Shown here one piece after another: positions 1-64,000 of a stretch of DNA of 64,000 bases. The DNA is from Naegleria gruberi (taxonomy: Eukaryota), in the NCBI GenBank assembly GCA_000004985.1, contig GG738893.1. The stretch is one strand, 5' to 3'. The notes beneath the pieces were generated by a model that saw only the letters and a program-made list of their open reading frames with translations, searched no databases and had not been told where the DNA came from. The translations under genes and the position numbers were made by a program. The first letter of the stretch is position 1. The number at the start of each line of letters is the position of its first letter.

Positions 1-1
1 A

Positions 2-424
2 CAGGAAAAGATACGACAAGAAAAGTTGGAAATGGAAAGAAAAATCAAAGAAGCAGAGGAAAAGAAGAAGAAAATGGAAGAGGAGAGAAAACTCAAAGAG
101 GAGCAAGCAAAGAAGCAAAAGGAAGAGGAAGAGAAAAAGAAAAAAGAAGAAGAAGAAAAGAAGAAAAAGGAAGAAGAGGAGAAGAAGAAAAAAGAGGAGG
201 AAGAAAAGAAGAAACTTGAGGAAGAGAAGAAACTCAAAGAGGAGCAATTAAAAAAAGAAGAAGAAGAGAAGAAACAAAAGGAAGAACAAGAACGAAAGCA
301 AAATGAAGAGAAGAAACTCAAAGAGGAAACTGAAAACAAGAAACTAGATGAAGAAAATCAATCCAAGTCAACCAACAACTCTTCAATTAGTGCCGCTACC
401 TCATCCAATCCTAAATCTGCCTAA
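2..424 (+). CDS. 3' end of a gene truncated by the window edge: K/E-rich charged repeat region (EEEKKKK repeats) followed by an S/N-rich tail
   Basis: The frame is open from nt 2 with no upstream stop and ends with TAA at 422-424. The translation is highly repetitive (EEEEKKKK)n, so only the C-terminal part of the protein is inside the window. Confidence 0.45.
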   Translation, partial: QEKIRQEKLEMERKIKEAEEKKKKMEEERKLKEEQAKKQKEEEEKKKKEEEEKKKKEEEEKKKKEEEEKKKLEEEKKLKEEQLKKEEEEKKQKEEQERKQNEEKKLKEETENKKLDEENQSKSTNNSSISAATSSNPKSA

Positions 425-871
425 ATATAACAAATTACTAGGTCAATAAATTCTTATTCCAATCGACTTTTTTAAATAGATGAACAGTCACCAACAACTG
501 AGTGGAATACAAAGAAAGAAAGACGTTTCTGTTAAATATACCTTTTCTGGTGTGGAATGTTCTATCCACTAATCTGTCATCTTAAGGTTCTAATAAGGAA
601 AGAATGTAAAACAAACGCGCCAAATTCACCGTTGTGTTTTGTTATTAATACATGCACTTATTTGTTCTTGACGAATTCAGAATCAAACTCTTACTTTTGA
701 TTCCTCCAAAATAACCAAGAAGAAAAAAGATTAAACACACATCTTCTGGATATTTGCTTTTTTCCTTCTTTCTCTCTTTACAACAACAAACACACCAAAT
801 TTGCAACTTGTCAAGGAAGAAACCCAGACCTGACCCAATTCTTCAACACATTTCTAGCTGCAACAACCCAT

Positions 872-3800
872 TTGTTTGAAATTTCATATTTGGGTTATTC
901 TTCAAAGAAAATGCAAAGAATTACCATCTCAATGTTTGATGACCATAATAATAATAATAATTCTACTAATTACCAACAAGGAGAAGGGAATTCAACATCC
1001 TTAACTTCACCTCTCACTCTTCAACAATATGCTTCACCCAATCAAAATTTAATCACTCCTCTCACACCAAATACTGAATTGTTGAATAATGTAATCGAAT
1101 CTTTAAGGCAGGTTAAAATAGATGGACAACAATACTTGGATACATCAAATTATACAGATAATAGTAATGATGTTAATATATTTGGAGGTGTTTCATCATC
1201 AGCCATGAATTGGAATCATTTACTGTCGAACAACATGTATCAGCAACATCAGCAAGTTGAGCATGCCCATATGATTCAGACAGAAGAATCAAACAATTTT
1301 CATAATGGCAATACATGTAATTCCTCTTCATCATTCAGTAACAATGTAAATAATATCATCAAGGAAAGCAACACTAGTAGTGATGAAGCAAGCAACTTGT
1401 TCTCACTCTTTGATGCACATAGAAAGATTCTTCTATTTGATAATTTGATTGAGGGCGAGCTCATTCGGATGACTGACCGATCCGCTTCAATGAATCTGGA
1501 CAATAACGCCTTAATAGATTTAAGCGAAGATCGAATGAGAAATAGGAACTCCCAAAATCAAACCTCAGAAACCTCAATTCAGCAAATTTCCTTAGATTGT
1601 GACAATGCTTGTCAATCTCAAATTTCTGATATTTTCAATGTTTCACAAGCTCTTCAGAATATAACTAGCTTATCACCCTCAGATCAAAACCAATTATCAA
1701 GATTGATATGGACTGCTTTGATGAATAATTCTAATAATTCACTTACTGATGATTCATCAAAATCTTCATCATTCAATTCAATAGAAAATAATTCGGAATT
1801 GGGGAATAGTGGAGCATACAGAATGTTTGAATCATTTGAGGATGTGCAAATGCAATTTTCACAACATGTGGAAGCCCTAACTTTGCATCAAATGGTGGAT
1901 GAAGATAATTCCCCAACAACAAAATCCAAGTATAGTTCTCAGCCAGTACTAAATTCTAATGGCAGATACTCAATTGACAATTTGAGTAATTCAATGATAA
2001 TGCAAAATGGAAATTCCTCCTCAGTCATTCCTCATTACTCAGATAGTGTGGACATAACAACATTTCTTAATAATCAATTTTCTTCTTTACAAAATCAGAG
2101 TTTGGAATCATCTCAAAGCTCTACAATAATCAGAGGTAATACTGGTATCAGTCCAACATCACCTCAATCTCATTATTCAACACCAATGCAGCAACTTTCA
2201 GACTCTATGACTGAGTCCACACAACAACAATTCATTATCTCTCCGAAAGGCAACTTGAATAGAATATTCAATAATCCGCAACAGGCAACCACACCAAACT
2301 CAGTATTTGATGTTTCTATTAATACTCAACCCAAACAATCAACATTATCATCTCCTCGAAGAATTTCCTCATGTTCTTCATCGATGATATCCAGCAGCCA
2401 CTCACATACTTCCTCTACGAGATCCACTCCAACAACCATCTCGGAACAAACCCTCATTCAATCTACACCAATATTAACACCATCTGATACAAATCCAGGC
2501 CAAGATGAATGTATCCAACCACCACTCCTTCTTCCCAAAACTTCAACCCAAACCTGTTGTGGTGTTGGCAACAACATAAATTTCTCCCTTCCTGGTGATA
2601 GCGAAAGTGCGGCGGTGGTTAAACAATTTGGCAAGAATAATCAGTCAAAAAAATATTCAAACAACAATTTTAGTGAAACTACATTGCCACATACGAGTTG
2701 TGTTGTTAATAACGTTGTTGGTCAGCAGCATTTCATCACCACCACCACTACTAGCACCACTGAAAATCATAGTAGTCATCATAGTAACCCACTTGAGGCA
2801 TCATCTGTTTTAAATATTCAGAAAAGCCTTTCATTACAACAATCTTTAGATAGTAGTAATAGTCCTCGAGTTGTTGTACCATCACCAACATCAGGTAATT
2901 TTCACAACAGCAATCCTCCAACTTTGCTTTGCATCACATCAAAACCAACGGAAAGTAATTTGGACATTATCACCCAACAAACCCTTAACAATATCTCAAC
3001 CGATTATACAATGTCTTCACATTCTCCAATATCATCCTCTAACTCTAATGAACAAAATGGCCAAAACAAACAATATCAAGGGGTTATGCCATTAGAAGGA
3101 AATCAATCGACTTGGGGAGTTAAAGTAAATAGAAAATATAGACAATTAAGAAAATCTTTAAAGACATGCAAACATTTTGAGGATAATTATTTTGTTCTTG
3201 AATTAAACGGGCAAGGTAATAATCCTGGAAATCCATCAGCTGGACAACAACCACCAAAACCAAAAAAGCCAAAGGCTAAAGCTCAACCACATGCTAATCA
3301 TGATGATAAAAAACCATCCATACCGATTCCTTACAAGGAACAAGTTAATTTGATGGGAGAATTTAGTGTAGCTAAAAGTATAGATGATGAGGTTCTTCCT
3401 CTATCAGTTTTAAATAGATCCGAAGAGAGTGATTTATATCTCACAACTCCTAACAGTACAAGTTCAGCATCTTCAAGGTCTAGCTCGGCTAAGGATATGA
3501 CTAAAAAGAAGAGAAAGAATACCTCTCAAGAACCAACGAGAAAGAATAGAAAAAAGGATTCAGAACAAGAAATGTCACTTGGTGGATTAGATTCTACCTA
3601 TAATCATGATATTTTACCTAGTATCAATATGACACTTAATCTTGCTCCAATGCAAACAATACCTTCATTAGATAATTCAGAAATTATGAATTTTAATAAG
3701 GTTACCCCTGATATAATGTCCTATCAACCAAATAATAATATTCATCATCACCAACAACAAATTCCTTCCCTAATTTCACCACACAAACCTCTAGACTACC

Positions 3801-4663
3801 AACCAATAACTCCAAATTTAATTAATTATGAAAATACCACCTCATCAAGCCCACATATCATCAACTTTGAAAATCAAGCCTCCTCAACAAATCAAATTAA
3901 TAACCAAGCAGAAAATAGAAATCTATTTAGTTCAGGGTTTCCTTCAAACAGCAGCTTTGGATTATTTTCTACAAATGAAGATTTTACAACAATGAAATTA
4001 CCAAGCAATAGTAGTATTGACAGCTTTTTCAAGGCAGATCTGACGGATGAAAAGGCAACAAATATGCCTAGAAATATGTCTTCCAGTTCTGACTTTTTAC
4101 CTTTGGAAGAAACCATCGTTCATCACCTTCCTATTACAAATTCAAATATGAATAATCACCATCCAATTCACCCTATTACTGCCACACAGACTCAAATAGT
4201 CCCACCAAAAATCGATATTAAACCACCCAAAAAAGAAGTTGAAAAGAATCATCTCACTAGATGTATGAGTCATGCAAGTTTGTCAATGTTAGATGAAGAA
4301 GAGGAGGAAGAACCTGTTCCTGTTGTAAACAATAATATTTCTAATATTCCTTCAATAGCCATTTCCACAAAAGAAATTCACCATTTGGCTCAAGAACCAA
4401 CTATGGAGGATATTAAGAGTAAGAGTCCACTAATAACCCCATTGAATGCTGTTTTATATAAGAATATTTCTGTGAGTAATATGGATTTGGTAAAATTGGA
4501 TGTACCAAGTGCTTGTGTGCTACGACCAATTCCATCAGAATCAATGATAGAGAAAGATCACGCACATTGGATTAATGAAATCAAAACACTGCCTTCGAAT
4601 GATTCTCTGGCAAATATGGCTATAGTTGATTTTGATATTCTTTCTGAAACAAAAAAGCATTAA
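872..4663 (+). CDS. Large (about 1260 aa) N/S/Q/T-rich low-complexity protein; no recognisable catalytic domain
   Basis: Single uninterrupted 3.8-kb ORF on the + strand. Codon usage matches neighbouring genes (AAT for Asn, CAA for Gln, AGA for Arg). It carries poly-N, poly-S and poly-H/Q tracts. The first ATG may lie at 872 or at the MQRITIS methionine a few codons downstream. Confidence 0.6.
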   Translation: MFEISYLGYSSKKMQRITISMFDDHNNNNNSTNYQQGEGNSTSLTSPLTLQQYASPNQNLITPLTPNTELLNNVIESLRQVKIDGQQYLDTSNYTDNSNDVNIFGGVSSSAMNWNHLLSNNMYQQHQQVEHAHMIQTEESNNFHNGNTCNSSSSFSNNVNNIIKESNTSSDEASNLFSLFDAHRKILLFDNLIEGELIRMTDRSASMNLDNNALIDLSEDRMRNRNSQNQTSETSIQQISLDCDNACQSQISDIFNVSQALQNITSLSPSDQNQLSRLIWTALMNNSNNSLTDDSSKSSSFNSIENNSELGNSGAYRMFESFEDVQMQFSQHVEALTLHQMVDEDNSPTTKSKYSSQPVLNSNGRYSIDNLSNSMIMQNGNSSSVIPHYSDSVDITTFLNNQFSSLQNQSLESSQSSTIIRGNTGISPTSPQSHYSTPMQQLSDSMTESTQQQFIISPKGNLNRIFNNPQQATTPNSVFDVSINTQPKQSTLSSPRRISSCSSSMISSSHSHTSSTRSTPTTISEQTLIQSTPILTPSDTNPGQDECIQPPLLLPKTSTQTCCGVGNNINFSLPGDSESAAVVKQFGKNNQSKKYSNNNFSETTLPHTSCVVNNVVGQQHFITTTTTSTTENHSSHHSNPLEASSVLNIQKSLSLQQSLDSSNSPRVVVPSPTSGNFHNSNPPTLLCITSKPTESNLDIITQQTLNNISTDYTMSSHSPISSSNSNEQNGQNKQYQGVMPLEGNQSTWGVKVNRKYRQLRKSLKTCKHFEDNYFVLELNGQGNNPGNPSAGQQPPKPKKPKAKAQPHANHDDKKPSIPIPYKEQVNLMGEFSVAKSIDDEVLPLSVLNRSEESDLYLTTPNSTSSASSRSSSAKDMTKKKRKNTSQEPTRKNRKKDSEQEMSLGGLDSTYNHDILPSINMTLNLAPMQTIPSLDNSEIMNFNKVTPDIMSYQPNNNIHHHQQQIPSLISPHKPLDYQPITPNLINYENTTSSSPHIINFENQASSTNQINNQAENRNLFSSGFPSNSSFGLFSTNEDFTTMKLPSNSSIDSFFKADLTDEKATNMPRNMSSSSDFLPLEETIVHHLPITNSNMNNHHPIHPITATQTQIVPPKIDIKPPKKEVEKNHLTRCMSHASLSMLDEEEEEEPVPVVNNNISNIPSIAISTKEIHHLAQEPTMEDIKSKSPLITPLNAVLYKNISVSNMDLVKLDVPSACVLRPIPSESMIEKDHAHWINEIKTLPSNDSLANMAIVDFDILSETKKH

Positions 4664-4675
4664 AAAATATCATAT

Positions 4676-6959
4676 TTATTTCCATTGAGGTTTTGCATAT
4701 TTAGTCTCTGCTTGTTGCTGCTGTCTCAACAAACTCATAGAGTTGGCTATTTTCTTAATATATTCTGGTGATTTGTGAATTACAGGTTTAAAGCTACACT
4801 CTGCCATCTCGCGTTGATCTTTTTCCTTCTCCATTTCTTCCAATTTCTTTTTGGTATTTTGGCTTCTTGTTTCCAATCTTTCTTTATGACTCTGCGGCGA
4901 ATAGTTCAAGATACCTGTACTCCTAGCGATTGAGGGTTTGAAGGTTGTTTCTTGTTTGAGTTTTAGCTCTGCTTCTTCCCTTTGTTGCTTAATTCTGTGG
5001 GCAATCTTTTCTTGATCACCCTTGCAAAGTTGATCAATTGTTTTACTCGGTTTAGATTTTGCCCTTTCAGTAATGAAGGGCTTAAATGAAAATTGTTCTT
5101 CTTCCTTTTCGTTCTGTAATTTGGTGTGATTAAAAAAAATTGAAGAATAAACTTACAATCTTCTTCCTATGCTTCAGAATTTCATTCCTCTTCTCTTGAT
5201 CCAAACCATGAAATATTTCCATACTCTTATTATTCAAAGCTGGTTTGTAGGAAAACTCTGTCTGTCTAATGAAATCAATCTTTTCCTCCTTCTTTGATAA
5301 TGTTTGATTTTGTCTTTTTAAAAACTCTTCAAAATTTCCTGTTGGTCTATATTTTCCAGCAGATTTAGGCCTAGATTCCTTATTTTGATTTTTCCTTTTG
5401 ATAACTGTATCATCAGACGCTAAACGCCTGCTGAGTCTTAAAAACGGATCTTCTGATAAGTACTTAATACTCGATTGATGTGAAACTTTTGGATCTAAGG
5501 TATTAGGTTTGAAAGTATAATCAATAGATTCATCTTTCTTTTTCTCGATTGGTTTCTTAGGTTCTAAATACTTAGGTTGAGCATTTGAGCTCTTAATTTT
5601 TGGTTTAAATGTACACGTTTTTCTAAATTCATCTTCACTTAGTTTGTATCTATTCTCATCGATTTTGTCCATCACTCTGAATGAATCAACATAAAGCCTA
5701 TCATACACTCCAACTTCTTCATCAAGTTTTCGAAGTGAGATTGGATTAATTTCTGGTTTAAATGAGCAGTCTTTCTTTAGCGAGTCTTGCAGCGCCTTCT
5801 CCATTGTTTTTTTATCTTGTTCTACCTTTTCCTTCCATCTACTCGCTCTTTCAACAAAAGATTCTGTCTCTATTATTGCACTATTATATTTGCTAATGTT
5901 TGGATGAAAAGTACATTCAGCCATTTTCTTTGAATCATCTTCTAGAGATTTGTCCAAATTTCTCTTTCGTTTGTCGAGAGAAAAGCTGAACGGCACTGGT
6001 TTTGTTAGTGTCTTCTTTTCCAATTGTTTTGTCGGTGATGATTTCATTGGAGAGGTATATTGGTTCAATAAATTAATGGATGACTCAGATTTGAAATTTG
6101 TTGATCTCTGATTGTTATATTGTGGAGATGAATAGGAATCAATTTTCTTTTCAGGGCTATTTCCTTGCAACAGTTTGCTTATCATTGAATCTATTTGTTT
6201 CAGTTGTTCACTTGTTTCTGCTATTGAAGAAACATTGGAAAGATGGCTAACATTATGTGAAGGCGATTTCGGAATAATCTGAACTTTCCCACTCTTTTTC
6301 AAGCCATCATCACTGCCATAACTTAAATTAAGCATACTCTTCCCAACTCTACTATTTTCAGGAGATTTTTCTTTTGATTTTGTTTGAGAATTAGACTCTG
6401 TGAAGGAGCAATATTGTTCAATAAATTTAGCAATTTCACTCCTTTCCTCATCTTCAACATATGAAGCTGCATCAGATACAAAATTTCCATCAGACTGTTC
6501 AATAACTCCCAATGCTTCTAACATTGATTCCCTTTCCTTATCATTATTATCAATCATGTCCAAGAAGTGATGATAATGAACATGTTTTTCTTTCGGGCTC
6601 TTTTGTTTACTTTGATCCTCAGCTGTAATGATATTCCACATTGGTTGGTTATTTTCATCCGGTTCTTCATCATCCTCATGGAATGAACGCTTTTCCATTC
6701 CATCATCTTCCTCATTACTCATTCCATCATCCTCAGAAAGCGATAAATCATCAATACTCTGATGTAAATCAAAATCAAACTTTTCTCCTACTCTGGAAAA
6801 TAAGGCTTTTTGTTTCTGAAATTCCTCATCTACATCGTCAATATTTCTTCCCTTATATAAAAATTGATATTTCTGGAGAGGAGTTTGTTCCAAAGATGAT
6901 GATGAAGTATTTCGCTGCTTCTGCTCGACAGTATCAAACAGAGCGCCATTTCTACTCAT
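4676..6959 (-). CDS. Two-exon gene, complement(join(4676..5113,5157..6959)): about 747-aa protein with at least 9 copies of a short C/T-x-F-K/H-P-x-I motif (AECTFHPNI, DCSFKPEI, KTCTFKPKI, DYTFKPNT, EFSYKPAL, EEQFSFKPFI, ETTFKPSI, AECSFKPVI) separated by charged linkers
   Basis: The ORFs 5130..6959 and 4676..4909 are joined by a 43-nt intron (GTAAGT...ACAG on the minus strand, + coordinates 5114..5156). The junction is in phase (AAG ATT | AAC GAA). The upstream ORF otherwise reads into intron as VSLFFNFF*. The motif repeats continue across the splice. Confidence 0.65.
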
Positions 6960-7195
6960 TTTATTTTGATGATGATTTAAGCGAAGCTCACTGTAGCCTT
7001 TTTATTGTATGTTTTCAAAGTCTGTTTGAAATTATCATAAATTGTATGAGTTTTAAAAATTGCCGCCAAAATTTCTAAAGAATCAATAAGTACAAATGGA
7101 GGGAAAAGTTACTTATTGATTATTTCTGATTCAACTAATGATAACAAATAGTGTTGCTCTCTCCTTATTAATTGAGTAATCATCATGTGATTCAT

Positions 7196-8697
7196 CTATT
7201 TTTTCGAAGATGGTTGTTTAGAATTTCTTCTAATCATTTCAACTGTGGTGGCAACATTTTGTTCAGTTTGTTGAAGGGCACCAGCTTTGTTTTCATTTCT
7301 ATTCTTCAATTGTCCACATGCACCAAGAATATCTTGTCCTTTGCTGTGTCTTACCGGTGCTGAGATTCCATTCTTGTAGAGGTATTTGGAAAATTCTTCA
7401 ATTCTTTCATCTGATGAGCATTCAAATCCACTTCCTTCCCATTCATTAAATGCAATCAAATTGACTGAACATGGAATGTCTTTAACCAATTTTACAAGAC
7501 GTTTGGCATCGTCAATAAAGTCATTCACATGATTCAACATGACATATTCGAAAGTGATATGTCTATTATTGTTTTTGAAGCATTGCTCTCTAAGGGTTTC
7601 AAATAAAACCTCCAGAGGGAAAATCTTATTAATTGGCACAATGTTATCTCTCAATTCATTGGTTGTGGCGTGAAGACTGATTGCTAAATTCACTCCCAAA
7701 TCATTGACAACATCTGGAATCAAGTTACATACTCCAGAAGTACTCACAATGATTTTTCTCTTTGAAATTCCACATCCATCACTCAAAATTTCAATGGCCT
7801 TTTTAACATTTTTGTAATTACTGCAATTAAAGGATTATGGTAAATTATTTAAATAATGAAATCAAAAACCTACTAGAGTGGTTCTCCTTCTCCCATAAAT
7901 ACAATATTATTAACAAATGATTTTTCAATAGAGGCTCTCTTTCTTTCTTCCTCTGTCATGTATATTGGAAAGTCCATCAATCTATGTTTAACTGAAACTA
8001 ATTGGCTTACAATTTCTGAAGCCAATAAATTTCTCTCAATAGGAGCTGTTCCAGTTCTGCAAAACTTACAATTCAATGAACATCCAACCTGACTACTCAA
8101 ACACACAGTTCCTCTTCCAAAACTATCACTAGCTTTTGGTGGATGGTAAATATATACTGCCTCAACTTTGTTAAATTGTTTTTGTTCTTTGAGAGTTGGT
8201 TTCTTCATTGGTGAAATTGCAACATCAGCATCAGAAATATTCTGTTGATTACCACATGATGACGATGCTGATGAAGTGGTGGAAACAATTGTACTATCAA
8301 CACTATTATCTGCAACAGGTGGCACATATTTTGGATTTTGAAAAGCAAATAAAAACTTTCTCGTGTGTTTATCCTTCTTGGATTTAATTTCTTCCTCAAT
8401 ATTTCCCAAAATATCAATAGAGTATAGTTCCGATAATGATTGACGATCGGATTTGGTCAAGACTGTAATATCATCAAATTTTCTGGCTCCAAACTTGTAT
8501 ATGAATTTATAAATTTCATTCAATCGGAATGATGATGCAACATGTGGATGAGTCTTTTCCAATATTTCCTTCATTTCTGTCTTGTTTAATCCCATCAGGG
8601 ATTTTCTAACAATTTGTGTTGAATAGAATCTGTGTTGAAAGTTTCCATTGATGACAATTTGTCGAGCACATAAATTTCCTAAAATCAATTTTTGCAT
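7196..8697 (-). CDS. RlmN/Cfr-family radical SAM RNA methyltransferase (23S rRNA m2A2503 / tRNA m2A37 type), two exons complement(join(7196..7820,7874..8697)), with N-terminal extension
   Basis: The CxxxCxxC cluster (CSLNCKFCRTG) is followed by FMGEGEPL(Y) and then ISLHATTNELRDNIVPINK...FEYVMLNHVNDF...IPCSVNLIAFNEW...ACGQL, which aligns along the whole length of bacterial RlmN. A 53-nt intron (GTAGGT...TTGCAG) splits MGEGEPL|YNYKNV in phase 2. N-terminal residues MQKLILGNLCARQIV...RFYS look like an organelle-targeting presequence. An S/T-rich insert precedes the Cys cluster. Confidence 0.8.
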
Positions 8698-9082
8698 TTT
8701 TTTTCAATCAAATTAAATTTTGAATTTTTTAATAAATTGGAATGAATAATGCTCTTTCCTAATAAATTCCATTCTGAAGAGTTGTGCTGAAATATGAAAT
8801 ACTATTCATTGTTAAATAACAACATTCTCAAACCAAACAAACCAATCATTGTTCTATCAATTAAAGAGCTAGACCATTCTTCTTCTTTCTAATAAATTCC
8901 TCAAATACAAATAGTTATCTTTGTAGTTTACTAACTACATCATCCTTTCCCTGTTACACACAGTCACTGAACTTTGCGTGATAGAGTGGTCGTGTCACTA
9001 AATTTGTTCTCAATCACTATCGAAACTCCACTTAACTCGTTACCCTGTCAGTTTAACTGCACTTCTATCACATACAAAAAAA

Positions 9083-9982
9083 ATGATGAAAAACCTCTCA
9101 TCCAAAATTATAGCAAGTTTGCTCTTGTTGAGTTTGGTTGTTCTCTTTACATTTGTTTCATCAACAAATGCCAAGAAGAGCGAATCATCCTTGTCAACTC
9201 AACTCGCCTCTGCTTTTAAACTTGAAAAGAAGCAAAGAAAGAAGACAAGAACATCAAAGAGAAGACCAGTTAGTAAACGTCTTTTGAAGAAGAGACGTCA
9301 ACTCTGTCGTAGAATTAGACTTGTCAAGAAGCAAATTAAAAAACTCACATTCAAGATTGCTAAAGCCTCTGATAGAGCCATGACCAAGATTGTTAGAAAG
9401 ATCAAGGTTAGAAAACTCTTGCTCCGTGCTTTGAGAAGAAAGCTCAGATCACTCAAGAGAAAGATTCAAAGAAAGCAAAGAAAGGTCAAGAAATCTCAAA
9501 AGAAGAATCGTCGTTTGACTTCTACCTTGAGAAAGCTCAAGAGAAAGGTCCTTAGATTGGCCAGAAAGCAACAACAAAAGAGAAGATCACCAAGAAGAAG
9601 ACCAAGAATTATCATCCTTGCATTCAATCGTGCTCAATTCTTCAACAAATTGGTGAGAAATAGCAAACATCGTTTCTATGGAAAGAGAGGATTCAGAAAG
9701 TATGCTCGTTTGTTGAGTTTACTCAAATTGGTCAGAGCTAAGAAGGCTGCTTTGACAAAGAAGAGAAACTTCTACGCAAAGAAGGAAAAGAGAATTGTCT
9801 CCTTGTTGAGAAAATTAAAACAAAGATGGTCTGTTGGAAGAAGTAGAAGATCATCAAAGAGAACCAAGATTACAAGAATTGTCTTGAGAAATGTTGACTC
9901 AAAGAAGAAGGTTAAACTCGTCATTCCAAAGAGATTGAAGAAGAAGGTTAAGAAGATTGTTGTTTATAGTGTTAAACAATAA
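9083..9982 (+). CDS. Secreted (signal-peptide-bearing), extremely basic K/R-rich 299-aa protein
   Basis: N-terminus MMKNLSSKIIASLLLLSLVVLFTFVSSTNA|KK is a canonical ER signal peptide. The remainder is about 40% Lys+Arg with no acidic stretches. Codon usage is mixed (aag, aga, cgt, ttg, ctc) rather than plain A-runs, arguing for a real CDS. It is transcribed divergently from the RlmN-like gene, sharing a 385-bp promoter region. Confidence 0.55.
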   Translation: MMKNLSSKIIASLLLLSLVVLFTFVSSTNAKKSESSLSTQLASAFKLEKKQRKKTRTSKRRPVSKRLLKKRRQLCRRIRLVKKQIKKLTFKIAKASDRAMTKIVRKIKVRKLLLRALRRKLRSLKRKIQRKQRKVKKSQKKNRRLTSTLRKLKRKVLRLARKQQQKRRSPRRRPRIIILAFNRAQFFNKLVRNSKHRFYGKRGFRKYARLLSLLKLVRAKKAALTKKRNFYAKKEKRIVSLLRKLKQRWSVGRSRRSSKRTKITRIVLRNVDSKKKVKLVIPKRLKKKVKKIVVYSVKQ

Positions 9983-10330
9983 ATATTTAATTTGAATTTC
10001 CTTAAATTGATGAAATAGTTTACAGTTTTTAGGTGGTATGGAAATAATTATTTAATTAGTTGATGATTATGAAAATAACTGTAATTACTTCGGTATGTTC
10101 TGTTAAAGAATGAACATTCTCGCGTTATTGAAACCAATCCAGTTCACGTAGGCGAATGATGACGATTCTTGACGAAACTCAAATAAAAGTTTGTATTATT
10201 AATATCAATAATAAAACAATAGAATTTTCAATCTTGCGTAACAAACAACCATTAGATCATCATAATTAAATTTTGTCACTTGTCTTAGCCAATAGGGAGC
10301 CTTTCGAATAATTAACCATCATAAAAAAAA

Positions 10331-11970
10331 ATGTTAACACGAAACAGAACAGACTCAAATTCTTCGGATCTTTCAACAGGAAGCTATGACAGCGGATCAG
10401 CAGGCAGTGGAAAGGAAAATCTCTTCAAACAAATGTATGCGTAAGTGTCTCCCAATATTACATATATATGTATTATTAATTTGTTGAAACAAAATCAAAA
10501 ACTTCGGAAAATCCTTACGATACATACAAATATCATCAAAATATTTATTATAATATGTGATGAATAATATATTAAAATAGTCAACGTGATTCCATTTCTT
10601 TAAAATCTGGCAAATTAGTAAAACAAGGTAAAACAGTGAAAAATTGGAAGGAACGTTTTTTCATGTTGAGAAGAGATGGACTCTACTATCATGAATTGAC
10701 TACAAAGGGACAAGCAGGAAAGCTGAAAGGTAAAATTTCATTTAAGGAAATCAAGGGAAATCCAACTTGTATTCAGAAAGTAACGGTTACTGTTAAAAAC
10801 AAACAGAGATCAGCAATTTCTATTGAACTTCCTGAACGTGTGTATTTTGTCTATTCTGAATCTGAAATTGAATTCAACGATTGGTACAAATCAATAATTC
10901 AGGTCTTGTCAATGAAGGATGAAGAACCAGCATCAAGATTGACTCCACGTACAGGAACACCAAATACTCCAACAAGTGGGACAATTACACAAGATATTTT
11001 CAATACAAAACCAGCAGCATCACCAAGTGGTGGAAGTGGAACTTTTGGAACACCTCCATTGAGAAGTTTTGATTTGAAGAAAGCTTCACCATCATCAGCT
11101 TCACCTCTTGATTATGGTTCATCACCAATGGATTTCAAACGTACTAATAGTAATTTATCGGATGTGACGACAAGTGATGATTCTGACACAAGCTCCTATC
11201 AAAAATCATTACATGGTGACTTGTTATCGGAATTTGATGAATTTGGTGCCGCAAGAAACAGTGATGCAGAGAGTGTTGATTTTGAACAGCAACCACAACA
11301 AAATGTTGGACCAATCTTGACTGAAGATGATGAGTACAATATTGCAATGAGTGCTGTTGAAATTTTCCTCAAGAAGGAAGAAGAACGAACACCACACGAG
11401 CAAGCATACATTATTGCTCTCAATGATTACAGAAGAAGGTTGGATGAACATGCAAGGAGAGCGAATGCTCGTCCAGAATATTCACTCGCTGTTGGAACTT
11501 GTATATTTTTAACACCAGAAAAGGATAGAACTATCTCAGAACAGGAATATGTTAAGGATGTATTGTCTGCTTTCTTTGAGGATCAAAAAGAATCTGATAA
11601 GAGTAGATTGCTACCTCTCAAGATTCAAATGGATATTGTAAAGGCAGCTAAATTACTCAAAGAAAAACCAGAAAATCAAAGAACAGAAGAAGAGAAGCAA
11701 TATATTTCAAGAGTTGAGGAAATACAGAGACAACTCAATAGATTCTCTCTCAAGAATGGTTTGAAAATCAATCACTCTCTTTCCACACTCCCTCTCCAAT
11801 TACTAACAACAGAGAAAACCAAAGAACCACCTCAACATCCACTCTATCACAATTGTGCCATTAGAGAAGCTGATCCACAAGCTGCAGATGATGAAAAACC
11901 AAATTTACTCTCCGTAGAAGAGAATGATTTCCTCCAGGTCTTTATCGATCAAAACAACCTTAATTTCTAA
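10331..11970 (+). CDS. PH-domain protein, join(10331..10440,10581..11970); N-terminal PH domain, S/T/P-rich middle, helical C-terminus
   Basis: Exon 1 (MLTRNRTDSNSS...FKQMY) ends at a GTAAGT donor. A 140-nt intron ends in AAATAG. Exon 2 begins QRDSISLKSGKLVKQGKTVKNWKERFFMLRRDGLYYHE, a typical PH-domain start with the conserved Trp. The ORF-track M at 10636 is a GTG internal codon. Confidence 0.7.
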
Positions 11971-12497
11971 GTGAATGTTCCAAGAGAGATCTGTAATTTT
12001 ATAATAAAACAATTTGATTCAATTTCTACAACAGTAAATAGGATCATATGATAAATCTCACATTCTAATTGAGTCAAGCCACTCTATCACAACTCAACGT
12101 TGCGAATTGAGATACTCAATTTAATATTCTTCCTCAATGCTTTTTGATTCTTCACTGAGGAAAATTAAAATAGAACTGGGCGGTAAATGCCTTCGATTTG
12201 AGGTTCTATTTTCATTTTAAAAAAAATCTGTTGGAATATTCAGCATCCTCCCCATCAGAGAAATTTATTCAGCATTATCAGGTTGTGTTGGATTTATTAC
12301 CGACTGATATCAACAGCAAAAACAAGGTTTTGAATATAACGGATTGTGAATAATAGTATTTATTTTTGTACAGAGTCTCTCTAAGATAACTCTTTTGAAT
12401 TTGAATTGGTTGTACTTCCGAAAATTAATTGTGTGTGATGAAGAATCAATAATATAATTATTATTAATAGTACTAACAATTATTTAGAAAAAAACAA

Positions 12498-14344
12498 ATG
12501 GTAAAAAATTCATCACCTCCAACCAATGGAGAATATCAACCAACACGGATTGAATTATTTAAGCAAAATCATGATATTGCTTTTAATTTCTTGAAAAAGG
12601 GTATTGAACTTGATGAGAGCAAACAATTGGAAAAAGCCAGAGATTACTATCGTGAGGGTATGTAAAAAATTGTTGTAAAATTATTGTAACTGATGATTTT
12701 TTAGGCATTCAATCGATTCTACAAGCAGAAAGAGTTCCTCTCTCACAACAGGAAAGGTATCAAGCAAAAGCCATGTTGGATAAACTTTCAAAACACAAAA
12801 CCATGTTTTATGAGAGAGTGAAAGAAATTGATCAAATTCTTTTCAGTCAACAGCAAGCAAAACAAACTCAATTGGATAATCTCAGCAATAACAATGCAAG
12901 TGGAGGATTTTTCTCTGGGTTTATGAAAATGTTTTCACCACTCTCAACACCTCCTAACAGTTCATCCAACAATAATAGTAACACTCAACAAGCTATCTCA
13001 CAAGAAACAAGAAAATTGTGTAGTGTAAATAATAATAGACACGAGCCAATCTATAATCAATATACGACCAACAGCCAAGTGATTAGGAGCTTCCCAGCAG
13101 TTTCTTCAATTGGTCAATCTTCAACCAACATGTACAATAGTGTCAATATTTGTGATGGTATTTCTTCATCTGAGAAGAGAAGTCCAACACCACCAAGAAA
13201 TAGAAGTAATTCAAATGATAAGATTTTATTTGGCCACTATGATGCTCTTGGATCACTTCCACAAAACAACATGGGTCACTATCAACAACCACCTCAACAA
13301 TCATCTCAACAACAACAGCAACCTTTAGTTCCAAAACAAAATTCTGTAACTGCACTCAGAAATACTACCTCAGCAACATCATCAACAACAACAGCTAACA
13401 ATAAGAAACCTTCCCTTGATCAAATTCCAGAACTCAAAGGTGTTGATAGGAAACTTTTGGATCACATTTTGAATGAAGTGATTGAAACAAAAACAACTAA
13501 TTGGGATGACATTGCTGGACTTAAGGATGCCAAACAAACACTTCTTGAAACAGTAATCTTACCAAGTATAAGACCTGATCTTTTTAATGGACTGAGAGCT
13601 CCATGTAGAGGTATTTTACTTTTTGGACCACCTGGTACAGGTAAAACAATGATTGCAAGAGCATGTGCCTCTCAATGTAATGCTACTTTCTTTTCTATTA
13701 GTGCTGGGTCCTTAGTTTCGAAATATCATGGCGAAGGTGAAAAATTAGTGAGATGCTTATTTGCTGCTGCCAGATATTTGCAGCCGTCTGTGATATTTAT
13801 TGATGAAATTGATTCGATACTATCTGCACGTAGCTCTGAAGAACATGAGGCTAGTAGAAGAATGAAAACAGAGTTTATGATTCAAATGGATGGTGTTAGT
13901 AATATGAATGGGAAAGAAGATAGAGTTCTTGTAATGGGAGCTACAAACATTCCAACCGAATTGGATGAAGCTATTCTCAGAAGATTCACCAAGAGAATAT
14001 ATATACCTCTTCCTGATCATGCAGCAAGAGCATCACTCATTAAGCAACTTTCACATGGTCAAAATATGAGTTTGAGTGAAACCGATATCAACAAGATTTG
14101 TGTAGCCACTGAAGGATTTTCTGGAAGTGATCTGACAGCCCTGTGTAAAGAAACGTCAATGGTTCCTCTGAGAGAAATAAGTATGGATCAACTCATTTCT
14201 ATAGATGCACGAAAGATTAGACCAATCGTGCTCAAGGATTTCCAATCTTCTCTCGTGCATGTTAGACCTTCCACATCACAAGATACTATTAAGAAGTTAG
14301 AAAAGTGGAATGAAAGCTATGGAACTTTTGCAAAGGGTATTTAA
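12498..14344 (+). CDS. SPAST: Spastin (MIT domain + meiotic-clade AAA ATPase), join(12498..12657,12705..14344)
   Basis: Exon 1 encodes the MIT-domain start (IELFKQNHDIAFNFLKKGIELDESKQLEKARDYYREG). A 47-nt intron (GTATGT...TTTTAG) follows. The AAA module shows ILLFGPPGTGKTM, NATFFSISAGSLVSKYHGEGEKLVRCLFAAARYLQPSVIFIDEIDS and RVLVMGATNIPTELDEAILRRF, very close to metazoan spastin. Confidence 0.85.
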
Positions 14345-14431
14345 TGAGTAAACATAAACCTTCATTTGACGATTTTACTTCTTTTCCCTTACTCATTTTC
14401 TGTTGTTTAGAAATTATTGGAAGTAGATCGT

Positions 14432-15292
14432 CTATCGAGTAAATTTATACTTTGGTATTTCACCACTTTCTTCTTTCAGTTTCTTTTCGTTTTCATAGGT
14501 TTTTTGTTCTTCAAGTATTTGATGGAAGTCGTGTGTTGGTGCAAATTGTTTGGCAAGACCCAATTGAGATCTATCGAATTTATCTCTTAATTTTTTGGTA
14601 TCAACTTTACCTCCTCTTTGTTCCTCTTTCTTCTTGTCCATCAGAATTAATCTTTCTTCTGCTTGATCGTCTGATAATTCAAATCGTTCTCCAGACATTG
14701 ATTCTACTATTTCTTTGTTATTTCTATAAAATTCTTCCAATTCTTTGCTTTCTTTACTATAGATATGATAATACGTTCCAATAAAACCAAAAATCACAGC
14801 AAATATTCCAATTCTTTTCCAAAAAGTGCTATAATTTTTAATAAATCCATAAATTCAATTCATTACATACTATAATTTATAGTCGTGCAAATGTCTCTCC
14901 TCAATATCTAAAATTCTCTTTGCCTTTACAAATTCACTCGCTGTGGAAATATCATACAATTGTGACATTTTCCTTGCATAGCAAGATGGAGTCGGAAAGT
15001 GTTCTCTCCAATTAATTTGCATATCCGAGATGATCCTATCCTTTTCTTCATCCGATAAATGTCTCAGAGAATTATTATGCGTAAAAACAGTAGGATTTTT
15101 CCTTTCTGCAGATACTTCTGATGAAAGGCTATTTAATTTTCTCGAACAATCGGAATAACACATGCCACTTTTATGACCACAACTATTTAATAACACCAAA
15201 TGAGAGCAATTTAAATTTCCAATATTGATATTATTTCGCAATCCAAAATATTGCAATTTTGCTCCAAATAAGTTCCTTCTCATTCTTTGCAT
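14432..15292 (-). CDS. Hypothetical single-pass membrane protein, complement(join(14432..14828,14871..15292)); Cys-rich N-terminal part, one TM helix (IGIFAVIFGFIGTYYHIY), charged C-terminal tail
   Basis: Two minus-strand ORFs are joined in phase by a 42-nt intron (GTATGT...TTATAG) at + coordinates 14829..14870, giving ...HDYKL|YTFWKRIGIF.... No family was recognised. Confidence 0.5.
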
Positions 15293-15833
15293 TTTTTTTA
15301 ATGTTTTGGAAAATTAATTTAAATCCAACTCTCCTAACAATAATAACAAAGAAAGAGCCAACAAAGAATTCCCGATATTGTCTGGTGCTGGTATCTGAAT
15401 TTTACTTCATCACTGCCAATGTGGAATACTGTTTGTAAAGAAGATATTTTTTTCAATTATTGAATTAAATTCGATACTAAAAGCAAAACATTATGAGTGT
15501 TGTTACATTAGCAGATAATTGTCTCATATTGATAATTCCATTCAATAATCCAGATTAAACATGCTGAGACAAGGCCGATATTGAAATAGATTAAATTTGA
15601 TTTCGAAACACTAAAATGCACAAGAAATGTTTGAAATTGTTGTTCCTTCTTTTTGGAAAAAAGTTAGCAACTAAAAAAGAAATGACTACTATACTTTCAC
15701 CTCATTTTTCAAATTAAAATAAAGCTTACTGACCTAAATTAATCAAGGTGATCACGTTTTCTTTACTTCTTTGCGTAGAATAGTTGTAAACGAAACTCAA
15801 CAGACCAAAAAAAACTAAAAACACGCCCACAAG

Positions 15834-18800
15834 ATGAATTTACTTCATGCTTTCACCATCTTGTTGTTGGTTTTCACTCTCATACTCCAAATAACCAATG
15901 GACCTGTCGAATGCCAAACCATCAACACAATTGCTGGCTCGCTTCCATATGGCTATAATGGTGATAATCAAGTGGCAATAAAAGCAGAACTCTACCAACC
16001 AAAACAATTGGCTTATTACAATAACGAGGTTTATATTGCTGACAGTGCCAATCATATGATTAGAAAAATACTTTCGAATGGGACAATAGTTTCGATTGCT
16101 GGTTGGATGGGTTCACCTGGCTATAATGGTGATAATCAATTGGCTAACATGGCTAAACTCAATGCTCCAAATGGTTTGGCAATTTCTTCTGCCACAGGTC
16201 ACATCTATATCGCGGGTTAGTTGTTAATTTTTATTGGAATTTAACTTTTGCAAGATACTCAAAATTATCGAGTTAGAAAGATTGTAAATGGTGTCATTTC
16301 AACAATTTCTGGAACTGGAGTACAAGGCAGTTGTTCAGATGGAGTTCTAGCTATCAACTGTGCATTATACTCTCCATCCAATATTGCTATTCGAACTATT
16401 GAAGGAGTTGGTGATGAAATTTACATTGCCGATTCGAGTATCGTTAGGAAGATTGGAACAGATGGAAAAATCTATAGATATGCAGGTGGAGGCAATGAAA
16501 ATATTGAGTATGGCTCTGCAGTTTCAGCTCAACTTGCCTCTCCTCTCAGTGTTGGAATTTCACCCACTACAGGAGAGCTCTTCATTGGAATAGGAATCAA
16601 TTATATTATTAGAAAGGTCTTTCTGAATGGTACAATAGTTTCTGTAGCGGAGAAGGAAAGTTCTATTCAGGGTTTTGTTTCGGGTGTTACTGGAATATCA
16701 TTTTCAAATACTTCTCTCTATTACACAGAGTATCAGGCACGTGTTAAACAACTATTCCTCTCAAATGGAACATTTTCTGTTATTGGTGGAAACCTTAATG
16801 TTATGGTTACCAATTATCAAGATAACATTTTGGCAACAGATGCCACTCTATTAGGTCTGAAAGGAATTGCATTCTCTCCAGAAAAGAATGAAGTGTATAT
16901 CTCTGAATATGATTCATTCGCTACTAATGGAAGAGTGAGAAAGATTGGATCTGATGGATATATTGTAACAGTGGCAGGTAATTTGACAAGTTTGAATAGT
17001 GGATATAATGGTGATGATATTATGGCCACGGATGCAAAATTGTATAGACCTGAGGCTGTAATAGTTTCTAATAGTGGGGATGTCATAATTTCAGATACTG
17101 GTAATAGTAGAATTAGAAAGATTCTGTCTAGTGGTAAAATTGTGACCATTGTTGGACAAGGAAACTTTGGTAATACTGCAAATTATAATGGAGATGGTAT
17201 TCCTGCTATTGCTGCAAATATCAAATTTCCAAGTGCTATTTTACTTTCATCTAGCAATGAATTGTACATTGCCGATTTTGGTAATTATCGAGTTCGAAAG
17301 GTACTTGCTAACGGAACGATAACAACCATCGCAGGAACAGGTTCTAACATAGAATCTACTGCCTTAGATTTGGCCATTAATGTTGGAATTGGATCACCAA
17401 TAGGTTTAGCTATTTTTGGTGATGAGGTTTATTTCACCACAAATTCCAATAGAGTTAGAAAGATTTTGAGTAATGGAACTTTAATAGTCTATGCAGGTAC
17501 TGGAACAGTTGGCTATGATTCAAATAATGTATTGGCCGTTAATGCTAAACTAAATGCTCCAACATTCTTGGCTGTTTATCCTAATGGAGATTTGCTGATT
17601 TCAGATAGTTTCAATTATATGATTAGAAAAGTTCTGACAAATGGTACCATTATTCGAGTTGCAGGAACTGGAACATTTGGATACAATGGAGACAACATCT
17701 TGGCTATAAATGCCCAATTGGCTAATCCACAAGGAATTCATATACTTTCGAACGGTGATATTCTATTCTCAGATCAGTTCAATTATAGGGTGAGAAAAAT
17801 TCTGACCAATGGAACAATTTTAACAGTTGCTGGATCTGGAACTTTTGGATACAATGGAGAAAATTTACCAGCTTTAAGTACACAATTATATGCAGCTCAG
17901 GGCTTGGCAGTTTCACCTATCGATGGTTCGATTATTTTAGCTGACACGTCAAATCACAGAATTAGGAAAATATTAGATTTCTGTGATTCGAATAGAACTT
18001 GTAATAATAATGGTTTCTGTAACACAACCTCTAATCAATGCGTTTGTTATTCGGGATGGATTGGGTCAACATGTTCCTCCTTTTCATGTGATGCCTTAAA
18101 CAATTGTAATGGAAATGGAAAGTGTATTGGAAATAACACTTGCCAATGTGATTTGGGATGGAGAGGAAATTCTCAATGCAGTCAATATTCATGTGAAATT
18201 TACAATAATTGTTATGGAAATGGAATGTGTGTGAAAAACAATACATGTGAGTGTTATTCTGGATGGAGAGGATCATCTGCTAATTGTTCACAGTTTTCAT
18301 GTGATGGAGTGGCAAACTGCTCAGAACATGGTATTTGTATGGGAAATAATTCATGCTCATGTCACACTGGATGGAAAAATAACCAATGCTCAGAAATTTC
18401 ATGTGACATTCTCAATAATTGTTATGGAAATGGCATTTGTAAAACGAATAATACATGTGAATGCAATTCAGGATGGAAAGGTGCCTCAAATTGCTCTCTT
18501 TTCACATGTGAAGGTGTTGGAAATTGCAGTTCTCATGGAAAATGTATTGGAAATAACACTTGCCAATGTGATTTGGGATGGAAAGGAAATTCTCAATGCA
18601 GTCAATTTTCTTGTGAGATTTACAATAATTGCAATGGAAACGGATATTGTAAAAGTAGCAATAGTTGTGAATGTAATTCTGGATGGAAAGGTTCATTAGA
18701 TTGTTCCCAATTCTCATGCGAAGGCGTCAACAATTGTTCATCTCATGGTATTTGTTATGGAGCCAATACTTGTGTATGTGAAAAGGGATGGAAAGGAAAT

Positions 18801-20102
18801 TCTCAATGTTCTCGTCCATCATGTGAAGAATTGCAGAATTGTAATGGTAATGGAAACTGCACACTCAATGGCAACTGTTCCTGTAATAGTGGCTGGGAGG
18901 GAGCTGATTGTTCCACCATTTCAAAAGTGATAGCAGCCAATGAATCCAATAATAATACTGTGACCATTGTAGTGACAGTTGTGGCTGTAGTCGTTGTTTT
19001 ATTGATTATTGCTGCCATTGTGATAATAGTCATAGCAGTTATATTGTCAAGAAAGTATGTGAAGAAACCTAGCAATGAGTCGAAGCATGAAACAATTTTG
19101 AAGAATGATTTTGAGCTCATTGATGAAAATACGAATAGCAATACCATGACGTCGATGAAACCTGTTGAAACCATCCAATCGACGTCAATGAACGAAACCT
19201 CAATAGTTTCAGATTACCCATCTGATTCATTTCTTAGCTCAACAAAAGTTTCCTCCATTGTTTCGTCATCAGCAAAACCACTCACTCCAACTAACTCTTC
19301 AAGTCAATTCTCAATGCTTAAGGATCGTTATCAGATACAGGAAGTAATTGGGCAAGGATCTTTCGGCAAATGTTTTCTTTGTTTAGATTTGAAAAAACAA
19401 AATCAACCAGTTGCTATCAAAACCATAAGTATAGGAGAGAACAAACACTCAAAGATCATTGATGAATGCTCCAAGACTATTTCTTACAAACATCCAAGAT
19501 TGGTACAAGTTTATGAATTCTTCGAATCTGAACTTCTCAATTCAATTTGCATTGTAATGAAATTTTACAATGGAGATTTGGAAACACTATTGAAAAAGCA
19601 ACAAGGATTCCTACCTGAAAGTATGATCATCAAAATGATGAAACAATTAGGTGATGGTTTGGATTATCTTCACAATGAAAAGATGATTATTCACAGAGAT
19701 ATCAAACCAAAGAATATTTTCATTGAATCATTCGATATTGAAAGAGAGGAAATCAATGTAGTTATTGGAGATTATGGAGAAGCAAAGGATCTGGGAGAAA
19801 CCAGCAATACAGTTGCAGGAACAATTATCTACATGGCTCCAGAGGTCTTTTCCAGAAAATATGATTGTAGCGCTGATATATTTTCTCTGGGAGTGACACT
19901 TGTACAAAGTATGTCAGCAAGTGGATTCGATTTCTCAGTCACGGACAAACTCATGTACGAAGCAGAGGAGAGTGTACTGCAAAGAGTGAGTGAACATTTA
20001 CTTTCCAGAAACTATTCGATTCATTTGTGTGAGTTTGTAATTTCCATGTTATCAAGAGATCCTAAAAAGAGACCTACCTGTTTAGATATTAAGAATTATT
20101 GA
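15834..20102 (+). CDS. Receptor-like protein kinase: signal peptide, about 12 NHL repeats, about 12 tenascin-type EGF-like repeats, TM helix, S/T-rich juxtamembrane region and Ser/Thr-type kinase domain; join(15834..16215,16255..20102)
   Basis: A 39-nt intron (GTTAGT...TTGCAAG) restores the NHL consensus IYIAD|TQNYRVRKI. The motifs (I/L)YIADxxNxR(I/V)RK(I/V) and CxCxxGW(K/R)GxxC recur throughout. The TM helix is VTIVVTVVAVVVVLLIIAAIVIIVIAVIL. The kinase carries GQGSFGK...VAIK, HRDIKPKN, DYG and MAPE. Confidence 0.8.
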
Positions 20103-20239
20103 AACAATTTCAAACTTGTAGTATCAATTCTTTATTTGAATTTCAAATTTGTAATATCAATTTCAAATGTTTGTCAATGTTCAACCCAAATATTCCAAAA
20201 TGCACAAGAAATTAAATTTTTTTAATTCATTACAAAAAA

Positions 20240-21012
20240 ATGTCTCCAGAATCGAAGTCGGAATTGAACCTCGTTACCATCACAGAAAATAATAGTCAAG
20301 AAGCAACAAGTTCCTCTCTTGATCAAGCATCATCTTCATCACCAACTACGACGGTGGGTGGTTATAAATTTGAAGAAAAATTTGGTGATTTATTCTCATC
20401 AGAGGATTCGATTTGTCATTGTGTGAGTGAGTGTTTATCTATGAGCAAGGGAATTGCAACCTTTTTCAAGGATAAATATGGTAGAGTGGACGAATTGAAG
20501 AAACAGAGAGCCAAGACGGGTGGTCTTGCTGTTTTGCACATTCCAGAGGAAGGAAAATATATCTAGTAAGTTTTTGAATTTATTCTTTTTTTGTAAACAT
20601 TATTGAAATATTATTCATTCATAATATTAATTTTAATAATATGCTCAATAGCTATTTGGTCACTAAGGAAAAATACTACCTGAAACCAACTTATGAAACT
20701 CTGACCTCGAGTTTGCAAGCCATGAAGAAGCATGCCCAGGAACATTCTGTAAAGAGAATTTCACTCCCATTAATTGGGTGTGGTTTGGACAGATTGTCAT
20801 GGTCTAGAGTGAGACAAATTTTGGATAACACGTTTGGAGATATGGACATGACATTAACACTTTACAAAATTGAAAGCAATAACGACAACAATTCAACAAG
20901 CTCACGTGGTAGAAGTAACAACAGTAGCAATAACAGAAGAGGTAGAGGTGGTGGATCAAGTCAAAAACGTTCTGGAAATTACAACTCTGGAAACAATAAG
21001 AGAGTGAAATAA
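20240..21012 (+). CDS. OARD1: OARD1/TARG1-like macro domain protein (O-acetyl-ADP-ribose deacetylase / Glu-ADP-ribose hydrolase type), join(20240..20565,20652..21012), with RGG-like low-complexity C-terminus
   Basis: An 86-nt intron (GTAAGT...CAATAG) joins ...LHIPEEGKYI|YYLVTKEKYYLKPTYETLTSSLQAMKKH...ISLPLIGCGLDRLSWSRVRQIL. This aligns closely with human OARD1 ([22 protein letters not shown]...MPRIGCGLDRLQWENV). Confidence 0.8.
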
Positions 21013-21179
21013 TTTGTGGACTGTTGAATTATGTAAATATAAATTGATTTCACAATTAGTGCTATCTGATTAATATATTAGAATTTATTAAAAACTCTAA
21101 CTTACGCAACTAATGGGATTGATTTGGTGCAGTAAATGTCAAAATCATTTGCTCTTTCGAAAATATTATTCTCTAAAAA

Positions 21180-21746
21180 ATGTCATTAAATCAAGTTGCT
21201 ATTTCTACCATCACGGACCAAATACGAAATATTTCTTCAACACTTTATCAAGATCTTTGTAATTTTCTTCCTACACTAAAGGAAACTAAACAATTAGATT
21301 CTAAAAATCTAACACTCTTGAATATTCTTCACATTTTTCCATATACAATTATTTCCTTGATTTTTCCTTTCATCATTAGATACTTCTTGGTTGGAAATTC
21401 AGGTATTGATAGCCTTGATTCTTTTTCTAATGGATTTATTCGAATGTCGGGAGCTTTTAGTTTCGGATTATTATTAATGTTATTTAATCATAGAAAATAT
21501 ATTGATTTTGCAGAAAATAATCAACAAGCATCGTCATCACCAACTTTCTCCGGAGAAAGGAAAAGCATCTTCCTCATGATGACTTTCTATTTTGCCTATT
21601 TATTAATTTCTTCAGTGATTAATTTACTTTTTAATTTTGGATTTTTCAAGTTGCTCTTTTCAATTCTCAAGATTTGTTGGTATTTTGTAATGATGTTCCA
21701 CAATGCTACTCAATCCTCAATACTCACCTCAAAGAAGGAAAATTAA
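21180..21746 (+). CDS. Hypothetical multi-pass membrane protein (about 4 TM helices), 188 aa
   Basis: Single ORF with hydrophobic segments (IISLIFPFIIRYFLV, AFSFGLLLMLF, IFLMMTFYFAYLLISSVINLLF, LLFSILKICWYFVMMF). No homolog was recognised. Confidence 0.4.
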   Translation: MSLNQVAISTITDQIRNISSTLYQDLCNFLPTLKETKQLDSKNLTLLNILHIFPYTIISLIFPFIIRYFLVGNSGIDSLDSFSNGFIRMSGAFSFGLLLMLFNHRKYIDFAENNQQASSSPTFSGERKSIFLMMTFYFAYLLISSVINLLFNFGFFKLLFSILKICWYFVMMFHNATQSSILTSKKEN

Positions 21747-21966
21747 TAACAATAACAATAACCTATATACACGGCCGTGGCGGCAATTTTTGATGAATTA
21801 TTTTGTAAATTAAATAACCTTAATGTATAATAATAATAATTTTTATTAGTAAATTTATTAAACATTAACTTTGTAAAGTATTTAAATAATTATTATTAAA
21901 GCCTGATCGTGATGATGATGAACTTTGCTCTTTTAATAAATTTAATATTTAAATAATTTTAAAAAA

Positions 21967-22821
21967 ATGCAATCATCTTCCGATTCTCATCCCATCATTA
22001 AAATTATAAAAATCATTCATGGGAGTGAGATTAGACGTTTTTACTTTTCTCCGAGTAGAATCAATACATTGCAACAATTACATGAAAAGATTAGGGAAAT
22101 ATTTGGATTGGCTAGTGATTTTAGAATTATTTTGGTATTTGGAGCAAACAAGGTCATCTCTTCCGATGATTCTCTGTTGTATTTGATAGAGAGTGCTATG
22201 GCTGATCAAAGTGATTTGATATTTAAATTGGTGGATAAGGAACCTGTGGTGGAGAATGTTGCGCTCTCTGTTGAGGATTTCATATCAAAGGTTCAGACAA
22301 TGACCAAGCAGTTGAATATTAATGATAAGGGCATTCTCCTCAACAAGTGTCTGAATTATTTGGAAATTGAATTGAATAATGCAAAGGCAATTGTACCCAC
22401 TGCTGCAGTGGAGAATACAGGGAATACTCTTGTGGAGACTCCTACTGAAAAGACAAAATATGGACAGAAGTTGGCTAAATTTATGGGTGATGTCACAATA
22501 CCTGATCAAACTGTTATCAAGCCATCTACTAAATTTGTAAAAACATGGAAATTTAAGAATTGTGGAAATAGACCTCTTCCAAAGAATAGTAGGCTCATGT
22601 TCTTGAAAGGAAACAAGCGAGTGAATCATTTCAATAGTCCTCCTTTTGTGGAATTGGGAAATACAGAAAATCAAATCAACCCAGGTGATGAGTTTGTTGT
22701 TTCAATAGAATTACAGACCCCAGAAACCGAAGGTGTATTATCATCCTATTTCAGAATGGCAGATGAAAATAGTGAACCATTTGGGCAAAAGGTTTGGGTT
22801 TGTGTGAATGTTGTCAAATAA
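21967..22821 (+). CDS. NBR1-like protein: N-terminal PB1 domain plus C-terminal NBR1 FW (four-tryptophan) domain, without ZZ or UBA
   Basis: PB1-like start IIKIIKIIHGSEIRRFYFSPS...IFKLV. The C-terminus DVTIPDQTVIKPSTKFVKTWKFKNCGNRPLPKNSRLMFL...NPGDEFVVSIELQTPETEGVLSSYFRMADENSEPFGQKVWVCVNVV matches the NBR1 FW domain pattern. The stop lies 47 bp from the stop of the convergent NRK gene. Confidence 0.65.
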   Translation: MQSSSDSHPIIKIIKIIHGSEIRRFYFSPSRINTLQQLHEKIREIFGLASDFRIILVFGANKVISSDDSLLYLIESAMADQSDLIFKLVDKEPVVENVALSVEDFISKVQTMTKQLNINDKGILLNKCLNYLEIELNNAKAIVPTAAVENTGNTLVETPTEKTKYGQKLAKFMGDVTIPDQTVIKPSTKFVKTWKFKNCGNRPLPKNSRLMFLKGNKRVNHFNSPPFVELGNTENQINPGDEFVVSIELQTPETEGVLSSYFRMADENSEPFGQKVWVCVNVVK

Positions 22822-22868
22822 TCAAAAATTAGATTAAGATTACATGAAAATCAAAGATGTTTGGACCT

Positions 22869-23621
22869 TTATTTTTCTGATAATTGTAATTGATTATTAC
22901 TCAATTCATCCTTCTTTGCAAAATACCAATCAGGAAGATTTGAAATGCTCTCTTCAGCAAATCCATTTCCCTCCAAAATATCAATAACTTTTTGCTGAAC
23001 TTGTTTTGCATCGAGATTATTGACATTAATACATGCCAATTTCTTTCCACTCAATACTACATTATTGACCTGGTCGAATCGGTACTTTAAATAATAGGCC
23101 CACATTAAGGAATCAAACAGATTGGAAAATTCCTTATATTCCCTCTTCTTTGTTGACCTTTCCCATCTCCTCTTTTTTGCTACCTCCTTATCTGTGGTAT
23201 CCAAATAGATTACAATATCAAAGTGCTTATCAATTATTGGTTTTTCACAACATGACAAGTACCCTTCAACAATCAAATATTGCTTATTTTTACAAATTTC
23301 CAATTCCTTCACAATTTCATTCTCAAATTTTACAAAATCAACAGATTCTACACATTCCATATTTCCCTTCAATTCCTGTTTCAATTCTTCAAATGGTTTG
23401 CTTCTACATTGATCTTGACAGATAGAATTTGTGTCATACTTTTTACGCAAATATCTACTCAAGGTTGTCTTTCTAAAATCATCATCATTCCGAATATTTT
23501 CAAGAGATATTCCTCATCAAAAACATTCGATTAGTCAATTAACTTACCCTGAAGAAGTGGATCCACAGATGCAAATCACAACTGGTCGACTCGTACTACT
23601 ACTATTGTTGAATCCTTCCAT
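22869..23621 (-). CDS. NRK1: Nicotinamide riboside kinase (NRK/uridine-kinase-like P-loop kinase), complement(join(22869..23472,23548..23621))
   Basis: Exon 1 is MEGFNNSSSTSRPVVICICGSTSSG. A 75-nt intron (GTAAGT...TTTTAG) follows. Exon 2 continues KTTLSRYLRKKY...YLIVEGYLSC...DIVIYLDTTDKEVAKKRRWERS...SLMWAYYLKYRF, aligning with human NRK1 (IIGISGVTNSGKTTLAKNL...ILIIEGFLLF...ECKRRRSTR...HVWPMYLKYRQ). Confidence 0.75.
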
Positions 23622-23889
23622 TTTTTTTACGTATTTTCTAAATTTAAAGTTCAAATTCAAACATGAAAAACGTTAGATGATGTTTCAAGTTCAGTCAATT
23701 ACAATAATCGACAAATTGAATGTTGTTAGGATTCGAATATGTTTTCATCAATGGTATTGTAAAATGAATAATATTTAATATTATTTAAGATTTAAGATTA
23801 CGCTTCTCATTAAGATTGCAATTTTCAACTATGCTATTAATAACCTCAAACACAGAAGAAAAATTGAAGAGAGATTGAGACAGAAGAGA

Positions 23890-24519
23890 ATGGGAAAATA
23901 TTATGCTGTTCATAAGGGTAGAACACCTGGAATTTACTTTTCCTGGGAAGATTGCAAGAAACAAGTGGAGGGTTATCCAGGCAATGTCTACAAATGCTTC
24001 CCAACCGTTGCTGTGGCTGAGCTATTTGCCAAGAAGGGTCCATTGAAGTATAAACTAGCAGTAAGGACACTTCTTCATCGAGATGCATGGGTCATTTCGA
24101 GTGATGATGAAGATGAGTATATTAACAGTTGCAATGCTGTGAATAAGAACAATAAGAAGGATGATAAGGAAAGTAAAGAAACTACACTGGCTTCATCCAA
24201 TCCCGATAATATTAATAACAGTAACAATAGTGATCAAAAGATGAATAATACTCCAAGCAATAATAATGTTAACTCCAATAACAATAATAATAATAGTGAG
24301 AAAGATGATAATAGACCACCTATTTGCCAATTTTACATGTCACAAAGAGGATGTCGGTTTGGAGATAATTGCAGATTCTATCATCCTCCAAATGATGATT
24401 CTCCTGAACAATGTTATGATGATTCCGATTCCGATGATAGTGATGATGTACCATTGTGTGTCTATTGGCAAAGAGGATATTGTGGAAGGGGCAATTGTTG
24501 TCCATTCTATCATGATTAG
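23890..24519 (+). CDS. Protein with an RNase H1-type N-terminal hybrid-binding domain (HBD / caulimovirus viroplasmin-like) and two C-terminal CCCH zinc fingers; no RNase H catalytic domain
   Basis: MGKYYAVHKGRTPGIYFSWEDCKKQVEGYPGNVYKCFPTVAVAELFAKKG matches the HBD consensus (FYAVxxGRxxGIFxxWxEC...F). The C-terminus has CQFYMSQRGCRFGDNCRFYH and CVYWQRGYCGRGNCCPFYH. The ATG at 23890 is preferred over the TTG-initiated ORF-track start at 23875. Confidence 0.7.
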   Translation: MGKYYAVHKGRTPGIYFSWEDCKKQVEGYPGNVYKCFPTVAVAELFAKKGPLKYKLAVRTLLHRDAWVISSDDEDEYINSCNAVNKNNKKDDKESKETTLASSNPDNINNSNNSDQKMNNTPSNNNVNSNNNNNNSEKDDNRPPICQFYMSQRGCRFGDNCRFYHPPNDDSPEQCYDDSDSDDSDDVPLCVYWQRGYCGRGNCCPFYHD

Positions 24520-25657
24520 ACATCTTAGTATGTGCACCTTAATATGCAAGCTCAGTACCTTAGCGTTGCAGGATCCATAATTCAGAAATTCCATAGGCCT
24601 CTCTTTACACAAGTGCCATCCTACTCATTGAATATGTTTATAAACTAAAAATCAACATTTGAAATTCCTACATTACAACTAAATCTCTTCTTTATTTAGG
24701 TTTCAAAAGTATTGGAATTCTTGAGTTTCCCATTAAGAAATACCATTCAGATTTGAAAGATTACGGTAAGGTGTTAGCTGCGATTCTTCCATTCATTGAA
24801 TAATTTGAAATGATAACTGTTGAATATTTTGTAAAATATCATATCAGGAAATGCTAATTCAAGAGTGTGATACAGAATGTTATCAATTGAAATCAAACCT
24901 AATGTTTACATCAATTTGTATTGAGTTTTTAAGTGTATATGTTGTAAGTATTTGTAATACATTGTAAAAATGATATTCGTATAAAAGTTATGATGTTTCA
25001 AACAAGGAAATTTCATTTTAGTATTGTCCAAAGATTCTTAATGTCCAATAATAGTGGTCTTTAAAAGATTTTTCCTCTATGAAAGAACATTATGGACACA
25101 TATCCGTGTCTTGTCATCCTAATTGCCCAACTAATTTTTGTGTGATCTGAATCCTAACCATTCAAGTACACGCTCAATCGTTTCAATGAACACTAACCTA
25201 GTTACTCCTCAATGAATTTCATTACTTCTCCATTCAACTTTCCCCCATTCGTTCACCAAATTTACTAACTTGTCATTGAGGCATCTTATCTCGATAGGTT
25301 TTTTGTATGTTTTTAGATAGATTCGCTGCAAACTCTCATGATTGCTTCAAAGCCGACTCAAACCGAATGTTTTTACATTCTCTCTTAATAGAAGAATTTC
25401 ATGAAATGATGCAATCAAATAAAAAAACCTTGCCGCCACAATACACCATTAAAAATCAACTTGAAAAAAAACAACACAAACCCATCAACAACTATCACCA
25501 CCATAAATTGATCCATTTAAACCTCAATTGGACATCCATCACACTGCTATTGAGAGAGACGCACAACACTGAACAACAACAATTGAATAAGAATTGACGT
25601 AAATCTCTCTTCAGCATTATCAACATTGGAAAAAAACGAAACTCTTAATCATTATTA

Positions 25658-27466
25658 ATGGGACAACGGTTATCAATTAATACGACAGGTAGCTTTTCGA
25701 TATCGAGTATTGGAAATTTAATACCAGACTCGGAGGTTAGTCAGAGTGATAATCGTGAGGAGGATCAACGACCACCACGAATCATCTCTGAGGAAGAACG
25801 ACAAAACACAGTAAGGCTCAAATTACTGAAAGCTAATATTGTAGCAGCTGCTGCAACGACTCGGTCTGGAACAGCATGTTCAGCCTCTCCTCAGAGTTTT
25901 AGAAGGAGAGCTGCTAGTGATTATGGAATTCATGGAAAACAATCATCACATTCAACGGATGACATGACAATATCAGGATATAAGGATGAACAAACTGCTC
26001 TCTTGTTGGAAAAGATGAAACACATTCCTCCAATTCAGGAATTTGTGGAGCAAATGAGTAATGAAGAAAAACTATTGAAATCATATTTGGACTATAGTTG
26101 GGTTTCAACAGTCGCCATTATTGAGAGGTCTGTATCAGAGAGTATGAGATTTCTTGCTAAGGGTATTGGTGACTTTTTTAATGTTGCCATCAATGAGATG
26201 CATTTAAAAACTCGAGATTCGAATAGTGATGAAGACGGAGATGTAATGAACTCTATGGAATTGAATCCATACGTTGAAGTTAAGCTTCTCATAGTTCCTT
26301 ATATACATCTGAATGAAGGATCCAGTTTCAGCACAGTCAGTTTTCCAGTTCTGGATCATTTTCCTGTAGACACAGAGGAAGATGCCCAGACTGGCAAGAA
26401 ACTTGACCCTCAAAGATTTACATTCTCAAGACCTTCTCGTTTCACTCTCGCTCTTGTAGTAGGTCCTTGGTTGCTCTTCTTTGATCCTTTAACGAATTTG
26501 ATCATTCCAAAGAAGCTGTACGGTATGGCAAAGATAATGGCATCAGGTCTCCCAGAACTTTTCATCACAAAGCAACGAAACAAACTTACAGAGAAACTTG
26601 CCTCATGCATTGTTTCTTGGAACACATCTAAATTGTACAGGACCGATGAAGATATTTTCTCTCGGCACTCACACCCTAACGTTTACGGAAATGGTATTGA
26701 TTTTATTGAAGATTTTATTCGAAATCAATTGAATATTGATTACACAACATTTCCAACTGTAAAATATTTTACCACATTCCTTGATAATATTAAACATCAA
26801 GGATGGTCACCCTTAGTAGTTGATTTGAATAGTGAACTGATGGAGAAGTATGGCAGTTTCATTGAAGCTAAGGATGAAGTAACAGAAAGAGGTAAACGAA
26901 CACTATTTGAATTCACTTCACATGAACAACTCGATAATATGGTGAAAGAAATGATGCTCAGTGACTTGATGAATCACAATCCAATGACAGCCACTGACAT
27001 TTTTAAGGAAACTAAAGAGGTTTCACACTTTTTTGTTGACGTTTTAAAGTTAATGGATAGAGCTTGGTGGATGAGTCATCTATTTGATATCAATGAAGAA
27101 AACCCAGAGCTGTCAGAACCATGTAAAGGACATCACCATTCAGCAATAGCCACTAAGATTACAGATAGCTCCCCTAAGCATGTGAAACAAACCAGAGACA
27201 CTATTGGTCTTCTTGGATGTCCATTTGCTCATCCAATTCCTGACTATGAGAAACTTTTAGAGTGTTACCCGAGACGAAAGAAGAAACGCATGACTTGCTC
27301 CTCTCCAACAAAATCCCCTTCAAGATCTCCTCGCTCAGTATCACCACGTTCTCCTAGATCCCCTCAAACACCTCAATCTCCATATCCTTCCTCCTATGCA
27401 TCACCCTCATCACTACAAGTGCCCAAAAACGATAAGAGACGACATAATTCTGCCACACTAAGGTAG
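25658..27466 (+). CDS. Hypothetical 602-aa protein with N-myristoylation-type start (MGQRLS) and C-terminal SPRSP-repeat (proline-directed phospho-site-like) tail
   Basis: Single long ORF with no family match by eye. The C-terminus SPTKSPSRSPRSVSPRSPRSPQTPQSPYPSSYASPSS is SR/SP-rich. A 1.1-kb ORF-free leader lies upstream. Confidence 0.5.
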   Translation: MGQRLSINTTGSFSISSIGNLIPDSEVSQSDNREEDQRPPRIISEEERQNTVRLKLLKANIVAAAATTRSGTACSASPQSFRRRAASDYGIHGKQSSHSTDDMTISGYKDEQTALLLEKMKHIPPIQEFVEQMSNEEKLLKSYLDYSWVSTVAIIERSVSESMRFLAKGIGDFFNVAINEMHLKTRDSNSDEDGDVMNSMELNPYVEVKLLIVPYIHLNEGSSFSTVSFPVLDHFPVDTEEDAQTGKKLDPQRFTFSRPSRFTLALVVGPWLLFFDPLTNLIIPKKLYGMAKIMASGLPELFITKQRNKLTEKLASCIVSWNTSKLYRTDEDIFSRHSHPNVYGNGIDFIEDFIRNQLNIDYTTFPTVKYFTTFLDNIKHQGWSPLVVDLNSELMEKYGSFIEAKDEVTERGKRTLFEFTSHEQLDNMVKEMMLSDLMNHNPMTATDIFKETKEVSHFFVDVLKLMDRAWWMSHLFDINEENPELSEPCKGHHHSAIATKITDSSPKHVKQTRDTIGLLGCPFAHPIPDYEKLLECYPRRKKKRMTCSSPTKSPSRSPRSVSPRSPRSPQTPQSPYPSSYASPSSLQVPKNDKRRHNSATLR

Positions 27467-27502
27467 AATTAATTTCACACACAAGATTGAATTCATGGTA
27501 TT

Positions 27503-28438
27503 TCAATAAAATAAATTATTGTTGTGGTTTACTAGTAGTAGCAGCAGCAGCAGTAGTAGTAGTGTACCGTTGGTTGGAATTGGCTTTGGTGGGAGTGGAC
27601 CTTGTATTTGGACACCAGCAAAGTAATTAGCGTTATATTTGATGTATGTCAAAACCGATTCGAAAACACCTGGAATTAAAAAGTTAATATAAACAACATA
27701 GGATGTTGGATGTTTGTCATTGAGCAATGGTTGAATTTTATCCTCGTTAAGAACATTTCCCGAGAATGAAGGTACTTGTGTTTGTAAATATTTCAACATT
27801 TCACTCCACACAATTGTCTTTGGAATGGTAAAACGACCAAAGCAGACAGGTTGTCTTTCTTGTGGTGTTGTTGATTCAGTAGTTGGAACAGCTGTGACTG
27901 TTTGTTGAACAGATTGCATTGTTTGTTGAGCATATGTTGGTTGAGTTACAACTTGTTGTGGAAGTTGTAATTCTTGTTGTGGATTGGTGTTTGCTGGAAT
28001 GGTTACAATATTTGGATGGTGTACCTTCTTGTGATGTTGTCCTCCTCTGTGATGACTTCCTCCTCTGGTACTTTGATTGTTGTGAACTCTATTGTTAGTA
28101 GAAGTAGTAGAAGTTTGTTGATGATTACCTCCTCTAGAATTGGTAGTAGTAGTTGTAGTGGTAGTAGTATTATTAATATGATGATTACCAACTCTTCCAC
28201 CTCTATTTCCTCTTCCTCTTCCTCGGTTATTATTTCCACCTCTTCCCTTGTTATGATGATGGTGTTGTTGATTACCAGTAGTAAAGGAAGCAGCAGTGCT
28301 TGTAGTTGGAGCTTGTTCTTGAGTTTCAACAGTGGTAGCAACAGCAGCAGTAGTAGTAGCGGTTGTTGTTTCTTGTGTTGTGTTATTGTTCTCTTCTGGC
28401 GCTCTCATTTTTGTGTGGATTTTTTTCAAAAAGTTCAA
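27503..28438 (-). CDS. Hypothetical protein: T/N/RGG-rich N-terminal half (GRGGNNNRGRGRGNRGGR) and a small folded C-terminal domain, ending in a poly-Leu tract encoded by a (CTA/CTG)n microsatellite
   Basis: Minus-strand ORF. The opposite-strand and alternate-frame ORFs 27974..28462 and 28003..28341 are shadows of the same trinucleotide-repetitive sequence. The exact 3' end is uncertain, and a tiny intron or microsatellite read-through is possible. Confidence 0.45.
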   Translation of the reverse strand: MNFLKKIHTKMRAPEENNNTTQETTTATTTAAVATTVETQEQAPTTSTAASFTTGNQQHHHHNKGRGGNNNRGRGRGNRGGRVGNHHINNTTTTTTTTTNSRGGNHQQTSTTSTNNRVHNNQSTRGGSHHRGGQHHKKVHHPNIVTIPANTNPQQELQLPQQVVTQPTYAQQTMQSVQQTVTAVPTTESTTPQERQPVCFGRFTIPKTIVWSEMLKYLQTQVPSFSGNVLNEDKIQPLLNDKHPTSYVVYINFLIPGVFESVLTYIKYNANYFAGVQIQGPLPPKPIPTNGTLLLLLLLLLLVNHNNNLFY

Positions 28439-28885
28439 AATATTCTTGTTTTACAATTTTAATTTTTTTAAAATTTGCAATGATGACACACAATATGACC
28501 CGAGTTGAAGGTGAATTAGGTGCTACTGAAAGGAGTTTGGATGATGAGCAATTGAAAAATGTTTTTTGGGATTTTTTTAATAAGATGACGATTTTATGAA
28601 TTGATGGTTCAGTTTCAAAATGAACAGGATATTTTGGAGTGTTGGGATTGAAGGGACTTTTGCCGTGAAAAACATTACAAAAATGAGGTGGAATTTGATT
28701 CGCTTTCAAAAACAGAATTTTATTGTAAAGTCAACGATTGGGAAGAATTAAGTTATTGAATCAATGAAGCTAATTCTCATGTAACAACCACACTCAAACA
28801 ATTTTTCAACAATCTTTCATCACACTTCTTTCCAATGGTTTATATCTTATCCAAAATTGAAGTATTAGATAAAATAAATTAAATT

Positions 28886-30983
28886 TTAATGCTTGTTGTT
28901 AAATTTACACTTAATGAGATATCTCAAATTGGCTTGGGCAGTATCGTAGATAATAAATTCATTGTACAACAATGAACCACTTCTTTGAACTTGTGTTGGT
29001 TTACCAAGTGGAACTTTAATCTTTTGACCACTACAACTAGAATCAATTTCCAAAAATTCATTATTATCTGGTTCAGTTCTACCTTGACCCCAACATGAAT
29101 GTAAATCTTTTGGCAATTTAGTAACAAATTCAGCTTGAGTTCTATTATAAGTATTACCCAAAGCAACTTCAGTAAGTAAAAGCAAACCACTATTGTTTGA
29201 CAAGTGAGCATGACAATAGTTTGCTGACTTACTACACATATCAGCAAAGTAAACACCCTTACCAACTATTAAATAATAATAAATTAACTTTGAAATAACT
29301 TGAATAACTTGAAACTTACACATATAACCAGTAGCTGGAGCTTCAGGAGGAGCAATTCTCAAACCTTGAGAAAGGATACCAACAAAGTTTGTACTTCTAG
29401 AACCGTGGAAAAGAAGTTGCTTATTACTAATACTATCACTCTTAGCAACATATTTTTCTGTTTCACCATGTCTATTAACAACGAAAGCATCTTCTAATTC
29501 AAGAGTATAATAAGAGTGAGTTGGAGCGTGAGTATTTTGAATAAATTTGTTAATCCACTTCCATTCTTCAGAATCCTTAGCAATTGGTGTAATATCAGTC
29601 TTCAAATCACTATAAATTGAATCAACAATATTGACATCTGACTTTTTAGAAATAATCTTAGAGGCAATTTCAAGTTCACTTAATGATTCAACTAACTTGA
29701 TCTTTTGTTCCAATTGTGTCTTGGTTCTAATAACTATTTTTAAAATTAATTATCATCATTTAAAAAGTGATATTAAATAATAATAACTTACTTGGTGGAA
29801 CTTGTCTATGTCCAAATTGATGAGGAATAATAGTGTAGAATCTTGATGAAAGTGATTCCAAATCATCATCATCATTTTTACCATCAATTACATCTTGAAT
29901 CTTTTTAAGAACTTCATAACCACCTTGAACTTGTTTCTTTGAAAGTTTACCAAGTGGCATCTTATTTGTATCAATTTCAAATTCACGTAAAGTTTGATCA
30001 ATAAAAGATTTGTTACTGATAAATTTAACTAAATCTTGAACTCTAGAATCAAGTTTAGATTCTACAACCTTCTTTTCTTTCTTTTCTTCCTTAGCTTCAT
30101 CATCTTCTTCTTCTTTTTCATCATCATTATCTTCACTATAATCAATTTCTACAAAATCATATTTTCCATTCTTAAATTTGAATGAAGATCTCTTTGACCA
30201 TTCATTACCAGTCTTATCTTTAAACTTTTTAGCAAAGTCATCTTTAGCTTTTTGTAAACTAGCCATCTTTGATAACTTAGATTGTCCTTTTGCAGAAACT
30301 CTACCCCATCTATTAAAAACATAGTATGAAGATCCACTTTCAATCAATTGGATAATATAGAATTTGTTATTATTATTTCCAATATTTGTTTGATTGAGAG
30401 TAGCACTCCAAATATCATTTCCTTCAATATAAACTTTACCAGAAGTTTGCATACCAGATTCTAATAATTAGAATAAATTATTTTGTTAATTAATTAAATA
30501 ATTTTCGTGAACATACCTTCATCAACAGGAACTTTACCAGTTGAAACAACCTTCTTCTTCTTAGAGGCTGGTTCTTCAACCTTTTCTTCTTCTTCTTCCT
30601 CTTCCTCCTCTTCTTCTTCCTCATCTTCTTCTTCAGCCTTTCTCTTCTTTGAAACCTTCAATTCAAATGATGCAGAGTCAAGCCTTTGTTAAAATGGAGA
30701 TAAATTCCATCAATGATCATCATAATTATACCTACAATTTTTCTTGTTCAGCCGATTGATTAATAAAATCACTATTAACAACTTTAATTTTCTTAGTAAA
30801 GGCTGATTTGACTGTAGCTCCATTTTCATTGACAGCCTTCTCTGTAGTAACCAAATAATTGGTATCATTCTTTACGGATTTGTGAATTGTACCTCCTTCT
30901 TCTTCGATCAATTCAACAAGTTTGGATTTTTCACCTCCGTTGATGCCAACAAAAGCAAAGTTCAAATCATCAAATATACCCAT
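28886..30983 (-). CDS. PARP: Poly(ADP-ribose) polymerase with BRCT, acidic linker, WGR, helical regulatory domain and catalytic domain; 5 exons complement(join(28886..29265,29320..29733,29792..30460,30517..30683,30736..30983))
   Basis: The BRCT domain is in exon 1 (FAFVGINGGEKSKLVELIEEEGGTIHKSV...YLVTTE). The WGR is KFYIIQLIESGSSYYVFNRWGRV. The catalytic motifs are LLFHGSRSTNFVGILSQGLRIAPPEAPATGYM|FGKGVYFADMCSKSANYC...LLYNEFIIYD. Introns of 52, 56, 58 and 54 nt (GTAGGT, GTATGT, GTAAGT, GTAAGT donors) restore the PARP1-like alignment at every junction. Confidence 0.85.
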
Positions 30984-31720
30984 CTTCTTTTTAATTGTTG
31001 TTGCTTAACTTTTTTTCTTTAGTTGTTGTTCTTGTCAAAATGACGCGATCACTCCATGTTTATGAATGACGAGAAATCATCAACTTGCTGGAAAGATGGT
31101 GAAAAAAAAGTGGCGCCATTCCAATCATGTTCTGATATTGTAAATGGATAACTTTTACGCGCATCTCTACGGACATTAAGGGAATTTACTTGAATATTTT
31201 GTTGTTGTTTTACATGTTTAATTTACTTGCTTGATTTTGTTTAATTCAAGACATGAAAGTGCAAACAAATTCCATTGGTGGTAGTACATCAATTTAATTA
31301 CATTTTTTGTTGTTTTGCCAGATCGTGAGATGAAAATTTTAAGGATTTGGCAATTATTGAATAAAGACTTGATGTTATTTGAAAAGATTTCAAAGTTGGC
31401 TCAATCTTCAGCTAATTATCAAAAGATTGTTGTTTGATTTCTTGTGTTGTTTCAAAATAAAGTACTTTAAAACACAAAAAAGTTGTTTTGCCAAATTGCT
31501 TAAAATCATGTGCGAAGCCAATCTCCAGACGTGGCAATTGAGAATTGAAATGAATCTATTTATTTGCTAAACATAATACTTACAGTTTTAATACAGAACT
31601 ATTAACTGAGTCAACTGTTAGATATTAAATACCAAGCAAATTCTTTTGATAATCTGAGGTTAGTAGTATGCTAAAATGAATGCCACACGATGAAATACCT
31701 TAATTATACCAAAATAACAA

Positions 31721-31809
31721 GGGCGGTTAGCTCAGCGGTAGAGCACCGGATTGCAAAGTTAATTGCAGCAGACATCCGATGGTCACGTGTTCGATCCACG
31801 TACCACCCT
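31721..31809 (+). tRNA. tRNA-Cys(GCA) with a roughly 17-nt intron 3' of anticodon position 37
   Basis: Acceptor GGGCGGT/ACCACCC has one C-A mismatch. D-arm is GCTC-AGCGGTA-GAGC. Anticodon stem is CCGGA, loop TTGCAA|intron|A, with anticodon GCA. The intron contains TTGCA, complementary to the anticodon region. T-arm is ACGTG-TTCGATC-CACGT, and the discriminator is U as expected for Cys. Confidence 0.6.
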
Positions 31810-31974
31810 TCCTTTTACTGCCACTTCCTATAATAATTTGCCAATAGATCAATACTATTTTTTGTTGCCTTTAGTGCAGCATCCACTGCCTCGGTCACTG
31901 TTTTCATATTCACTGAAGGCTCTTTCATTTTATCAAGTCTTGATTTAGAAATTTGCAAGTAATTGAGAGCTGCC

Positions 31975-32452
31975 TTAGCATGTTGGGAATATTGTTACGT
32001 CGTACTCCAAATATGATTTAGCAATTGCCATACTGTATAAATATATGAATGATAATGAATCTGTTTTGATAAATTGATTAAGAGTTATTCCGCCATGTGT
32101 TGAGAGAATATCATCTGATGTCTGGAGGTGAATTCCATGGAATGTTTGAATAGCAGGGGTGTTTGTGAAACCATTTTGACAAAACTTCAATACTTATGCT
32201 ATCACTTTCTTTAATCAATCTTACAGCAGATCCAGAATAGCCATACAAGGTAGAGCAAGAATGGCCTTGGATTCCTGGAAGGTCTTCCCAAGTCCAGTCT
32301 TTCTTTGTAAAACCATAGGATGCAATCATATTCTTGTGGTGGCCATAAAATTCTTTACAAGAAAGCTCACATCATCTGATAGTGCCTCAATAACCTCATT
32401 GTTGTGCTCCTTTTTAAATCTTGAGTCATCAAAACAGATTGGTGGAGGATAA
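31975..32452 (-). pseudogene. Frameshift-disrupted ORF series (three overlapping minus-strand frames) with a lipase/alpha-beta-hydrolase-like G-H-S-x-S nucleophile-elbow-like segment; probable pseudogene or gene with unresolved sequence errors
   Basis: Minus-strand segments ...PPPICFDDSRFKKEHNNEVIEALSDDVSFLVKNFMATTRI, MIASYGFTKKDWTWEDLPGIQGHSCSTLYGYSGSAVRL...SKWFHK and FCQNGFTNTPAIQTFHGIHL...YLEYDVTIFPTC lie in three different frames. No GT...AG intron of plausible length sits at the frame switches. Confidence 0.3.
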
Positions 32453-32502
32453 TACTATATTTATTTGAATATTAGCATTTTGTTATTTTACATTTGTTTA
32501 AT

Positions 32503-33849
32503 TTACAGAGTTTTGAGAACTTGTTGCTTGATGTTGTTAAAATCAAGAAGACATTCTTCAAAAGCACAAATAAATTCCATTGATTCTTCTTCATCAATTC
32601 TATCTACAAGTCTATCAACTTTTCTTACGACGTACTTTACCTTAGAAATGTCTTCATCACATAACAATTCATTGGCAATTATTCTCAGATCTTGAGCTTC
32701 TTGATGAAGGTTAGAAATGAGACCGATTAATCCCAATTCTTCACAATATACCTTTCTGAAATCTTCCAAGGAAACAAGTGGATCTTCAATGGTATAGAAT
32801 GGATAGGATCCAACTCTGTGCTTCTTGAATAGTAATTTGAATAAGTTTGATTGGCCAGTTGGAATCAAAACTCCCAAAGTCTTGTTATTAATTTTGTTGT
32901 GATACTCCAACCAGAATCTTAAATTAACATTCAGTTTAAGAATTTTAGGGAAGGAAGTGAGGAGATTTTGAACCACTGAAGTATGTACTTGGTCTCTAAT
33001 TGTAATTTCAATGATTTGTTTCAAATTCTCCAATTTTCCAATAACCAGGTTGTAACATTCGCATTCAATTTCTTCAAGATTTGGCCAGTTTTGGATAATA
33101 TAAGAAAAGGCCTCTGTAACATTATAACATGGATACACGATGCACATTTTGGTGACTGAATTGTAATTATTTGAAACATATGTGTTGTGTTTCAAATCTA
33201 AAACTAATCTCATACTATCGAATGAATGAAACAAATGAGAATAGTTCTTCATCCATTTGAGATTCATTATTGAAGAGATTGCAAGCCCTGTTACTTTCTG
33301 AACTGCATCAATGTCATTTTCTCTTCCGGTCAACTGCAGTAATTCTTTAGCAGAAACACTCATTGGAAATTTCTTGATCAAAGAGAATGAATGATGAGGA
33401 ATTACACATTCATGTAAAAATTGAATCAATTCTTTCAATGAAAAGCTTTCCTTCAACCCTTGGAAGAAAACTCCATTCTCTCCTCCTTCAAAAAGTTTAC
33501 AATACTCTTCATCTGGCAATGCAGTTCTTCCACCAAGATGGGAGATCAAATGATCAAGGAGAGTTTTATACTGGCTATCGGTGGAATTGATTATTTGACT
33601 TGAAACTTCTTGCTTTTCATTTGTGACCGATTCTATGATTTGTTCTTCTTCACGTTTCAATTCAGCTTCTTCATTTGTACTGTTCTCTTCCAGTTGTTGT
33701 TGCTTTCCATCTTCCTCGATTAACAATTCAGTAGTTTCTTGTTTGATTTCTTCCCGCTTTGGGGACACTAAACCAGATTGATACAACTTGAATAATAACA
33801 GGAAAAGACGAGGATCTTGAGCAATCTTGTAGAGATGGTCTGTAGCCAT
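32503..33849 (-). CDS. Hypothetical 448-aa protein (start MATDHLYKIAQDPRLFLLLFKLYQSGL), acidic/coiled N-terminal region and a leucine-rich helical-repeat-like C-terminal part
   Basis: Single minus-strand ORF. The ATG at 33849 is preferred over the ORF-track start at 33876. No family was recognised by eye. Confidence 0.5.
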   Translation of the reverse strand: MATDHLYKIAQDPRLFLLLFKLYQSGLVSPKREEIKQETTELLIEEDGKQQQLEENSTNEEAELKREEEQIIESVTNEKQEVSSQIINSTDSQYKTLLDHLISHLGGRTALPDEEYCKLFEGGENGVFFQGLKESFSLKELIQFLHECVIPHHSFSLIKKFPMSVSAKELLQLTGRENDIDAVQKVTGLAISSIMNLKWMKNYSHLFHSFDSMRLVLDLKHNTYVSNNYNSVTKMCIVYPCYNVTEAFSYIIQNWPNLEEIECECYNLVIGKLENLKQIIEITIRDQVHTSVVQNLLTSFPKILKLNVNLRFWLEYHNKINNKTLGVLIPTGQSNLFKLLFKKHRVGSYPFYTIEDPLVSLEDFRKVYCEELGLIGLISNLHQEAQDLRIIANELLCDEDISKVKYVVRKVDRLVDRIDEEESMEFICAFEECLLDFNNIKQQVLKTL

Positions 33850-34369
33850 TTTTTTATGTTTTGATTGGATTTGCATTGTTTGCTTGTGCAGTTATGAATT
33901 GCTTTTGGTGAACAATGTGATATTCACAAAAGTTTGCTTCACGTTTCAAACTTGTTTTCGTTTTTGCTTTGTACGTGAATTCTGCAGTTATTTATAGAAA
34001 ATCGTATGATTCGTTTACTATAATTCAAGGACAAATTTTGCTCATCCATACTGCATGACAAAACCACAGTAATTTTGAGTGGCATTTTTGCAAGCGACTG
34101 TTGTGTTTATCTTCACTGTTGAATATTCATTCAAGGATTCTAAGGCGAAATCTGCCAACACTAATCTACAGTTCTATCTTTTGAAGAAGTTATTGTCCAA
34201 AAATACCAAAAAGAAACAATTCTTAATATTCAAAGGTCGTCATCAGTTGAAGAACTTTCGTCTAGTTTGTTGGATAGGGAACGAATTCTGTACAAGGTTT
34301 CCAAATAGGTAATCTTGGCATTTTTCTGCGACTCTTCATTAAAAAAATTGTTAACAACTGCCACCTGTC

Positions 34370-35711
34370 ATGTCTGCAATACAAGAGTCAATAGCTACCG
34401 CAAGAAAGGAAGCACAAGACCTTCACGAACAAATTAAAAACACTAGGAAGAAAACCAATGACTGTAGTAGTATGTATTCTAAAGTTTACTTTGGATTTTA
34501 ACAATTCACTAGTTCGGGATATGGATGTGAAAGAAGTTGCTCCATTAAAAATCAGAGAACGTAGAGTACTCAAAGGACACACAGCAAAGATATATAGTTT
34601 GGCATGGGCCAAGGATTCTACGCACTTGTTGAGTGCCAGTCAAGATGGTAAATTACTGGTAAGTAGAGGTTTTATTGATTTTCAGTTTATTGTTGTTGTT
34701 ATTGTTATTATTGTTGCAATATAATTAGATTTGGGATGCAGTGAAGAATTTAAAGGTTCACGCCATTCCATTGCGATCTCATTGGGTTATGTGTTGTGAT
34801 TATAGTCCGTCAGGTAATGCTGTTGCAGCTGGTGGTTTGGATAATATTTGCTCAATTTGTTAGTATTTTTGAATATTTGAACGTTGATCTAATTATTATT
34901 CTATTGCTATTTAATGACTGTTTTATTATTGCTGATAATGAATATTGATGATTGGATATTATGGATAATTTTGGATAATAATTATTATAATACTACTATA
35001 ATTATTGGATTTGTTAAACAAATAGATACAATTTCATCATTAACTCAAGCTCAAAGTATAAATGATATTAAACCACATAGAGAATTATCTGGACATTCTG
35101 GATATTTGAGTAGTTGTAAATTCTTGAATGATAGACACATTTTATCTAGCTCAGGAGATTCTACTTGTATATTGTGGGATACTGAGATGGGACATCCAAT
35201 CAGTCGTTTTGAGGAACATACTGGTGATTGTATGTCCATTTCAATTTCACCAACAGGAGAGAATAATTTATTTATCAGTGGAGCTTGTGACGGAAACTCA
35301 AAGTTGTGGGATATTCGTATGAATAAGTGTGTTGCCACATTCACTGGACATGAAGGTGATATCAATTCAGTTCAATTTTTCCCTAATGGAAATGCCTTTG
35401 CCACTGGTTCTGATGATTGTACTTGTAGATTGTTCGACCTTCGTGCTTCACGTGAGGTTATGACCTATTCAGATGATAATGTCAGAGAAGGTGTCACTAG
35501 TATTAGTTTCAGCAAATCTGGACGTGTTTTATTTGCTGCCTATGAGTACAAGAAAGTTATTGCTTGGGATACTTTGAAAGGTAAGCCACTCCAAGTACTT
35601 GAAGGTCTTCCAAATGGTCACGATAATCGTGTCAGTTGTTTGGCTGTTTCTCCTGATGGCCACTCACTTGCCACAGGTTCATGGGACATGACTCTCAAGA
35701 TTTTTGCTTAA
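34370..35711 (+). CDS. GNB: Heterotrimeric G-protein beta subunit (7-bladed WD40), 4 exons join(34370..34469,34513..34658,34729..34858,35026..35711)
   Basis: Splicing reconstructs [31 protein letters not shown]...[31 protein letters not shown]|[43 protein letters not shown]|YTISS...[15 protein letters not shown]...[17 protein letters not shown]...[31 protein letters not shown], collinear with GNB1. Introns are 43, 70 and 167 nt (GTATGT, GTAAGT, GTTAGT). The exact intron-1 donor (GTATGT versus an upstream GTAGTA) is ambiguous. Confidence 0.9.
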
Positions 35712-36079
35712 ATTATTTACACACCCCAACAATATTTAATCTTCATTCACACCAACATTAATTTTGTAAATTTCTAGCCCTAAAATATCTAGATATTTTC
35801 ATAACACACGCTCAATAATTGTCAATATAAATTCACTAATTTTCAAAAATGTTCACTAATTTTACTGTAAAGTTTTACAATTATTTCTCCCCTCATCATC
35901 ACCATGTTCATATTATCAATGGCTGTCATGGTTCAATAACAATTCAATTATTTGAAGTGCATCAATAGGTGCGGTTGATGCTGAAAGAAGAATCAGTTAA
36001 ACTGTTTTATTTGGCGCCACATTTGTAATTATCTTCTCTTGCCGCCAAAATAATAATCTGTAAAATAAAATTAAAAAAA

Positions 36080-38335
36080 ATGTCTTTTAATCCAAGAGGA
36101 AGCAACAAGGAGTACTCTTTCATGTCTACTACTGCTCCATCTGTAGATAGAAAGCTTCCATTCCTTCCAGGCTATACATTCGACGACAAATTCATTAAGG
36201 ATAGACATCATAAGGGACAATTATTAGCATACAAAAATAATATTCCTGTTGTACATGATTACGATGTCCCTGTTGAAGTGGATGAACTTCAAACAGAAAC
36301 CGAAAAGCTGGCTGAAATGCTCAAATCCACCACTCAACTTTATAAAACCTCTGTAACCAATAATGATACAACTAAAAAAGAAAATTGGTTGTCTTTGGAA
36401 AAGAAGGTCCTCAGATTCAATGCTTTTTTCAAGGAAGGTGTTCATGAAAGTGCTGTTGAACAAAGTAGGGTTAGAAAATGTGTAATTTTCTACTACCTCG
36501 AAGATGATACAATGCACATCAGTGAACCAAAGCAAGATAACTCTGGTATTCCTCAAGGTACTTTGGTCAAGAGACATCGTATTCCAAGAGATAGAGCTTC
36601 GGGAAGTTCAAATGTTTACTATACAATGGACGATCTTAACATTGGAAGAGAAGTTACAATTTACGGAAAGACATTCAGAATTGTTGATTGCGACTCTTTC
36701 ACAAGAGAATTCTATAATGGTATTGGTGTTGAAGTTCCAGAACCAGAGCTTTACCCTGGCGATCAATATACTGATTTGAGAGATACTATTAAAAAGTCAA
36801 TGAATCCTTACAAGTCCTTAAATCCAATGGACCAAGATCTTAAGAAGTATATGGAATATTCATTCAAGGGTATGCGTACCACACCATCAAAGCAAGAAAA
36901 AGTTGCTGTACAAAAATTCCTTGCATTTGATAGACAAGTATTGCGTTTCTTCTGTTACTGGGATGACTCTGAAAAGTTGTATGGTGATAAGAGATTCTTC
37001 ATTTTGGAATACTACCTTTCAGATGACACCATGATGATTACTGAAGTTTACCCAGCCAACTCTGGTTATGATCCATTCCCAGTCTTTTTGAAGAGACAAA
37101 AGGTTCCAAGAGTTAAAAGCTCTGCTGTTGAACCAACTACATGTTATGATGAAACAGATCTTGCTATTGGAAAGCGTGTTGTTGTTTTCTCAAAGAACTT
37201 TTTGCTCTATGATTGTGATGAATTCACCAGAGACTTCTTTGCCAGAAAGTATGGCATTACCAGCATGACTCCAATTGAGGTGAAGGATGCTCCAAAGCCT
37301 GAAATTCAATATCAAGAACCACCATATAATGGATTTGGTGATGAAGAAGATTCTTTGGGTTCTTGGAAATACTTGGTTATTAAACCACCAAAGAAGGATG
37401 TAAAGAAGTATATTGAAAATGATCACAAGCTCTTTAGATACTCTGCAGTTTTACTTACTGACTGTCCAGAAGACAAGGGAAGAAAATTCATTCTCTCCTA
37501 TTACCTTTCTGATGACACTATTTCAGTATTCGAACCTGTACAAAGAAACAGCGGTATTCTTGGAGGAAAATTCCTTCAAAGATCCAAGATTAAGAATGAC
37601 AATGGTGATTTTATTAAGGCCCATGACACCTTTATTGGATCTGTTTTGAACATCAACAGCTACTTATTCTACTTGCAAGAAACTGATGAATATACTGTAA
37701 ACTATATGGAACAAAATGCTTCACAATTCCCTAAGGCAAACATTGAAACTATTTTGAATAAGATTAGAAAGGAAGTGATAAACCTTCCAGACTATAAGCT
37801 TAGAGATGCATTAGCTGAAACTGAAGGTCCAGGAAAGGTCGGAATGATGTCTTTAAGATCATTCTTTGATAGTTTAGGTATTAACATTGTCGAGCATGAA
37901 ATTATTACAATTTTGAGACATTTCAATGCAAAGGAAGATGGTGCAATTTCATATTCTGAATTCTTGAGTGCAATTACATCAGCTCCAACCATTGAAAAGA
38001 AGCAACAATCAATTCAAAAAACCCAAAAGAAAGTTATTGATGAAGATGTTTTTAAGGTTGCTCTTAAAGTTTTCAAGGAAAAGATTGGCACTAGAAGACT
38101 TCTTGTCCATGACTCTTTCAAGATTATTGCTGACAAGAGTGTTGATGGCTTGATTGGAGAGGTTGAATTCAAGCGAGCAGTTCAAGATGGTCTCAAACTT
38201 TCCTTATCAGATGAACATATCGAATCTTTAATTGATCACTTCTTCCCAGAAACTAAGCGTAGATTAACTTTAATAGAATTTATGAAGATTATTGAAGGTA
38301 CATCTACATACCTTTATGCTAAGCAAAATAAATAA
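36080..38335 (+). CDS. EFHC1: EFHC1/EFHC2 (Rib72-like) axonemal protein: three DM10 domains plus C-terminal EF-hand region; single exon
   Basis: Three DM10 units (VLRFNAFFKEG...VRKCVIFYYLEDDTMHISEPKQDNSGIPQG, VLRFFCYWDDSEKL...FFILEYYLSDDTMMITEVYPANSGY, LFRYSAVLLTD...KFILSYYLSDDTISVFEPVQRNSGILGG). The C-terminal EF-hand-like segment is NAKEDGAISYSEFLSAI. Confidence 0.85.
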   Translation: MSFNPRGSNKEYSFMSTTAPSVDRKLPFLPGYTFDDKFIKDRHHKGQLLAYKNNIPVVHDYDVPVEVDELQTETEKLAEMLKSTTQLYKTSVTNNDTTKKENWLSLEKKVLRFNAFFKEGVHESAVEQSRVRKCVIFYYLEDDTMHISEPKQDNSGIPQGTLVKRHRIPRDRASGSSNVYYTMDDLNIGREVTIYGKTFRIVDCDSFTREFYNGIGVEVPEPELYPGDQYTDLRDTIKKSMNPYKSLNPMDQDLKKYMEYSFKGMRTTPSKQEKVAVQKFLAFDRQVLRFFCYWDDSEKLYGDKRFFILEYYLSDDTMMITEVYPANSGYDPFPVFLKRQKVPRVKSSAVEPTTCYDETDLAIGKRVVVFSKNFLLYDCDEFTRDFFARKYGITSMTPIEVKDAPKPEIQYQEPPYNGFGDEEDSLGSWKYLVIKPPKKDVKKYIENDHKLFRYSAVLLTDCPEDKGRKFILSYYLSDDTISVFEPVQRNSGILGGKFLQRSKIKNDNGDFIKAHDTFIGSVLNINSYLFYLQETDEYTVNYMEQNASQFPKANIETILNKIRKEVINLPDYKLRDALAETEGPGKVGMMSLRSFFDSLGINIVEHEIITILRHFNAKEDGAISYSEFLSAITSAPTIEKKQQSIQKTQKKVIDEDVFKVALKVFKEKIGTRRLLVHDSFKIIADKSVDGLIGEVEFKRAVQDGLKLSLSDEHIESLIDHFFPETKRRLTLIEFMKIIEGTSTYLYAKQNK

Positions 38336-38450
38336 AATACCTAAATTTCCAAACTAGTGAGTGCACTTTACTGAAATGTCGACCAGTTTGTTTTCTCTTA
38401 ACACAACAAAAAGGCCAGTAATTTGGTTGATCAAACTTTTTGTTATTCTG

Positions 38451-38500
38451 NNNNNNNNNNNNNNNNNNNNNNNNNNNNNNNNNNNNNNNNNNNNNNNNNN
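38451..38500. other. Assembly gap (50 N)
   Basis: A run of N. The ORF-track entries 38319..38618 and 38361..38543 span it and are artefacts. Confidence 0.99.
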
Positions 38501-38614
38501 GTTCGACGTTGGTTTTAATACTTTTTTCCTCTATGCTTGTTGATGTGAGTTGGCTTCTTGTAAGTCCATAATCTAGAATGTAAGAGTATAAATCATATTT
38601 TGTAAAGGTATAGT

Positions 38615-39574
38615 TCATATCTTCTTTTTTGATTTCTCAAATAGTAGAGGCGAAATATAAAGTGAGTAGTCTTGAAGTAAAAATCCAATAAAATTAATTC
38701 CATTTCCAACAATCTCAATGCATTGAGGTAATTGATTATCGTTAAATAGTGACTTTTTCTTCTGAGTTTTAGGTTTTAATCCTAACAATAAATGAATATC
38801 CAATTTTGAGAAGTCCTGTTTTGACTTGAGAAATGAGAATGGTGTTTCTGGAACTTTGTTTTGAAATATCCAATCTCCTGCAAGTGTCTGAATAAATATA
38901 ATACCCGAGTCCAATGCTAATAACTTTGAAACTTTCTCCTTAACAGGTGATTTGTTTATAACAATTTCATGCTGTATTCTTTCAATACTATACAAATAAT
39001 TATTAGAAATACAATAGAATAATTTAAATCCAGCAAATACCTGTACAAATTGCTGTACCCTGAATTTTTCACTCTTTTCCTCATCCAAATAATCGACAAA
39101 ATAAATATTATGATTACTATCCATTTCAAAAGCAAACCTTCCATACGATGTAAAGAGAGTCGAAAATCCATTAAATGTGTGGACCTGAACCACATATTCA
39201 TCATCAATAAATCGATCCTCCTGTAGGAAATACGTAATAGGAGGTCGAATTGATGCTGATTCCCACTTTGATCGTTTCGGAGCCATCACTACCTTTGAAA
39301 AAACATCCACCTCTTCATAGATTGAATAGTAACAAGCTGATGGAATTAACTTTTCACTCATTGGGAGTGGTACTTTAATTTCAATACAATTCTCTACTAG
39401 TGGATGAACAAATTTCCTTGTATGTGGTCCAAACTCATCAAAAGGATCGGATCGAAAAGTTTCATCATGACATTGTATACTGGTAATTTTGTAAAATTTA
39501 TTACTTTCATGATTGGCATTGCCACCATCTTGATAAGGATAGGGAAATCTCTTCCCTTGATCATATTCATTCAT
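38615..39574 (-). CDS. Hypothetical 319-aa protein (MNEYDQGKRFPYPYQDGGNANHES...), no family recognised
   Basis: Single minus-strand ORF. It is divergently paired with the F-box/SPRY gene across a 122-bp intergenic region. A 50-N assembly gap lies about 115 bp beyond its 3' end, so the 3' UTR and terminator region are incomplete. Confidence 0.5.
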   Translation of the reverse strand: MNEYDQGKRFPYPYQDGGNANHESNKFYKITSIQCHDETFRSDPFDEFGPHTRKFVHPLVENCIEIKVPLPMSEKLIPSACYYSIYEEVDVFSKVVMAPKRSKWESASIRPPITYFLQEDRFIDDEYVVQVHTFNGFSTLFTSYGRFAFEMDSNHNIYFVDYLDEEKSEKFRVQQFVQVFAGFKLFYCISNNYLYSIERIQHEIVINKSPVKEKVSKLLALDSGIIFIQTLAGDWIFQNKVPETPFSFLKSKQDFSKLDIHLLLGLKPKTQKKKSLFNDNQLPQCIEIVGNGINFIGFLLQDYSLYISPLLFEKSKKKI

Positions 39575-39696
39575 TTTTTTGTATTATTGTAACAATTTAA
39601 TTATATTTAATTAAAATATATAATTAAATAATTAAAAATTACATTTTAGGCTTTTCAATTTCCAAGTTCTATTTTTACAAAAGTAATCAAAAAAAA

Positions 39697-41124
39697 ATGT
39701 CTTTGCATGATGATCATTGGGAGGAAATAATTCCTAACAATAATAACAATACTCATGATGATAAGAATGAAGGTTGGAATTCAATTCCTGACGAATTGTG
39801 GATTGAAATATTTTCGTTTCATTGTGATTCGTTCCGATCAGTGTTGATCGATATTCCATCTATATCTCGGAGGTTTTGCGATTTGATTTCTCCACCCAAG
39901 TTGGATCATTTGATGATGGCTTTTCAAAAGTGTCATGAACAACATCAGGATTTGAAGAATTCTTCTTCCTCTTCGGATGAAAGTAGTAATGGTAATGCTC
40001 CAACAGAGAAAGTTAGTGGTTGGAGAAAGTTTTTCAGTTTTGTAAAGAAGAAATCAAGTAATAATACTGTAAATGATGAGAAGAATGTTGATTTGGTTTC
40101 TCCTCCAATGGAAAATGTAAATTCTAACGAGGATGAAGTTCAGGAAATGATTAAGCAATTAGAAAAAGATTTTAAAGAAATGAGTTTGGAATGTGTAAAT
40201 ACGGGTGGTGATTTATTGTACAAAAGATTATTGGAATTACAAGAACTGATCGATTTTAAAGAGCTTGTTTTGAAACATGGCTCGTTCAGGTCGGCTTTTG
40301 TACAATCTGTCATTGACGGTATAAAATTGAATCCAGAGAAGTGTTTCAGAAGAGAAATGATCTATCACGCTTCACATATTTTTAAAACTGAAGAAGATTA
40401 TCATTCATTTATTAGTAGCCACGAAGGAGAAATAGAGATGCAGAAGCACCAATCAGAAAGTTGTGGAACAACCATATTGATGACCGATGATTACTCTAGC
40501 TCAAGTGCTGGTATCAATTTAATTTCAAATCCAATATTTTATGATACTGGCGTTAAATTTTACGAGTTTAGAGTGCACAAAAGTGGAAGATATGATAATT
40601 ATCTTATTGGTCTGTGCCTCACTGAGGTATTGGAATTGGATAGCATGTTAAAGAAGACATATGAGCAAACTGACAATTTATCTTCTAGATTTTTACTGGA
40701 AGAAGGGAAAACTTACGACCTCAAATATTATGATTATTTTGGTTCCTCTAATTCAATCGGTTGGGCCTATTATAATGAAGGATTGTCTGTTTACTTTAAT
40801 GGGGGATCTAATTATTCGGCACCCTCCTTCAGTTCCAAACTCTCATATCCATGCGACTATAAAGGTTGTGAGTATGTTTTGGGAATTTATTTAGATACTA
40901 AGAATATGAGATTAGTATTTGCAAAGAATGGAGCATTAAGTACTCATGGATATGATTTAAATGCATACTTTACAAAGCATCCAAAATTTATGCAAAAAAA
41001 GCTTGCTCTTTATCCATGTCTTTCTATGGGACACAAATTTGATGCTGTAACATTTGAGACACGAATTCCTCTGGCAACTATGGTCACCATTAGGAATTTG
41101 GTTAAATCAGTGAAATTCAATTAA
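39697..41124 (+). CDS. F-box-like / SPRY (B30.2) domain protein, 475 aa
   Basis: N-terminal IPDELWIEIFSFHCDSFRSVLIDIPSISRRFCDLI is F-box-like. The C-terminal half has SPRY hallmarks (VKFYEFRVHKSGRYDNYLIGLC..., SIGWAYYNEGLSVYFNGG, EYVLGIYLDTKNMRLVFAKNG). Confidence 0.65.
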   Translation: MSLHDDHWEEIIPNNNNNTHDDKNEGWNSIPDELWIEIFSFHCDSFRSVLIDIPSISRRFCDLISPPKLDHLMMAFQKCHEQHQDLKNSSSSSDESSNGNAPTEKVSGWRKFFSFVKKKSSNNTVNDEKNVDLVSPPMENVNSNEDEVQEMIKQLEKDFKEMSLECVNTGGDLLYKRLLELQELIDFKELVLKHGSFRSAFVQSVIDGIKLNPEKCFRREMIYHASHIFKTEEDYHSFISSHEGEIEMQKHQSESCGTTILMTDDYSSSSAGINLISNPIFYDTGVKFYEFRVHKSGRYDNYLIGLCLTEVLELDSMLKKTYEQTDNLSSRFLLEEGKTYDLKYYDYFGSSNSIGWAYYNEGLSVYFNGGSNYSAPSFSSKLSYPCDYKGCEYVLGIYLDTKNMRLVFAKNGALSTHGYDLNAYFTKHPKFMQKKLALYPCLSMGHKFDAVTFETRIPLATMVTIRNLVKSVKFN

Positions 41125-41550
41125 GAGTCTTTCCAACCATTTGTAAATTATTTCATTCTAAAGTTAAATAGACATTGAGCCTTTTTGAAACTGTTTTTCT
41201 TCTTAAACGATGCTATCTTCAGTGATGTCAAATACAAGATGTAGTCAAGGATCAAAGTTTGCAACAAACTCTTGATGGATTGGTTGCTGACTTTTCTTAT
41301 CTCCTCAGTGAGGAAGATATCTTTATTGATAATACTATTCACAAAGCTGCTATCAAGGTTGATGAAAGCAGGTGCCGAAGCTAGTGCTGCCACTGCAATT
41401 GAATTTTTAACTTTGAATCAAATTTCATTCCAAATCTATTCAGTTCTCTGTTGGTAAGGTGAACAAGTTGTAATTTAAATAAACCACTTTTTGTAAAAAA
41501 TATTATAAAGCCGTTTCTACCAAAATGAATTCTGAATGTTAATAATTTAT

Positions 41551-43168
41551 TTAGAGTTTTGAAGGTCTATTACTACCCAAGGCATCTGTCACTTCACGAA
41601 CGACTCTTTCAGCACTGACAATAGCACCTTCCATATAACCAATCCATGCTGTAGCTGTTTCAGTACCAGCAATAAACAATTTACGATTATACAATGGTTC
41701 TCTGTAGGCCATCTTGGTCATAGTCAAAGTACCTGGAGCAGTGATAGCACCATAACTTCCTCTAGTGTAAGGATCCATACCCCAATCCTTTTCAATATAA
41801 TCTACAAATTGTGATTTCCACTCTTCGACTGTACCACCAAGAGTTTCACTGTATTGTTTCATTAACAAGGCAACCTTCTTTTCCTTTGAGAATGTACTCC
41901 ATTCACAAGCTCTAGTGGCATAAACGAAACCACAAATACCAAAAATGAGATCATTCTTGTAACCAATATCATAAGTAAGAGTATGCCAATCTTCATCTTG
42001 GAGTGACAAAATGAAACCATTACTATTGTACTTGGTTCTCCAGAATGGTTGTTTAAATATTGTAAAGCACTTTACAGCATAACCCATAGGTGTTCTTTGA
42101 CAGAATTGATGTCTTTGAGATGGAACTGGTGGTTCGTATTGAATACCAAGGTGAGTCCATGGCAAATTAGTGGCAATAACCTTTTTGGCTTGGAAAACCT
42201 TTCCATTTTCACAAGTAACAGACATGGTTTCACCTTCATCCTTAATTTTAGTCACTGGATGCTTCAATAATACATTGAGCTTGTACTTGTCAACGAGTCC
42301 AGTAACAATACCATTAGTACCAAGGTAAACTTTGGCATCTTGGGCAGCATCTCTGACATTCATCAAATTATCAAAACTTCCAGCAGCAGCAATATACCAC
42401 AACATGAATAAAGTTGAAACTTCAGATGGATCAACAGCAAGAACAGTAATAACAAAGGTTCTGAAAAAGTCCTTAGCAACTTCAGTCTTGAACATTGAAT
42501 CCATAAAGGTTTGAACAGATTGTGAGTCATATTCCAAAGCCTTAGCACATTCACATGGTGCATCAACTGGAACAGTGTTAGCCATTTCTTCAATCTTCAT
42601 GATAGAACGTTGGAAATCCAACAAGACTTCTTCAGTAACATTCTTTGGATCAGATGGAATGCTTCCTGTATATTTGAGAATATTCTTCTTACCACCAATA
42701 CTTGGCATGACAAGGGATGAATTTCTATTTTCTTGTTCAAAGTATTGAGGAACCAATGACAAGTTAAGTTCCTTAATAAGAGACAAAACCTATTAAAATA
42801 GTTGCAATGAAATTGATAGATTAATTGATCATGATCAAAAATTCCTTACCTTTGGTTGAGGTGGTCCAACCCATTGTCCTATATTTTAATTCATCACATT
42901 GTGATCATCAAATATACATTTTAAATAATATATTATTTAAAAAACACAAACCTCCGATATCAATAACAACCTTTCCATTCAACAGGCTTTGAGAACGCAA
43001 TCTTCCTCCAATATAATCATTAGCCTCCAAAATTAAAACATTGGTAATATTATTTTGTTTCAACAACTTGGCAGCATTAACTCCGGCCATACCAGCACCA
43101 ATAACAATAACATCATACATTTTGCCTCCACAACATGGTGAAGATTCAACACAACTATTTTGAAGCAT
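41551..43168 (-). CDS. Flavin-containing amine oxidase (monoamine-oxidase-like), 3 exons complement(join(41551..42789,42850..42878,42952..43168)), including a 29-nt microexon
   Basis: FAD-binding DVIVIGAGMAGVNAAKLL...VLILEANDYIGGR...IDIGG|QWVGPPQPK|VLSLIKELNL aligns with MAO ([23 protein letters not shown]). The C-terminus FIAGTETATAWIGYMEGAIVSAERVVREV matches MAO [29 protein letters not shown]. Intron 1 (73 nt) uses a GTTTGT donor and intron 2 (60 nt) uses GTAAGG. An alternative in-frame Met (MYDVIVIG) lies at 43120. Confidence 0.8.
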
Positions 43169-43401
43169 TTTTTTTTAGTTGTGTTTTTCAAGATTTTTGT
43201 TTTGCACTTTTTTAGAACTCGCTCAAGAGTTGCTTCAGAGGTAAAATTTGGAAGTAAATAAAATTTTGAACTCAACTTTACAATGATGAATAAGGTTATA
43301 TTTGAGAAGGTCAACGAATATTTTAAAGGTCGCGCATTTAATGCACTTTAAGGCGAATTTTTATTTTATAGAGATATCCTTACAGGGATGATGCGGAATG
43401 C

Positions 43402-45632
43402 TCAATAATTAAATATCAATGAAATGCAAATAGTGAGAAGGAGTGTTACAATTAATGAACAGTCCAATTTAAAAGATGATGAAACTCTTGTGGAATTTCT
43501 AGCAGAAACAGTTGGCTGAATGGCAGAGTTGGAGGCAGTTGGTACAACTACATTGGATGGAGTATATTTCAATAAACCAATGTCATTGAATGGAATTTTG
43601 GTAAAGTATTCATTCTCGTATGGGTTTCCTTCAATGAGTGTGAAATTTAAGGCACTTGGGTTGGCAAACCATTTCATTGGAACATTCATGGTATTGTTGG
43701 AGACAGTTGACTTGGCATAAACCATTGATGCAATATTCAATGAAGTTGTTCCACTCATTAAATTGAAAACTACCTTATTTCCTTTTGGAGCATGAGGGTC
43801 ATCATTGAGAATATTAACAAGAGATGGATAGGCAGAAGCCCAAGGCTCGGTTTGATAAGGCATATTTTGGAGATTCTTCATGAGTTGTACTGAATTATTT
43901 GGTGCATTATATCCTCTGTTATCAACATGAATACTAATGGTATTGTTAATGAAAATATTGTTTCTTACACCATTATCTCTACCACCACCAACAAGAATAG
44001 CTCTGTAACATTCCAAAAGTACGTTTCCGTAAACATCAGCAGATGAATATTGATCATCAAGGTAAATACATGAAGTACCAAGTTGACCAGGTCCACGAAT
44101 GTGGTGAATGAAATTGTACTTGATGACATTTCCTCTCATAGTCCAATCTCTATTCGAAACATTAGAAATGAATATGAACAACTTTAAACATACCTTCCAC
44201 TATAAATGGCTCCAGCATCTCCTGTTTGAGTGCAAACATTGTAAATTTCATTGTAAGATAATTCATGGTTATTACCACTGTGCAAGATGGCTACATGCGA
44301 AGCTGTATGCAATACATTGTGCATTACCTTAACACCACATCCACTCAATGAAACTGCGCCTCTATAGGTCTTACCAATTCTTGAAAAATTGAAAATAGTA
44401 TTGTTCATTACAATGAGATCAGTATTGGTGAGTGTAATTCTTGAACCACCAGAAACTGAAACACCTCCTTGACCCAATTCATACATGGTATTGCTTGTAA
44501 CCTTACAACCAGTCAAACAATTACCAATAGCAAGGCCAACATTACCAGTATTGGAGATAGTACAACTATTCACAATCAAATAATTATAATTTGATGCCTT
44601 GATTGCGGTTCCTCTACACATTCCCAAATTGAGATTATGGAATTGATGAGCATGGGCATTGACTGTGAAAATCTGATCAGTTACTGAAAGAACCAAATCA
44701 TCATCATTTTCCAGAGGTCCAGGTGGATACAAATAAACCATGTCATCTAAAATAATGTATTCTCCAGCTTGATCGAGCTCACTCAAGAAATTCAATAAGA
44801 AAAATCTTTGACCACCCACAATACCATAAGTAATTGAGGATTGTTTTAAAGTGACAACACCTTCTGGAGTGACACTTTGTAAATCTTCAGTGCCATCTGC
44901 CCAATCGTATGCCCAATATCCAAAACCGAAAGGATACTTTTCATTTGGCCATCTATTTCTATTGGTTGCATTAGTAGCATCGAATGTGAAATTATTGACA
45001 CCTGGCTTGGCTCCAATCTTTAAGAAATTATCATCGAGTGTATCAGGAGAAATATTTGGATAACGAGCCAACGTCAAAACCTTTCCTCTATAGAAAAGTT
45101 CATTTTGTGAATCAGTTGAACCAATATATTGACCATTTCTTTTGAGTTTTGAAATTTGAGTTTGTGAAAAACCGACAGCTGTCAAATTCAATTGCAAAAC
45201 CTTTCCTTGTGAGCTTGTTGGAATCATATTAAAGGCCCAATTATTATTCTGAGATGTTACAACTGACCACAAGCTAGCTGGGAGTGGAACACCACCAACC
45301 ACTTTGACACTCTTGCCAGAATTTAAAGGTTTCCAAATGACAGGTGAAGTATTATCATTATACTTGCTAGGACTAGCTAAGGTAATTGATGAATTAATGA
45401 AATAGGACCCTTCTTCAATTAAAATGTTATAGGTTTGATTGGTGAGAGCTGAATTCTTCATGGACACAACTGTGGCTGCTGCTTTAGACAAAGTTTTGAA
45501 TGGAGAGTTGGTTGAGTTACCAAAGTTTGTATCGAGACCTTGACTGTCCGAAACGTAGATGTTAACTTGGCCTTTTAACACAGATAGAATGGTTAGCAAC
45601 AAAACGAAACAAACTAGTGTTGAATATTTCAT
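43402..45632 (-). CDS. Secreted right-handed parallel beta-helix (pectin-lyase-fold) repeat protein with C-terminal GPI-anchor-like hydrophobic tail; complement(join(43402..44149,44194..45632))
   Basis: Signal peptide is MKYSTLVCFVLLLTILSVLKG. Many beta-helix rungs carry N/G/T ladders (IVNSCTISNTGNVGLAIGNC, LTNTDLIVMNNTIFNF, NNIFINNTISIHVDN). A 44-nt intron (GTATGT...GAATAG) joins ...AGAIYSGR|DWTMRGNV in phase 2. The C-terminus SSSFKLDCSLIVTLLLTICISLIFNY is an omega-site-like hydrophobic tail. Confidence 0.6.
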
Positions 45633-45991
45633 TTTTTTGTGTGATGATTTTTGATTGACACGATTTGTAACATTGATTAGAAATGATTCGGCCGTTTGTG
45701 AACTGTCATTTGCCTCATTATTTGCCCTTGTATTGTTTAAAAGAATATGCATCAATTATTATATGGACTAATCTTACATTTCATATTTGGTTTAGTTTCA
45801 TTATTGAACTTTAGTTTTCAGAGAAATCTTTGTATCTATAGATAGAATATCATATAAAAACCAAGTATTTTCAACAATTCCTTTTTCCTTACTTGAAATC
45901 GAACGTAATTTCAACAATTTTGTAATATTTTCCAATTTTGGCGCTGAAATTTCAATTCAAAAAATTAAAAAAAAATTAAAAAACTCTTTTC

Positions 45992-47701
45992 ATGCTCAAT
46001 TTTATCAGTTACGAAGATGAGAATGATCAACATGATCGATATTTTCGTTCCGTAGCCAAATTTCTCTTCACTCCAATTATTCTATGGTCCACTTTGAGTG
46101 CTCTGTTCGGATTGATGGGTCTGATCATTTATGCAATTTTTGTATCCTATGATGGAGGGCCTGAATACATTACGAATGAATATATTGGGATTTGGATGAG
46201 TGGAGTATTGCTGAGTGTGAGTGGGCAATTAATTTATTTAATTAGTAAGCCACCTGATCGTGATCAGAAGAAGAAATGGTCGGATAGGATATTGTTTGCA
46301 ATGAATGGATTGTATTTTGGTTTAATGTTGGTGATGAGTTTAGTGATCATGATTGGATATTCAATGTATGGATTGAGAGTGGATTTGATTGTGTGTTCAG
46401 TGTTGATTTTCTCTATTGGATTGTTGAGCTTTGTAGTTGTGATATTGAGATGGTTTGCCAGAGGAATGGTTCCATGTGATTGTTGTTATGAAATGGAAGA
46501 CGATGATGATAACGTTAGTGCATCACATCCTCTAATGTTTTCTTTCAAAATGTCAGTGAATAGAGAAAAACCGAAAAAGAGAAATAATTCATGCTTGTTG
46601 AATTGTGTGAAATATACATGTTTATTTGGAGTGAATTCTGTGTTGAGGACTGTATCAATTGTGATTTTATTACTTCTCGCTTTTGGAGCTGTCAATTTGG
46701 CAAATATTGTGAATATTTCAAAGAGAGGAAGAATGGTAAAGGTAAAATTGAATGATGGGTCTGAAAGAGTCCAGAAAATTCATTTGATTTGTGACGGACC
46801 TAAAGAATCAAATCAAAGTTCCACTTTTATATTCGAGAGTGATTTTTCACACAATTATGCAGATTTTTCAGATATCCAAACTTACATGACTCAACTTGGA
46901 AGAAGATCATGTATTTTTGATAAACCTGGGCTTGGATTCTCAGATTACCTATTCAAAGATCAAAAGAATGTCTCTACCTTTTATCATAACTTTATGCAGT
47001 CAATAGGAGAACAGCCACCATACATTTTTGTTGGATGGGGAGGAGGTGGTTCAATAATTTATCAATATGCCAGAGATCACCCTGAGATGGTAAAGTCTTT
47101 GACCTTCTTGGATGTTTTTCCAGATGGAATAGAATTTACTTCAGCCAAAATATTGAAGAAACTAACAGAATCAGAATATGAAGCATTTAAAAAGAGTGAA
47201 TTGAATTCTAGAAGGAGTATTATGAATATTGTGAATGCTATTGGAGTACCATTAGGAATTATGCCTTTCATTATCGGTCCAAATTCAAATACAAGCAATT
47301 CAAATGAAATTGCATTCTGGATGAGAACCGAAAAAACATGGATCACTCAATCAGTGTTTCTTGATGAAATGATTAATAATCAAAATTATACAGATTCTGT
47401 TTTTAACCTCAATCTCCCTCAAAATATTCCCATCAACCTGGTCATTTCAAAACACAATGATAGCTGGGTTGAGCAAAACAATTACCAGTGCAAATCTTTT
47501 GGAATAGATTCAAAAGAATGCAAATATCAGGTGGAATTGAACAAATTTTATGTGGAATCACAGTTGAACATTGTTCCCTCACTTAATGGAGGATCTGTGA
47601 CATTTTGCACAGACAATGACTGTTCTCAATCATATTATACTTTCATCAATCCAAAGTACACGGCAGAGACATTGAATAGAATTTATAAGAAGGATATTTA
47701 G
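45992..47701 (+). CDS. Membrane protein with N-terminal multi-TM region and C-terminal alpha/beta-hydrolase-like domain, 569 aa
   Basis: Four or five hydrophobic helices occupy the first 200 aa. Later, KIHLICDGPKESNQSSTFIFESDFSHNY...YIFVGWGGGGSIIYQYARDHPEMVKSLTFLDVFP resembles an alpha/beta-hydrolase core. The stop TAG (47699-47701) overlaps the stop of the convergent downstream gene. Confidence 0.5.
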   Translation: MLNFISYEDENDQHDRYFRSVAKFLFTPIILWSTLSALFGLMGLIIYAIFVSYDGGPEYITNEYIGIWMSGVLLSVSGQLIYLISKPPDRDQKKKWSDRILFAMNGLYFGLMLVMSLVIMIGYSMYGLRVDLIVCSVLIFSIGLLSFVVVILRWFARGMVPCDCCYEMEDDDDNVSASHPLMFSFKMSVNREKPKKRNNSCLLNCVKYTCLFGVNSVLRTVSIVILLLLAFGAVNLANIVNISKRGRMVKVKLNDGSERVQKIHLICDGPKESNQSSTFIFESDFSHNYADFSDIQTYMTQLGRRSCIFDKPGLGFSDYLFKDQKNVSTFYHNFMQSIGEQPPYIFVGWGGGGSIIYQYARDHPEMVKSLTFLDVFPDGIEFTSAKILKKLTESEYEAFKKSELNSRRSIMNIVNAIGVPLGIMPFIIGPNSNTSNSNEIAFWMRTEKTWITQSVFLDEMINNQNYTDSVFNLNLPQNIPINLVISKHNDSWVEQNNYQCKSFGIDSKECKYQVELNKFYVESQLNIVPSLNGGSVTFCTDNDCSQSYYTFINPKYTAETLNRIYKKDI

Positions 47702-49812
47702 TAATAGCGAACTGGTTGGTTTTTGATATTTTCAAGGTAAGGAGAAATCTCAGGTACATCATTTACCAACCTGACACAATTTTCTTTTGAGAAGAACCTT
47801 GAAGCTCCATACAAACGCTCAATAAGTTTTGGACGTTTAGCCAGTAAAAGCTTTCCAAAGTAATAGTCATGTTTAGCCAAAAAACCAACAAAATAATAAA
47901 TTGGTGAGCTGACCAATAGTTTTGGATTTTTCAGCATGACTTCGTAACACAATTCATCATCAATTTCTTCAGTATCAAAACAGAAGTGAGATACTTTGAG
48001 AAGTAACGCTTTTCTCACATCAGGATCACTAACATAAGGTAGATTAGTTCGAGCCATTCTTTCTAAGGTGGTTGGGTCTCCTAATTTTACAATATCAAGT
48101 ATTTGATCTCTTGTAATGAAGTGTTCAATTGGGTAGTGATTGTTGAAATATTTCGTAATTGGAACGATGATTTTTGGGAATTCGTACATAACACTATCCT
48201 TTAAATTAATTAGAGTTCCATCCTCATTGACATTGAAATATAATCTATTCAAAAAGTTTTTCAAATTTTCCGATCCAACTTGTTTAGCAATATATATCTT
48301 CGCTTCTGTGAAACACTTGTCCAAAATTTTAAGATAGTTTTCATCAGTTTTGCCCAGCACTTCTAAATTATTGGGATACCTCAATGCAATATCTATTAAA
48401 TCCTTTTCCTTTTTCATATCATCTGATAGGAAAGGAAAATAAGAAGGCTGAATAGCCAAAAGTTTCTTTACAATCTTCTTATTTGATAGAACTTCTGATA
48501 GAAATGCATCTGCTTGAGAAGGATCAATGGCTTTTTCTCTAATGGAACCATCCATTATTTTCTTGGCAAGTCCAGGATATACACCTCTCTTCTTCAGATG
48601 GTTCCTGAAAAAATTGAAGTGTTTTGGTGTATATGGTTGGTCTAATATAGTGTCCATATAGAAACTATCTGACGACAAGCAAACAGGTACCAAATCATTT
48701 AGAGTAAAAGTACCCTTTCCAATAAAAGGAAATTTTTCAATCTGCTTTGTAAATAGCTCAGGATAATCATCTCTTTCAAATATAGAAAGCAAGTCATAAT
48801 CAATATTTTCAGAAATAACCAAACCACTCATTAAAGAAAACGCTCCATAATAATCTTTTCTTTTGAAAAACATCAGCTGAATACATTCCATCTCAAGATG
48901 ATGGCCAGTTACAAGAGTGTGATATCCCATTAAATTTGGCTTTTTTCTTACAAAGTAATCCAAAAGCTCAGCTCTTTCATAGCAGCTGTGTGCTGTTGGT
49001 ATCCAAGCCAAGGGATTTCTCGGATAGTGACGGTAATAATTATCAAAGAGAGCTGATTTGGGAGGTTTCAGAACTATCGAACAAACTTTCTTCTTTGTTT
49101 CTAAATCCAATCTTTCGAATGGAATTTTCAAAGCAACCTGAGGACATTTCCTAACAGCAGTCAATACAATGTCTGGATCCACTTTGAGTCTCTCTGAAAT
49201 ATGTGTATAGCAATAAGGACTACGTTTGGACATTCTCATGGCATTCATTATGAACTCTTTGTCATTCAATAATCGCTTAGGTATATTATTTAAATCTTGT
49301 AACCCCTTTTCCACAAAATCATTCACCAACATTCTCAAAAACAATTCTCCACTCAAATAATCACAATCTTCAATATAAATAAACATTCCACAGATATATA
49401 ATCCCTTCTTGAAAATGAGTAGCATGTATTCATTAATCATCATGTCTACACATAGAGAACTTCCTATTAATCTGTCAGATATCAACCCAGCTACTGAATG
49501 ACATTCCTTTGCAGCCACTCTCTTGTCAAATAAATTCGGATAATCAATTGCTAATTTCTTGAAAAACAAATATCTCTTATCAAAGGACAATATCTCAACA
49601 AATGCAAAACACACCCTCGAAAATCTATTAAATTCCAACAAGGAAAGATAATTTAATATGATTAGCCATGAATCTTCGGAAAGGTGCCAATCTTTGTAGT
49701 ACTTGATCGATCGGGTGTATTCTCTTTGTTCATCCTCGAGCCTTCTCATCTCTTCCATATTTTCAGAATAGTCGAAATTGAACCCGAAATCTTCATATTC
49801 TTCTTCTGCCAT
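47698..49812 (-). CDS. F-box-like protein with multiple helical repeat motifs (DUF4116-like), about 704 aa
   Basis: Start MAEEEYEDFGFNFDY is preferred (ATG 49812). An upstream in-frame ATG at 49863 is possible. WLIILNYLSLLEFNRFSRVCFAF is F-box-like. Repeated roughly 40-aa motifs of the form ...P...L..D.E.V..AV...P.AL..... follow. The stop TAA shares two nt with the TAG of the + strand gene ending at 47701. Confidence 0.55.
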   Translation of the reverse strand: MAEEEYEDFGFNFDYSENMEEMRRLEDEQREYTRSIKYYKDWHLSEDSWLIILNYLSLLEFNRFSRVCFAFVEILSFDKRYLFFKKLAIDYPNLFDKRVAAKECHSVAGLISDRLIGSSLCVDMMINEYMLLIFKKGLYICGMFIYIEDCDYLSGELFLRMLVNDFVEKGLQDLNNIPKRLLNDKEFIMNAMRMSKRSPYCYTHISERLKVDPDIVLTAVRKCPQVALKIPFERLDLETKKKVCSIVLKPPKSALFDNYYRHYPRNPLAWIPTAHSCYERAELLDYFVRKKPNLMGYHTLVTGHHLEMECIQLMFFKRKDYYGAFSLMSGLVISENIDYDLLSIFERDDYPELFTKQIEKFPFIGKGTFTLNDLVPVCLSSDSFYMDTILDQPYTPKHFNFFRNHLKKRGVYPGLAKKIMDGSIREKAIDPSQADAFLSEVLSNKKIVKKLLAIQPSYFPFLSDDMKKEKDLIDIALRYPNNLEVLGKTDENYLKILDKCFTEAKIYIAKQVGSENLKNFLNRLYFNVNEDGTLINLKDSVMYEFPKIIVPITKYFNNHYPIEHFITRDQILDIVKLGDPTTLERMARTNLPYVSDPDVRKALLLKVSHFCFDTEEIDDELCYEVMLKNPKLLVSSPIYYFVGFLAKHDYYFGKLLLAKRPKLIERLYGASRFFSKENCVRLVNDVPEISPYLENIKNQPVRYY

Positions 49813-49886
49813 TTTTTTTGGTTTACTTTGTAGACAACAATTCACATTTACAATTGAGTTCACAGAATGTTCAACAAATCAGAACA

Positions 49887-50863
49887 TTAATGTGTTACAG
49901 TGAATTGGTGCAATCCATGACCTTCATCCAGTTTAGTTACATTGAATTGATGATAACAAGTGTCACCCCCTTCTCGAACAAACCTTTTGTAATTTGAAAG
50001 GGTTAGTACTTCATTGGTTATATATGGTGCATTCAAGGTAACTCCACAAATACTACAAATCATTTCTACAAGCAATGCTTCTATTGTAAACTGAATTTCT
50101 GGATCTTCCAGTCCCAAAACAAATTCAACATCCAAGAAAATATATGGTATAATGGAAAGGAAATCAGCAAATCTGTAACTAACACTGGCCTTTTCACTAT
50201 GGTGTTCAATTAAAACTCTGAAAAATTGATTTCCATTGACTGAAATTGAAAAATAGGAATCTGTAAAGCCATAATATGTATCTTGATCAATTTCATCTTT
50301 GAATTCAATTCTCAAAGGATATCCATAATCTGTAAAAATTGTAAAGTTTTTCTTAGATTTACCATTTTCTGATTCAACAGAATGAACAAACACATCGTGA
50401 TTCAATGTATAAGCATCTGCATAAAGACTCCATTTAGAATAATTTTCTAGAGTCTTTTCTCGTACTTTTTCCAATGCCAATCCAATATTACACAAATGAG
50501 AGACTTTTCTCAATCCCAGTTCTTTAATTATTAGTGGTGATGCTATTAATTTATAGAAATTATCTCTCTCGTACAATGACAAATACACAAATACTTGAAA
50601 ACATCCCAATGAGATTTAAACTGATTATTACTTTGATCATTCTTGGCATGTTCAATGCACAAATCATGACACTTTCCAATGATTTTGGTAAAACGGAAAT
50701 ATGTTTGCAAATAATGGTGAGCAAATTGATCATCATTTTGAATGGCATTGTACATTTTCTTAGATGAGAGACGCAAAGACAACACTTCCGATGGGCATGA
50801 GTAGAAGAGAATTAAATTAATTTCATCGAGGCAAAGATTGGCCAGGATTGAAACTTTGGACAT
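49887..50863 (-). CDS. F-box protein, probable 2 exons complement(join(49887..50542,50587..50863))
   Basis: N-terminal MSKVSILANLCLDEINLILFYSCPSEVLSLRL is an F-box. Two overlapping minus-strand ORFs in different frames are reconciled by a 44-nt intron (GTATTT...TTAATAG), giving ...FKYL|SSPLIIKELGLRK.... The donor is non-canonical, so a true frameshift is an alternative. Confidence 0.5.
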
Positions 50864-50939
50864 TTTTTTAAAAGATTGGAAACACTTGCATTGTAAAGAA
50901 TGAAAGCTAAATATTATTGAAAAACAACTAAAAGGAAAT

Positions 50940-51012
50940 CGCCCACCGTGGGGGTCGAACCCACGACCACAAGGTTAAGAGCCTTGCGCTCTACCGACTG
51001 AGCTAGACGGGC
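50940..51012 (-). tRNA. tRNA-Lys(CTT), 73 nt, intact cloverleaf
   Basis: Reverse complement GCCCGTCTAGCTCAGTCGGTAGAGCGCAAGGCTCTTAACCTTGTGGTCGTGGGTTCGACCCCCACGGTGGGCG. The anticodon loop CTCTTAA gives anticodon CTT. All four stems pair, and the sequence is near-identical to metazoan tRNA-Lys-CTT. Confidence 0.9.
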
Positions 51013-51016
51013 TATT

Positions 51017-51066
51017 NNNNNNNNNNNNNNNNNNNNNNNNNNNNNNNNNNNNNNNNNNNNNNNNNN
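51017..51066. other. Assembly gap (50 N) between the two tRNA-Lys-containing repeat copies
   Basis: A run of N. Confidence 0.99.
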
Positions 51067-51200
51067 CAAGACAACACTTCCGATGGGCATGAGTAGAAGA
51101 GAATTAAATTAATTTCATCGAGGCAAAGATTGGCCAGGGTTGAAACTTTGGACATTTTTTTAAAAGATTGCATTGTAAAGAATGAACGCTAAAAGGAAAT

Positions 51201-51273
51201 CGCCCACCGTCGTGGTCGAACCCACGACCACAAGGTTAAGAGCCTTGCTCTCTACCGACTGAGCTAGACGGGC
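51201..51273 (-). tRNA. Second tRNA-Lys(CTT) copy with 4 substitutions relative to the first; the T-stem and one D-stem pair are disrupted, so it is probably a degenerate or pseudo copy (or assembly noise next to the gap)
   Basis: It differs from the 50940..51012 copy at tRNA positions 25, 60, 61 and 63. G51-G63 and G53-A61 would no longer pair. The acceptor, anticodon arm and CTT anticodon are unchanged. Confidence 0.5.
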
Positions 51274-51409
51274 TATGTTGATGATGAATATATTCATAAT
51301 AAAAGCAAAATGAACACTATTTTAGCATTAAATATTTTATCTGCTAAAGTTATAGAATTAGTGAGAAAGTAAACTTCTTATTCAAAATTATTCCCAAAAT
51401 TACTGTCCA

Positions 51410-52402
51410 TTAATACCTGAATATTCTTAAAACGTTGTTACAATAATCAGCAAAATAAAGCTCTCCATTATATGAATTCAATGTACATCCTCCTACGTAG
51501 CTCTCCTGTATCAGTTCACTATTCTTTGAATTATTGGAAATATCAGAAACAGATTCTAACCTCCCTTCCATATCCATAACTTTAATGCAATCGGTATTGA
51601 CAGTTATTATTTTGTAAGAAATCGTGTCAAATAGCGCATAGAAAAAATCATTGAAATGAATCTCCTTGACACTCTTCCATTCAGTTTCGTTAATTTTCTT
51701 CAATATTGAGAGATATTTCTCATCTTGATTGGTCAATAAAAGTGTAAATTCATTAATCACTTGAACATTCCACACACAAAATCCAAAATCCATTTGTTCT
51801 AAAACTTTTCCATCAGACAAGCTTAATATCGAAAATTTCAAGTAAGGATCACAAAAATAGATAGCATTTCCATAATGTTGTAATCCAGCTGGTCCATCAA
51901 ATAATTGACTCTTCCAAACATGTTTCAATTCATTGGGTTGTTGATGATTCAACATTTCGAATAGGGAATACTTGTAGACATGACCATCACAACATGAAAT
52001 AATTAGAGAATTACCACCCACTACACCTGTATCATTCTCTACCACATCTATATATACTGGAGTGGCAGGCATGATGATGGACTTCATCAGATTCCTACTC
52101 ATTAAACAGAAAAATTGAATTCTATCATTGCCATGATCACTCACAATAATACAACCAAGTGAGTGGCAAATCTTTACATCAAACGGATTTTTAAACCCCG
52201 AAATATTATCAACATTATCAATTTCATTAGAAAAGGCTTTCTTTCGTTTAGATTTGAATTTTTCCAACATGTGGGATGGAAAATTCACATTAAAATCTAT
52301 CAATTCGATATTTACTAAATTTTCATCAGTCAAAGATGAGGAATATTTTCTCTTCTTGGAGGAACTTTCAAGGGAATTTTCTTGGTGGTGTTTAATAGAC
52401 AT
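51410..52402 (-). CDS. NHL-repeat beta-propeller protein, 330 aa
   Basis: NHL-like blades (CIIVSDHGNDRIQFF, LYFADYCNNVLRIFRY, IYFCDPYLKFSILS). Single minus-strand ORF with an S/K-rich N-terminus. Confidence 0.55.
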   Translation of the reverse strand: MSIKHHQENSLESSSKKRKYSSSLTDENLVNIELIDFNVNFPSHMLEKFKSKRKKAFSNEIDNVDNISGFKNPFDVKICHSLGCIIVSDHGNDRIQFFCLMSRNLMKSIIMPATPVYIDVVENDTGVVGGNSLIISCCDGHVYKYSLFEMLNHQQPNELKHVWKSQLFDGPAGLQHYGNAIYFCDPYLKFSILSLSDGKVLEQMDFGFCVWNVQVINEFTLLLTNQDEKYLSILKKINETEWKSVKEIHFNDFFYALFDTISYKIITVNTDCIKVMDMEGRLESVSDISNNSKNSELIQESYVGGCTLNSYNGELYFADYCNNVLRIFRY

Positions 52403-52720
52403 TTTTTTTTTATTTTTTGGAATAATTTTTCAATTTTATAAGTGAAAGTTACTTATGCTTCACCCATTTTTTGAAACATTAGTTTGGATTGAATTGTGTC
52501 TTCTTTTGTTAATGTGATCTGATGGTCACTCCATGGATGAAGAGAAACATCCAAGTTGAAAGTAATTCATTGGAGGTTGTTCATTTGCCATTCTAAGATT
52601 CACTTTCAGGAAACTAATCCTCCAACTAATTTTTCTTTAAAGCCTGAATCAATAGAGCAGTAATTTCAAAAACAACAAAACAAAAATACTCAAAAAACAC
52701 TTCAAACTAATTACAACAAA

Positions 52721-53845
52721 ATGGAAGAACATCAATCTCTTGTAATTGACAATGGTTCTGGAATGTGTAAAGCTGGTTTCGCTGGCGAAGATGCTCCACG
52801 TGCTGTTTTTCCTTCATTGATTGGTAGACCAAAACAAAGGTCAATTATGGTTGGAATGGGAAATAAGGATGCCTATGTTGGAGATGAAGCCATGTCAAAG
52901 AAGGGAATCCTCGCTCTCAAATATCCAATTGAGCACGGAATTATCACTAACTGGGATGATATGGAAAAGATTTGGCATCATACTTTCTATAATGAATTGA
53001 GAGTTGGTCCTGAAGAGCATGGTGTCTTATTAACTGAAGCTCCATTGAATCCAAAGGCAAATCGTGAAAAGATGACACAAATCATGTTCGAAACCTTTAG
53101 AGTTCCAGCCATGTATGTGGCCATTCAAGCTGTCTTGTCCTTGTATGCTTCTGGTAGAACTACAGGTATTGTTTTGGATTCAGGTGATGGTGTTTCACAT
53201 ACTGTTCCTATCTATGAGGGTTATGCTTTACCACATGCCATTTTAAGATTGGATTTGGCTGGTCGTGATTTAACTGACTACTTGATGAAGATCTTGATGG
53301 AACGTGGATACAGTTTCAACACCAGTGCTGAACGTGAAATTGTCAGAGATATTAAGGAAAAGCTTTGTTATGTTGCCTTTGACTTTGAAACTGAAATTAA
53401 GAAAGCATCTTAAAGTTCATCCATTGATACTTCATATGAATTACCAGATGGTAATATTATCACAGTTGGAAATGAACGATTCAGATGTCCAGAAGTGTTA
53501 TTCCAACCTAATTTCATTGGAATGGAAGCTGCTGGTGTACACGAAACAACTTTCAATTCTATTGGAAAGTGTGATATTGACATTAGAAAGGATTTATATG
53601 CCAATGTTGTACTTTCAGGTGGTACAACCATGTTTGAAGGAATTGCTGAGAGAATGAACAAGGAATTGACAGCTATGGCTCCAGCCTCAATGAAGATTCG
53701 TGTTGTTGCTCCACCAGAAAGAAAGTATTCAGTTTGGATTGGTGGTAGTATTCTCTCTTCATTATCAACCTTTCAATCTATGTGGATCACAGCAGAGGAG
53801 TATGAAGATGCTGGATGTGCCATCGTTCATAGAAAGTGTTTCTAA
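52721..53845 (+). CDS. ACT: Actin paralog (about 85% identical to conventional actin), complete 375-codon frame except for one in-frame TAA at 53411..53413
   Basis: [32 protein letters not shown]...[10 protein letters not shown][TAA][27 protein letters not shown]...IVHRKCF. The two ORFs are in the same frame, and the TAA occupies exactly one residue position of the actin alignment (ATAAS|S|SSLEKSYELPDG). Everything else is intact. Confidence 0.8.
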
Positions 53846-53955
53846 ACCAAGTTGACCCAAATCTATCATATATATTGTAAATAATCAAATTAAATTATCC
53901 TTATTATCCTTAACAATAGCCAGTCCAAATGAACATTTAACAATAAATTAGAGCA

Positions 53956-54075
53956 TTAAGGTAAAAAGACTACAGCACCACAGGTTCCCAAGTTGTCTCC
54001 AACCTCAGTACTGATGTGGCTCGACGATGCTTAACTTCTCAAATCGGACGGGATGAGGTGCATTCATCGTGATAT
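53956..54075 (-). rRNA. 5S ribosomal RNA gene (about 119 nt) followed by a T5 Pol III terminator
   Basis: Reverse complement GCTACGGCCATATCACGATGAATGCACCTCATCCCGTCCGATTTGAGAAGTTAAGCATCGTCGAGCCACATCAGTACTGAGGTTGGAGACAACTTGGGAACCTGTGGTGCTGTAGTCTTTTT aligns end-to-end with eukaryotic 5S rRNA (GCCTACGGCCATACCA...GGGAATACCGGGTGCTGTAGGCTTT). It is GC-richer than the flanking DNA. Confidence 0.85.
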
Positions 54076-55118
54076 GGCCGTAGCCATTCAATTAACAAAA
54101 ATCTTAATCATAAATAATACAACCTACAAAAACAAGCTCTTAATCATAAAAAATAAGTTTTTGTTTATGGTTAACACTTTTCACTTTTCCATTTGGAAAC
54201 ACATTGACGATATTGTTCAGTAGTTGCCAATTCTTCAATTGATTTCTTATTGACACAATAAGTAATGATTAACTACATTCTTGTAAATGTTTCATCAATC
54301 CATTGTTTCATGAATGCTGGCATTGAGTACATTGGAAATTGGAAGAAATAAATAAAGATGAATCCTGACCATCTATTTGTTTCAAGTTTGTAATGGAAAC
54401 CAATTTCTCAAACCATTGAGAAAACAATCATATTCTAACCCACCTTCATCACAAATTATTACAATTGTTATGGTATTCAGTTGTTATTTCAGAAAACTTT
54501 CAATCATGCAGATTAATCTTTATAATGTTCCATATCAAGCATGTGGTATCTTGTTTTCTATTTATTGGGTTTAGCATTAGAGATGTCATTACATTTGAGA
54601 GTTATTTACAATAATTATTGATATGGACTGGTAATCTACCGAATTTGGATGAAAGAGACAAAGTACTGTTCATGCCCTTTCAGTTAATATCATTCACTGA
54701 ATGTAAGTTATGAATTAACATGCTGTTTCAAGGTATACAATGCAATCTAATTGTTATCAGAAAGTTGAAGAAACGAACCTAAAATCAGCCAAGTTGTTTT
54801 GTTTGTGAAAAGATATTGTGATATCAACGAAATAATCATTTTCACAGAAAGTGAATCTGATTTTTCAGGATCCCTTAGTCCAGCCAACTGTCAACTAATC
54901 AACATCTATTCGAATGTTAAAAATGTCAGATTTTTCAACATCAACTTTAGTGTCCAAGTCATATTGTTTGACCTACATCAACATTTTAAAACAAAACAAT
55001 CTTTCCATACATATGAAAGTGTCACCAATCATTGTCAATTTTCATTCACAAACTTGGAATAAGTTTTTTTTGAAACAAGCTGTCTTCCATCCTATCCACT
55101 TTCAACTAACAAGACTGT

Positions 55119-56498
55119 ATGCAAAAGAAGAGACACACCAAAACAAACACACAAAAAAAGTGTATCCACTCAATGACTGCGATCACGATGATGGAAAATA
55201 ATAATACATTATCTTCTTCTTACAAGACCAATAAGAACAACGAAAGCGATAACAAGAATACTAACAACAACAATAATAACATTAATAATATAACAATACA
55301 TACGAGTCCATCGCTGCCATTAATGGAAGAATCTAAAGAACAAATATCTTCAACAACAACAACAATAACGGAGGAAAATATGAGTCAGATTGTACAACTG
55401 GGAGGAGATTTGACCATTATCGATAATAACAACAATAGAAATTCATCATCATCCTCATCAACTTCATCACCACTCAAATTATTTCTCAGCAAACTCTTTT
55501 CAAAGAGACGAAAATCACAAGCTGATAATGGTGCTAAGAATAATAACAACAACACCACTACTAATGGTTCTTCACCAAATAACTCTCAAAACTCTAAAAA
55601 TCAAGCCTTTAAAAACCTTCTCACGCCCCACAGTGATTCCTCCTCATCACTGAATAATCCTAACAATAACATTTCGAATATCACAAGTCACTCCACCAAC
55701 AATATTATCAACTCGAGTACGAGTGGAAGAAAATCGAAAAGACTTTCGGCGACCTTCTTTAAGAGAAGACACACCACTCAACTCTCGCAATCACCAATTC
55801 ATAGCTCAACACAGGAAATTGAGAATTTCAGAGAGGAAGCTATTAAGAGACAAATTCAACAATCCAATCATGATGAGTTTATGTTTAACACTTCAATTGT
55901 ACCTCCTACGACAACTAGTCCATCTTCTTCAGTGACAACAATTAATAGTGCAATCTCAATCTCACTCACTCCAAACAATAATAATAGTGGAAATACTCCA
56001 CATCCTAACAGAACTAGAAGGAGTAGCTCATCAAAATCCATACCTGACAATGCAGATACATTCTTTGATGAAAACTCTGCTTTTGATATGGACGATTTAA
56101 TGTGGATTACCATGGAACCAACCACAACAAGGACAAGTTTCCGACCAAAGACAGTCTCATCAAATTCTCTGATTAGTGTCACATCGAATAATGGTAATTC
56201 ATCAACGGGTAGAAGAGACAGTGCTGCTCACAGTAGTGTTAATGATGAAGAGATTGTTGATGATTTGGAGGTAATCATTCCATGCATAACAATAGATGAT
56301 GGTTCAGTGATGAGAACCCTCTCTCCTACAACTTCATCCACCACCACCACTAACAATAATTCGAGTATCATACAACCACCACCATCATCCACAAGACATG
56401 TTAATAGCTGGGATCTAGATGATGATATTGAAGCTGCCCACAATTCCTTTTCCTTCTCTCCAGGAAGTATGAATGCCTCCAACATTATCAATTTGTAA
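55119..56498 (+). CDS. Hypothetical 459-aa N/S/T-rich low-complexity protein
   Basis: Single ORF. A possible alternative start is the ATG at 55173 (MTAITMMENNN). Poly-N and poly-T/S tracts. It is preceded by about 1.05 kb without ORFs. Confidence 0.45.
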   Translation: MQKKRHTKTNTQKKCIHSMTAITMMENNNTLSSSYKTNKNNESDNKNTNNNNNNINNITIHTSPSLPLMEESKEQISSTTTTITEENMSQIVQLGGDLTIIDNNNNRNSSSSSSTSSPLKLFLSKLFSKRRKSQADNGAKNNNNNTTTNGSSPNNSQNSKNQAFKNLLTPHSDSSSSLNNPNNNISNITSHSTNNIINSSTSGRKSKRLSATFFKRRHTTQLSQSPIHSSTQEIENFREEAIKRQIQQSNHDEFMFNTSIVPPTTTSPSSSVTTINSAISISLTPNNNNSGNTPHPNRTRRSSSSKSIPDNADTFFDENSAFDMDDLMWITMEPTTTRTSFRPKTVSSNSLISVTSNNGNSSTGRRDSAAHSSVNDEEIVDDLEVIIPCITIDDGSVMRTLSPTTSSTTTTNNNSSIIQPPPSSTRHVNSWDLDDDIEAAHNSFSFSPGSMNASNIINL

Positions 56499-56745
56499 AT
56501 TCACATACTACCATTTCTCGAGAGTCCCAATCTAGCAATAGTAATAAATTAATAATACGATTTGGAAATTTACTTTAATTTTTAATTAAATATTTTTTAT
56601 TTTCAAATTTTAGCGCAAAAATCGTAACGGACAGCAAGTTTCATCAGCTGGAAAATATCATCTCAACCCACACTTAACGTTACTTCTCAACACTCTCTTC
56701 CGCTTTCTCTGACAATAATAATCAAAGGAAAACATAAGAGAAAAA

Positions 56746-59147
56746 ATGACCAGCAAACAAAAACATTACGGATTGGATGATGGCATTGTTCCTGAAGCTT
56801 TTGAACTTCCATCGAAACAAGAGGTTATTGTGATGGAAAAGAATGGTAATATTCATGAAGTATTGCCTCCAAATATGCTCGATGGTGATGAAGTTAAAAG
56901 TGTAACGAGTACAACTTCGGATCAGGTTAACAAGGAAGAGGAAGAAGAATTTGAATATAAACCAGTAACAAATCTTGTAGAATATTTCAGTGATGAAAAC
57001 AATCGTAAACAAATTGATGTTGTTCTTCACTGTTTATCAAAATTGGAAGAAGAGTCATCGGATAAAACAAAGGCTATGGAACACAACGGAAGATTTCAGT
57101 TTTTGTGTAATATTCTCTATGATTTGGATAAATATGAGCTTGAATTCTACATGTTACAATTACTGTAGGTTTATAATATTAATTATTTTGGTGATGATTT
57201 AAATTTCTTATTAGAAATACTTACATGATGAAAGCAGGAGATGGTGATTCACATTTGGAACGTTATATTCTTGAAATTTGCGCCAAGTCAATGCACTTTG
57301 GTGTTAAATTGAGTTGGTTATTGGATGCTGAATTATATACATTGGAAAATCATTTGGCACAAACACCAAATAATATCAAATTAAAGAAGAGAGCACAAAG
57401 AGGAATGATTTTTAGAAATTTAATTGAAAAAGTTACGATTAATCAAGTTGTTCCTATTAATTATATGAATGACAGTTTCCTGAATACATCAATTCTTCAA
57501 GTAGATGCTGAATTCACAGAAGACCAAACTGAAGAAGAGAAGAATAAGCTCTCTACATATGTTTTGCAAAATGTTTTTGCCAAACAAAGAAGATCCAATT
57601 ATTTTAATGATGAACATTATTTCGTTCATTCCCTTACTGATTTATCCTATAGATTGAAGGCATATCCTCCAGGTGATATCAGAAAGCATCGTATGAAGGC
57701 AGAACTTGAACGTTTAAATCAATCAATTCCTTATGGTGTATATTATCCTTTGTGTGAATCACGTGATCCTCACTGTAGAATTTTGAGAATTTGTACAGAT
57801 GCTTGTCGTGTTTTTAGTACAAAGGAAAGAGTTCCAATTCTTTGTGTTTTTGAAGTCCTTACAGGTGATGCACCATGTACTCAACCTGAAGATGTTATTC
57901 AATTTGATGAAACCACTGAAGAATTCAATATTTATGATGGAATTATTGTGAAAAAGAATGGAGATTGTACAGATTCACCAGCAACAGAAGAAAGCAGAAT
58001 GATTGAAAGACGTATCAGCTCAACTTATCAATTTGATGTTACCATGGATGATGAAAAACACAAAAATGATATATTGGACGAAATAGATGCCACTTCAACA
58101 ATTTCAGACTCTTCAGACTCTGGTCCTAGAAAATCTGATGCTAGCTCTATCCCTCAAACACCATCTACCTTCAAGTCAGAGCTCCCAATTTTACACATTC
58201 CAAATATCAATCAAGATGATTTTGTTCTTATTGAAAAGAAGGATCCAACCAGAGATGAAGAAGTTTTACATGATTTGGAATCTGTATTTGGTGAAAGCTT
58301 TGAAAAGATTAAGGCCAAGTATAGAGCTGTTTCACCTTATGGGTGTGCTCCTGGTTGGGACTTGAGATCTGTAATTGTAAAAGCTAATGACGATATTAGA
58401 CAAGAAATATTTGCCATGCAATTAATCAAATTATTTGCCAGGATTTTTGAAGAAGAAAAATTGCCAATCTATATTAGGCCATATGAAATTATTGTGACAA
58501 GTGGAAATTGTGGTATGCTTGAAACAGTTCGTGATACTTGCTCAATTGATGGTTTGAAGAAGAAATTCCCTAACTTTACAAATCTCAAAGACTATTTTAT
58601 TCGCGTTTATGGATCTCCAACATCTAATACTTTTATCAGAGCACAAACAAACTTTGTGGAAAGTGTTGTAGGATATTCACTTATTTCATATATTCTCCAA
58701 ATCAAGGACAGACACAATGGCAATATTCTTTTAGATAGAGAAGGACATATGGTACACATCGATTTTGGATTTTTCCTTGGTATTTCTCCTGGTGGTGTTA
58801 AATTTGAAAATTCACCATTCAAACTTCCACAAGATTGGGTTGATTTGATGGGAGAATTATTTGATTTGCACTTTAGACCAGTATTTTATGTTGCTTTTGC
58901 TGCCTTGAGAAAACCTCGTAACATGAATAGATTATTGAACTTGGTGGAAATGATGATTGGCGCAAATTATAAATGCTTTGATGGTAATCATGCAAATATC
59001 ATGAGAGATTTGAGAAATAGATTCTATCCAAATCAATCTGAAGAAGAATTTGCCAAGACAGCCAGAAAACTTGTAGATGATTCCATAGATAACTGGTTTA
59101 CTAAGAGATATGATCAATATCAATACCTTACCAATGGTATTTTGTAA
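56746..59147 (+). CDS. PI4KB: Phosphatidylinositol 4-kinase beta (type III), join(56746..57164,57215..59147)
   Basis: A 50-nt intron (GTAGGT...TATTAG) joins ...ELEFYMLQL|L NTYMMKAGDGDSH..., matching PI4KB FYLPQLLNMYIHMDEDVGD. The catalytic region has CAPGWDLRSVIVKANDDIRQEIFAMQLIKLFARIFEEEKLPIYIRPYEIIV...ILQIKDRHNGNILLDREGHMVHIDFGFFL and ends ...RYDQYQYLTNGIL, as in PI4KB. Confidence 0.85.
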
Positions 59148-59503
59148 ATTTAATAATTTGATTTGTAAAGTTTATGTTTAATTTAATTTCGCTTAGTTTC
59201 ATGATTCGAACAATACTTTATCTTGTTAATTAATTTACTTTATTTTGTTATTAAGCCTCATTCGTTTGTGGATTTAGTACATAGTTATTAGTAAGGTGCA
59301 TGTGAAATATTATTTTAGAACTGATAATGTCTCACACTTTTGATGGATAATATTGAGGAATTTTTTGCTCCATTCATGTGAAATAGGACATCATACATAA
59401 TCAAGCTTTAATAAATATCTTACATTGTTTCCTTGAGTTCTAAGAGGATCGCTATCCCTAATACGTAAGTTCCACAGCTAAATAAGAAAGAGAAATTGAT
59501 GTT

Positions 59504-60694
59504 TTAAAGTAAATATCCAGACCACATGTCATCCAAAATCTTAGTAACCTGCCATCCTGTTACTCCACCAAATAAGATGAATTGATTTGGAGCTGAGAGA
59601 GATCTTTGAATGACCATTGAACCCAATCTTCCTGTTGGGACAACATTTAAACTCTTGACAACATGCCATTGTTCCAAAATCATGTCAAAGTACCAAACAT
59701 CATTCATACCTTGAGAAGAAAGAGCTTCACCACCAAAGATAAAGAATGCAGATGAGCTTGTGCTTGTTTGAAATATAGATTGACCACTTCTTGCTGGTGG
59801 CCAAACTTGTTGCTTATTGATTTGTGTCCATTCTTTGGTTATCAAACTAAACTTCCACATGTCATCAGTGTTGACGGATCCATTGCCACTCTTAACATAC
59901 CCACCAAATACATAAATTGAGGAATGGCTCATTGCACTATAAAGAATTGGAGCATACATTCTAGGTGAAATAACTGGACTGTTGCCAACTGGTTTGATTT
60001 CAGTAAATTGATAATTAATCAACGAGAATACATAAACTTGATTATAAAAGTTATCATTCACATCCGAACCTCCAAACATGAGAATATAAGAATTATCGAC
60101 ACAAGTTGTAAAATGGCCAAACTTGGAAGCAATTTTAACTTGTTCCTCATTCGAATCATTGTTCACAACAATCCACTCTCTCAAGCTCAGATCAAACTTC
60201 CAAATCTGTCCATTCACAGAAGTCTTTCCACTCTTTCCTCCAATCACGTAAAAGTGCTTTCCACACATCACTGCAGAGGCATCTTTCAAAGCAGGTGGCC
60301 ACGCCTTCCCTTCTTTTCTTTCAATTTGTGTCCAAGTAGACTCTTGATGATCAAACATCCACAAATCACTCAATGTAACAAACTTATTTCCAGTCCCTCC
60401 GTACAACATGGTCAGAGATCGATCAGGAGTAGAAGCAAAAGCAAAGTCAAATCGTGCTGAAGGTCCCGAAGCAAGGCTGGTCGAATTAAATTCAAGTTTC
60501 CATCCCATATAGTCCTGTTGTTGTTGTTGAGAGGAGGAAGTGTAGGAGGTTAGTACAGGCTCGACCATTATAGTTTTAATAATAATTATAATGAAAATAA
60601 TGATGATGAATAAATAACGATGCTGATGATGGTGTTTGAAAGATGACGATGATGATGATGGTAAGAATGAAAGGCTCAGTGCCGATATAGCCAT
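59504..60694 (-). CDS. Kelch-repeat (galactose-oxidase-type beta-propeller) protein with N-terminal hydrophobic signal-anchor, about 396 aa
   Basis: Start MAISALSLSFLPSSSSSSFKHHHQHRYLFIIIIFIIIIIKTIMV is a TM-like segment. Kelch blades recur (HFYVIGGKSG...IWKFDL, YILMFGGSD...VYVFSL, IYVFGGYV...MWKFSL, FFIFGGEA...VWYFDM, FILFGGVTG). Confidence 0.6.
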   Translation of the reverse strand: MAISALSLSFLPSSSSSSFKHHHQHRYLFIIIIFIIIIIKTIMVEPVLTSYTSSSQQQQQDYMGWKLEFNSTSLASGPSARFDFAFASTPDRSLTMLYGGTGNKFVTLSDLWMFDHQESTWTQIERKEGKAWPPALKDASAVMCGKHFYVIGGKSGKTSVNGQIWKFDLSLREWIVVNNDSNEEQVKIASKFGHFTTCVDNSYILMFGGSDVNDNFYNQVYVFSLINYQFTEIKPVGNSPVISPRMYAPILYSAMSHSSIYVFGGYVKSGNGSVNTDDMWKFSLITKEWTQINKQQVWPPARSGQSIFQTSTSSSAFFIFGGEALSSQGMNDVWYFDMILEQWHVVKSLNVVPTGRLGSMVIQRSLSAPNQFILFGGVTGWQVTKILDDMWSGYLL

Positions 60695-61097
60695 TTTTTT
60701 AATTAAGATTTTTATTATTTGCAAATTTGGGAAATTGATTTATTTGGGCTTTACTAAACCAACACCATCAAAATTGTGTTGAATATTAATTGAGTGTTAA
60801 TGTTTGTTAAATATTAATTTATTAACATTAATGCAATACTTTTTTGAATATTTTCCTCATTTAAAATTGAACTGTTTTGTACTCAATTCTTCAACTAAGC
60901 CATTCAAGTACAGATCTTATCCAATGATTTGTGTTCTTCAATTTAATGTTTTTGTAAAGTCAAGGATTGAAACACTCCTTCAAAATGTGCGCCTTTTTTT
61001 CGGAGGTATAGGACACATTCAAGAACTCAAGTTAAACAAGTTAGTTTGAAAACACTTTCAAGAATAAGAAAAAACAAGATTATCAATCAGCAACAAC

Positions 61098-61988
61098 ATG
61101 GACCAGAAGGAAATTGCTCTTCTCGGAGGAACACAAGGAATTGGTAGACAATGCCTTTTGTTGATGCTAATTAAAGGATTGAAAGTGAGAGTATTGGCCA
61201 GAAATCCATCAATGTTGTCTTCACTCAATGAAAAGTACTCACACCTTCTAACAATTGTTAAGGGAGATGCCACCAGAGAGGAAGATGTTGCAAAATTGAT
61301 TGCACCTTCAGTGGATCATGTATTGTGTGCTCTCGGGGCTCGTCTCAATGAACCTACCACTATTATTGAATCGGGAGTAAATAATGCACTGAAAGCAATG
61401 AAGAAATTGGATAAGGAGATGAGATTTGTGATGGTTACATCGAATGGAGTATTAGAAGCAGGAGTGAATTGGTTCTATGACAATATCATGAAGAAGCACT
61501 TGTTGAATCATTTCTATGATGATATGACAAGAGCTGAGAAGGCCCTTAAACAATTGACTGAAAATTCAAAGATTTCCTATGCAATTGTTAGACCACCTCA
61601 ATTGATTGATGCCCCAGCCACATTAGAACTCATACATGGTGAAGGAGAATACTATCCACATGGAACACATCTCGTCACCAGAGAGGATGTTGGTGCATTC
61701 ATGATTGAATGCTTATTTAACGAAAACCTCACCAAAGGAAATAGAGAATTCAATTTGAATACAACAAAAGTATTGGAAACCAAGATTGATAACATGCAAA
61801 CATTGAAGAGTATTATGCCATATCCAAAGTATTTAATGATTCGATTGTTCATATTCTCAGTGATGACTGGAATTGGTTCATTGAGTGCTTTTGCATTGTA
61901 CAAAATCAAATCATTGCTATTCCCTTCTATTGATATATCGAAAATAATTTCCTCTTGGTTAATTAAATCATTGGAATCAAATAAATAA
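61098..61988 (+). CDS. NAD(P)-binding Rossmann-fold protein (NmrA/BLVRB-like, atypical SDR) with C-terminal transmembrane tail
   Basis: IALLGGTQGIGRQ is the glycine-rich dinucleotide-binding motif at the N-terminus. The overall layout resembles NAD(P)H-binding domain proteins. The C-terminal hydrophobic helix is LMIRLFIFSVMTGIGSLSAFALY. Confidence 0.6.
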   Translation: MDQKEIALLGGTQGIGRQCLLLMLIKGLKVRVLARNPSMLSSLNEKYSHLLTIVKGDATREEDVAKLIAPSVDHVLCALGARLNEPTTIIESGVNNALKAMKKLDKEMRFVMVTSNGVLEAGVNWFYDNIMKKHLLNHFYDDMTRAEKALKQLTENSKISYAIVRPPQLIDAPATLELIHGEGEYYPHGTHLVTREDVGAFMIECLFNENLTKGNREFNLNTTKVLETKIDNMQTLKSIMPYPKYLMIRLFIFSVMTGIGSLSAFALYKIKSLLFPSIDISKIISSWLIKSLESNK

Positions 61989-62255
61989 TTTAATGTTGAT
62001 AATAATTTGTTTTCTTATTCTTTAAGTATTTATTATTGATATGATGAACATTGGTTTCCACTGAACTCTTGACTCGAATGTTTTGTAATTTTCAAAATCT
62101 AATAATAGCCCCAATTTTGCTCAAGTTCCATCAACACAGAAAAAAAATACACCTTGTTGTTGTAGCGTGCGATTTTTGATCAAAGACAAATTCATCATAT
62201 CGTCATCACAGAGTGTGTTGTGTAATTTATATTAAAAAAATTTAAAATCATCATC

Positions 62256-63556
62256 ATGAGTACCTTTGATTTGGATCAATATATTGCATCATACAGTGGT
62301 CTTACCAAGGTCAAGAGACTTGTATTTATTAGTGAAAATTCTAAAGATCTTCGCGGTAAAGCTCTTTCTAAACTTTTTGAATTATTAAAGAGTGGAAAGA
62401 ACACAGCTCTCTACAAGGAACTTGTTGAAAAGTACGGAAAGGAGTAAGTATTGATCATTAGTATAGTTTTTATTGATGATCCTATTTTATTAGTGCTGGA
62501 CAAACATTAGACAGCGAATGGATTACCCAAGTTGATCGATCAGCCACAAAACAACAAGAAAAGCTTGAAGTTGAACTTAATGCCCATAAAACAAACTTGA
62601 TCAAGGAATCTATTCGTACTGGACATAATGAATTGGGAGATTTCCATTTGGAAAGAGGAAACTTGCAAGAATCATTGAAGAGTTATCTTAGAACAAGAGA
62701 CTATTGTACATCATCTAAACATGTTAACGAAATGTGTTTGAATGTTATTCGTGTCAGTGTTGAAATGGGTAACTATGCTCTTGTCAACCAATATGTTACA
62801 AAGGCTGAAAATACTCCTGATGTTTCTGAAGGAACTGACATTATTACCACATCAAAGATTTTGGCATCTTCTGCTTTGGCTAATCTTGAAGGAAAGAAGT
62901 ATAAGATTGTTGCTAGAAAATTATTAGATTGTGAAATTGTTTTAGAAAATTCTTTCAATGATGTAATTACTTGTAGTGATATTGCTCTTTATGCTGGTTT
63001 GACAGCTCTTGCCACCTTTGATAGACGTGAATTGAAGGAAAAGGTTTTGTCTAATAATAAGTTTAGAGCTTTCCTTGAATTGGAACCTGATGTTTCAAAT
63101 ATTATTAATTGTTTCTATGAATCCAAGTATACTGCTTGTTTGGAATCACTTGATAGATTACTACCAAGATTATTGTTAGATATTTATTTGAAGGAACATG
63201 TTACTACTTTGTATGAAAAGATCAGAAGCAAGGCTTTGGTACAATATGTCAGTACTTTCACTTCTGTTGACATGAATAAGATGGCTGTTGTTTTTAACAC
63301 TACTGTAGAAAACTTGGAAAAGGAAATTGCTGCTTTAATTATGGAAAAGCAAATCAAGGCCCGTATTGACTCACACAAGAAGATCCTTTATGCTCGTGTT
63401 ACTGATATTCGTAATGCCACCTATCAAAAGGCTTTGGAAATGGGTGATTCATTTATCAGAGAATCTGAAGCTTGTATTTTGAGAATGAACATTAACAAAC
63501 AAAAGGACTTTGCTGTTAAACCAAATAGAAAACTTGCCAAGCAAATGATGTTCTAA
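62256..63556 (+). CDS. CSN1: COP9 signalosome subunit 1 (CSN1/GPS1), join(62256..62443,62494..63556)
   Basis: Exon 1 MSTFDLDQYIASYSGLTKVKRLVFISEN...ALSKLF matches human CSN1 [25 protein letters not shown]. A 50-nt intron (GTAAGT...TATTAG) follows. Exon 2 has ...IKESIRTGHNELGDFHLERGNLQESLKSYLRTRDYCTSSKHVNEMCLNVIRVSV... and the PCI domain ...YESKYTACLESL...NTTVENLEKEIAALIMEKQIKARIDSHKKILYAR, near-collinear with human CSN1. Confidence 0.85.
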
Positions 63557-63622
63557 ATAAATAAAAAACTACTGTATAATTAATTGTATTTACAAATTGT
63601 AAAGTTTGATTAATTTTAAAAA

Positions 63623-64000
63623 TTAATCTGTCAATTCTTCAATTCTCTTGACTTCTGTTGATCCATCACTGTTAAAAGCTCCAATACCTAGACCATCCTC
63701 TTGTAAGATATCATCTACTAATGTACAAATTTTACCATAATTACGAATGACAGTATCTGCATCTTCTGGTGTTTTTCTACAAACTGCTTTACACCCCTCC
63801 ATAACACCTTTACATGCTTCTCTAAGAGCTAATTCTCCATGATCTTCATCTCCTACAACGAAGAATAAAACTGATTGAATTCTTGTGAATACAATCATTC
63901 TCTCATTCATGAATGAAAATACTTTGAAAAATCCATCAGGTTGGGGCACTGAACCCTTGTTGACTCTTCTTACATAATCTACAATTGTATCGGCCCAAGC
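63623..64000 (-). CDS. C-terminal portion of a small longin-like / adaptor-sigma / zeta-COP-like protein (5' end beyond window)
   Basis: The minus-strand frame is open to the window edge (...AWADTIVDYVRRVNKGSVPQPDGFFKVFSFMNERMIVFTRIQSVLFFVVGDEDHGELALREACKGVMEGCKAVC...). The hydrophobic-FFVVG-acidic-ELAL pattern resembles sigma-adaptin and zeta-COP (LYFYVIGSSYENELMLM), but the similarity is weak. Confidence 0.35.
   Translation of the reverse strand, partial: AWADTIVDYVRRVNKGSVPQPDGFFKVFSFMNERMIVFTRIQSVLFFVVGDEDHGELALREACKGVMEGCKAVCRKTPEDADTVIRNYGKICTLVDDILQEDGLGIGAFNSDGSTEVKRIEELTD

Follow-up and report, generated by a model that had tools for sequence, protein, structure and literature searches.

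The gene on the minus strand at positions 7196..8697 of a 64,000-nucleotide stretch of Naegleria gruberi contig GG738893.1 (the window) is almost certainly a genuine nuclear gene, and with the same high confidence its product is assigned, in family and chemistry, to the bacterial-type RlmN radical SAM methyl synthases. Overall, the best explanation is an RlmN gene of alphaproteobacterial type, from a lineage that is old within Heterolobosea, with a product that probably works in the mitochondrion. It is an ordinary member of its family that is present in GenBank without a name, XP_002673123.1 being labelled only "predicted protein". To our knowledge, eukaryotic RlmN-like enzymes have been demonstrated only in plants, where they act on plastid rRNA and tRNA and on cytosolic tRNA, and have been described in Toxoplasma. 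A published survey recognises six eukaryotic RlmN-like clades, none of them from Discoba (PMC10838301). Literature searches with the locus tag, the accessions and RlmN in combination with Naegleria or mitoribosomes returned no paper that links RlmN to Naegleria, and the Andalucia mitoproteome paper is silent on RlmN. The original prediction, made from the letters of the window, had called such enzymes sparsely documented outside plastid-bearing lineages; this is true of the literature but not of the databases, which contain many homologues with presequence-like N-termini from Mucoromycota, chytrids and Amoebozoa.

Gene structure and splicing

The open reading frame starts with an ATG at 8697 and ends with a TAG stop at 7198..7196, and all features given here lie on the minus strand. 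Exon 1 (7874..8697, 824 nt) comprises codons 1-274 plus two nucleotides of the Y275 codon, and exon 2 (7196..7820) accounts for 625 nt with the stop codon counted in. They are separated by a GT..AG intron of 53 nt (7821..7873; GTAGGT...TTGCAG, 22.6% GC) that interrupts the Y275 codon in phase 2. The MGEGEPL motif ends exon 1, with only the two nucleotides of Y275 between it and the intron, and without splicing the frame meets a TAG stop directly past this motif. Removal of the intron regains colinearity with the intronless Willaertia orthologue in the alignment, the spliced reading across the junction being MGEGEPLYNYKNVKKAIEIL opposite MGEGEPLYNFKNVRKACEIL in Willaertia. The spliced CDS of 1449 nt encodes a 482 aa protein that is identical at every residue to N. 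gruberi EFC40379.1/XP_002673123.1 (NAEGRDRAFT_71844), which bears out the 53-nt spliceosomal-type intron originally proposed. The N. lovaniensis orthologue contains two introns, one of them 13 nt upstream of the N. gruberi site.

A second, unrecognised intron in the S/T-rich stretch of exon 1 was also considered and rejected, as the stretch is in frame and present in the deposited N. gruberi model. The same reading is ruled out by the Willaertia gene, which has no introns and keeps the stretch at a variable length.

A nuclear gene of the host

The CDS has a GC content of 33.6% (GC3 26.3%) and its relative synonymous codon usage correlates at 0.93 with that of 14 neighbouring ORFs, in agreement with the host-like composition and codon usage claimed earlier. 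The gene resides on a 337-kb scaffold among eukaryotic genes that encode a PH domain protein, an AAA/Vps4-like protein and an EGF/NHL receptor kinase. Scans for bacterial promoters and terminators near the gene gave no excess over chance, as is expected for a eukaryotic gene. Orthologues were found on large eukaryotic contigs of N. lovaniensis (79% identity), N. fowleri (76%), Willaertia (66%) and Acrasis (48%). By far most RlmN proteins are bacterial, with bacterial homologues at 40-43% identity, which would fit recent horizontal acquisition from a bacterial donor or contamination of the assembly with bacterial DNA. This scarcely credible explanation is refuted by the intron, the host-like GC content and codon usage, the eukaryotic flanking genes on a long scaffold and the orthologues in four other heterolobosean genomes whose identities of 48-79% are far above those of any bacterium. 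The distribution across Heterolobosea excludes both contamination and recent transfer.

RlmN rather than Cfr

The protein matches the NCBIfam RlmN model TIGR00048 (EC 2.1.1.192) with 304.8 bits (E 7e-91) over residues 30-451 of 482, above the curated equivalog cut-off of 290 bits, and the Pfam Radical_SAM model with 40 bits (cut-off 29.5). The N-terminal helical domain characteristic of RlmN (residues 34-94, 8416..8598) scores 23.9 bits with Pfam RlmN_N PF21016, just below the cut-off of 24; the same region lies within the TIGR00048 alignment and its helices are modelled with a pLDDT >90. The best sequence match in the PDB is E. coli RlmN (E 3e-60), with alignment of C118, the CX3CX2C motif and C355. 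The AF2 model has a pLDDT of 82.9, rising above 90 in the catalytic core, which superposes on RlmN, and the top structures retrieved with Foldseek are the RlmN entries 5hr7, 3rfa and 6fz6 (E 1e-31 to 1e-32, target TM 0.85-0.90). The RlmN family membership proposed from the sequence is therefore sustained by the profile, by the closest PDB sequence and by the fold, and the motifs cited for it (CSLNCKFCRTG, MGEGEPL, SLHA, IPCSVNLIAFN and ACGQL) are all present.

Cfr belongs to the same superfamily and is the second-best fold match, so that an enzyme of the Cfr type, which forms m8A2503, the antibiotic-resistance modification, had to be weighed. However, the Foldseek match to Cfr (8e-17) falls 15 orders of magnitude short of those to RlmN, and all of the Cfr models remain far below their cut-offs (NF000424, 172 vs 530 bits; NF011024, 171 vs 468; TIGR04432, 164 vs 550), whereas the RlmN model passes its own. 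A Cfr-type identity is thus exceedingly improbable.

Catalytic residues and proposed chemistry

In E. coli RlmN, Cys355 carries the methyl group and Cys118 resolves the crosslink between enzyme and RNA. Alignment to 3rf9 identifies the counterpart of Cys355 as Cys443 in the ACGQL motif (7316..7318) and that of Cys118 as Cys199 (8101..8103), and both cysteines are invariant across 34 aligned homologues. The CX3CX2C motif of the [4Fe-4S] cluster and SAM comprises C206, C210 and C213 (8059..8082) according to the Pfam and PDB alignments. From the conservation of these residues and by analogy with E. coli RlmN we infer that one SAM would methylate Cys443 and that the [4Fe-4S] cluster coordinated by C206, C210 and C213 would bring about the reductive cleavage of a second SAM. 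The resulting 5'-deoxyadenosyl radical would activate the methyl-cysteine for addition to C2 of the target adenine, and the protein-RNA crosslink would then be resolved by Cys199 to yield m2A.

The Naegleria protein resembles E. coli RlmN (PDB 3RF9, 5HR7), an enzyme with dual specificity for m2A2503 of 23S rRNA and m2A37 of tRNA, in the order of its domains (first the N-terminal helices, then the radical SAM core), as well as in the CX3CX2C motif, both catalytic cysteines, the predicted fold and its passage of the RlmN equivalog model. It differs in being the product of a nuclear, intron-containing gene, in its identity of only about 30% and in its basic N-terminus. Further differences are a disordered insert of about 50 aa and a 7-aa insert ahead of the Cys199 strand, as well as MGEGE in place of MGMGE and NLIAFNEWEGSGF in place of NLIPWNPFPGAPY. 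The MGEGEPL motif (residues 268-274, 7874..7894) departs from the bacterial MGMGEPL in that it keeps G-x-G-E but has glutamic acid for the second methionine, a position taken by glutamine in other eukaryotic homologues. The deviation from the bacterial MGMGE counts against the preferred reading of the gene, and the clade to which the gene belongs furthermore has NLIAFNEW where others have NLIPFNPWPG.

Such clade-specific changes within motifs that are otherwise near-invariant might indicate that the enzyme has been neofunctionalised, with MGEGE, the altered NLIAFNEWEGSGF loop and the insert reflecting a new RNA target or the loss of methyl synthase activity. It has been allowed that some eukaryotic clades methylate other types of RNA (PMC10838301). 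Nevertheless, every residue known to be catalytic is invariant, the full-length score lies above the RlmN equivalog cut-off and the core, modelled at a pLDDT >90, superposes on RlmN, all of which makes a neofunctionalised enzyme quite improbable and favours an RlmN with conserved chemistry.

The S/T-rich insert occupies approximately residues 122-173 (8179..8334; the boundaries, taken from alignments, are approximate) at the site of a β-hairpin between the N-terminal domain and the radical SAM core. Among the aligned homologues it is found in Naegleria and Willaertia only and is missing from every bacterial one, which upholds the earlier claim of a lineage-specific insert with no bacterial counterpart. 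The pLDDT drops below 50 at residues 138-162 in the AF2 model, and the insert is predicted to form a disordered loop that replaces the β-hairpin turn outside the catalytic core.

N-terminus, location and candidate substrates

The N-terminal 33 residues, MQKLILGNLCARQIVINGNFQHRFYSTQIVRKS (8599..8697), are a candidate mitochondrial presequence judging from their composition and predicted disorder. They include five K/R residues and an RFY|S motif resembling the R-3 type, and no D/E occurs before residue 41; the hydrophobic moment is low at 0.29. The N. lovaniensis and N. fowleri orthologues carry S/T/R-rich extensions of 70-72 aa, and basic, acid-poor N-termini of 33-72 residues are thus shared by all three Naegleria orthologues. 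The fungal and amoebozoan relatives have classic presequence-like N-termini. No in-frame upstream extension was found in Willaertia, and Willaertia and the other clade members, among them two on eukaryote-like contigs, have only 4-9 residues ahead of the domain in their gene calls. Of the presequence-like extension that had been predicted, the basic and acid-free charge is confirmed but the additional length is not, given that alphaproteobacterial N-termini are 6-50 aa long and acidic, and the 33 residues of N. gruberi are not longer but basic. As the N-terminus is no longer than in alphaproteobacteria and is missing in Willaertia, the mitochondrial location and the targets are what we infer.

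By way of its basic, acid-free N-terminus the protein would enter the mitochondrion, a location that we consider probable. There it would methylate the A2503 equivalent of the large-subunit rRNA and/or A37 of the mitochondrial tRNAs; that these are the substrates has slightly better than an even chance, by analogy with the dual-specificity bacterial enzyme. A different arrangement is found in Toxoplasma gondii, where TgRlmN is associated with the mitochondrion as a tail-anchored protein of the outer membrane that faces the cytosol (PMC5749711). TgRlmN is likewise an RlmN-like protein of a protist, but the Naegleria protein lacks a hydrophobic segment at its C-terminus, the maximum hydropathy over 19 residues within its last 60 residues being about 0 on the Kyte-Doolittle scale. 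Over the same length, no such segment was detected in any of the four orthologues examined.

A second RlmN paralogue, newly noticed here, is present in N. fowleri (FDP41_001815) and N. lovaniensis. The N. lovaniensis copy is more canonical in sequence and has a presequence-like N-terminus of 112 aa, and to judge by these features the second copy could be the mitochondrial enzyme. A protein search that covered the N. gruberi proteome returned no counterpart, hence the gene studied here may be the sole RlmN of this species. Precedent for paralogues that divide substrates and compartments among themselves is provided by Arabidopsis, to judge from the published description, whose nucleus-encoded RLMNL1, RLMNL2 and RLMNL3 have been shown to install m2A in the rRNA and tRNA of organelles and in cytosolic tRNA (PMC10838301). 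The Arabidopsis enzymes differ in their cyanobacterial, deltaproteobacterial or absent bacterial affinity and in being plastid or cytosolic rather than mitochondrial.

The paralogue bears on an alternative in which the enzyme has the same chemistry but is cytosolic and modifies A37 of nuclear-encoded tRNAs in the manner of RLMNL3, leaving any mitochondrial role to the second copy. Plants are known to have an RlmN-like enzyme that acts in the cytosol (PMC10838301), and the clade members outside Naegleria, Willaertia included, are devoid of the N-terminal extension. The clade of the studied gene is the divergent copy, with NLIAFNEW for NLIPFNPWPG and the insert, beside a more canonical paralogue whose N-terminus is long and presequence-like in N. 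lovaniensis. Nor did the protein appear among the examined entries of the published N. gruberi mitochondrial proteome (Supplementary Data 2 of Horvathova et al. 2021, PMC8134430), which is weak evidence. Against a cytosolic enzyme stand the basic, acid-poor N-termini of the three Naegleria orthologues and the fact that the second paralogue was not found in the N. gruberi proteome; on balance we regard it as unlikely and retain the mitochondrial location as the favoured reading.

Origin and eukaryotic relatives

The nearest bacterial relatives of the protein are alphaproteobacteria. All of the top bacterial matches that carry names belong to this class, at approximately 40-43% identity, and when GTDB species genomes are searched, 69 of the best 80 loci bear alphaproteobacterial names. 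Alphaproteobacterial RlmN proteins (of Rhizobiales, Rhodospirillales and others) share with the Naegleria protein a CHTGTQ-type context and a [DE][FW]P-containing segment after the Fe-S motif, but differ in having acidic N-termini, MGMGEP and no insert. Given these affinities and the orthologues in four other heterolobosean genomes, the gene can be placed in a lineage that is old within Heterolobosea and alphaproteobacterial in type.

The closest eukaryotic parallels are the fungal "clade VI" RlmN-like proteins defined by Duan et al. 2024 (PMC10838301) and amoebozoan homologues from Balamuthia, Luapelamoeba and Vermistella. Like the Naegleria protein they are eukaryotic and alphaproteobacteria-like, with presequence-like N-termini and an MG[Q/E]GEP signature, which is newly noticed here as common to all three groups. 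They differ in that they come from other supergroups, are known from sequence alone, lack the S/T insert and keep NLIPFNPWPG. In rough neighbour-joining (NJ) trees built on p-distance corrections a split groups them on the Naegleria side, with weak bootstrap support. When the motif column is masked this side holds all 26 named eukaryotes and none of the 17 named alphaproteobacteria, a split that does not stay stable in bootstrap replicates, where on average 3.25 named alphaproteobacteria fall inside the best-matching split. Local nodes of the NJ trees have 30-60% bootstrap support, and at such values for the deep nodes the question of origin is narrowed rather than settled.

It is tentatively proposed, as a possibility that we do not rate highly, that the gene is one branch of an ancient, perhaps LECA-age, mitochondrial RlmN lineage marked by MG[Q/E]GEP, which would be patchily distributed in Discoba (Heterolobosea), Amoebozoa and early-diverging Fungi and would have been duplicated within Heterolobosea. 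The studied gene, with its insert and NLIAFNEW, would then be the divergent copy, and the canonical copy would be that of N. fowleri and N. lovaniensis, apparently missing in N. gruberi. The two would split their tasks between rRNA and tRNA, or between the mitochondrion and the cytosol. If this is true, m2A would be an ancestral modification of the mitochondrial translation apparatus that animals and Dikarya have lost. More generally, the occurrence of an RlmN with alphaproteobacterial affinity in Heterolobosea, and of related proteins in Amoebozoa and early fungi, would point to a place for m2A in ancestral mitochondrial translation, in the peptidyl-transferase centre or else in position 37 of tRNA. 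The efficacy of drugs that bind the peptidyl-transferase centre depends on the methylation status of A2503, and RlmN genes of this kind are present in the lethal pathogens Naegleria fowleri and Balamuthia.

Gene structure and existing record

The RlmN gene of Naegleria gruberi lies on the minus strand at 7196-8697 and is composed of two ORFs that are joined by splicing. Read unspliced, the first ORF opens with the ATG at 8697, immediately 5' of which are in-frame stop codons, and closes at a TAG directly after the peptide MGEGEPL, and the RlmN homology resumes in the second ORF further downstream. Removal of a 53-nt intron (7873..7821, minus strand, GTAGGT...TTGCAG, 22.6% GC) fuses both ORFs in frame into a 1449-nt CDS encoding a 482-aa protein, which reads MGEGEPL-Y-NYKNVKKAIEIL across the junction, where it is colinear with the Willaertia magna orthologue, whose gene lacks introns. 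The spliced product is an exact, full-length match to EFC40379.1/XP_002673123.1 (NAEGRDRAFT_71844, UniProt D2VS80), which is encoded on a 337 kb scaffold and whose sole annotation is "predicted protein [Naegleria gruberi]". This places the window in the nuclear genome of N. gruberi and means that the gene model, with its intron, is already public without a functional name. This exact match, together with the restored frame, bears out the original prediction of a gene carrying a 53-nt spliceosomal-type intron. A copy of the gene is present on a 1622-bp ENA assembly contig from a 99%-identical strain, where prokaryote-style gene calling cut it at the intron into ORFs of 274 and 196 aa; one of the products (P0004) differs from the window protein by Q120E, S132G and S135G, all in exon 1.

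The number of introns varies between orthologues, with one in N. gruberi, two in N. lovaniensis and none in Willaertia (window 7821-7873 compared with positions 6001-7691 of the N. lovaniensis locus L001 and 6001-7329 of the Willaertia locus L002). One N. lovaniensis intron, inside the Asn codon of IERN|LLAS, is additional relative to N. gruberi, and the other interrupts the second Gly codon of MGEGE in phase 1, 13 nt upstream of the phase 2 site of N. gruberi. These shifted positions suggest intron sliding or independent gain.

Family assignment and predicted chemistry

The protein scores 304.8 bits over residues 30-451 against TIGR00048, the NCBIfam RlmN equivalog (cut-off 290), and 164-172 bits against three Cfr models, all below their cut-offs of 468-550. 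Pfam Radical_SAM matches with 40 bits and RlmN_N with 23.9 bits, marginally under its cut-off of 24. Among solved structures, sequence similarity is highest to E. coli RlmN entries (E 3e-60), and in the alignment with E. coli RlmN C199 corresponds to C118, C206/C210/C213 to C125/C129/C132 and C443 to C355. An AlphaFold2 model built from 34 homologues (mean pLDDT 82.9) predicts the fold with high confidence, and its top Foldseek matches are the RlmN structures 5hr7, 3rfa and 6fz6 (E 1e-31 to 1e-32, target TM 0.85-0.90). The match to Cfr is much weaker (8e-17) and the remaining radical SAM enzymes are weaker again. A Cfr identity is rejected by this difference and by the low model scores, and since RlmN is the best match by profile, PDB sequence and fold, the proposed RlmN-type radical SAM enzyme is upheld over any other family. 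Within the limits of sequence and fold prediction, membership of the RlmN family is established.

The complete set of residues that define RlmN methyl-synthase chemistry is present, and the chemistry of the N. gruberi protein is inferred from the established mechanism of E. coli RlmN. By analogy, Cys443 would be methylated by SAM, the [4Fe-4S] cluster would cleave a second SAM, radical chemistry would join the methylene to adenine C2, and the RNA would be freed as m2A through Cys199.

Origin and eukaryotic relatives

The RlmN gene is a genuine, old eukaryotic gene. Its GC content (33.6%, GC3 26.3%) is in line with the locus and its relative codon usage correlates with that of 14 neighbouring ORFs (r = 0.93), in agreement with the host-like composition initially described. 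The neighbours are eukaryotic (PH domain, AAA/Vps4-like ATPase, EGF/NHL receptor kinase). Orthologues are found in N. lovaniensis (79% identity), N. fowleri (76%), Willaertia magna (66%) and Acrasis kona (48%), with further ones on a few contigs adjoining WD40 or Sec7/Ras genes; the top bacterial homologues reach no more than about 40-43%. Contamination or recent transfer is excluded by the intron, the host-like GC and codon usage, the eukaryotic neighbours and the heterolobosean orthologues.

All named bacterial proteins among the top hits are alphaproteobacterial. In a GTDB scan, which used one genome per GTDB species and search patterns derived from an alignment rich in alphaproteobacteria, 69 of the best 80 loci carried alphaproteobacterial names among the matches listed, ten being unspecific Proteobacteria and one a Verrucomicrobiales MAG. 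A [DE][FW]P-containing segment C-terminal to the Fe-S motif is common to alphaproteobacteria and eukaryotic homologues and is missing in shorter representatives. Searching representatives at 50% identity, twenty of which could be assigned organism names, identified relatives in Mucoromycota (Umbelopsis, Jimgerdemannia, Cunninghamella, Rhizopus and others), Kickxellomycotina (Furculomyces, Smittium), chytrids (Chytriomyces, Irineochytrium, Gaertneriomyces) and Amoebozoa (Balamuthia, Luapelamoeba, Vermistella). In the majority of the fungal and amoebozoan proteins the N-terminus is long and basic and contains few acidic residues or none.

Compared with homologues, the MGEGEPL motif (7874-7894, minus strand) departs from bacterial RlmN, which has MGMGE in place of MGEGE. 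MG[Q/E]GEP is present in 26 of 26 named eukaryotic alphaproteobacteria-like homologues (Heterolobosea, Mucoromycota, Kickxellomycotina, chytrids, Amoebozoa and a protein clustering with a marine-eukaryote MMETSP transcript), and MGMGEP in 17 of 17 named alphaproteobacteria. Judging from these sequences, MG[Q/E]GEP may be a synapomorphy of a eukaryotic lineage. In a neighbour-joining tree with the motif column masked, one split of only moderate bootstrap stability (local nodes 30-60%) contained 61 of the 62 Q/E-type sequences, among them every named eukaryote, and none of the named alphaproteobacteria. On the question of origin, alphaproteobacterial affinity held and recent transfer did not, the phylogeny itself being a rough one. 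A fungal RlmN-like "clade VI" has been related to alphaproteobacteria (Duan et al. 2024, PMC10838301); the eukaryotic grouping fits with this clade and would widen it to Amoebozoa and Heterolobosea, although trees this rough are not proof.

Eukaryotic RlmN-like proteins are known from plants, algae, heterokonts, cryptomonads, haptophytes, some fungi and chytrids (PMC10838301) as well as Toxoplasma (PMC5749711). A literature search found no paper on RlmN in Naegleria or other Discoba, consistent with the view that such enzymes are sparsely documented in the literature, and the N. gruberi gene is therefore an uncharacterised, yet already deposited, addition to a known family. Its main significance lies in a possible ancestral mitochondrial RlmN lineage and a possible paralogue split inside Naegleria.

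A second Naegleria paralogue

The closest tree neighbour of the heterolobosean clade is another Naegleria protein, represented by N. fowleri FDP41_001815 (P0199, 415 aa) and N. lovaniensis C9374_011684 (P0363, 511 aa), which share 90% identity. C9374_011684 has a presequence-like N-terminus of 112 aa starting MLKKNFHRFFGRIL. This paralogue is more canonical, with MGQGEP and top outside matches to Mucoromycota and Rhodospirillales (44-45% identity). A protein search covering the N. gruberi proteome returned no counterpart, and the paralogue may be lost or unannotated in this species.

N-terminus, location and insert

The 33 residues ahead of the conserved domain in N. gruberi include five K/R, with no D/E before residue 41, and contain an R-3-like motif (RFY|S); N. 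lovaniensis and N. fowleri have S/T/R-rich extensions of 70-72 residues. The presequence-like character originally proposed is retained in this basic, acid-free composition, whereas its standing as an extension is weakened: alphaproteobacterial RlmN N-termini are equally long, but acidic, the helical hydrophobic moment is low (0.29), and upstream in-frame sequence was looked for in Willaertia and is absent. Unlike TgRlmN of Toxoplasma, the Naegleria protein has no C-terminal anchor (PMC5749711).

The protein is probably imported into mitochondria, where it would act on A2503 of mt-LSU rRNA and/or A37 of mt-tRNA; confidence in this reading is moderate. The main rival is that it could, like plant RLMNL3, be a cytosolic tRNA m2A37 writer. 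A2503 is conserved near-universally.

An insert of about 50 residues (roughly 122-173) takes the place of a tight beta-hairpin turn between the N-domain and the core, and seven additional residues precede the Cys199 strand. It is present in the three Naegleria species and Willaertia, where its flanks (FNKVEAVYIYHPPKA.D.FGRGT) are conserved and its low-complexity centre varies, and homologue alignments show it in neither Acrasis, the remaining clade members nor any bacteria, so that the S/T-rich insert is indeed lineage-specific. Residues 138-162 have a pLDDT <50 in the model, and the insert is best read as a predicted disordered surface loop.

The surrounding locus

Upstream of and divergent from the RlmN gene, a 299-aa ORF (9083-9982, plus strand) encodes an extremely K/R-rich stretch behind a hydrophobic N-terminus, and has no Pfam matches. 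A large ORF at 16248-20102 (plus strand), with teneurin-like NHL and EGF repeats and a C-terminal protein kinase domain, is a receptor-kinase-like gene. An 89-nt tRNA-like Rfam match at 31721-31809 (plus strand), where ARAGORN makes no call, may contain an intron or have an extended variable arm. On the minus strand, two tRNA-Lys(CTT) genes (50940-51012 and 51201-51273) are spaced 261 nt apart, and a 5S rRNA gene (53967-54085, minus strand; Rfam, 105 bits) is surrounded by protein-coding genes.

Follow-up and report, generated by a model that had tools for sequence, protein, structure and literature searches.

The window, that is, the whole 64-kb stretch of DNA that was analysed, is Naegleria gruberi nuclear DNA with a GC content of ~33%. 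On its + strand, positions 9083-9982 hold an uninterrupted ORF of 299 codons followed by a TAA stop, which translates as a single exon. Its product is 100% identical over 299 aa to N. gruberi NAEGRDRAFT_81042 (XP_002673039.1, EFC40295.1, UniProt D2VS81), a protein that is annotated as hypothetical or uncharacterised and whose gene lies on a 337-kb scaffold. A two-exon gene for an RlmN-like radical-SAM protein (7196-8697) is located 385 bp upstream and is oriented divergently; the downstream genes encode a PH-domain protein and a Vps4/katanin-type AAA ATPase. The features of the locus are as follows:

8698..9082, no strand: intergenic region of 385 bp, common to the ORF and the divergent RlmN-like gene, presumed to contain the promoter and 5' UTR
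9083..9982, + strand: complete single-exon CDS (299 codons plus TAA), 100% identical to NAEGRDRAFT_81042, in a frame that is open for 326 codons
9083..9172, + strand: predicted signal peptide, aa 1-30 (19-residue Kyte-Doolittle maximum 2.52; published Phobius prediction; cleavage position placed solely by the -3/-1 rule)
9173..9979, + strand: predicted mature polycation, aa 31-299, with 41.6% K+R, 5 acidic residues, a net charge of +107 and a mass of ~32.6 kDa (computed composition)
9275..9586, + strand: aa 65-168, predicted to form a long helix that bears a narrow Leu/Ile/Val heptad stripe (AlphaFold pLDDT mostly >90; period 3.51; hydrophobic moment up to 0.78)
9590..9979, + strand: C-terminal module (aa 170-299) in which the sequence is less repetitive; helices are predicted at 183-193 and 201-249, and the tail is predicted to be disordered (AlphaFold; match to environmental contig L001)
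9983..10180, + strand: 3' flank, presumed 3' UTR, colinear with contig L001 as part of a 588-nt match that is 99.3% identical

The frame that contains the ORF is open for 326 codons, an outcome with a chance probability of ~2e-11 at the local base composition, and none of the remaining five frames is open for more than 82 codons over the same stretch. NAEGRDRAFT_81042 is therefore a real gene and not a chance ORF. The ATG at position 9083 is the first ATG past the in-frame stop, and its context is aaaaaaaATG. A non-coding RNA reading of the region was considered and rejected, as Rfam returned no RNA family within or near the ORF and the opposite strand is closed. An earlier reading of the same DNA, made from sequence only (hereafter, the sequence-only reading), had described the product as a 299-aa, extremely basic protein (~40% K+R) with a single Cys, and both translation and residue counts confirmed this description. 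The protein contains 64 Lys and 50 Arg, such that K+R amounts to 38.1% across the full length and to 41.6% within residues 31-299, compared to a combined 5 Asp and Glu residues and one Cys. The computed pI is ~12, and the mature chain (residues 31-299) would have a net charge of +107 and a mass of ~32.6 kDa. This ORF is also the most basic in the 64-kb window, with a (K+R)-(D+E) fraction of 0.36 vs 0.15 for the runner-up.

The JGI model for the gene is named estExt_fgeneshNG_pg.C_490088 (jgi|Naegr1|81042). Since estExt denotes the JGI step in which predicted models are extended by mapped ESTs, the name implies that ESTs overlapped the gene model, providing indirect support for its transcription. 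Codon use in the gene differed from that in six neighbouring genes: AAG represented a 0.75 fraction of Lys codons (vs 0.39-0.46), TTA represented 0.05 of Leu codons (vs 0.18-0.35), and GC3 was 0.40 (vs 0.24-0.28). Arg was encoded exclusively by AGA and CGT, the Leu codons of the signal region were TTG or CTC without exception, and the Phe codons, like those for Leu, leaned toward the preferred set. Furthermore, 14 of the 16 KK pairs were encoded as AAG-AAG, and the longest A-run was only 6 bases; a run that short had a probability of 0.006 in simulations based on window-typical Lys codon use. Ribosomes are stalled by poly(A) tracts, and the AAG-AAG pairs and short A-runs thus look like selection on the translation of a Lys-rich chain; the codon pattern fits selection against poly(A) stalling. 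Four other ORFs in the window, one of which is an actin gene, likewise displayed an AAG/Lys fraction of at least 0.70. We read these results as those of a gene that is probably translated and reasonably expressed; because the codon bias is common to other ORFs in the window, they do not imply very high expression.

AlphaFold, which was run without an alignment since none exists for this protein, predicted helices at residues 4-54, 65-168 (pLDDT mostly >90), 183-193 and 201-249, followed by a disordered tail. The pTM was 0.26, and the model contains no compact or globular fold. Within residues 65-168, hydrophobic residues recur with a period of 3.51, a value that was reached by 1.6% of shuffles (P ~0.016), while the mature region as a whole failed to display a dominant hydrophobic period. 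The KxxLRK-type periodicity that the sequence-only reading had noted is therefore real for residues 65-168, but is local to them and does not extend across the mature region. From aa 121 onward the a/d register is clear, with L, I, V, N, L and V at successive a positions and L, K, S, L, L and L at successive d positions, while nearly all of the remaining positions are K or R; hydrophobic moments in aa 112-165 were 0.73-0.78. Residues 65-168 thus display the heptad pattern of a coiled coil, while the e/g charges expected for self-pairing are lacking, as these positions are K/R almost throughout. Based on this pattern, a homodimer of the 65-168 helix would require an anionic partner or counter-ion. 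The helix should be unstable both as a monomer and as a like-charged dimer, and it should fold only upon charge neutralisation by a polyanion or an acidic partner. Tandem repeats detected using TRF were limited to four short, low-scoring arrays of 2-3 copies with a period of 9-12.

The N-terminus consists of an n-region with two Lys (MMKNLSSK), an h-region (IIASLLLLSLVVLFTFV) and a c-region (SSTNA) that is followed by KK. The 19-residue Kyte-Doolittle maximum of 2.52 maps to residues 9-27, and values past residue 40 failed to exceed 0.56, indicating that there is no second hydrophobic segment. Cleavage is predicted to occur after Ala30, as Thr at -3 and Ala at -1 conform to the -3/-1 rule. The sequence-only reading had pointed to Phobius as a means of checking its proposed signal peptide, and jgi|Naegr1|81042 was scored as SP=Y, TM=0 when others applied Phobius to all N. 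gruberi proteins for the Acrasis kona genome paper (PMC11589745, Supplementary Data 1). A C-terminal KDEL or HDEL is absent from the protein. Charges flanking the core, as counted from the sequence, are ~+3 on the N side and +1 for the first 15 residues on the other side. According to the charge-difference rule, such flanks place the C-terminal part on the lumenal side, and they therefore appear to favour its translocation. An N-terminal secretory signal that is cleaved is the best computational prediction. With respect to the earlier view that this is a classic cleavable signal peptide, the n/h/c layout and the Phobius result support the signal peptide itself, while the term classic needs some qualification: the h-region of 17-19 residues is long for a cleaved signal and is hydrophobic enough for a membrane span, making an anchor possible. 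In addition, the Lys-Lys located directly past the predicted cleavage site, together with a dense +8 cluster that begins 16 residues on, at residue 46, could disturb or invert insertion.

These features raise the question of whether the hydrophobic segment instead stays uncleaved and serves as a signal anchor, either in the nuclear envelope or in the ER, such that the polybasic domain would be cytosolic or nucleoplasmic and would bind ribosomes, RNA, DNA, acidic lipids or tubulin tails, in the manner of the unrelated p180/RRBP1 or ERj1. The length of the core and its Kyte-Doolittle maximum are sufficient for a span, and the h-region is Leu-rich as well as long, suggesting an N-exo tendency; long Leu-rich h-regions reportedly favour the N-exo orientation (Wahlberg and Spiess 1997). 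Polybasic helical domains belong overwhelmingly to cytosolic or nuclear nucleic-acid binders, the protein bears 9 NLS-like K[KR]x[KR] motifs, and a cytosolic location would avoid both the problem of dibasic-specific proteases and that of the missing neutralising pro-piece discussed below. However, Phobius reported zero TM segments together with the signal peptide, the c-region obeys the -3/-1 rule, and the protein possesses neither similarity to p180 nor its tandem decapeptide repeats. Importantly, the flank charges predict a cytosolic N-terminus, meaning that even an uncleaved anchor would position the basic domain in the lumen. We consider an anchored polycation that faces the cytosol or nucleoplasm to be unlikely, although it is the foremost rival of the reading that we favour.

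The sequence-only reading had also called for a search for homologs, and no detectable relative was found across protein, profile, structure and metagenome searches. With Pfam at E values up to 10, the matches were limited to AAR2 (0.92) and DivIC (8.9), both at chance level, as were the only match in NCBIfam (TraP, E=0.45) and the only match in a PDB sequence search (nesprin-1, E=0.34). Foldseek returned one non-significant match in the PDB for the AlphaFold model, a chain of a pre-60S particle (E=9.6); long helices carry no useful information for fold comparison. A word-indexed search of 5.8 billion proteins recovered only the protein itself and a partial match, discussed below, on an environmental contig. 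When 1.84 billion cluster representatives were scanned exhaustively with HMMER (phmmer), a single further protein emerged (E=3e-4, 25% identity), which we judged to be spurious as a homologue, as it is a Q/S/L-rich repeat protein that differs in composition. The JGI metagenomes and viral contigs (IMG/VR) contained no match, and there is no paralogue within the 64-kb window. The locus tag and accessions are unmentioned in the literature, 81042 is not listed in the supplements to N. fowleri comparative work, and XP_002673039 is not among the rows listed in the orthogroup table of the Acrasis paper. Because compositional bias lowers the sensitivity of such searches, we use the wording 'no detectable homologue'. 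In Willaertia magna, the RlmN orthologue is 60% identical and its downstream neighbour is retained; the upstream side of this locus carries other genes, with no polybasic ORF and no syntenic counterpart. Taken together, these findings suggest that the polycation is a lineage-restricted orphan that belongs to no known family and has no detectable homologue.

The partial match is located on contig L001 from metagenome run ERR1078381 (PRJEB11402). The sample also contains the neighbouring RlmN gene, whose protein is 99% identical and whose upstream region is colinear. Positions 340-927 of L001 correspond to positions 9593-10180 of the window (588 nt, 99.3% identity), while its first 339 bases are absent from the window and encode a genuine TrmO/TsaA-type N-terminus that is 73% identical over 30 residues to TrmO of Acrasis kona. 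On L001, this TrmO-like start continues without a change of frame into residues 170-299 of the polycation. Its shared coding part displays two differences, K to N and S to R, both of which are non-synonymous. The junction contains only short microhomology, which is probably too short to account for a join during k=31 assembly, making it plausible that the junction represents a real rearrangement in an N. gruberi-like environmental strain. A search of the JGI metagenomes using the TrmO part of L001 yielded no match. We likewise considered whether the polycation ORF is a frameshifted or diverged TrmO, and rejected this idea, since no frame resembles TrmO. When two TrmO proteins were compared with the window by tblastn no match was significant, and the one that touches the ORF (9040-9132, over the start codon) had an E value of 23. 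If the rearrangement is genuine, then the C-terminal 130 residues would comprise a separable module and the locus would be evolutionarily fluid.

Several of these findings bear on a view in which the gene is a young, fast-changing orphan with no settled function: a purine-rich (AAG/AGA) ORF of low complexity that gained a hydrophobic start and is served by a bidirectional RlmN promoter, and whose product is tolerated or quickly degraded. The lack of a homologue among the 1.84 billion representatives and of a paralogue, the gene's absence from the syntenic position in Willaertia, the environmental strain in which an unrelated TrmO start apparently precedes the 3' half, the non-synonymous nature of both coding differences from the L001 strain, and the lack of a globular fold are each consistent with this view. 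Likewise, a purine-rich sequence can by itself give rise to AAG/AGA richness. In contrast, an open frame of 326 codons in DNA of 33% GC needs maintenance, the Leu/Phe codon bias and the avoidance of poly(A) suggest that translation is under selection, shuffled sequences are less ordered than the ~100-residue heptad register, and the gene model was extended by ESTs. We regard an orphan of this type as rather improbable; were it correct, the gene would be an ordinary lineage-specific low-complexity gene, which are common in protist genomes.

The protein contains 48 dibasic motifs, counting those that overlap. One possible reading is that the chain is a polyprotein precursor, from which several short cationic peptides would be released by dibasic cleavage once it has entered the ER. 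The presence of a signal peptide and of many KR/RR/KK sites is compatible with this idea, and the naegleriapores, an unrelated family of pore-forming peptides in Naegleria, are known to be released from precursors that each contain several peptides. However, full dibasic cutting would produce 36 fragments, most of them 6 aa or less and stripped of their charge, with just five of at least 13 aa, and the chain contains neither acidic spacers nor repeated peptide units. A polyprotein precursor is thus a very unlikely explanation in our estimation.

Even less weight falls on a nuclear or nucleolar basic protein of the histone H1, protamine or ribosome-biogenesis type, with an N-terminus that is irrelevant or bypassed via Met100: its extreme basicity, its NLS-like motifs and its sole, non-significant structural match (the pre-60S particle chain, E=9.6) would suit such a protein, but there is no family match in Pfam, NCBIfam or PDB, the first ATG is that at 9083 with codon bias running through the signal region, the annotated EST-extended model begins at 9083, and SRP would presumably capture the hydrophobic N-terminus before the basic part leaves the ribosome. 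For the same reasons, namely no match to a linker-histone or protamine family and an N-terminus that SRP should meet first, the suggestion of the sequence-only reading that this might be a protamine- or histone-like protein mis-predicted as secreted found no support.

The reading that we favour, to which we assign a rough probability of 0.4, is that the N. gruberi lineage possesses a polycation of its own, that this protein is routed into the secretory pathway, and that it works as an intact chain, binding polyanions through electrostatic attraction; its targeting, cleavage, destination, partners and biological role are what we infer from the predictions discussed above. In this model, the hydrophobic N-terminus would engage SRP and the Sec61 translocon, the signal would probably be cut after Ala30, and the 269-residue, +107 chain would pass into the lumen and from there to the phagosome, the cell surface or the medium. 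The free chain would lack stable helices because like charges repel. Upon contact with a polyanion, its charge would be neutralised and the long amphipathic helices would form; candidate polyanions include bacterial envelopes (LPS, teichoic acids), acidic glycans, polyphosphate and nucleic acid. The Leu/Ile/Val stripe might then permit either helix-helix pairing or shallow membrane insertion. In a bacterivorous amoeba, the likeliest use would be to agglutinate, permeabilise or condense prey or other anionic matter, with the polycation working whole and not as a precursor of small peptides.

With respect to this secreted, intact polycation, the lack of a homologue, the lack of a syntenic counterpart in Willaertia and the possible L001 variant speak in its favour, as they amount to the fast evolution that is typical of defence and prey-interaction genes. 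Besides the long h-region and the basic residues past the predicted cleavage site, two further points speak against it. A kexin/furin-type late-secretory protease, if Naegleria has one, would shred a chain with 48 dibasic motifs. Furthermore, the precursors of defensins and of eosinophil MBP contain an acidic pro-piece that neutralises the cation, and the polycation is without one.

We also entertain a more specific version, namely that the protein is a natural secreted 'K/R-coil', with a helix of ~100 residues that has the heptad stripe as its sole hydrophobic feature, that would fold only with a polyanion or an acidic helical partner and that would serve as an adhesive, or as a condenser outside the cell or in the phagosome. 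Such a protein could act as an endogenous poly-lysine that glues the anionic surface of the amoeba to bacteria or to anionic substrates. This version is doubtful; if true, it would represent a type of secreted protein for which no family has been described. More generally, if the favoured reading is right in that the chain crosses the ER and acts intact, then it would rank among the most highly charged secreted proteins described. It would likewise provide a natural test of how the translocon and the ribosome handle a +107 chain, with the avoidance of AAA-AAA hinting at adaptation, as well as a candidate factor for adhesion or the handling of prey in a model amoeba, where little is known about the biology of the cell surface and the phagosome.

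Comparison with known systems revealed partial resemblances. Like the cecropin, magainin and LL-37 peptides, the polycation combines a secretory signal and strong positive charge with predicted helices on an anionic surface (hydrophobic moment up to 0.78) and rapid, lineage-restricted evolution. Unlike these peptides, it is 269 residues long vs 12-50, bears a charge of +107 vs +2 to +9, has a narrow a/d stripe for a hydrophobic face, and lacks both an acidic pro-region and any sequence relationship. It therefore shares the charge and the predicted amphipathic helix of cationic alpha-helical peptides, but neither their short length (~12-50 aa) nor their broad hydrophobic face. The ER proteins p180/RRBP1 and ERj1 resemble it in that a hydrophobic segment at the N-terminus precedes an extended and highly basic domain. 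However, p180 has a negative N-flank (N-exo) and tandem decapeptide repeats, while the polycation has a positive N-flank, a Phobius signal peptide, four low-scoring TRF arrays and no homology; both the homology and the decapeptide repeats that would place it with p180/RRBP1 are thus missing. Protamines, linker histones and kinetoplast-associated proteins (KAPs) share its extreme K/R content, its paucity of acidic residues and a presumed charge-driven binding of polyanions, but they are nuclear or mitochondrial and without a hydrophobic ER signal or a heptad stripe, whereas the polycation has a predicted ER signal as well as a heptad stripe and matches none of their family models.

The heptad a/d stripe of Leu/Ile/Val flanked by basic positions is reminiscent of the K-coil half of K-coil/E-coil pairs and of basic leucine-zipper logic. 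A K-coil-like homodimer would be repelled by its like charges, which implies an anionic partner. Unlike K-coils, the polycation has a helix of ~100 residues, a secretory context and no known acidic partner. Finally, secreted matrix proteins of a polycationic nature, such as the silaffins of diatoms, also consist of a signal peptide followed by a Lys-rich polycation and act by electrostatic condensation, as the N. gruberi protein would. The polycation has neither the Ser/Lys repeat units of silaffins nor their RRIL/RRNL processing sites or acidic region, and Naegleria is not known to make silica. Orphan low-complexity secreted proteins are common in protist genomes. The polycation is unusual in degree, in that a +107 chain is apparently routed through the ER.

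A supplement to copper proteomics of N. gruberi does not list 81042. This absence represents weak evidence, because trypsin would yield just three peptides of at least 7 aa from the whole protein; the polycation would be invisible to standard tryptic proteomics, and its omission from such datasets does not equate to absence of the protein. The peptides that are usable for targeted detection are SESSLSTQLASAFK, IIILAFNR and IVVYSVK.

The final 130 codons of the polycation gene, together with their 3' flank, are also present on L001, a metagenomic contig whose source is an environmental N. gruberi-like strain, where they are 99.3% identical to the window:

L001 positions 1-952: Logan contig, metagenome run ERR1078381; counterpart at window 9593-10180

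On L001, these 130 C-terminal codons are joined in frame to a 48-residue TrmO/TsaA-type N-terminus. DNA encoding this N-terminus was not found in the window, and when P0002, the partial protein encoded by L001, was used as the query, no N. gruberi NEG-M protein bearing its TrmO/TsaA-type N-terminus was among the matches. The TrmO/polycation fusion may represent a true rearrangement or an assembly chimera.

For the polycation (window 9083-9979, + strand), trypsin cleavage of the mature part would yield only three peptides of at least 7 residues, namely SESSLSTQLASAFK, IIILAFNR and IVVYSVK, and the protein will be systematically overlooked by standard shotgun proteomics. The ORF entering the window at its left edge (26-424, + strand) is strongly Glu/Lys-rich, with EEEKKKK repeats; whereas this ORF is mixed-charge, the polycation is purely basic, making the two compositional opposites.

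Divergent from the polycation gene lies the following gene, composed of two ORFs separated by a short intron of ~86 nt:

Window 7196-8697, - strand: RlmN/Cfr-type radical-SAM rRNA methyltransferase gene

The orthologue in Willaertia magna shows 60% identity to it, and the downstream neighbour (window 5130-6959), which is without a Pfam domain, is kept in that species; the upstream neighbour is not kept at the orthologue.

Elsewhere in the window, a large gene (15834-20102, + strand) encodes a signal peptide, NHL-type repeats, many EGF-like Cys-rich repeats and a TM segment, together with a protein kinase domain at the C-terminus, an architecture that, as read from the ORF translation only, would be receptor-kinase-like. 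Rfam identified a full-length 5S rRNA gene (53967-54085, - strand; 105 bits) in protein-coding surroundings, lying downstream of an actin ORF (52721-53410, + strand) at a distance of ~560 bp. Three tRNA genes were also present (50940-51012 and 51201-51273, both - strand; 31721-31809, + strand), the last of which is 89 nt long, a length probably explained by the presence of an intron or of a long variable arm.

What the first reader, a model, noticed from the sequence alone, without database searches (positions are those of the whole stretch)
15834..20102. Receptor-like kinase combining NHL beta-propeller repeats, a tenascin-type EGF array and an intracellular Ser/Thr-type kinase
The architecture is signal peptide, about 12 NHL repeats (enough for two six-bladed propellers), about 12 CxCxxGW(K/R)GxxC EGF modules, a single TM helix, an S/T-rich spacer and a kinase with HRDIKPKN / DYG / APE motifs (DYG instead of DFG). 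This is not a standard metazoan or plant receptor-kinase layout. It suggests an independently assembled ligand-sensing receptor in this protist lineage. A separate soluble NHL-repeat protein is encoded 31 kb downstream (51410..52402).
Basis: partly seen in the sequence, partly recalled or inferred. Interest (0 to 1): 0.5.

Follow-up and report, generated by a model that had tools for sequence, protein, structure and literature searches.

The report
Naegleria NHL-EGF receptor-like Ser/Thr kinase
This is a real two-exon gene from a Naegleria amoeba for a single-pass surface receptor that joins two NHL beta-propellers, nine EGF modules and an apparently active Ser/Thr kinase; it belongs to an undescribed receptor-kinase family found so far only in Naegleria and Willaertia.

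Summary
Window 15834..20102 (+) is one gene: exon 1 15834..16215, a 39-nt GT..AG intron, exon 2 16255..20102, giving 1409 aa.

Anatomy:
- N-terminal hydrophobic signal-like segment.
- 12 NHL blades, forming two six-bladed propellers.
- 9 six-cysteine tenascin/teneurin-type EGF modules, not about 12.
- One very hydrophobic TM helix followed by RKYVKK.
- A juxtamembrane spacer that is 33% Ser/Thr.
- A C-terminal protein kinase with every catalytic residue intact; DYG replaces DFG.

The organism is a Naegleria species. The N. gruberi ortholog is 65% identical in the NHL region and 88% in the kinase.

The kinase is not of the TK or TKL type, so it is unrelated to animal RTK, TGF-beta-receptor or plant RLK kinases. 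All 21 of its close relatives that were checked and carry a source name come from N. gruberi, N. fowleri, N. lovaniensis or Willaertia magna. All are annotated as hypothetical. All 16 scanned have one TM segment upstream of the kinase, and several carry NHL with or without EGF.

Independent assembly of a lineage-specific receptor kinase is therefore supported. The ligand and the signalling are only inferred. The "soluble NHL protein" at 51410..52402 is not supported. This is a new variant of a known kind, of moderate interest.

The parts
15834..16215 (+). Exon 1: start codon, signal-like segment, NHL blades 1-2 up to ...GHIYIA and the first base of the Asp128 codon
   Evidence: ORF list and sequence. 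Spliced translation.
16216..16254 (+). 39-nt phase-1 intron, GTTAGT...GCAAG
   Evidence: The unspliced reading hits an in-frame TAG at 16218..16220. Splicing restores the frame and the NHL consensus YIADTQNYRVRKI. The intron is identical in metagenome contig L001. The N. gruberi gene model P0002 also breaks at ...GHIYIA. No transcript evidence is available.
16255..20102 (+). Exon 2, to the TGA stop: rest of the NHL region, EGF array, TM, juxtamembrane spacer and kinase in one uninterrupted frame
   Evidence: The same ORF occurs on an independent metagenome contig.
15834..15914 (+). Predicted signal peptide, residues 1-27, with putative cleavage ..PVEC|QT
   Evidence: Kyte-Doolittle peak 2.26 at residues 3-21. 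An equivalent N-terminal hydrophobic segment directly precedes the first TIAG strand in P0002, P0003 and P0004. Hydropathy only.
15915..16940 (+). NHL blades 1-6, residues 28-356: first propeller. Spans the intron.
   Evidence: Blade segmentation. PDB sequence hits SOQ1 and NHLRC2 NHL domains over blades 1-4. The model of paralog P0004 has 48 strands, i.e. 12 four-stranded blades.
16941..17972 (+). NHL blades 7-12, residues 357-700: second six-bladed propeller
   Evidence: AlphaFold2 model of window residues 357-738: pLDDT 88, pTM 0.86, with 24 strands in the propeller part. Foldseek to the Bacillus inaquosorum teneurin-like protein NHL domain (9ifo): TM 0.81, rmsd 2.4 A, 36% identity. phmmer E=1.5e-49.
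17982..18911 (+). Array of nine six-Cys tenascin/teneurin-type EGF modules, residues 704-1013
   Evidence: 54 Cys in nine units, with CxCxxGW[KR]G in each. Pfam EGF_TEN 2e-42. The best solved matches are the teneurin-2/3 EGF arrays, 2e-26.
18115..18808 (+). DNA tandem repeat inside the EGF array: period 210 nt (two EGF units), 3.3 copies, 70% matches
   Evidence: Tandem Repeats Finder.
18957..19046 (+). Transmembrane helix, residues 1029-1058 (TVTIVVTVVAVVVVLLIIAAIVIIVIAVIL), followed by the positive patch SRKYVKK
   Evidence: Kyte-Doolittle 19-residue mean of 3.89, the only strong internal peak. The equivalent segment in P0004 is modelled as a helix.
19050..19328 (+). Juxtamembrane spacer, residues 1060-1152, 33% Ser+Thr. 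Contains the conserved motif SDYPSDSF (19209..19232).
   Evidence: Composition. SD[YF]PSD[ST]F recurs in P0003/P0004, Y-P-T-D-S-F follows the gene-model junction in P0002, and variants occur in P0205 and P0250.
19329..20099 (+). Protein kinase domain, residues 1153-1409. Motifs: GQGSFG 19350..19367; VAIK (Lys1183) 19410..19421; alphaC Glu1198; HRDIKPKN 19692..19715; DYG 19770..19778; APE 19836..19844.
   Evidence: Pfam Pkinase 1.3e-47. All catalytic and structural residues are invariant in a 13-member family alignment. Motif coordinates.

Best explanation
The locus encodes a type I single-pass receptor-like Ser/Thr kinase of a Naegleria species.

Shown here
- A two-exon gene gives a 1409-aa protein.
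- It has an N-terminal signal-like segment.
- Two six-bladed NHL beta-propellers of the bacterial/teneurin type form the membrane-distal head.
- Nine tenascin/teneurin-type EGF modules form a stalk.
- There is one TM helix with a positive-inside flank.
- A Ser/Thr-rich juxtamembrane spacer carries a conserved SD[YF]PSD[ST]F motif.
- The C-terminal eukaryotic protein kinase domain retains all catalytic residues, with DYG as a conservative variant of DFG.
- It belongs to a kinase clade found so far only in Naegleria and Willaertia. Its members all have one TM segment upstream of the kinase, but their ectodomains differ.

Inferred, not shown
- The propellers bind an extracellular ligand, either a macromolecule or a surface. 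Prey or other cell surfaces and substrate components are plausible, but the ligand is unknown.
- Ligand binding clusters or reorients receptors.
- The cytoplasmic kinase domains then trans-phosphorylate activation-loop and juxtamembrane Ser/Thr residues and pass the signal to cytoplasmic targets.
- The EGF array grows and shrinks by tandem duplication of two-module units, which changes stalk length.
For: Gene and product
- establish the gene and its spliced product.

Domains
- Pfam finds Pkinase, EGF_TEN, TEN_NHL, NHL and EGF_Teneurin, all far above their cut-offs.

Structure
- The window's second propeller models at pLDDT 88 / pTM 0.86 with 24 strands.
- It superposes on solved six-bladed NHL propellers with TM up to 0.81.
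- The full-length paralog P0004 models with 12 four-stranded blades and a TM helix. It also matches solved ectodomains built of tandem beta-propellers, namely Bacteroides hybrid two-component sensors and LRP6.

Kinase competence
- The Gly-loop, Lys39, Glu54, HRDxKxxN, the Asp and Gly of D[YFL]G, GTxxYxxPE, Asp191 and Arg256 are invariant in the family alignment (alignment numbering).
- DYG is shared by the seven closest members scanned: the window protein, P0002, P0003, P0004, P0121, P0122 and P0123.

One gene, not two
- The frame is continuous from the NHL region to the kinase.
- The same ORF is present on an independent environmental contig that is 98.6% identical.
- That contig differs by 32 synonymous and 23 non-synonymous changes and no CDS indel. 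This gives dN/dS of roughly 0.2-0.3 if about a quarter of sites are synonymous. Only 2 of the 23 replacements fall in the kinase.

Family
- N. gruberi P0003/P0004/P0135, N. fowleri P0274 and N. lovaniensis P0281 share the NHL+EGF+kinase combination.
- P0136, P0185, P0205 and P0250 carry NHL+kinase.
- All 16 members scanned have one strong hydrophobic segment about 75-295 residues upstream of the kinase.

Evolutionary rate and repeat dynamics
- Against the N. gruberi ortholog, the ectodomain is 65% identical and the juxtamembrane-plus-kinase part 88%. This is the pattern expected of a receptor.
- A 210-nt tandem repeat lies inside the EGF array.
- P0003 and P0004 are 95% identical but have 38 versus 20 ectodomain Cys.
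Against: - No transcript, proteomic or biochemical data exist for this gene. The 39-nt intron is inferred only from frame restoration and motif restoration.
- Signal peptide and topology rest on hydropathy, not on a trained predictor.
- No ligand is known for any member.
- NHL propellers have very diverse roles (RNA binding, enzymes, adhesion), so ligand sensing is an analogy.
- The public N. gruberi ortholog model (P0002) lacks the EGF array and TM. I attribute this to a gene-model error but could not check it against N. gruberi DNA.
- The EGF and kinase parts of the P0004 model have low confidence.
Confidence: 0.75

Rival explanations
1. It is mainly an adhesion or phagocytosis molecule. On this reading the NHL-EGF ectodomain mediates attachment to prey, substrate or other amoebae, as teneurins and tenascins do. 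The kinase only tunes adhesion locally and does not relay a soluble-ligand signal.
For: The ectodomain modules match teneurin EGF and NHL profiles best. Naegleria also has NHL+EGF+TM proteins with only a short cytoplasmic tail and no kinase: P0029, P0053 and P0056. That fits a primary surface-binding role for the ectodomain.
Against: The kinase is the most conserved part of the protein, 88% against 65% for the ectodomain, and it is catalytically complete. This argues that the output matters. The two readings are not mutually exclusive, because adhesion receptors can signal.
Confidence: 0.2
2. The kinase domain is a pseudokinase or scaffold, and the DYG substitution marks loss of activity.
For: DFG is replaced by DYG. 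No activity data exist.
Against: All other catalytic residues are present and invariant across the family: VAIK Lys, alphaC Glu, HRD Asp, the catalytic-loop Asn, and the Asp and Gly of DxG. Tyr is a conservative aromatic replacement for Phe, and relatives in the same clade carry DFG or DLG. The kinase is under strong constraint.
Confidence: 0.05
3. It is a gene-model artefact: two adjacent genes (a secreted or membrane NHL-EGF protein and a cytoplasmic kinase) are read as one, or the locus is a pseudogene broken at the stop in exon 1.
For: The unspliced sequence has an in-frame TAG at 16218..16220. The 39-nt intron is short compared with the 86-nt intron seen in the next gene. The public N. 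gruberi model P0002 omits the EGF/TM part.
Against: There is no stop codon between NHL blade 3 and the kinase C-terminus over 3.8 kb of 35%-GC DNA. The TM helix lies exactly between the Cys-rich, N-glycosylation-sequon-rich part and the kinase. The same architecture occurs in independent gene models of three Naegleria species. A second isolate keeps the ORF intact with a synonymous excess. Splicing recreates a canonical blade.
Confidence: 0.03
4. The NHL region is an extracellular enzyme of the lactonase, strictosidine-synthase or arylesterase type, tethered to the membrane, rather than a binding module.
For: There are weak Pfam similarities to Str_synth (3e-4) and Arylesterase (1.3e-3). Many bacterial homologs are auto-named 'sugar lactone lactonase YvrE'.
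Against: Both Pfam hits fall below their curated cut-offs and cover only about 30 residues of one blade. The best structural matches are non-enzymatic NHL propellers: teneurin-like protein, SOQ1, NHLRC2 and TRIM2/71. The YvrE names are automatic COG labels.
Confidence: 0.04

Closest known systems
Uncharacterised Naegleria/Willaertia receptor-like kinases in public databases. Examples: N. gruberi XP_002674840 (P0135), XP_002675547 (P0205), XP_002678153 (P0250), and the 'NHL repeat-containing protein' P0003; N. fowleri FDP41_002843 (P0274); N. lovaniensis C9374_010785 (P0281).
   Same: They share the kinase clade at 31-88% identity. All those scanned have a single TM segment upstream of a C-terminal kinase. 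Many have NHL ectodomains with or without teneurin-type EGF. The window protein is the ortholog of N. gruberi P0002.
   Different: They differ in numbers of NHL blades and EGF modules. Some members have ectodomains with no Pfam domain. All are annotated only as predicted, hypothetical or generic kinases. No paper in the searched library describes them.
Mycobacterium tuberculosis PknD, a bacterial receptor Ser/Thr kinase with an NHL beta-propeller sensor (PDB 1RWI/1RWL)
   Same: It follows the same logic: a Hanks-type Ser/Thr kinase coupled through one TM helix to an extracytoplasmic six-bladed NHL propeller. The PknD sensor is detectably similar in sequence (E=1.4e-6).
   Different: By established knowledge, PknD has the opposite orientation, with the kinase N-terminal and the propeller C-terminal. 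It has one propeller and no EGF stalk. Here the kinase is of the eukaryotic type, the protein is type I, there are two propellers, and nine EGF modules follow them.
Teneurins and bacterial teneurin-like proteins (PMC13018210)
   Same: The EGF array hits the Pfam teneurin EGF profile (EGF_TEN, above its curated cut-off) and the NHL region hits TEN_NHL. The best solved match for the propeller is the B. inaquosorum TLP NHL domain (1.5e-49, TM 0.81). The best solved match for the EGF array is teneurin-2/3.
   Different: No FN-plug, YD shell, ABD or Tox-GHH domain was found. The domain order is reversed: NHL precedes EGF. The protein is type I rather than type II. The cytoplasmic part is a kinase. 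It is not a teneurin.
Entamoeba histolytica transmembrane kinases (EhTMKs; PMC2880585)
   Same: They are another protist lineage-specific expansion of single-pass proteins with an extracellular domain, a TM segment and an intracellular kinase.
   Different: By established knowledge, EhTMK ectodomains are Cys-rich CXXC-type repeats rather than NHL/EGF. No specific sequence relationship to EhTMK kinases was tested here.
LDL-receptor/LRP6-type ectodomains and Bacteroides hybrid two-component sensors (BT4663/BT4673)
   Same: They have tandem beta-propellers as the ligand-binding head of a membrane receptor. LRP6 interleaves its propellers with EGF modules. Both classes appear among the Foldseek matches of the full-length paralog model.
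   Different: These are YWTD propellers or seven-bladed propellers, not NHL. Their outputs differ: endocytic or Wnt co-receptor tails, or histidine kinase. The similarity is of fold class only (TM-scores 0.14-0.33 on either normalisation).

Membership tests
Eukaryotic protein kinase, Ser/Thr type (Pfam PF00069) | Gly-rich loop GxGxxG, beta3 Lys (VAIK), alphaC Glu, HRDxKxxN catalytic loop, DFG, APE, alphaF Asp and alphaH-I Arg | tested here: met
   GQGSFG 1160, Lys1183, Glu1198, HRDIKPKN 1274, DYG 1300 and APE 1322. Pkinase scores 162.9 bits against a cut-off of 31.7. All these positions are invariant in the 13-member family alignment. Only the middle DFG residue varies (Y, F or L).
Tyrosine kinase / TKL group (animal RTKs, TGF-beta receptors, plant RLK/Pelle) | A better fit to PK_Tyr_Ser-Thr (PF07714) than to Pkinase; a catalytic loop of the HRDLAARN/HRDLRAAN type; closest relatives among TK/TKL kinases | tested here: not met
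   PF07714 scores 105.6 bits against 162.9 for PF00069. The catalytic loop is HRDIKPKN. The top solved relatives are MST3/STK24, CDPKs, NEK1/2/7 and ULK1-3. The single 'EGFR' entry 9p9u owes its score to two summed stretches and is not corroborated.
NHL-repeat six-bladed beta-propeller (PF01436 / PF25021) | Six repeats of about 45-60 aa, each a four-stranded blade, closing into a propeller | tested here: met
   There are 12 repeats of 45-62 aa. NHL scores 101.6 bits and TEN_NHL 133.9 bits. The model of blades 7-12 has pLDDT 88 and 24 strands, and superposes on solved NHL propellers with TM 0.72-0.81 normalised to the model and up to 0.86 normalised to the target. They are supported only by paralog P0004.
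Tenascin/teneurin-type EGF module | Six Cys in about 31-36 aa with a CxC near the C-terminal end, arranged as a contiguous array without linkers | tested here: met
   There are nine consecutive units with spacing C-x5-C-x5-C-x5/6-C-x-C-x8-10-C. EGF_TEN scores 145.8 bits against a cut-off of 65. Disulfide connectivity is not testable here.
Teneurin | Type II topology with an EGF array followed by FN-plug, NHL, YD shell and a C-terminal toxin-like domain | tested here: not met
   Only the EGF and NHL profiles hit. No YD/RHS, FN-plug or Tox-GHH family was found. The order is NHL then EGF. An N-terminal signal-like segment and a C-terminal kinase imply type I topology.
Type I single-pass membrane receptor | A cleavable N-terminal signal peptide, one TM helix and positive-inside flanking; extracellular features such as Cys-rich modules and N-glycosylation sequons lie only N-terminal to the TM | tested here: inconclusive
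   Hydropathy gives exactly two peaks, at residues 3-21 and 1039-1057. RKYVKK follows the TM. Of 64 Cys, 57 lie N-terminal to the TM, and so do 25 of 29 NxS/T sequons. This is consistent, but no SignalP- or TMHMM-type predictor was available and there is no experimental topology.
Bacterial PknD-type NHL sensor kinase | N-terminal cytoplasmic Hanks kinase, one TM helix and a C-terminal extracytoplasmic NHL propeller | tested here: not met
   The orientation is reversed and an EGF stalk is present. Similarity to the PknD sensor is only weak (E=1.4e-6). It works like PknD but is not a member.

The most novel reading that the evidence does not exclude
Naegleria and its relatives may have built a modular surface-recognition repertoire around a bacterial-type NHL propeller, possibly acquired from bacteria. 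The same head, often on a teneurin-type EGF stalk, is wired to at least three outputs: a lineage-specific Ser/Thr kinase, a GPS/7TM region with a C-terminal RGS domain, or a bare TM anchor. On this reading the repertoire is an independent invention of a diversified receptor family, analogous to plant LRR-RLKs, used by a bacterivorous and occasionally pathogenic amoeba to recognise prey, host or self surfaces.
Probability: 0.25. Interest if true: 0.65.

Novelty: new variant of a known kind. Interest (0 to 1): 0.4.

Why it matters
- Receptor kinases have been assembled independently several times, in animals, plants, Entamoeba and choanoflagellates. This would add a documented case from Heterolobosea, a deep-branching lineage with almost no characterised surface receptors.
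- The domain combination (NHL propellers, EGF stalk, Ser/Thr kinase) has not been described in the literature searched.
- Relatives with NHL, EGF and kinase domains exist in the brain-eating pathogen N. fowleri (P0274). Surface-exposed, lineage-specific kinases there would be of interest as recognition molecules or drug targets.
- The finding also flags a probable mis-modelled N. gruberi gene. It shows that teneurin-type NHL and EGF modules co-occur outside animals in a different arrangement.
- No function has been demonstrated, so the value is a well-defined hypothesis rather than a surprise.

Tried and rejected
1. Dictyostelid origin was my first guess, from the AT-richness and the poly-N/Q neighbours. 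It was rejected when the homologs turned out to be Naegleria.
2. The look-up of encoding contigs for the N. gruberi ortholog P0002 was meant to test whether its EGF/TM region is in frame in the genome. There was no record, so the suspected gene-model error stays unverified.
I used paralog P0004 and window residues 357-738 instead.
4. A word-indexed homolog search with the kinase domain alone returned only one protein. That was uninformative, so the exhaustive representative search was used.
5. tblastn of the NHL, EGF and kinase parts against the whole window found nothing outside the gene. There is therefore no local paralog cluster, and the 51410..52402 ORF was rejected as an NHL paralog.
6. 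The kinase could not be assigned to a named group. STE20, CAMK/CDPK, NEK and ULK all score within about 10 bits of each other, so no assignment is made.
7. The N. gruberi genome paper is not held in the library. Five literature searches for Naegleria with NHL, kinome or receptor-kinase terms found nothing relevant.
8. Horizontal transfer of the NHL module from bacteria was considered. Bacterial hits reach 33-40% identity, about the same as Naegleria paralogs. No phylogeny was made, so this is left open.

Full report
**1. What is in the sequence**

The region lies in DNA of about 33-36% GC. An ATG at 15834 opens a 128-codon ORF that stops at a TAG at 16218..16220. A second ORF in another frame then runs without a stop from 16248 to 20102.

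The sequence between them reads G|GTTAGT...TTTTGCAAG|AT. Removing 16216..16254 (39 nt, phase 1) joins the two ORFs into a 4230-nt CDS of 1409 codons. The junction then reads ...GHIYIA-D-TQNYRVRKI. This is exactly the [YF]IAD..N..[IV]RK[IV] strand that ends most of the other NHL blades.

The public N. gruberi ortholog model also breaks at ...GHIYIA. It rejoins further downstream and so loses one strand. No transcript data were available, so the intron rests on frame restoration and motif restoration.

**2. Domain anatomy (residues of the spliced protein)**

Pfam gives the following hits, all above their curated cut-offs:

| Family | E-value | Note |
|---|---|---|
| Pkinase | 1.3e-47 | residues 1153-1407 |
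| EGF_TEN | 2e-42 | |
| TEN_NHL | 8.9e-39 | |
| EGF_Teneurin | 1.7e-30 | |
| NHL | 9.3e-30 | |
| EGF_2 | 2.9e-21 | |

Manual segmentation gives this layout:

| Residues | Feature |
|---|---|
| 3-21 | Hydrophobic N-terminus, followed by TNGPVEC\|QT |
| 28-700 | Twelve NHL blades of 45-62 aa |
| 704-1013 | Nine six-Cys EGF units of 30-36 aa (54 Cys), each with CxCxxGW[KR]G-like ends |
| 1029-1058 | One extremely hydrophobic segment (Kyte-Doolittle mean 3.89), followed by SRKYVKK |
| 1060-1152 | Spacer of 93 residues, 33% Ser+Thr, containing SDYPSDSF |
| 1153-1409 | Kinase |

- Of the 64 Cys, 57 lie N-terminal to the TM segment. So do 25 of the 29 NxS/T sequons. This fits an extracellular N-terminal part.
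The "about 12 NHL repeats" is exact.
- At the DNA level the EGF array contains a tandem repeat of period 210 nt (two modules), 3.3 copies, 70% matches. The array grew by duplication of two-module units.

**3. Structure**

- Window residues 357-738 (blades 7-12 plus EGF1) with a 19-row alignment gave pLDDT 88 and pTM 0.86, with 24 strands in the propeller part.
- Foldseek places this model on solved six-bladed NHL propellers:
  - Bacillus inaquosorum teneurin-like protein: TM 0.81, rmsd 2.4 A, 36% identity.
  - SOQ1, NHLRC2, teneurins, TRIM2 and designed Pizza6 proteins also match.
- The full-length N. gruberi paralog P0004 (1182 aa) modelled with 48 strands, i.e. 12 blades at pLDDT 70-93, and a helix at the TM. 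Its EGF and kinase parts had low confidence.
- Its matches include ectodomains built of tandem beta-propellers: LRP6 and the Bacteroides BT4663/BT4673 sensors.
- By sequence, blades 7-12 match the TLP NHL domain at 1.5e-49. Blades 1-4 match SOQ1 and NHLRC2. The M. tuberculosis PknD sensor matches at 1.4e-6.
- The EGF array matches the teneurin-2/3 EGF arrays at 2e-26.

**4. The kinase**

- Every catalytic and structural hallmark is present: GQGSFG, Lys1183 in VAIK, Glu1198, HRDIKPKN, DYG and APE.
- In an alignment of 13 family kinase domains these positions are invariant. Only the middle DFG residue varies (Y, F or L). DYG is therefore a clade-specific conservative variant, not a sign of a dead kinase.
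- The domain fits Pkinase 57 bits better than PK_Tyr_Ser-Thr.
- Its best solved relatives are MST3/STK24, CDPKs, NEK7 and ULK1/2 at 83-93 bits.
- With the family profile the best relatives are CDPK, NEK1/2, ULK and MST3 at 139-151 bits.
- One odd entry labelled EGFR (9p9u) tops only because two stretches are summed.
- I conclude that this is a Ser/Thr-type ePK without a clear group assignment, and that it is not TK or TKL.

**5. Organism and relatives**

The full-length search found the following:
- A 99%-identical ORF on a 4974-nt metagenome contig (P0001/L001, sample ERZ929261).
- N. gruberi P0002, with 65% identity over the NHL region and 88% over the juxtamembrane-plus-kinase part.
- N. 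gruberi P0003/P0004, with 37-39% identity overall and the same NHL+EGF+TM+kinase layout.
- Many Naegleria NHL(+EGF) surface proteins without a kinase.
- Two N. gruberi proteins with NHL (P0102 also has EGF and GPS), a multi-pass region and a C-terminal RGS domain (P0068, P0102).
- Hundreds of bacterial NHL proteins at 33-40% identity.

P0002 jumps from the first EGF module straight to YPTDSF in the juxtamembrane region. It thereby lacks our residues 723-1114. This is most likely a gene-model error across the repeats, but I could not retrieve the N. gruberi DNA to prove it.

An exhaustive HMMER search with the kinase region against 1.84 billion representatives gave 121 proteins at E<=1e-30. Findings on those I examined:
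- All close hits that were looked up and carry a source name come from N. gruberi, N. fowleri, N. lovaniensis or Willaertia magna, annotated as predicted, hypothetical or generic kinases. P0124, a tandem-kinase protein of N. lovaniensis, is one of them.
- Named hits from other organisms were a bird tandem-kinase protein (P0125), whose score is summed over four stretches, and a choanoflagellate protein with an N-terminal kinase (P0265).
- Pfam on these relatives shows three kinds of ectodomain:
  - NHL+EGF+kinase: P0135, N. fowleri P0274, N. lovaniensis P0281.
  - NHL+kinase: P0136, P0185, P0205, P0250.
  - No Pfam domain: P0122, P0123, P0150, P0180.
- All 16 members scanned have exactly one strong hydrophobic segment, about 75-295 residues before the kinase.

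**6. Selection**

The window and L001 differ at 71 alignment positions over 4.97 kb: 68 mismatches and one 3-nt insertion in the 5' flank. In the CDS there are 32 synonymous and 23 non-synonymous changes and no indels. The intron is identical. Only 2 of the 23 replacements fall in the kinase. If about a quarter of sites are synonymous, dN/dS is roughly 0.2-0.3. This is a rough estimate, not a formal calculation. The gene is under purifying selection in at least two isolates.

**7. Interpretation**

*Shown.* This is a single gene for a protein with the layout signal-like segment, 2 x 6 NHL blades, 9 EGF modules, TM helix, S/T-rich spacer and a catalytically complete Ser/Thr kinase. It belongs to a kinase clade so far seen only in vahlkampfiid amoebae, and that clade is always placed behind a TM segment.

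*Inferred.* The following steps are not demonstrated:
- Type I topology.
- Ligand binding by the propellers at the tip of an EGF stalk.
- Activation by clustering and trans-phosphorylation.

*Analogies.*
- The logic matches bacterial PknD (NHL sensor, TM, Ser/Thr kinase), but with reversed orientation and a eukaryotic kinase.
- The ectodomain modules are those of teneurins. The defining teneurin superfold (FN-plug, YD shell, toxin domain; PMC13018210) is absent and the domain order is reversed, so this is not a teneurin.
- Entamoeba TMKs (PMC2880585) are a comparable protist-specific receptor-kinase expansion with a different ectodomain.

**8.

The ORF at 51410..52402 is on the minus strand. 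It has no Pfam family at E<=0.01 and no similarity to the receptor's NHL region. Two strands resemble NHL motifs (VSDHGNDRIQFF and YFADYCNNVLRIF), but that is not enough to call it an NHL-repeat protein.

**9. Novelty and verdict**

- Five full-text searches found no description of Naegleria NHL or receptor kinases.
- The genes themselves are already in public databases as unnamed predictions.
- I rate this a new variant of a known kind (receptor-like Ser/Thr kinases), real and well supported as an architecture, with the mechanism inferred.
- Interest is moderate, at 0.4. Independent invention of receptor kinases in protists is an established theme. However, this domain combination, its presence in N. 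fowleri and the modular reuse of the NHL head are worth recording.

Noticed in passing
N. gruberi protein P0002 (public model, 992 aa), compared with window 15834..20102: The public ortholog model skips the equivalent of window residues 723-1114, which hold eight of the nine EGF modules, the TM helix and the proximal juxtamembrane region. It also skips one NHL strand after ...GHIYIA. As modelled, the protein would have no TM segment between an NHL head and a kinase. This is probably a gene-model error across repeats.
   Followed up: partly
window 52721..53842 (+): An actin-like gene is colinear with actin over its full length. It has an in-frame TAA at 53411..53413 (KKAS*SSSID), where actins read ..AASSSSLEK. 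It could be a pseudogene, a nonsense allele or a sequence error.
   Followed up: no
It has only two NHL-like strands. Its identity is unknown.
   Followed up: partly
N. gruberi P0068 (2103 aa) and P0102 (2300 aa): In these proteins an NHL ectodomain is fused to a multi-pass membrane region and a C-terminal RGS domain (PF00615). P0102 also carries teneurin-type EGF and a GPS motif. The layout resembles an adhesion GPCR with a built-in RGS. The same sensor head is thus wired to a different output.
   Followed up: no
N. gruberi P0003 versus P0004: These two receptor kinases are 95% identical but differ by about three EGF modules (38 versus 20 ectodomain Cys; 1290 versus 1182 aa). Both lie on a contig of the same length, 461,873 nt. 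They could be recent tandem paralogs, or there may be assembly or model variation in the repeat array. EGF copy number appears labile, in line with the 210-nt tandem repeat at window 18115..18808.
   Followed up: partly
L001 (metagenome ERZ929261, contig k127_167793) versus window 15545..20515: An environmental contig is 98.6% identical over 4974 nt, with 32 synonymous and 23 non-synonymous differences in the CDS. The same or a sister Naegleria species is therefore present in that sample.
   Followed up: partly
window 20240..21012 (+): The next gene downstream encodes a small Macro-domain protein (Pfam Macro 1.8e-05 on exon 2). It is split by an 86-nt GTAAGT..AG intron at 20566..20651, read. 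This serves as a comparison for the unusually short 39-nt intron of the receptor gene.
   Followed up: partly
juxtamembrane region, window 19209..19232: The motif S-D-[YF]-P-S-D-[ST]-F lies about 40 residues before the kinase. It is conserved in P0003 and P0004; in P0002, Y-P-T-D-S-F follows the gene-model junction directly. Variants occur in P0205 and P0250. It may be a regulatory or docking site. Its function is unknown.
   Followed up: no
PDB entry 9p9u_A: A chain labelled 'Epidermal growth factor receptor' (678 aa) tops the family-profile search at 173 bits, from two matched stretches. It does not appear in the single-sequence search. The score is probably summed over two kinase-like stretches rather than reflecting a true affinity.
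   Followed up: no
window 36080..38335 (+), 57225..59147 (+), 12773..14344 (+), 21967..22821 (+): The neighbouring genes are ordinary eukaryotic housekeeping or flagellar genes. They are a DM10/EF-hand (EFHC-like) protein, a PI3/PI4-kinase, an AAA ATPase with a Vps4_C domain, and a protein with an NBR1-type Ig-like domain. There is no cluster of receptor genes around the finding.
   Followed up: partly

Follow-up and report, generated by a model that had tools for sequence, protein, structure and literature searches.

A premature stop codon in an otherwise intact actin paralog of Naegleria gruberi, probably a very recent nonsense mutation

The actin gene NAEGRDRAFT_83258 of Naegleria gruberi is interrupted by a single in-frame TAA. 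This stop is, in our view, probably a nonsense mutation of very recent origin, or a null allele, and the minor actin paralog that carries it is redundant. The gene lies in a stretch of 64 kb, which is called the window below whenever the whole of the analysed DNA is meant. In the proposed course of events one G-to-T change would have turned GAA (Glu) into TAA at codon 231, translation would stop after residue 230, and the resulting fragment, without most of subdomains 4 and 3, would be unable to form a normal monomer. With dozens of other actin genes still in place, one of them a paralog only five residues different, the loss would be tolerated, and the copy would then be a first-step pseudogene, or else the null allele of a heterozygous clone, in a family that evolves by birth and death.

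For N. gruberi the published counts are more than 20 for actins and 78 for actins and Arps together (PMC7594500), and the Actin-1 orthogroup, in which the product of the present gene is listed as EFC40304, holds 64 N. gruberi genes against 4 in N. lovaniensis (PMC9928731). In a family of this size actin redundancy is extreme, and the conventional actin protein (P0077) is itself encoded at four N. gruberi loci. A sequence-only reading of the same DNA had listed several options for the stop, and a recent nonsense mutation in a redundant paralog is a realistic one, given the extreme redundancy and the intact paralog at five residues' distance. The options of a base-call error and of a polymorphism are realistic as well.

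An actin frame with one internal stop codon

The gene forms a gapless actin frame of 374 codons, with the internal TAA included, followed by its terminator (Table 1), which agrees with the 375 codons counted in the sequence-only reading. Residues 1-230 match positions 2-250 of the Pfam Actin profile PF00022 (profile length 410; E 1e-80) and residues 232-374 match positions 256-410 (E 5e-57). Because the match is contiguous on both sides of the TAA, the stop replaces one residue, and there is neither a shift nor a gap. The same reading had described the frame as conserved on either side of the stop, and the stop as falling exactly on one residue of the actin alignment; the profile matches bear out the former and the gapless alignment to the closest paralog, which has Asp there, the latter. 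The full-length profile match and the gapless alignment with conventional actins of 374-377 residues place the product in the actin family. In a protein search the frame was 88-98% identical to Naegleria actins, and the nearest full-length relatives of the full frame were actins of N. gruberi. The uninterrupted reading frame of a functional actin gene is broken by the TAA at codon 231. By our own numbering, counted back from P243, we take the stop position to lie at about Ser232 of rabbit skeletal actin, presumably a variable surface residue of subdomain 4.

Table 1. Positions of the actin gene, its codons of interest and other features of the window mentioned in the text
Feature	Position	Strand	Remarks
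Actin gene NAEGRDRAFT_83258	52721..53845	+	ATG at 52721; 374 codons + terminator, without a real intron
'Intron' of the deposited model, 81 nt	53367..53447	+	GTTATG...TACCAG; contains the TAA
ATT (Ile), codon 226	53396..53398	+	Met (ATG) in all 34 other aligned actins
Internal TAA, codon 231	53411..53413	+	Asp in the closest paralog, GAT in same-subgroup homologs of N. fowleri and N. lovaniensis, GAA in N. gruberi conventional actin
CGT (Arg), codon 327	53699..53701	+	Lys in paralogs (AAG in L001, the N. gruberi conventional actin contig, a Logan contig of SRR3922091)
Genuine terminator TAA	53843..53845	+	After ...HRKCF; TAA-A context like the internal stop
Upstream neighbour gene	51410-52402	-	No Pfam domain
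Downstream neighbour gene	55119-56498	+	No Pfam domain
5S rRNA gene	53967-54085	-	Rfam RF00001, 105 bits, full length
tRNA-Lys(CTT), two copies	50940-51012; 51201-51273	-	189 nt apart
tRNA, 89 nt	31721-31809	+	Rfam 50 bits, missed by ARAGORN
Inferred intron, PARP gene	29750-29762 region	-	Exons 29763-30452 and 28889-29749; PARP_reg domain split 1-90 / 92-134
Inferred intron, beta-helix protein or RlmN-like gene	~44155-44198	-	ORF/domain continuity
Inferred intron, the other of these two genes	~7815-7867	-	ORF/domain continuity

Closest paralog and ancestral codon

The best full-length match of the window gene is the intact N. gruberi paralog NAEGRDRAFT_48298 (XP_002678295, EFC45551; hereafter P0058), a protein of 374 aa with 98% identity. 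Comparison with the other actin paralogs of the genome had been proposed earlier as a check, and it yields this intact copy, from which the window copy is separated by S6A, I226M, I246V, R327K and T357S, all of them conservative, besides the stop in the place of Asp. P0058, a member of the 'MEEHQ / KKASD' subgroup, resembles the window gene in its gapless length of 374 residues, its N-terminus MEEHQ and its C-terminus, of which 12 residues are the same, whereas it differs in having Asp at the stop position and in lying on a scaffold of 502,116 bp, the window gene being on one of 337,165 bp. The scaffold of P0058 is without a copy of the window gene's upstream neighbour, and only one database copy of that neighbour was found, a 100% identical N. 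gruberi 'predicted protein' on the 337,165-bp scaffold. Since the database has the neighbour as a single copy, P0058 is a dispersed paralog and not the product of an allelic scaffold or of a segmental duplication including that neighbour, and on this ground the explanation by an allelic scaffold was dropped.

In addition to the residues and codons that Table 1 gives for the stop position, one environmental Naegleria-like actin has Gln there. Because other Naegleria actins carry GAT or GAA at this position, the simplest assumption is that the ancestral codon was GAA (Glu) and that one G-to-T change produced TAA. From GAT or GAC two changes would be needed, and the Asp of the closest paralog counts against a simple one-step origin. 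TCA or CAA had been suggested as the true codon before any relatives were compared, and in this respect the family comparison points elsewhere, namely to Glu or Asp (GAA/GAT).

The deposited gene model

The deposited entry for this locus is NAEGRDRAFT_83258 (XP_002673048 / EFC40304 / UniProt D2VS98; P0110), a protein of 347 aa on the scaffold of 337,165 bp. The actin frame of the window minus 81 nt reproduces this protein exactly, from which it follows that the TAA is present in the deposited N. gruberi NEG-M assembly. The model joins ...KEKL-T to AT-GGT..., with GT at 53367 and AG at 53447, and the excised segment is the one that holds the stop.

We regard it as highly improbable that this segment is a genuine intron or exitron that yields an actin-like protein of 347 aa. 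In its favour are the GT...AG ends, a length that is a multiple of three and its use in the deposited model, but the segment codes in frame for 25 conserved actin residues plus parts of two flanking codons, (C)...(D), and the 27 positions spliced out hold residues found in every actin retrieved, 24 of the 27 being identical to P0058. The TGT-TAT...CCA-GA bases are also present, and coding, in the conventional actin of N. gruberi and in an actin of N. fowleri. As a local standard we used three introns of the window, inferred by us from the continuity of ORFs and Pfam domains; these are 44-58 nt long, have 12-25% GC and begin with GTAAGT, GTATGT or GTAGGT and end with ...ATAG or GCAG, whereas the segment in the actin gene is 81 nt long, has 31% GC and begins with GTTATG. 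Neither the splice consensus nor the AT-rich, non-coding content of a spliceosomal intron was thus found. From general knowledge of the structure, we take the stretch to be a helix, a loop and a strand of subdomain 4, all of which its removal would take away. Because the segment codes for conserved actin residues, unlike the real introns nearby, the 81-nt 'intron' is, as judged from these comparisons, an annotation artefact, a workaround by which a gene caller bypassed the stop.

Constraint on the gene and quality of the base call

To describe the history of the stop-bearing copy, it was aligned with 34 Naegleria and Naegleria-like actins of 370-380 residues. It has no indels, and at columns that are otherwise invariant it has one private change, the conservative Met226Ile (ATG to ATT), which is in keeping with the earlier statement that no second lesion is visible. 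By the same count, another N. gruberi actin, EFC39380 (P0082, annotated as 'conventional actin'), has 14 private changes and NAEGRDRAFT_56150 (P0091) has 4, and the replacements in these two include radical ones (Gly to Arg, Tyr to Asp in PIYEGY, Arg to Cys, Arg to Ile and Gly to Asp). Both have open frames without stops, and from their replacements they look like decaying or neofunctionalised copies.

The dN/dS of the window copy (Nei-Gojobori) is 0.055-0.059 against the conventional actin of N. gruberi and actins of N. fowleri and N. lovaniensis, distant comparators with saturated dS (~1.3), so that the value describes the long-term history only. Together with the single conservative private change it indicates that the gene was constrained until recently. 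Moreover, the CGT of Arg327 is at least two base changes away from the AAG of Lys, which suggests that the window copy has long been a separate, constrained gene. The effective number of codons is 36.0 in the window copy, 27.4 in the conventional actin and ~40-44 in most genes of the window, and this codon bias, which lies between that of the conventional actin and the weaker one of most genes in the window, suggests a minor paralog of moderate expression.

Provided that the T has been called correctly, the copy carries a disabling lesion while intact paralogs exist, as is expected of a non-processed pseudogene derived from a duplicated copy. Signs of relaxed constraint, namely radical replacements, indels or a raised dN/dS, are absent from it. 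For a pseudogene, this absence would be compatible only with a very young lesion, and it fits a reference error equally well: with purifying selection acting through nearly the whole history of the gene, the stop would be either very young or not real.

It has to be considered whether the TAA is a base-call or consensus error, in which case the true codon would be one for an amino acid, for example GAA or GAT, and the gene a working actin paralog without a lesion, and we regard this as possible, although somewhat unlikely. The gene is otherwise flawless, with no indels, one conservative private change and a dN/dS of about 0.06, and the T at 53411 rests on one assembly. The only private anomalies, ATT in the place of ATG and the TAA, lie 13 nt apart, as they would in a poor stretch of reads, and both would be G-to-T changes if the ancestor had GAA. 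Their proximity could reflect a clustered mutation or a locally poor consensus; the chance of two events in 374 codons falling so close is ~3%, a value calculated after seeing the data. Against an error, the 5.8-billion-protein collection held no full-length protein combining a sense codon with the private residues of this gene, which is weak negative evidence; P0058, with 98% identity, is the best full-length match there, and it and P0110 are each the sole member of their cluster. Searching with the fragment of 137 aa around the stop returned short proteins only, the best of them a truncated actin of N. lovaniensis with 93% identity, and the combination of a sense codon with the private residues was absent among these matches also. 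A pattern scan of metagenomes across the stop (AAGAAAGCATCTNNNAGTTCATCCATT) gave no matches, a protein search of metagenomes gave only generic actins of at most 85% identity and no orthologs, and the literature search for the locus tag and accessions found nothing.

By our own estimate, a multi-fold Sanger consensus will seldom contain an error-made stop in any given gene, whereas actin copies in decay are plain to see in the N. gruberi genome, and nothing else in the window looks like a lesion of the kind that poor local quality would leave. On a rough prior of our own, copies with a single lesion in a decaying family of 64 members are likelier per gene than stops made by consensus errors, and for this reason we favour a real lesion, with T as the true base in the organism, over an error of the reference.

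Decoding of the stop codon

If the UAA is real, it might still be read as sense. The 34 long ORFs of the window end in TAA (25), TAG (5) and TGA (4), a few of these ends being introns and not true stops, and the claim of a standard code in the sequence-only reading stands on these counts. TAA followed by A is the commonest terminator context (16 of the 34 ORFs) and also that of the actin gene's own terminator, and C is never the next base after a terminator in the window.

A variant code in which TAA is a sense codon, dependent on context as in Condylostoma or Blastocrithidia, would have the single in-frame TAA itself in its favour and nothing more. In such a code in-frame TAA would be expected in many genes and would be avoided as a terminator, but here it is the main terminator of the long ORFs and the ~35 genes of the window have no second case of an in-frame stop, which excludes a variant code for practical purposes and leaves it barely conceivable. 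To our knowledge, no variant code has been reported in Naegleria gruberi. The distribution of such stops was followed by a six-frame scan of the 64 kb for paired open segments of at least 70 codons parted by a single stop. Apart from actin, the scan returned six same-frame pairs, all of them contained in longer ORFs of other frames or antisense to such ORFs, so that in the 64 kb only the actin gene consists of two long open segments of one real gene split by a single stop.

We also consider it very unlikely that the UAA is recoded, by programmed readthrough or by U-to-C RNA editing, with full-length actin as the product. The reading frame downstream of the stop is perfectly preserved, although this is expected anyway if the lesion is recent, and the stop falls on a variable surface position (Ser, Ala, Asp, Glu or Gln in actins), where whichever residue is inserted would do no harm. 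Of all stop contexts, UAA before a purine is the least leaky. The internal stop stands in the context UAA AGU UCA, and not in a leaky one (UGA or UAG, C at +4, a CARYYA-type 3' sequence), and it shares the commonest terminator context of the window and that of the gene's own end. The 120 nt downstream of it fold at -24.2 kcal/mol against -20.5 ± 3.5 for shuffled sequences (z -1.06), 31 of 200 shuffles folding as well, and a stimulatory 3' RNA structure is therefore not indicated. In homologs the position is held by codons for Asp or Glu, which means that neither orthologs nor paralogs share the stop, and an in-frame stop is not repeated in any other gene of the window. The tRNAs in the window are tRNA-Lys(CTT), present twice, and one that is Cys-like, and none of the three is a suppressor or otherwise reads UAA. 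Ideas of a selenocysteine-like mechanism or a suppressor tRNA were dropped likewise, the codon being TAA, the main terminator here, and a suppressor tRNA being absent from the window.

Genes with programmed readthrough, such as those with viral leaky stops or eukaryotic stops of the UGA-CUAG type, have an in-frame stop and a conserved frame downstream, as does the actin gene. In contrast to them, the actin gene has UAA-A, no stimulatory structure, a stop that is not conserved and no extension domain, and its stop interrupts a standard protein, unlike that of genes in which readthrough adds an extension. Programmed readthrough had been among the options of the sequence-only reading, and in the light of the stop's context, the lack of a significant structure and the sense codons of the homologs it finds no support. 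That a real UAA is decoded usefully, whether through near-cognate readthrough or after U-to-C editing has made it CAA, seems to us extremely unlikely. If true, it would mean an actin of low or condition-dependent output, with expression gated by the efficiency of termination and with Gln, Tyr or Lys tolerated at the site, and heteroloboseans would thereby gain their first described case of a recoded nuclear gene.

Genomic neighbourhood

The window has 34% GC and dense, mostly intron-free ORFs, together with a 5S rRNA gene and tRNA genes, all of which agrees with N. gruberi as its source. The 5S rRNA gene is separated from the actin terminator by ~120 nt; it lies on the other strand, convergent with actin. 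The second of the two tRNA-Lys(CTT) copies scores 41 against 66 bits in Rfam, showing that the copies have diverged. By eye, the tRNA of 89 nt can be read as tRNA-Cys(GCA) whose intron of ~17 nt follows position 37; its acceptor stem has one mismatch, and so has its anticodon stem. For the upstream neighbour of the actin gene no homolog but itself was found in the searched protein collection, and it therefore appears to be a species-specific orphan.

Gene turnover in the actin family

A nonsense mutation in NAEGRDRAFT_83258, our preferred reading, would fit what is seen elsewhere in the family. In N. lovaniensis a 5'-truncated actin on PYSW02000043.1 (L003:2905-3549) covers residues 161-374 only and is annotated as a hypothetical protein of 182 aa, C9374_010465; a DDE transposase gene lies ~1.5 kb upstream of it. 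This copy is probably a gene fragment or pseudogene, as far as its structure tells. Two paralogs of decayed appearance in N. gruberi and the truncated copy in N. lovaniensis suggest a birth-and-death pattern in the family. The actinome of Dictyostelium discoideum is similar to that of N. gruberi in comprising a large family of near-identical actins with diverged or disabled members and birth-and-death evolution, and the D. discoideum actinome of Joseph et al. 2008 is said to include several annotated actin pseudogenes. Set beside the actin pseudogenes of amoebae, the window copy, whose one lesion is unaccompanied by further decay, would represent the earliest detectable stage.

For the public record, XP_002673048 / D2VS98 with its 347 aa is an artefact, and once reads have been checked, the locus calls for re-annotation as a pseudogene or for correction to an actin of 374 aa. 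Counts and alignments of Naegleria actins have taken the artefact in, the Actin-1 orthogroup of 64 genes among them.

The feature itself is an ordinary one, a premature stop in a spare actin copy or an error of a single base. Biologically it matters little; what it captures is either a gene in the act of dying or an error of the reference, in one of the largest known actin families. If the lesion is real, the pair of NAEGRDRAFT_83258 and NAEGRDRAFT_48298 would be a clean example of a first-hit pseudogene by which the turnover of the family could be calibrated.
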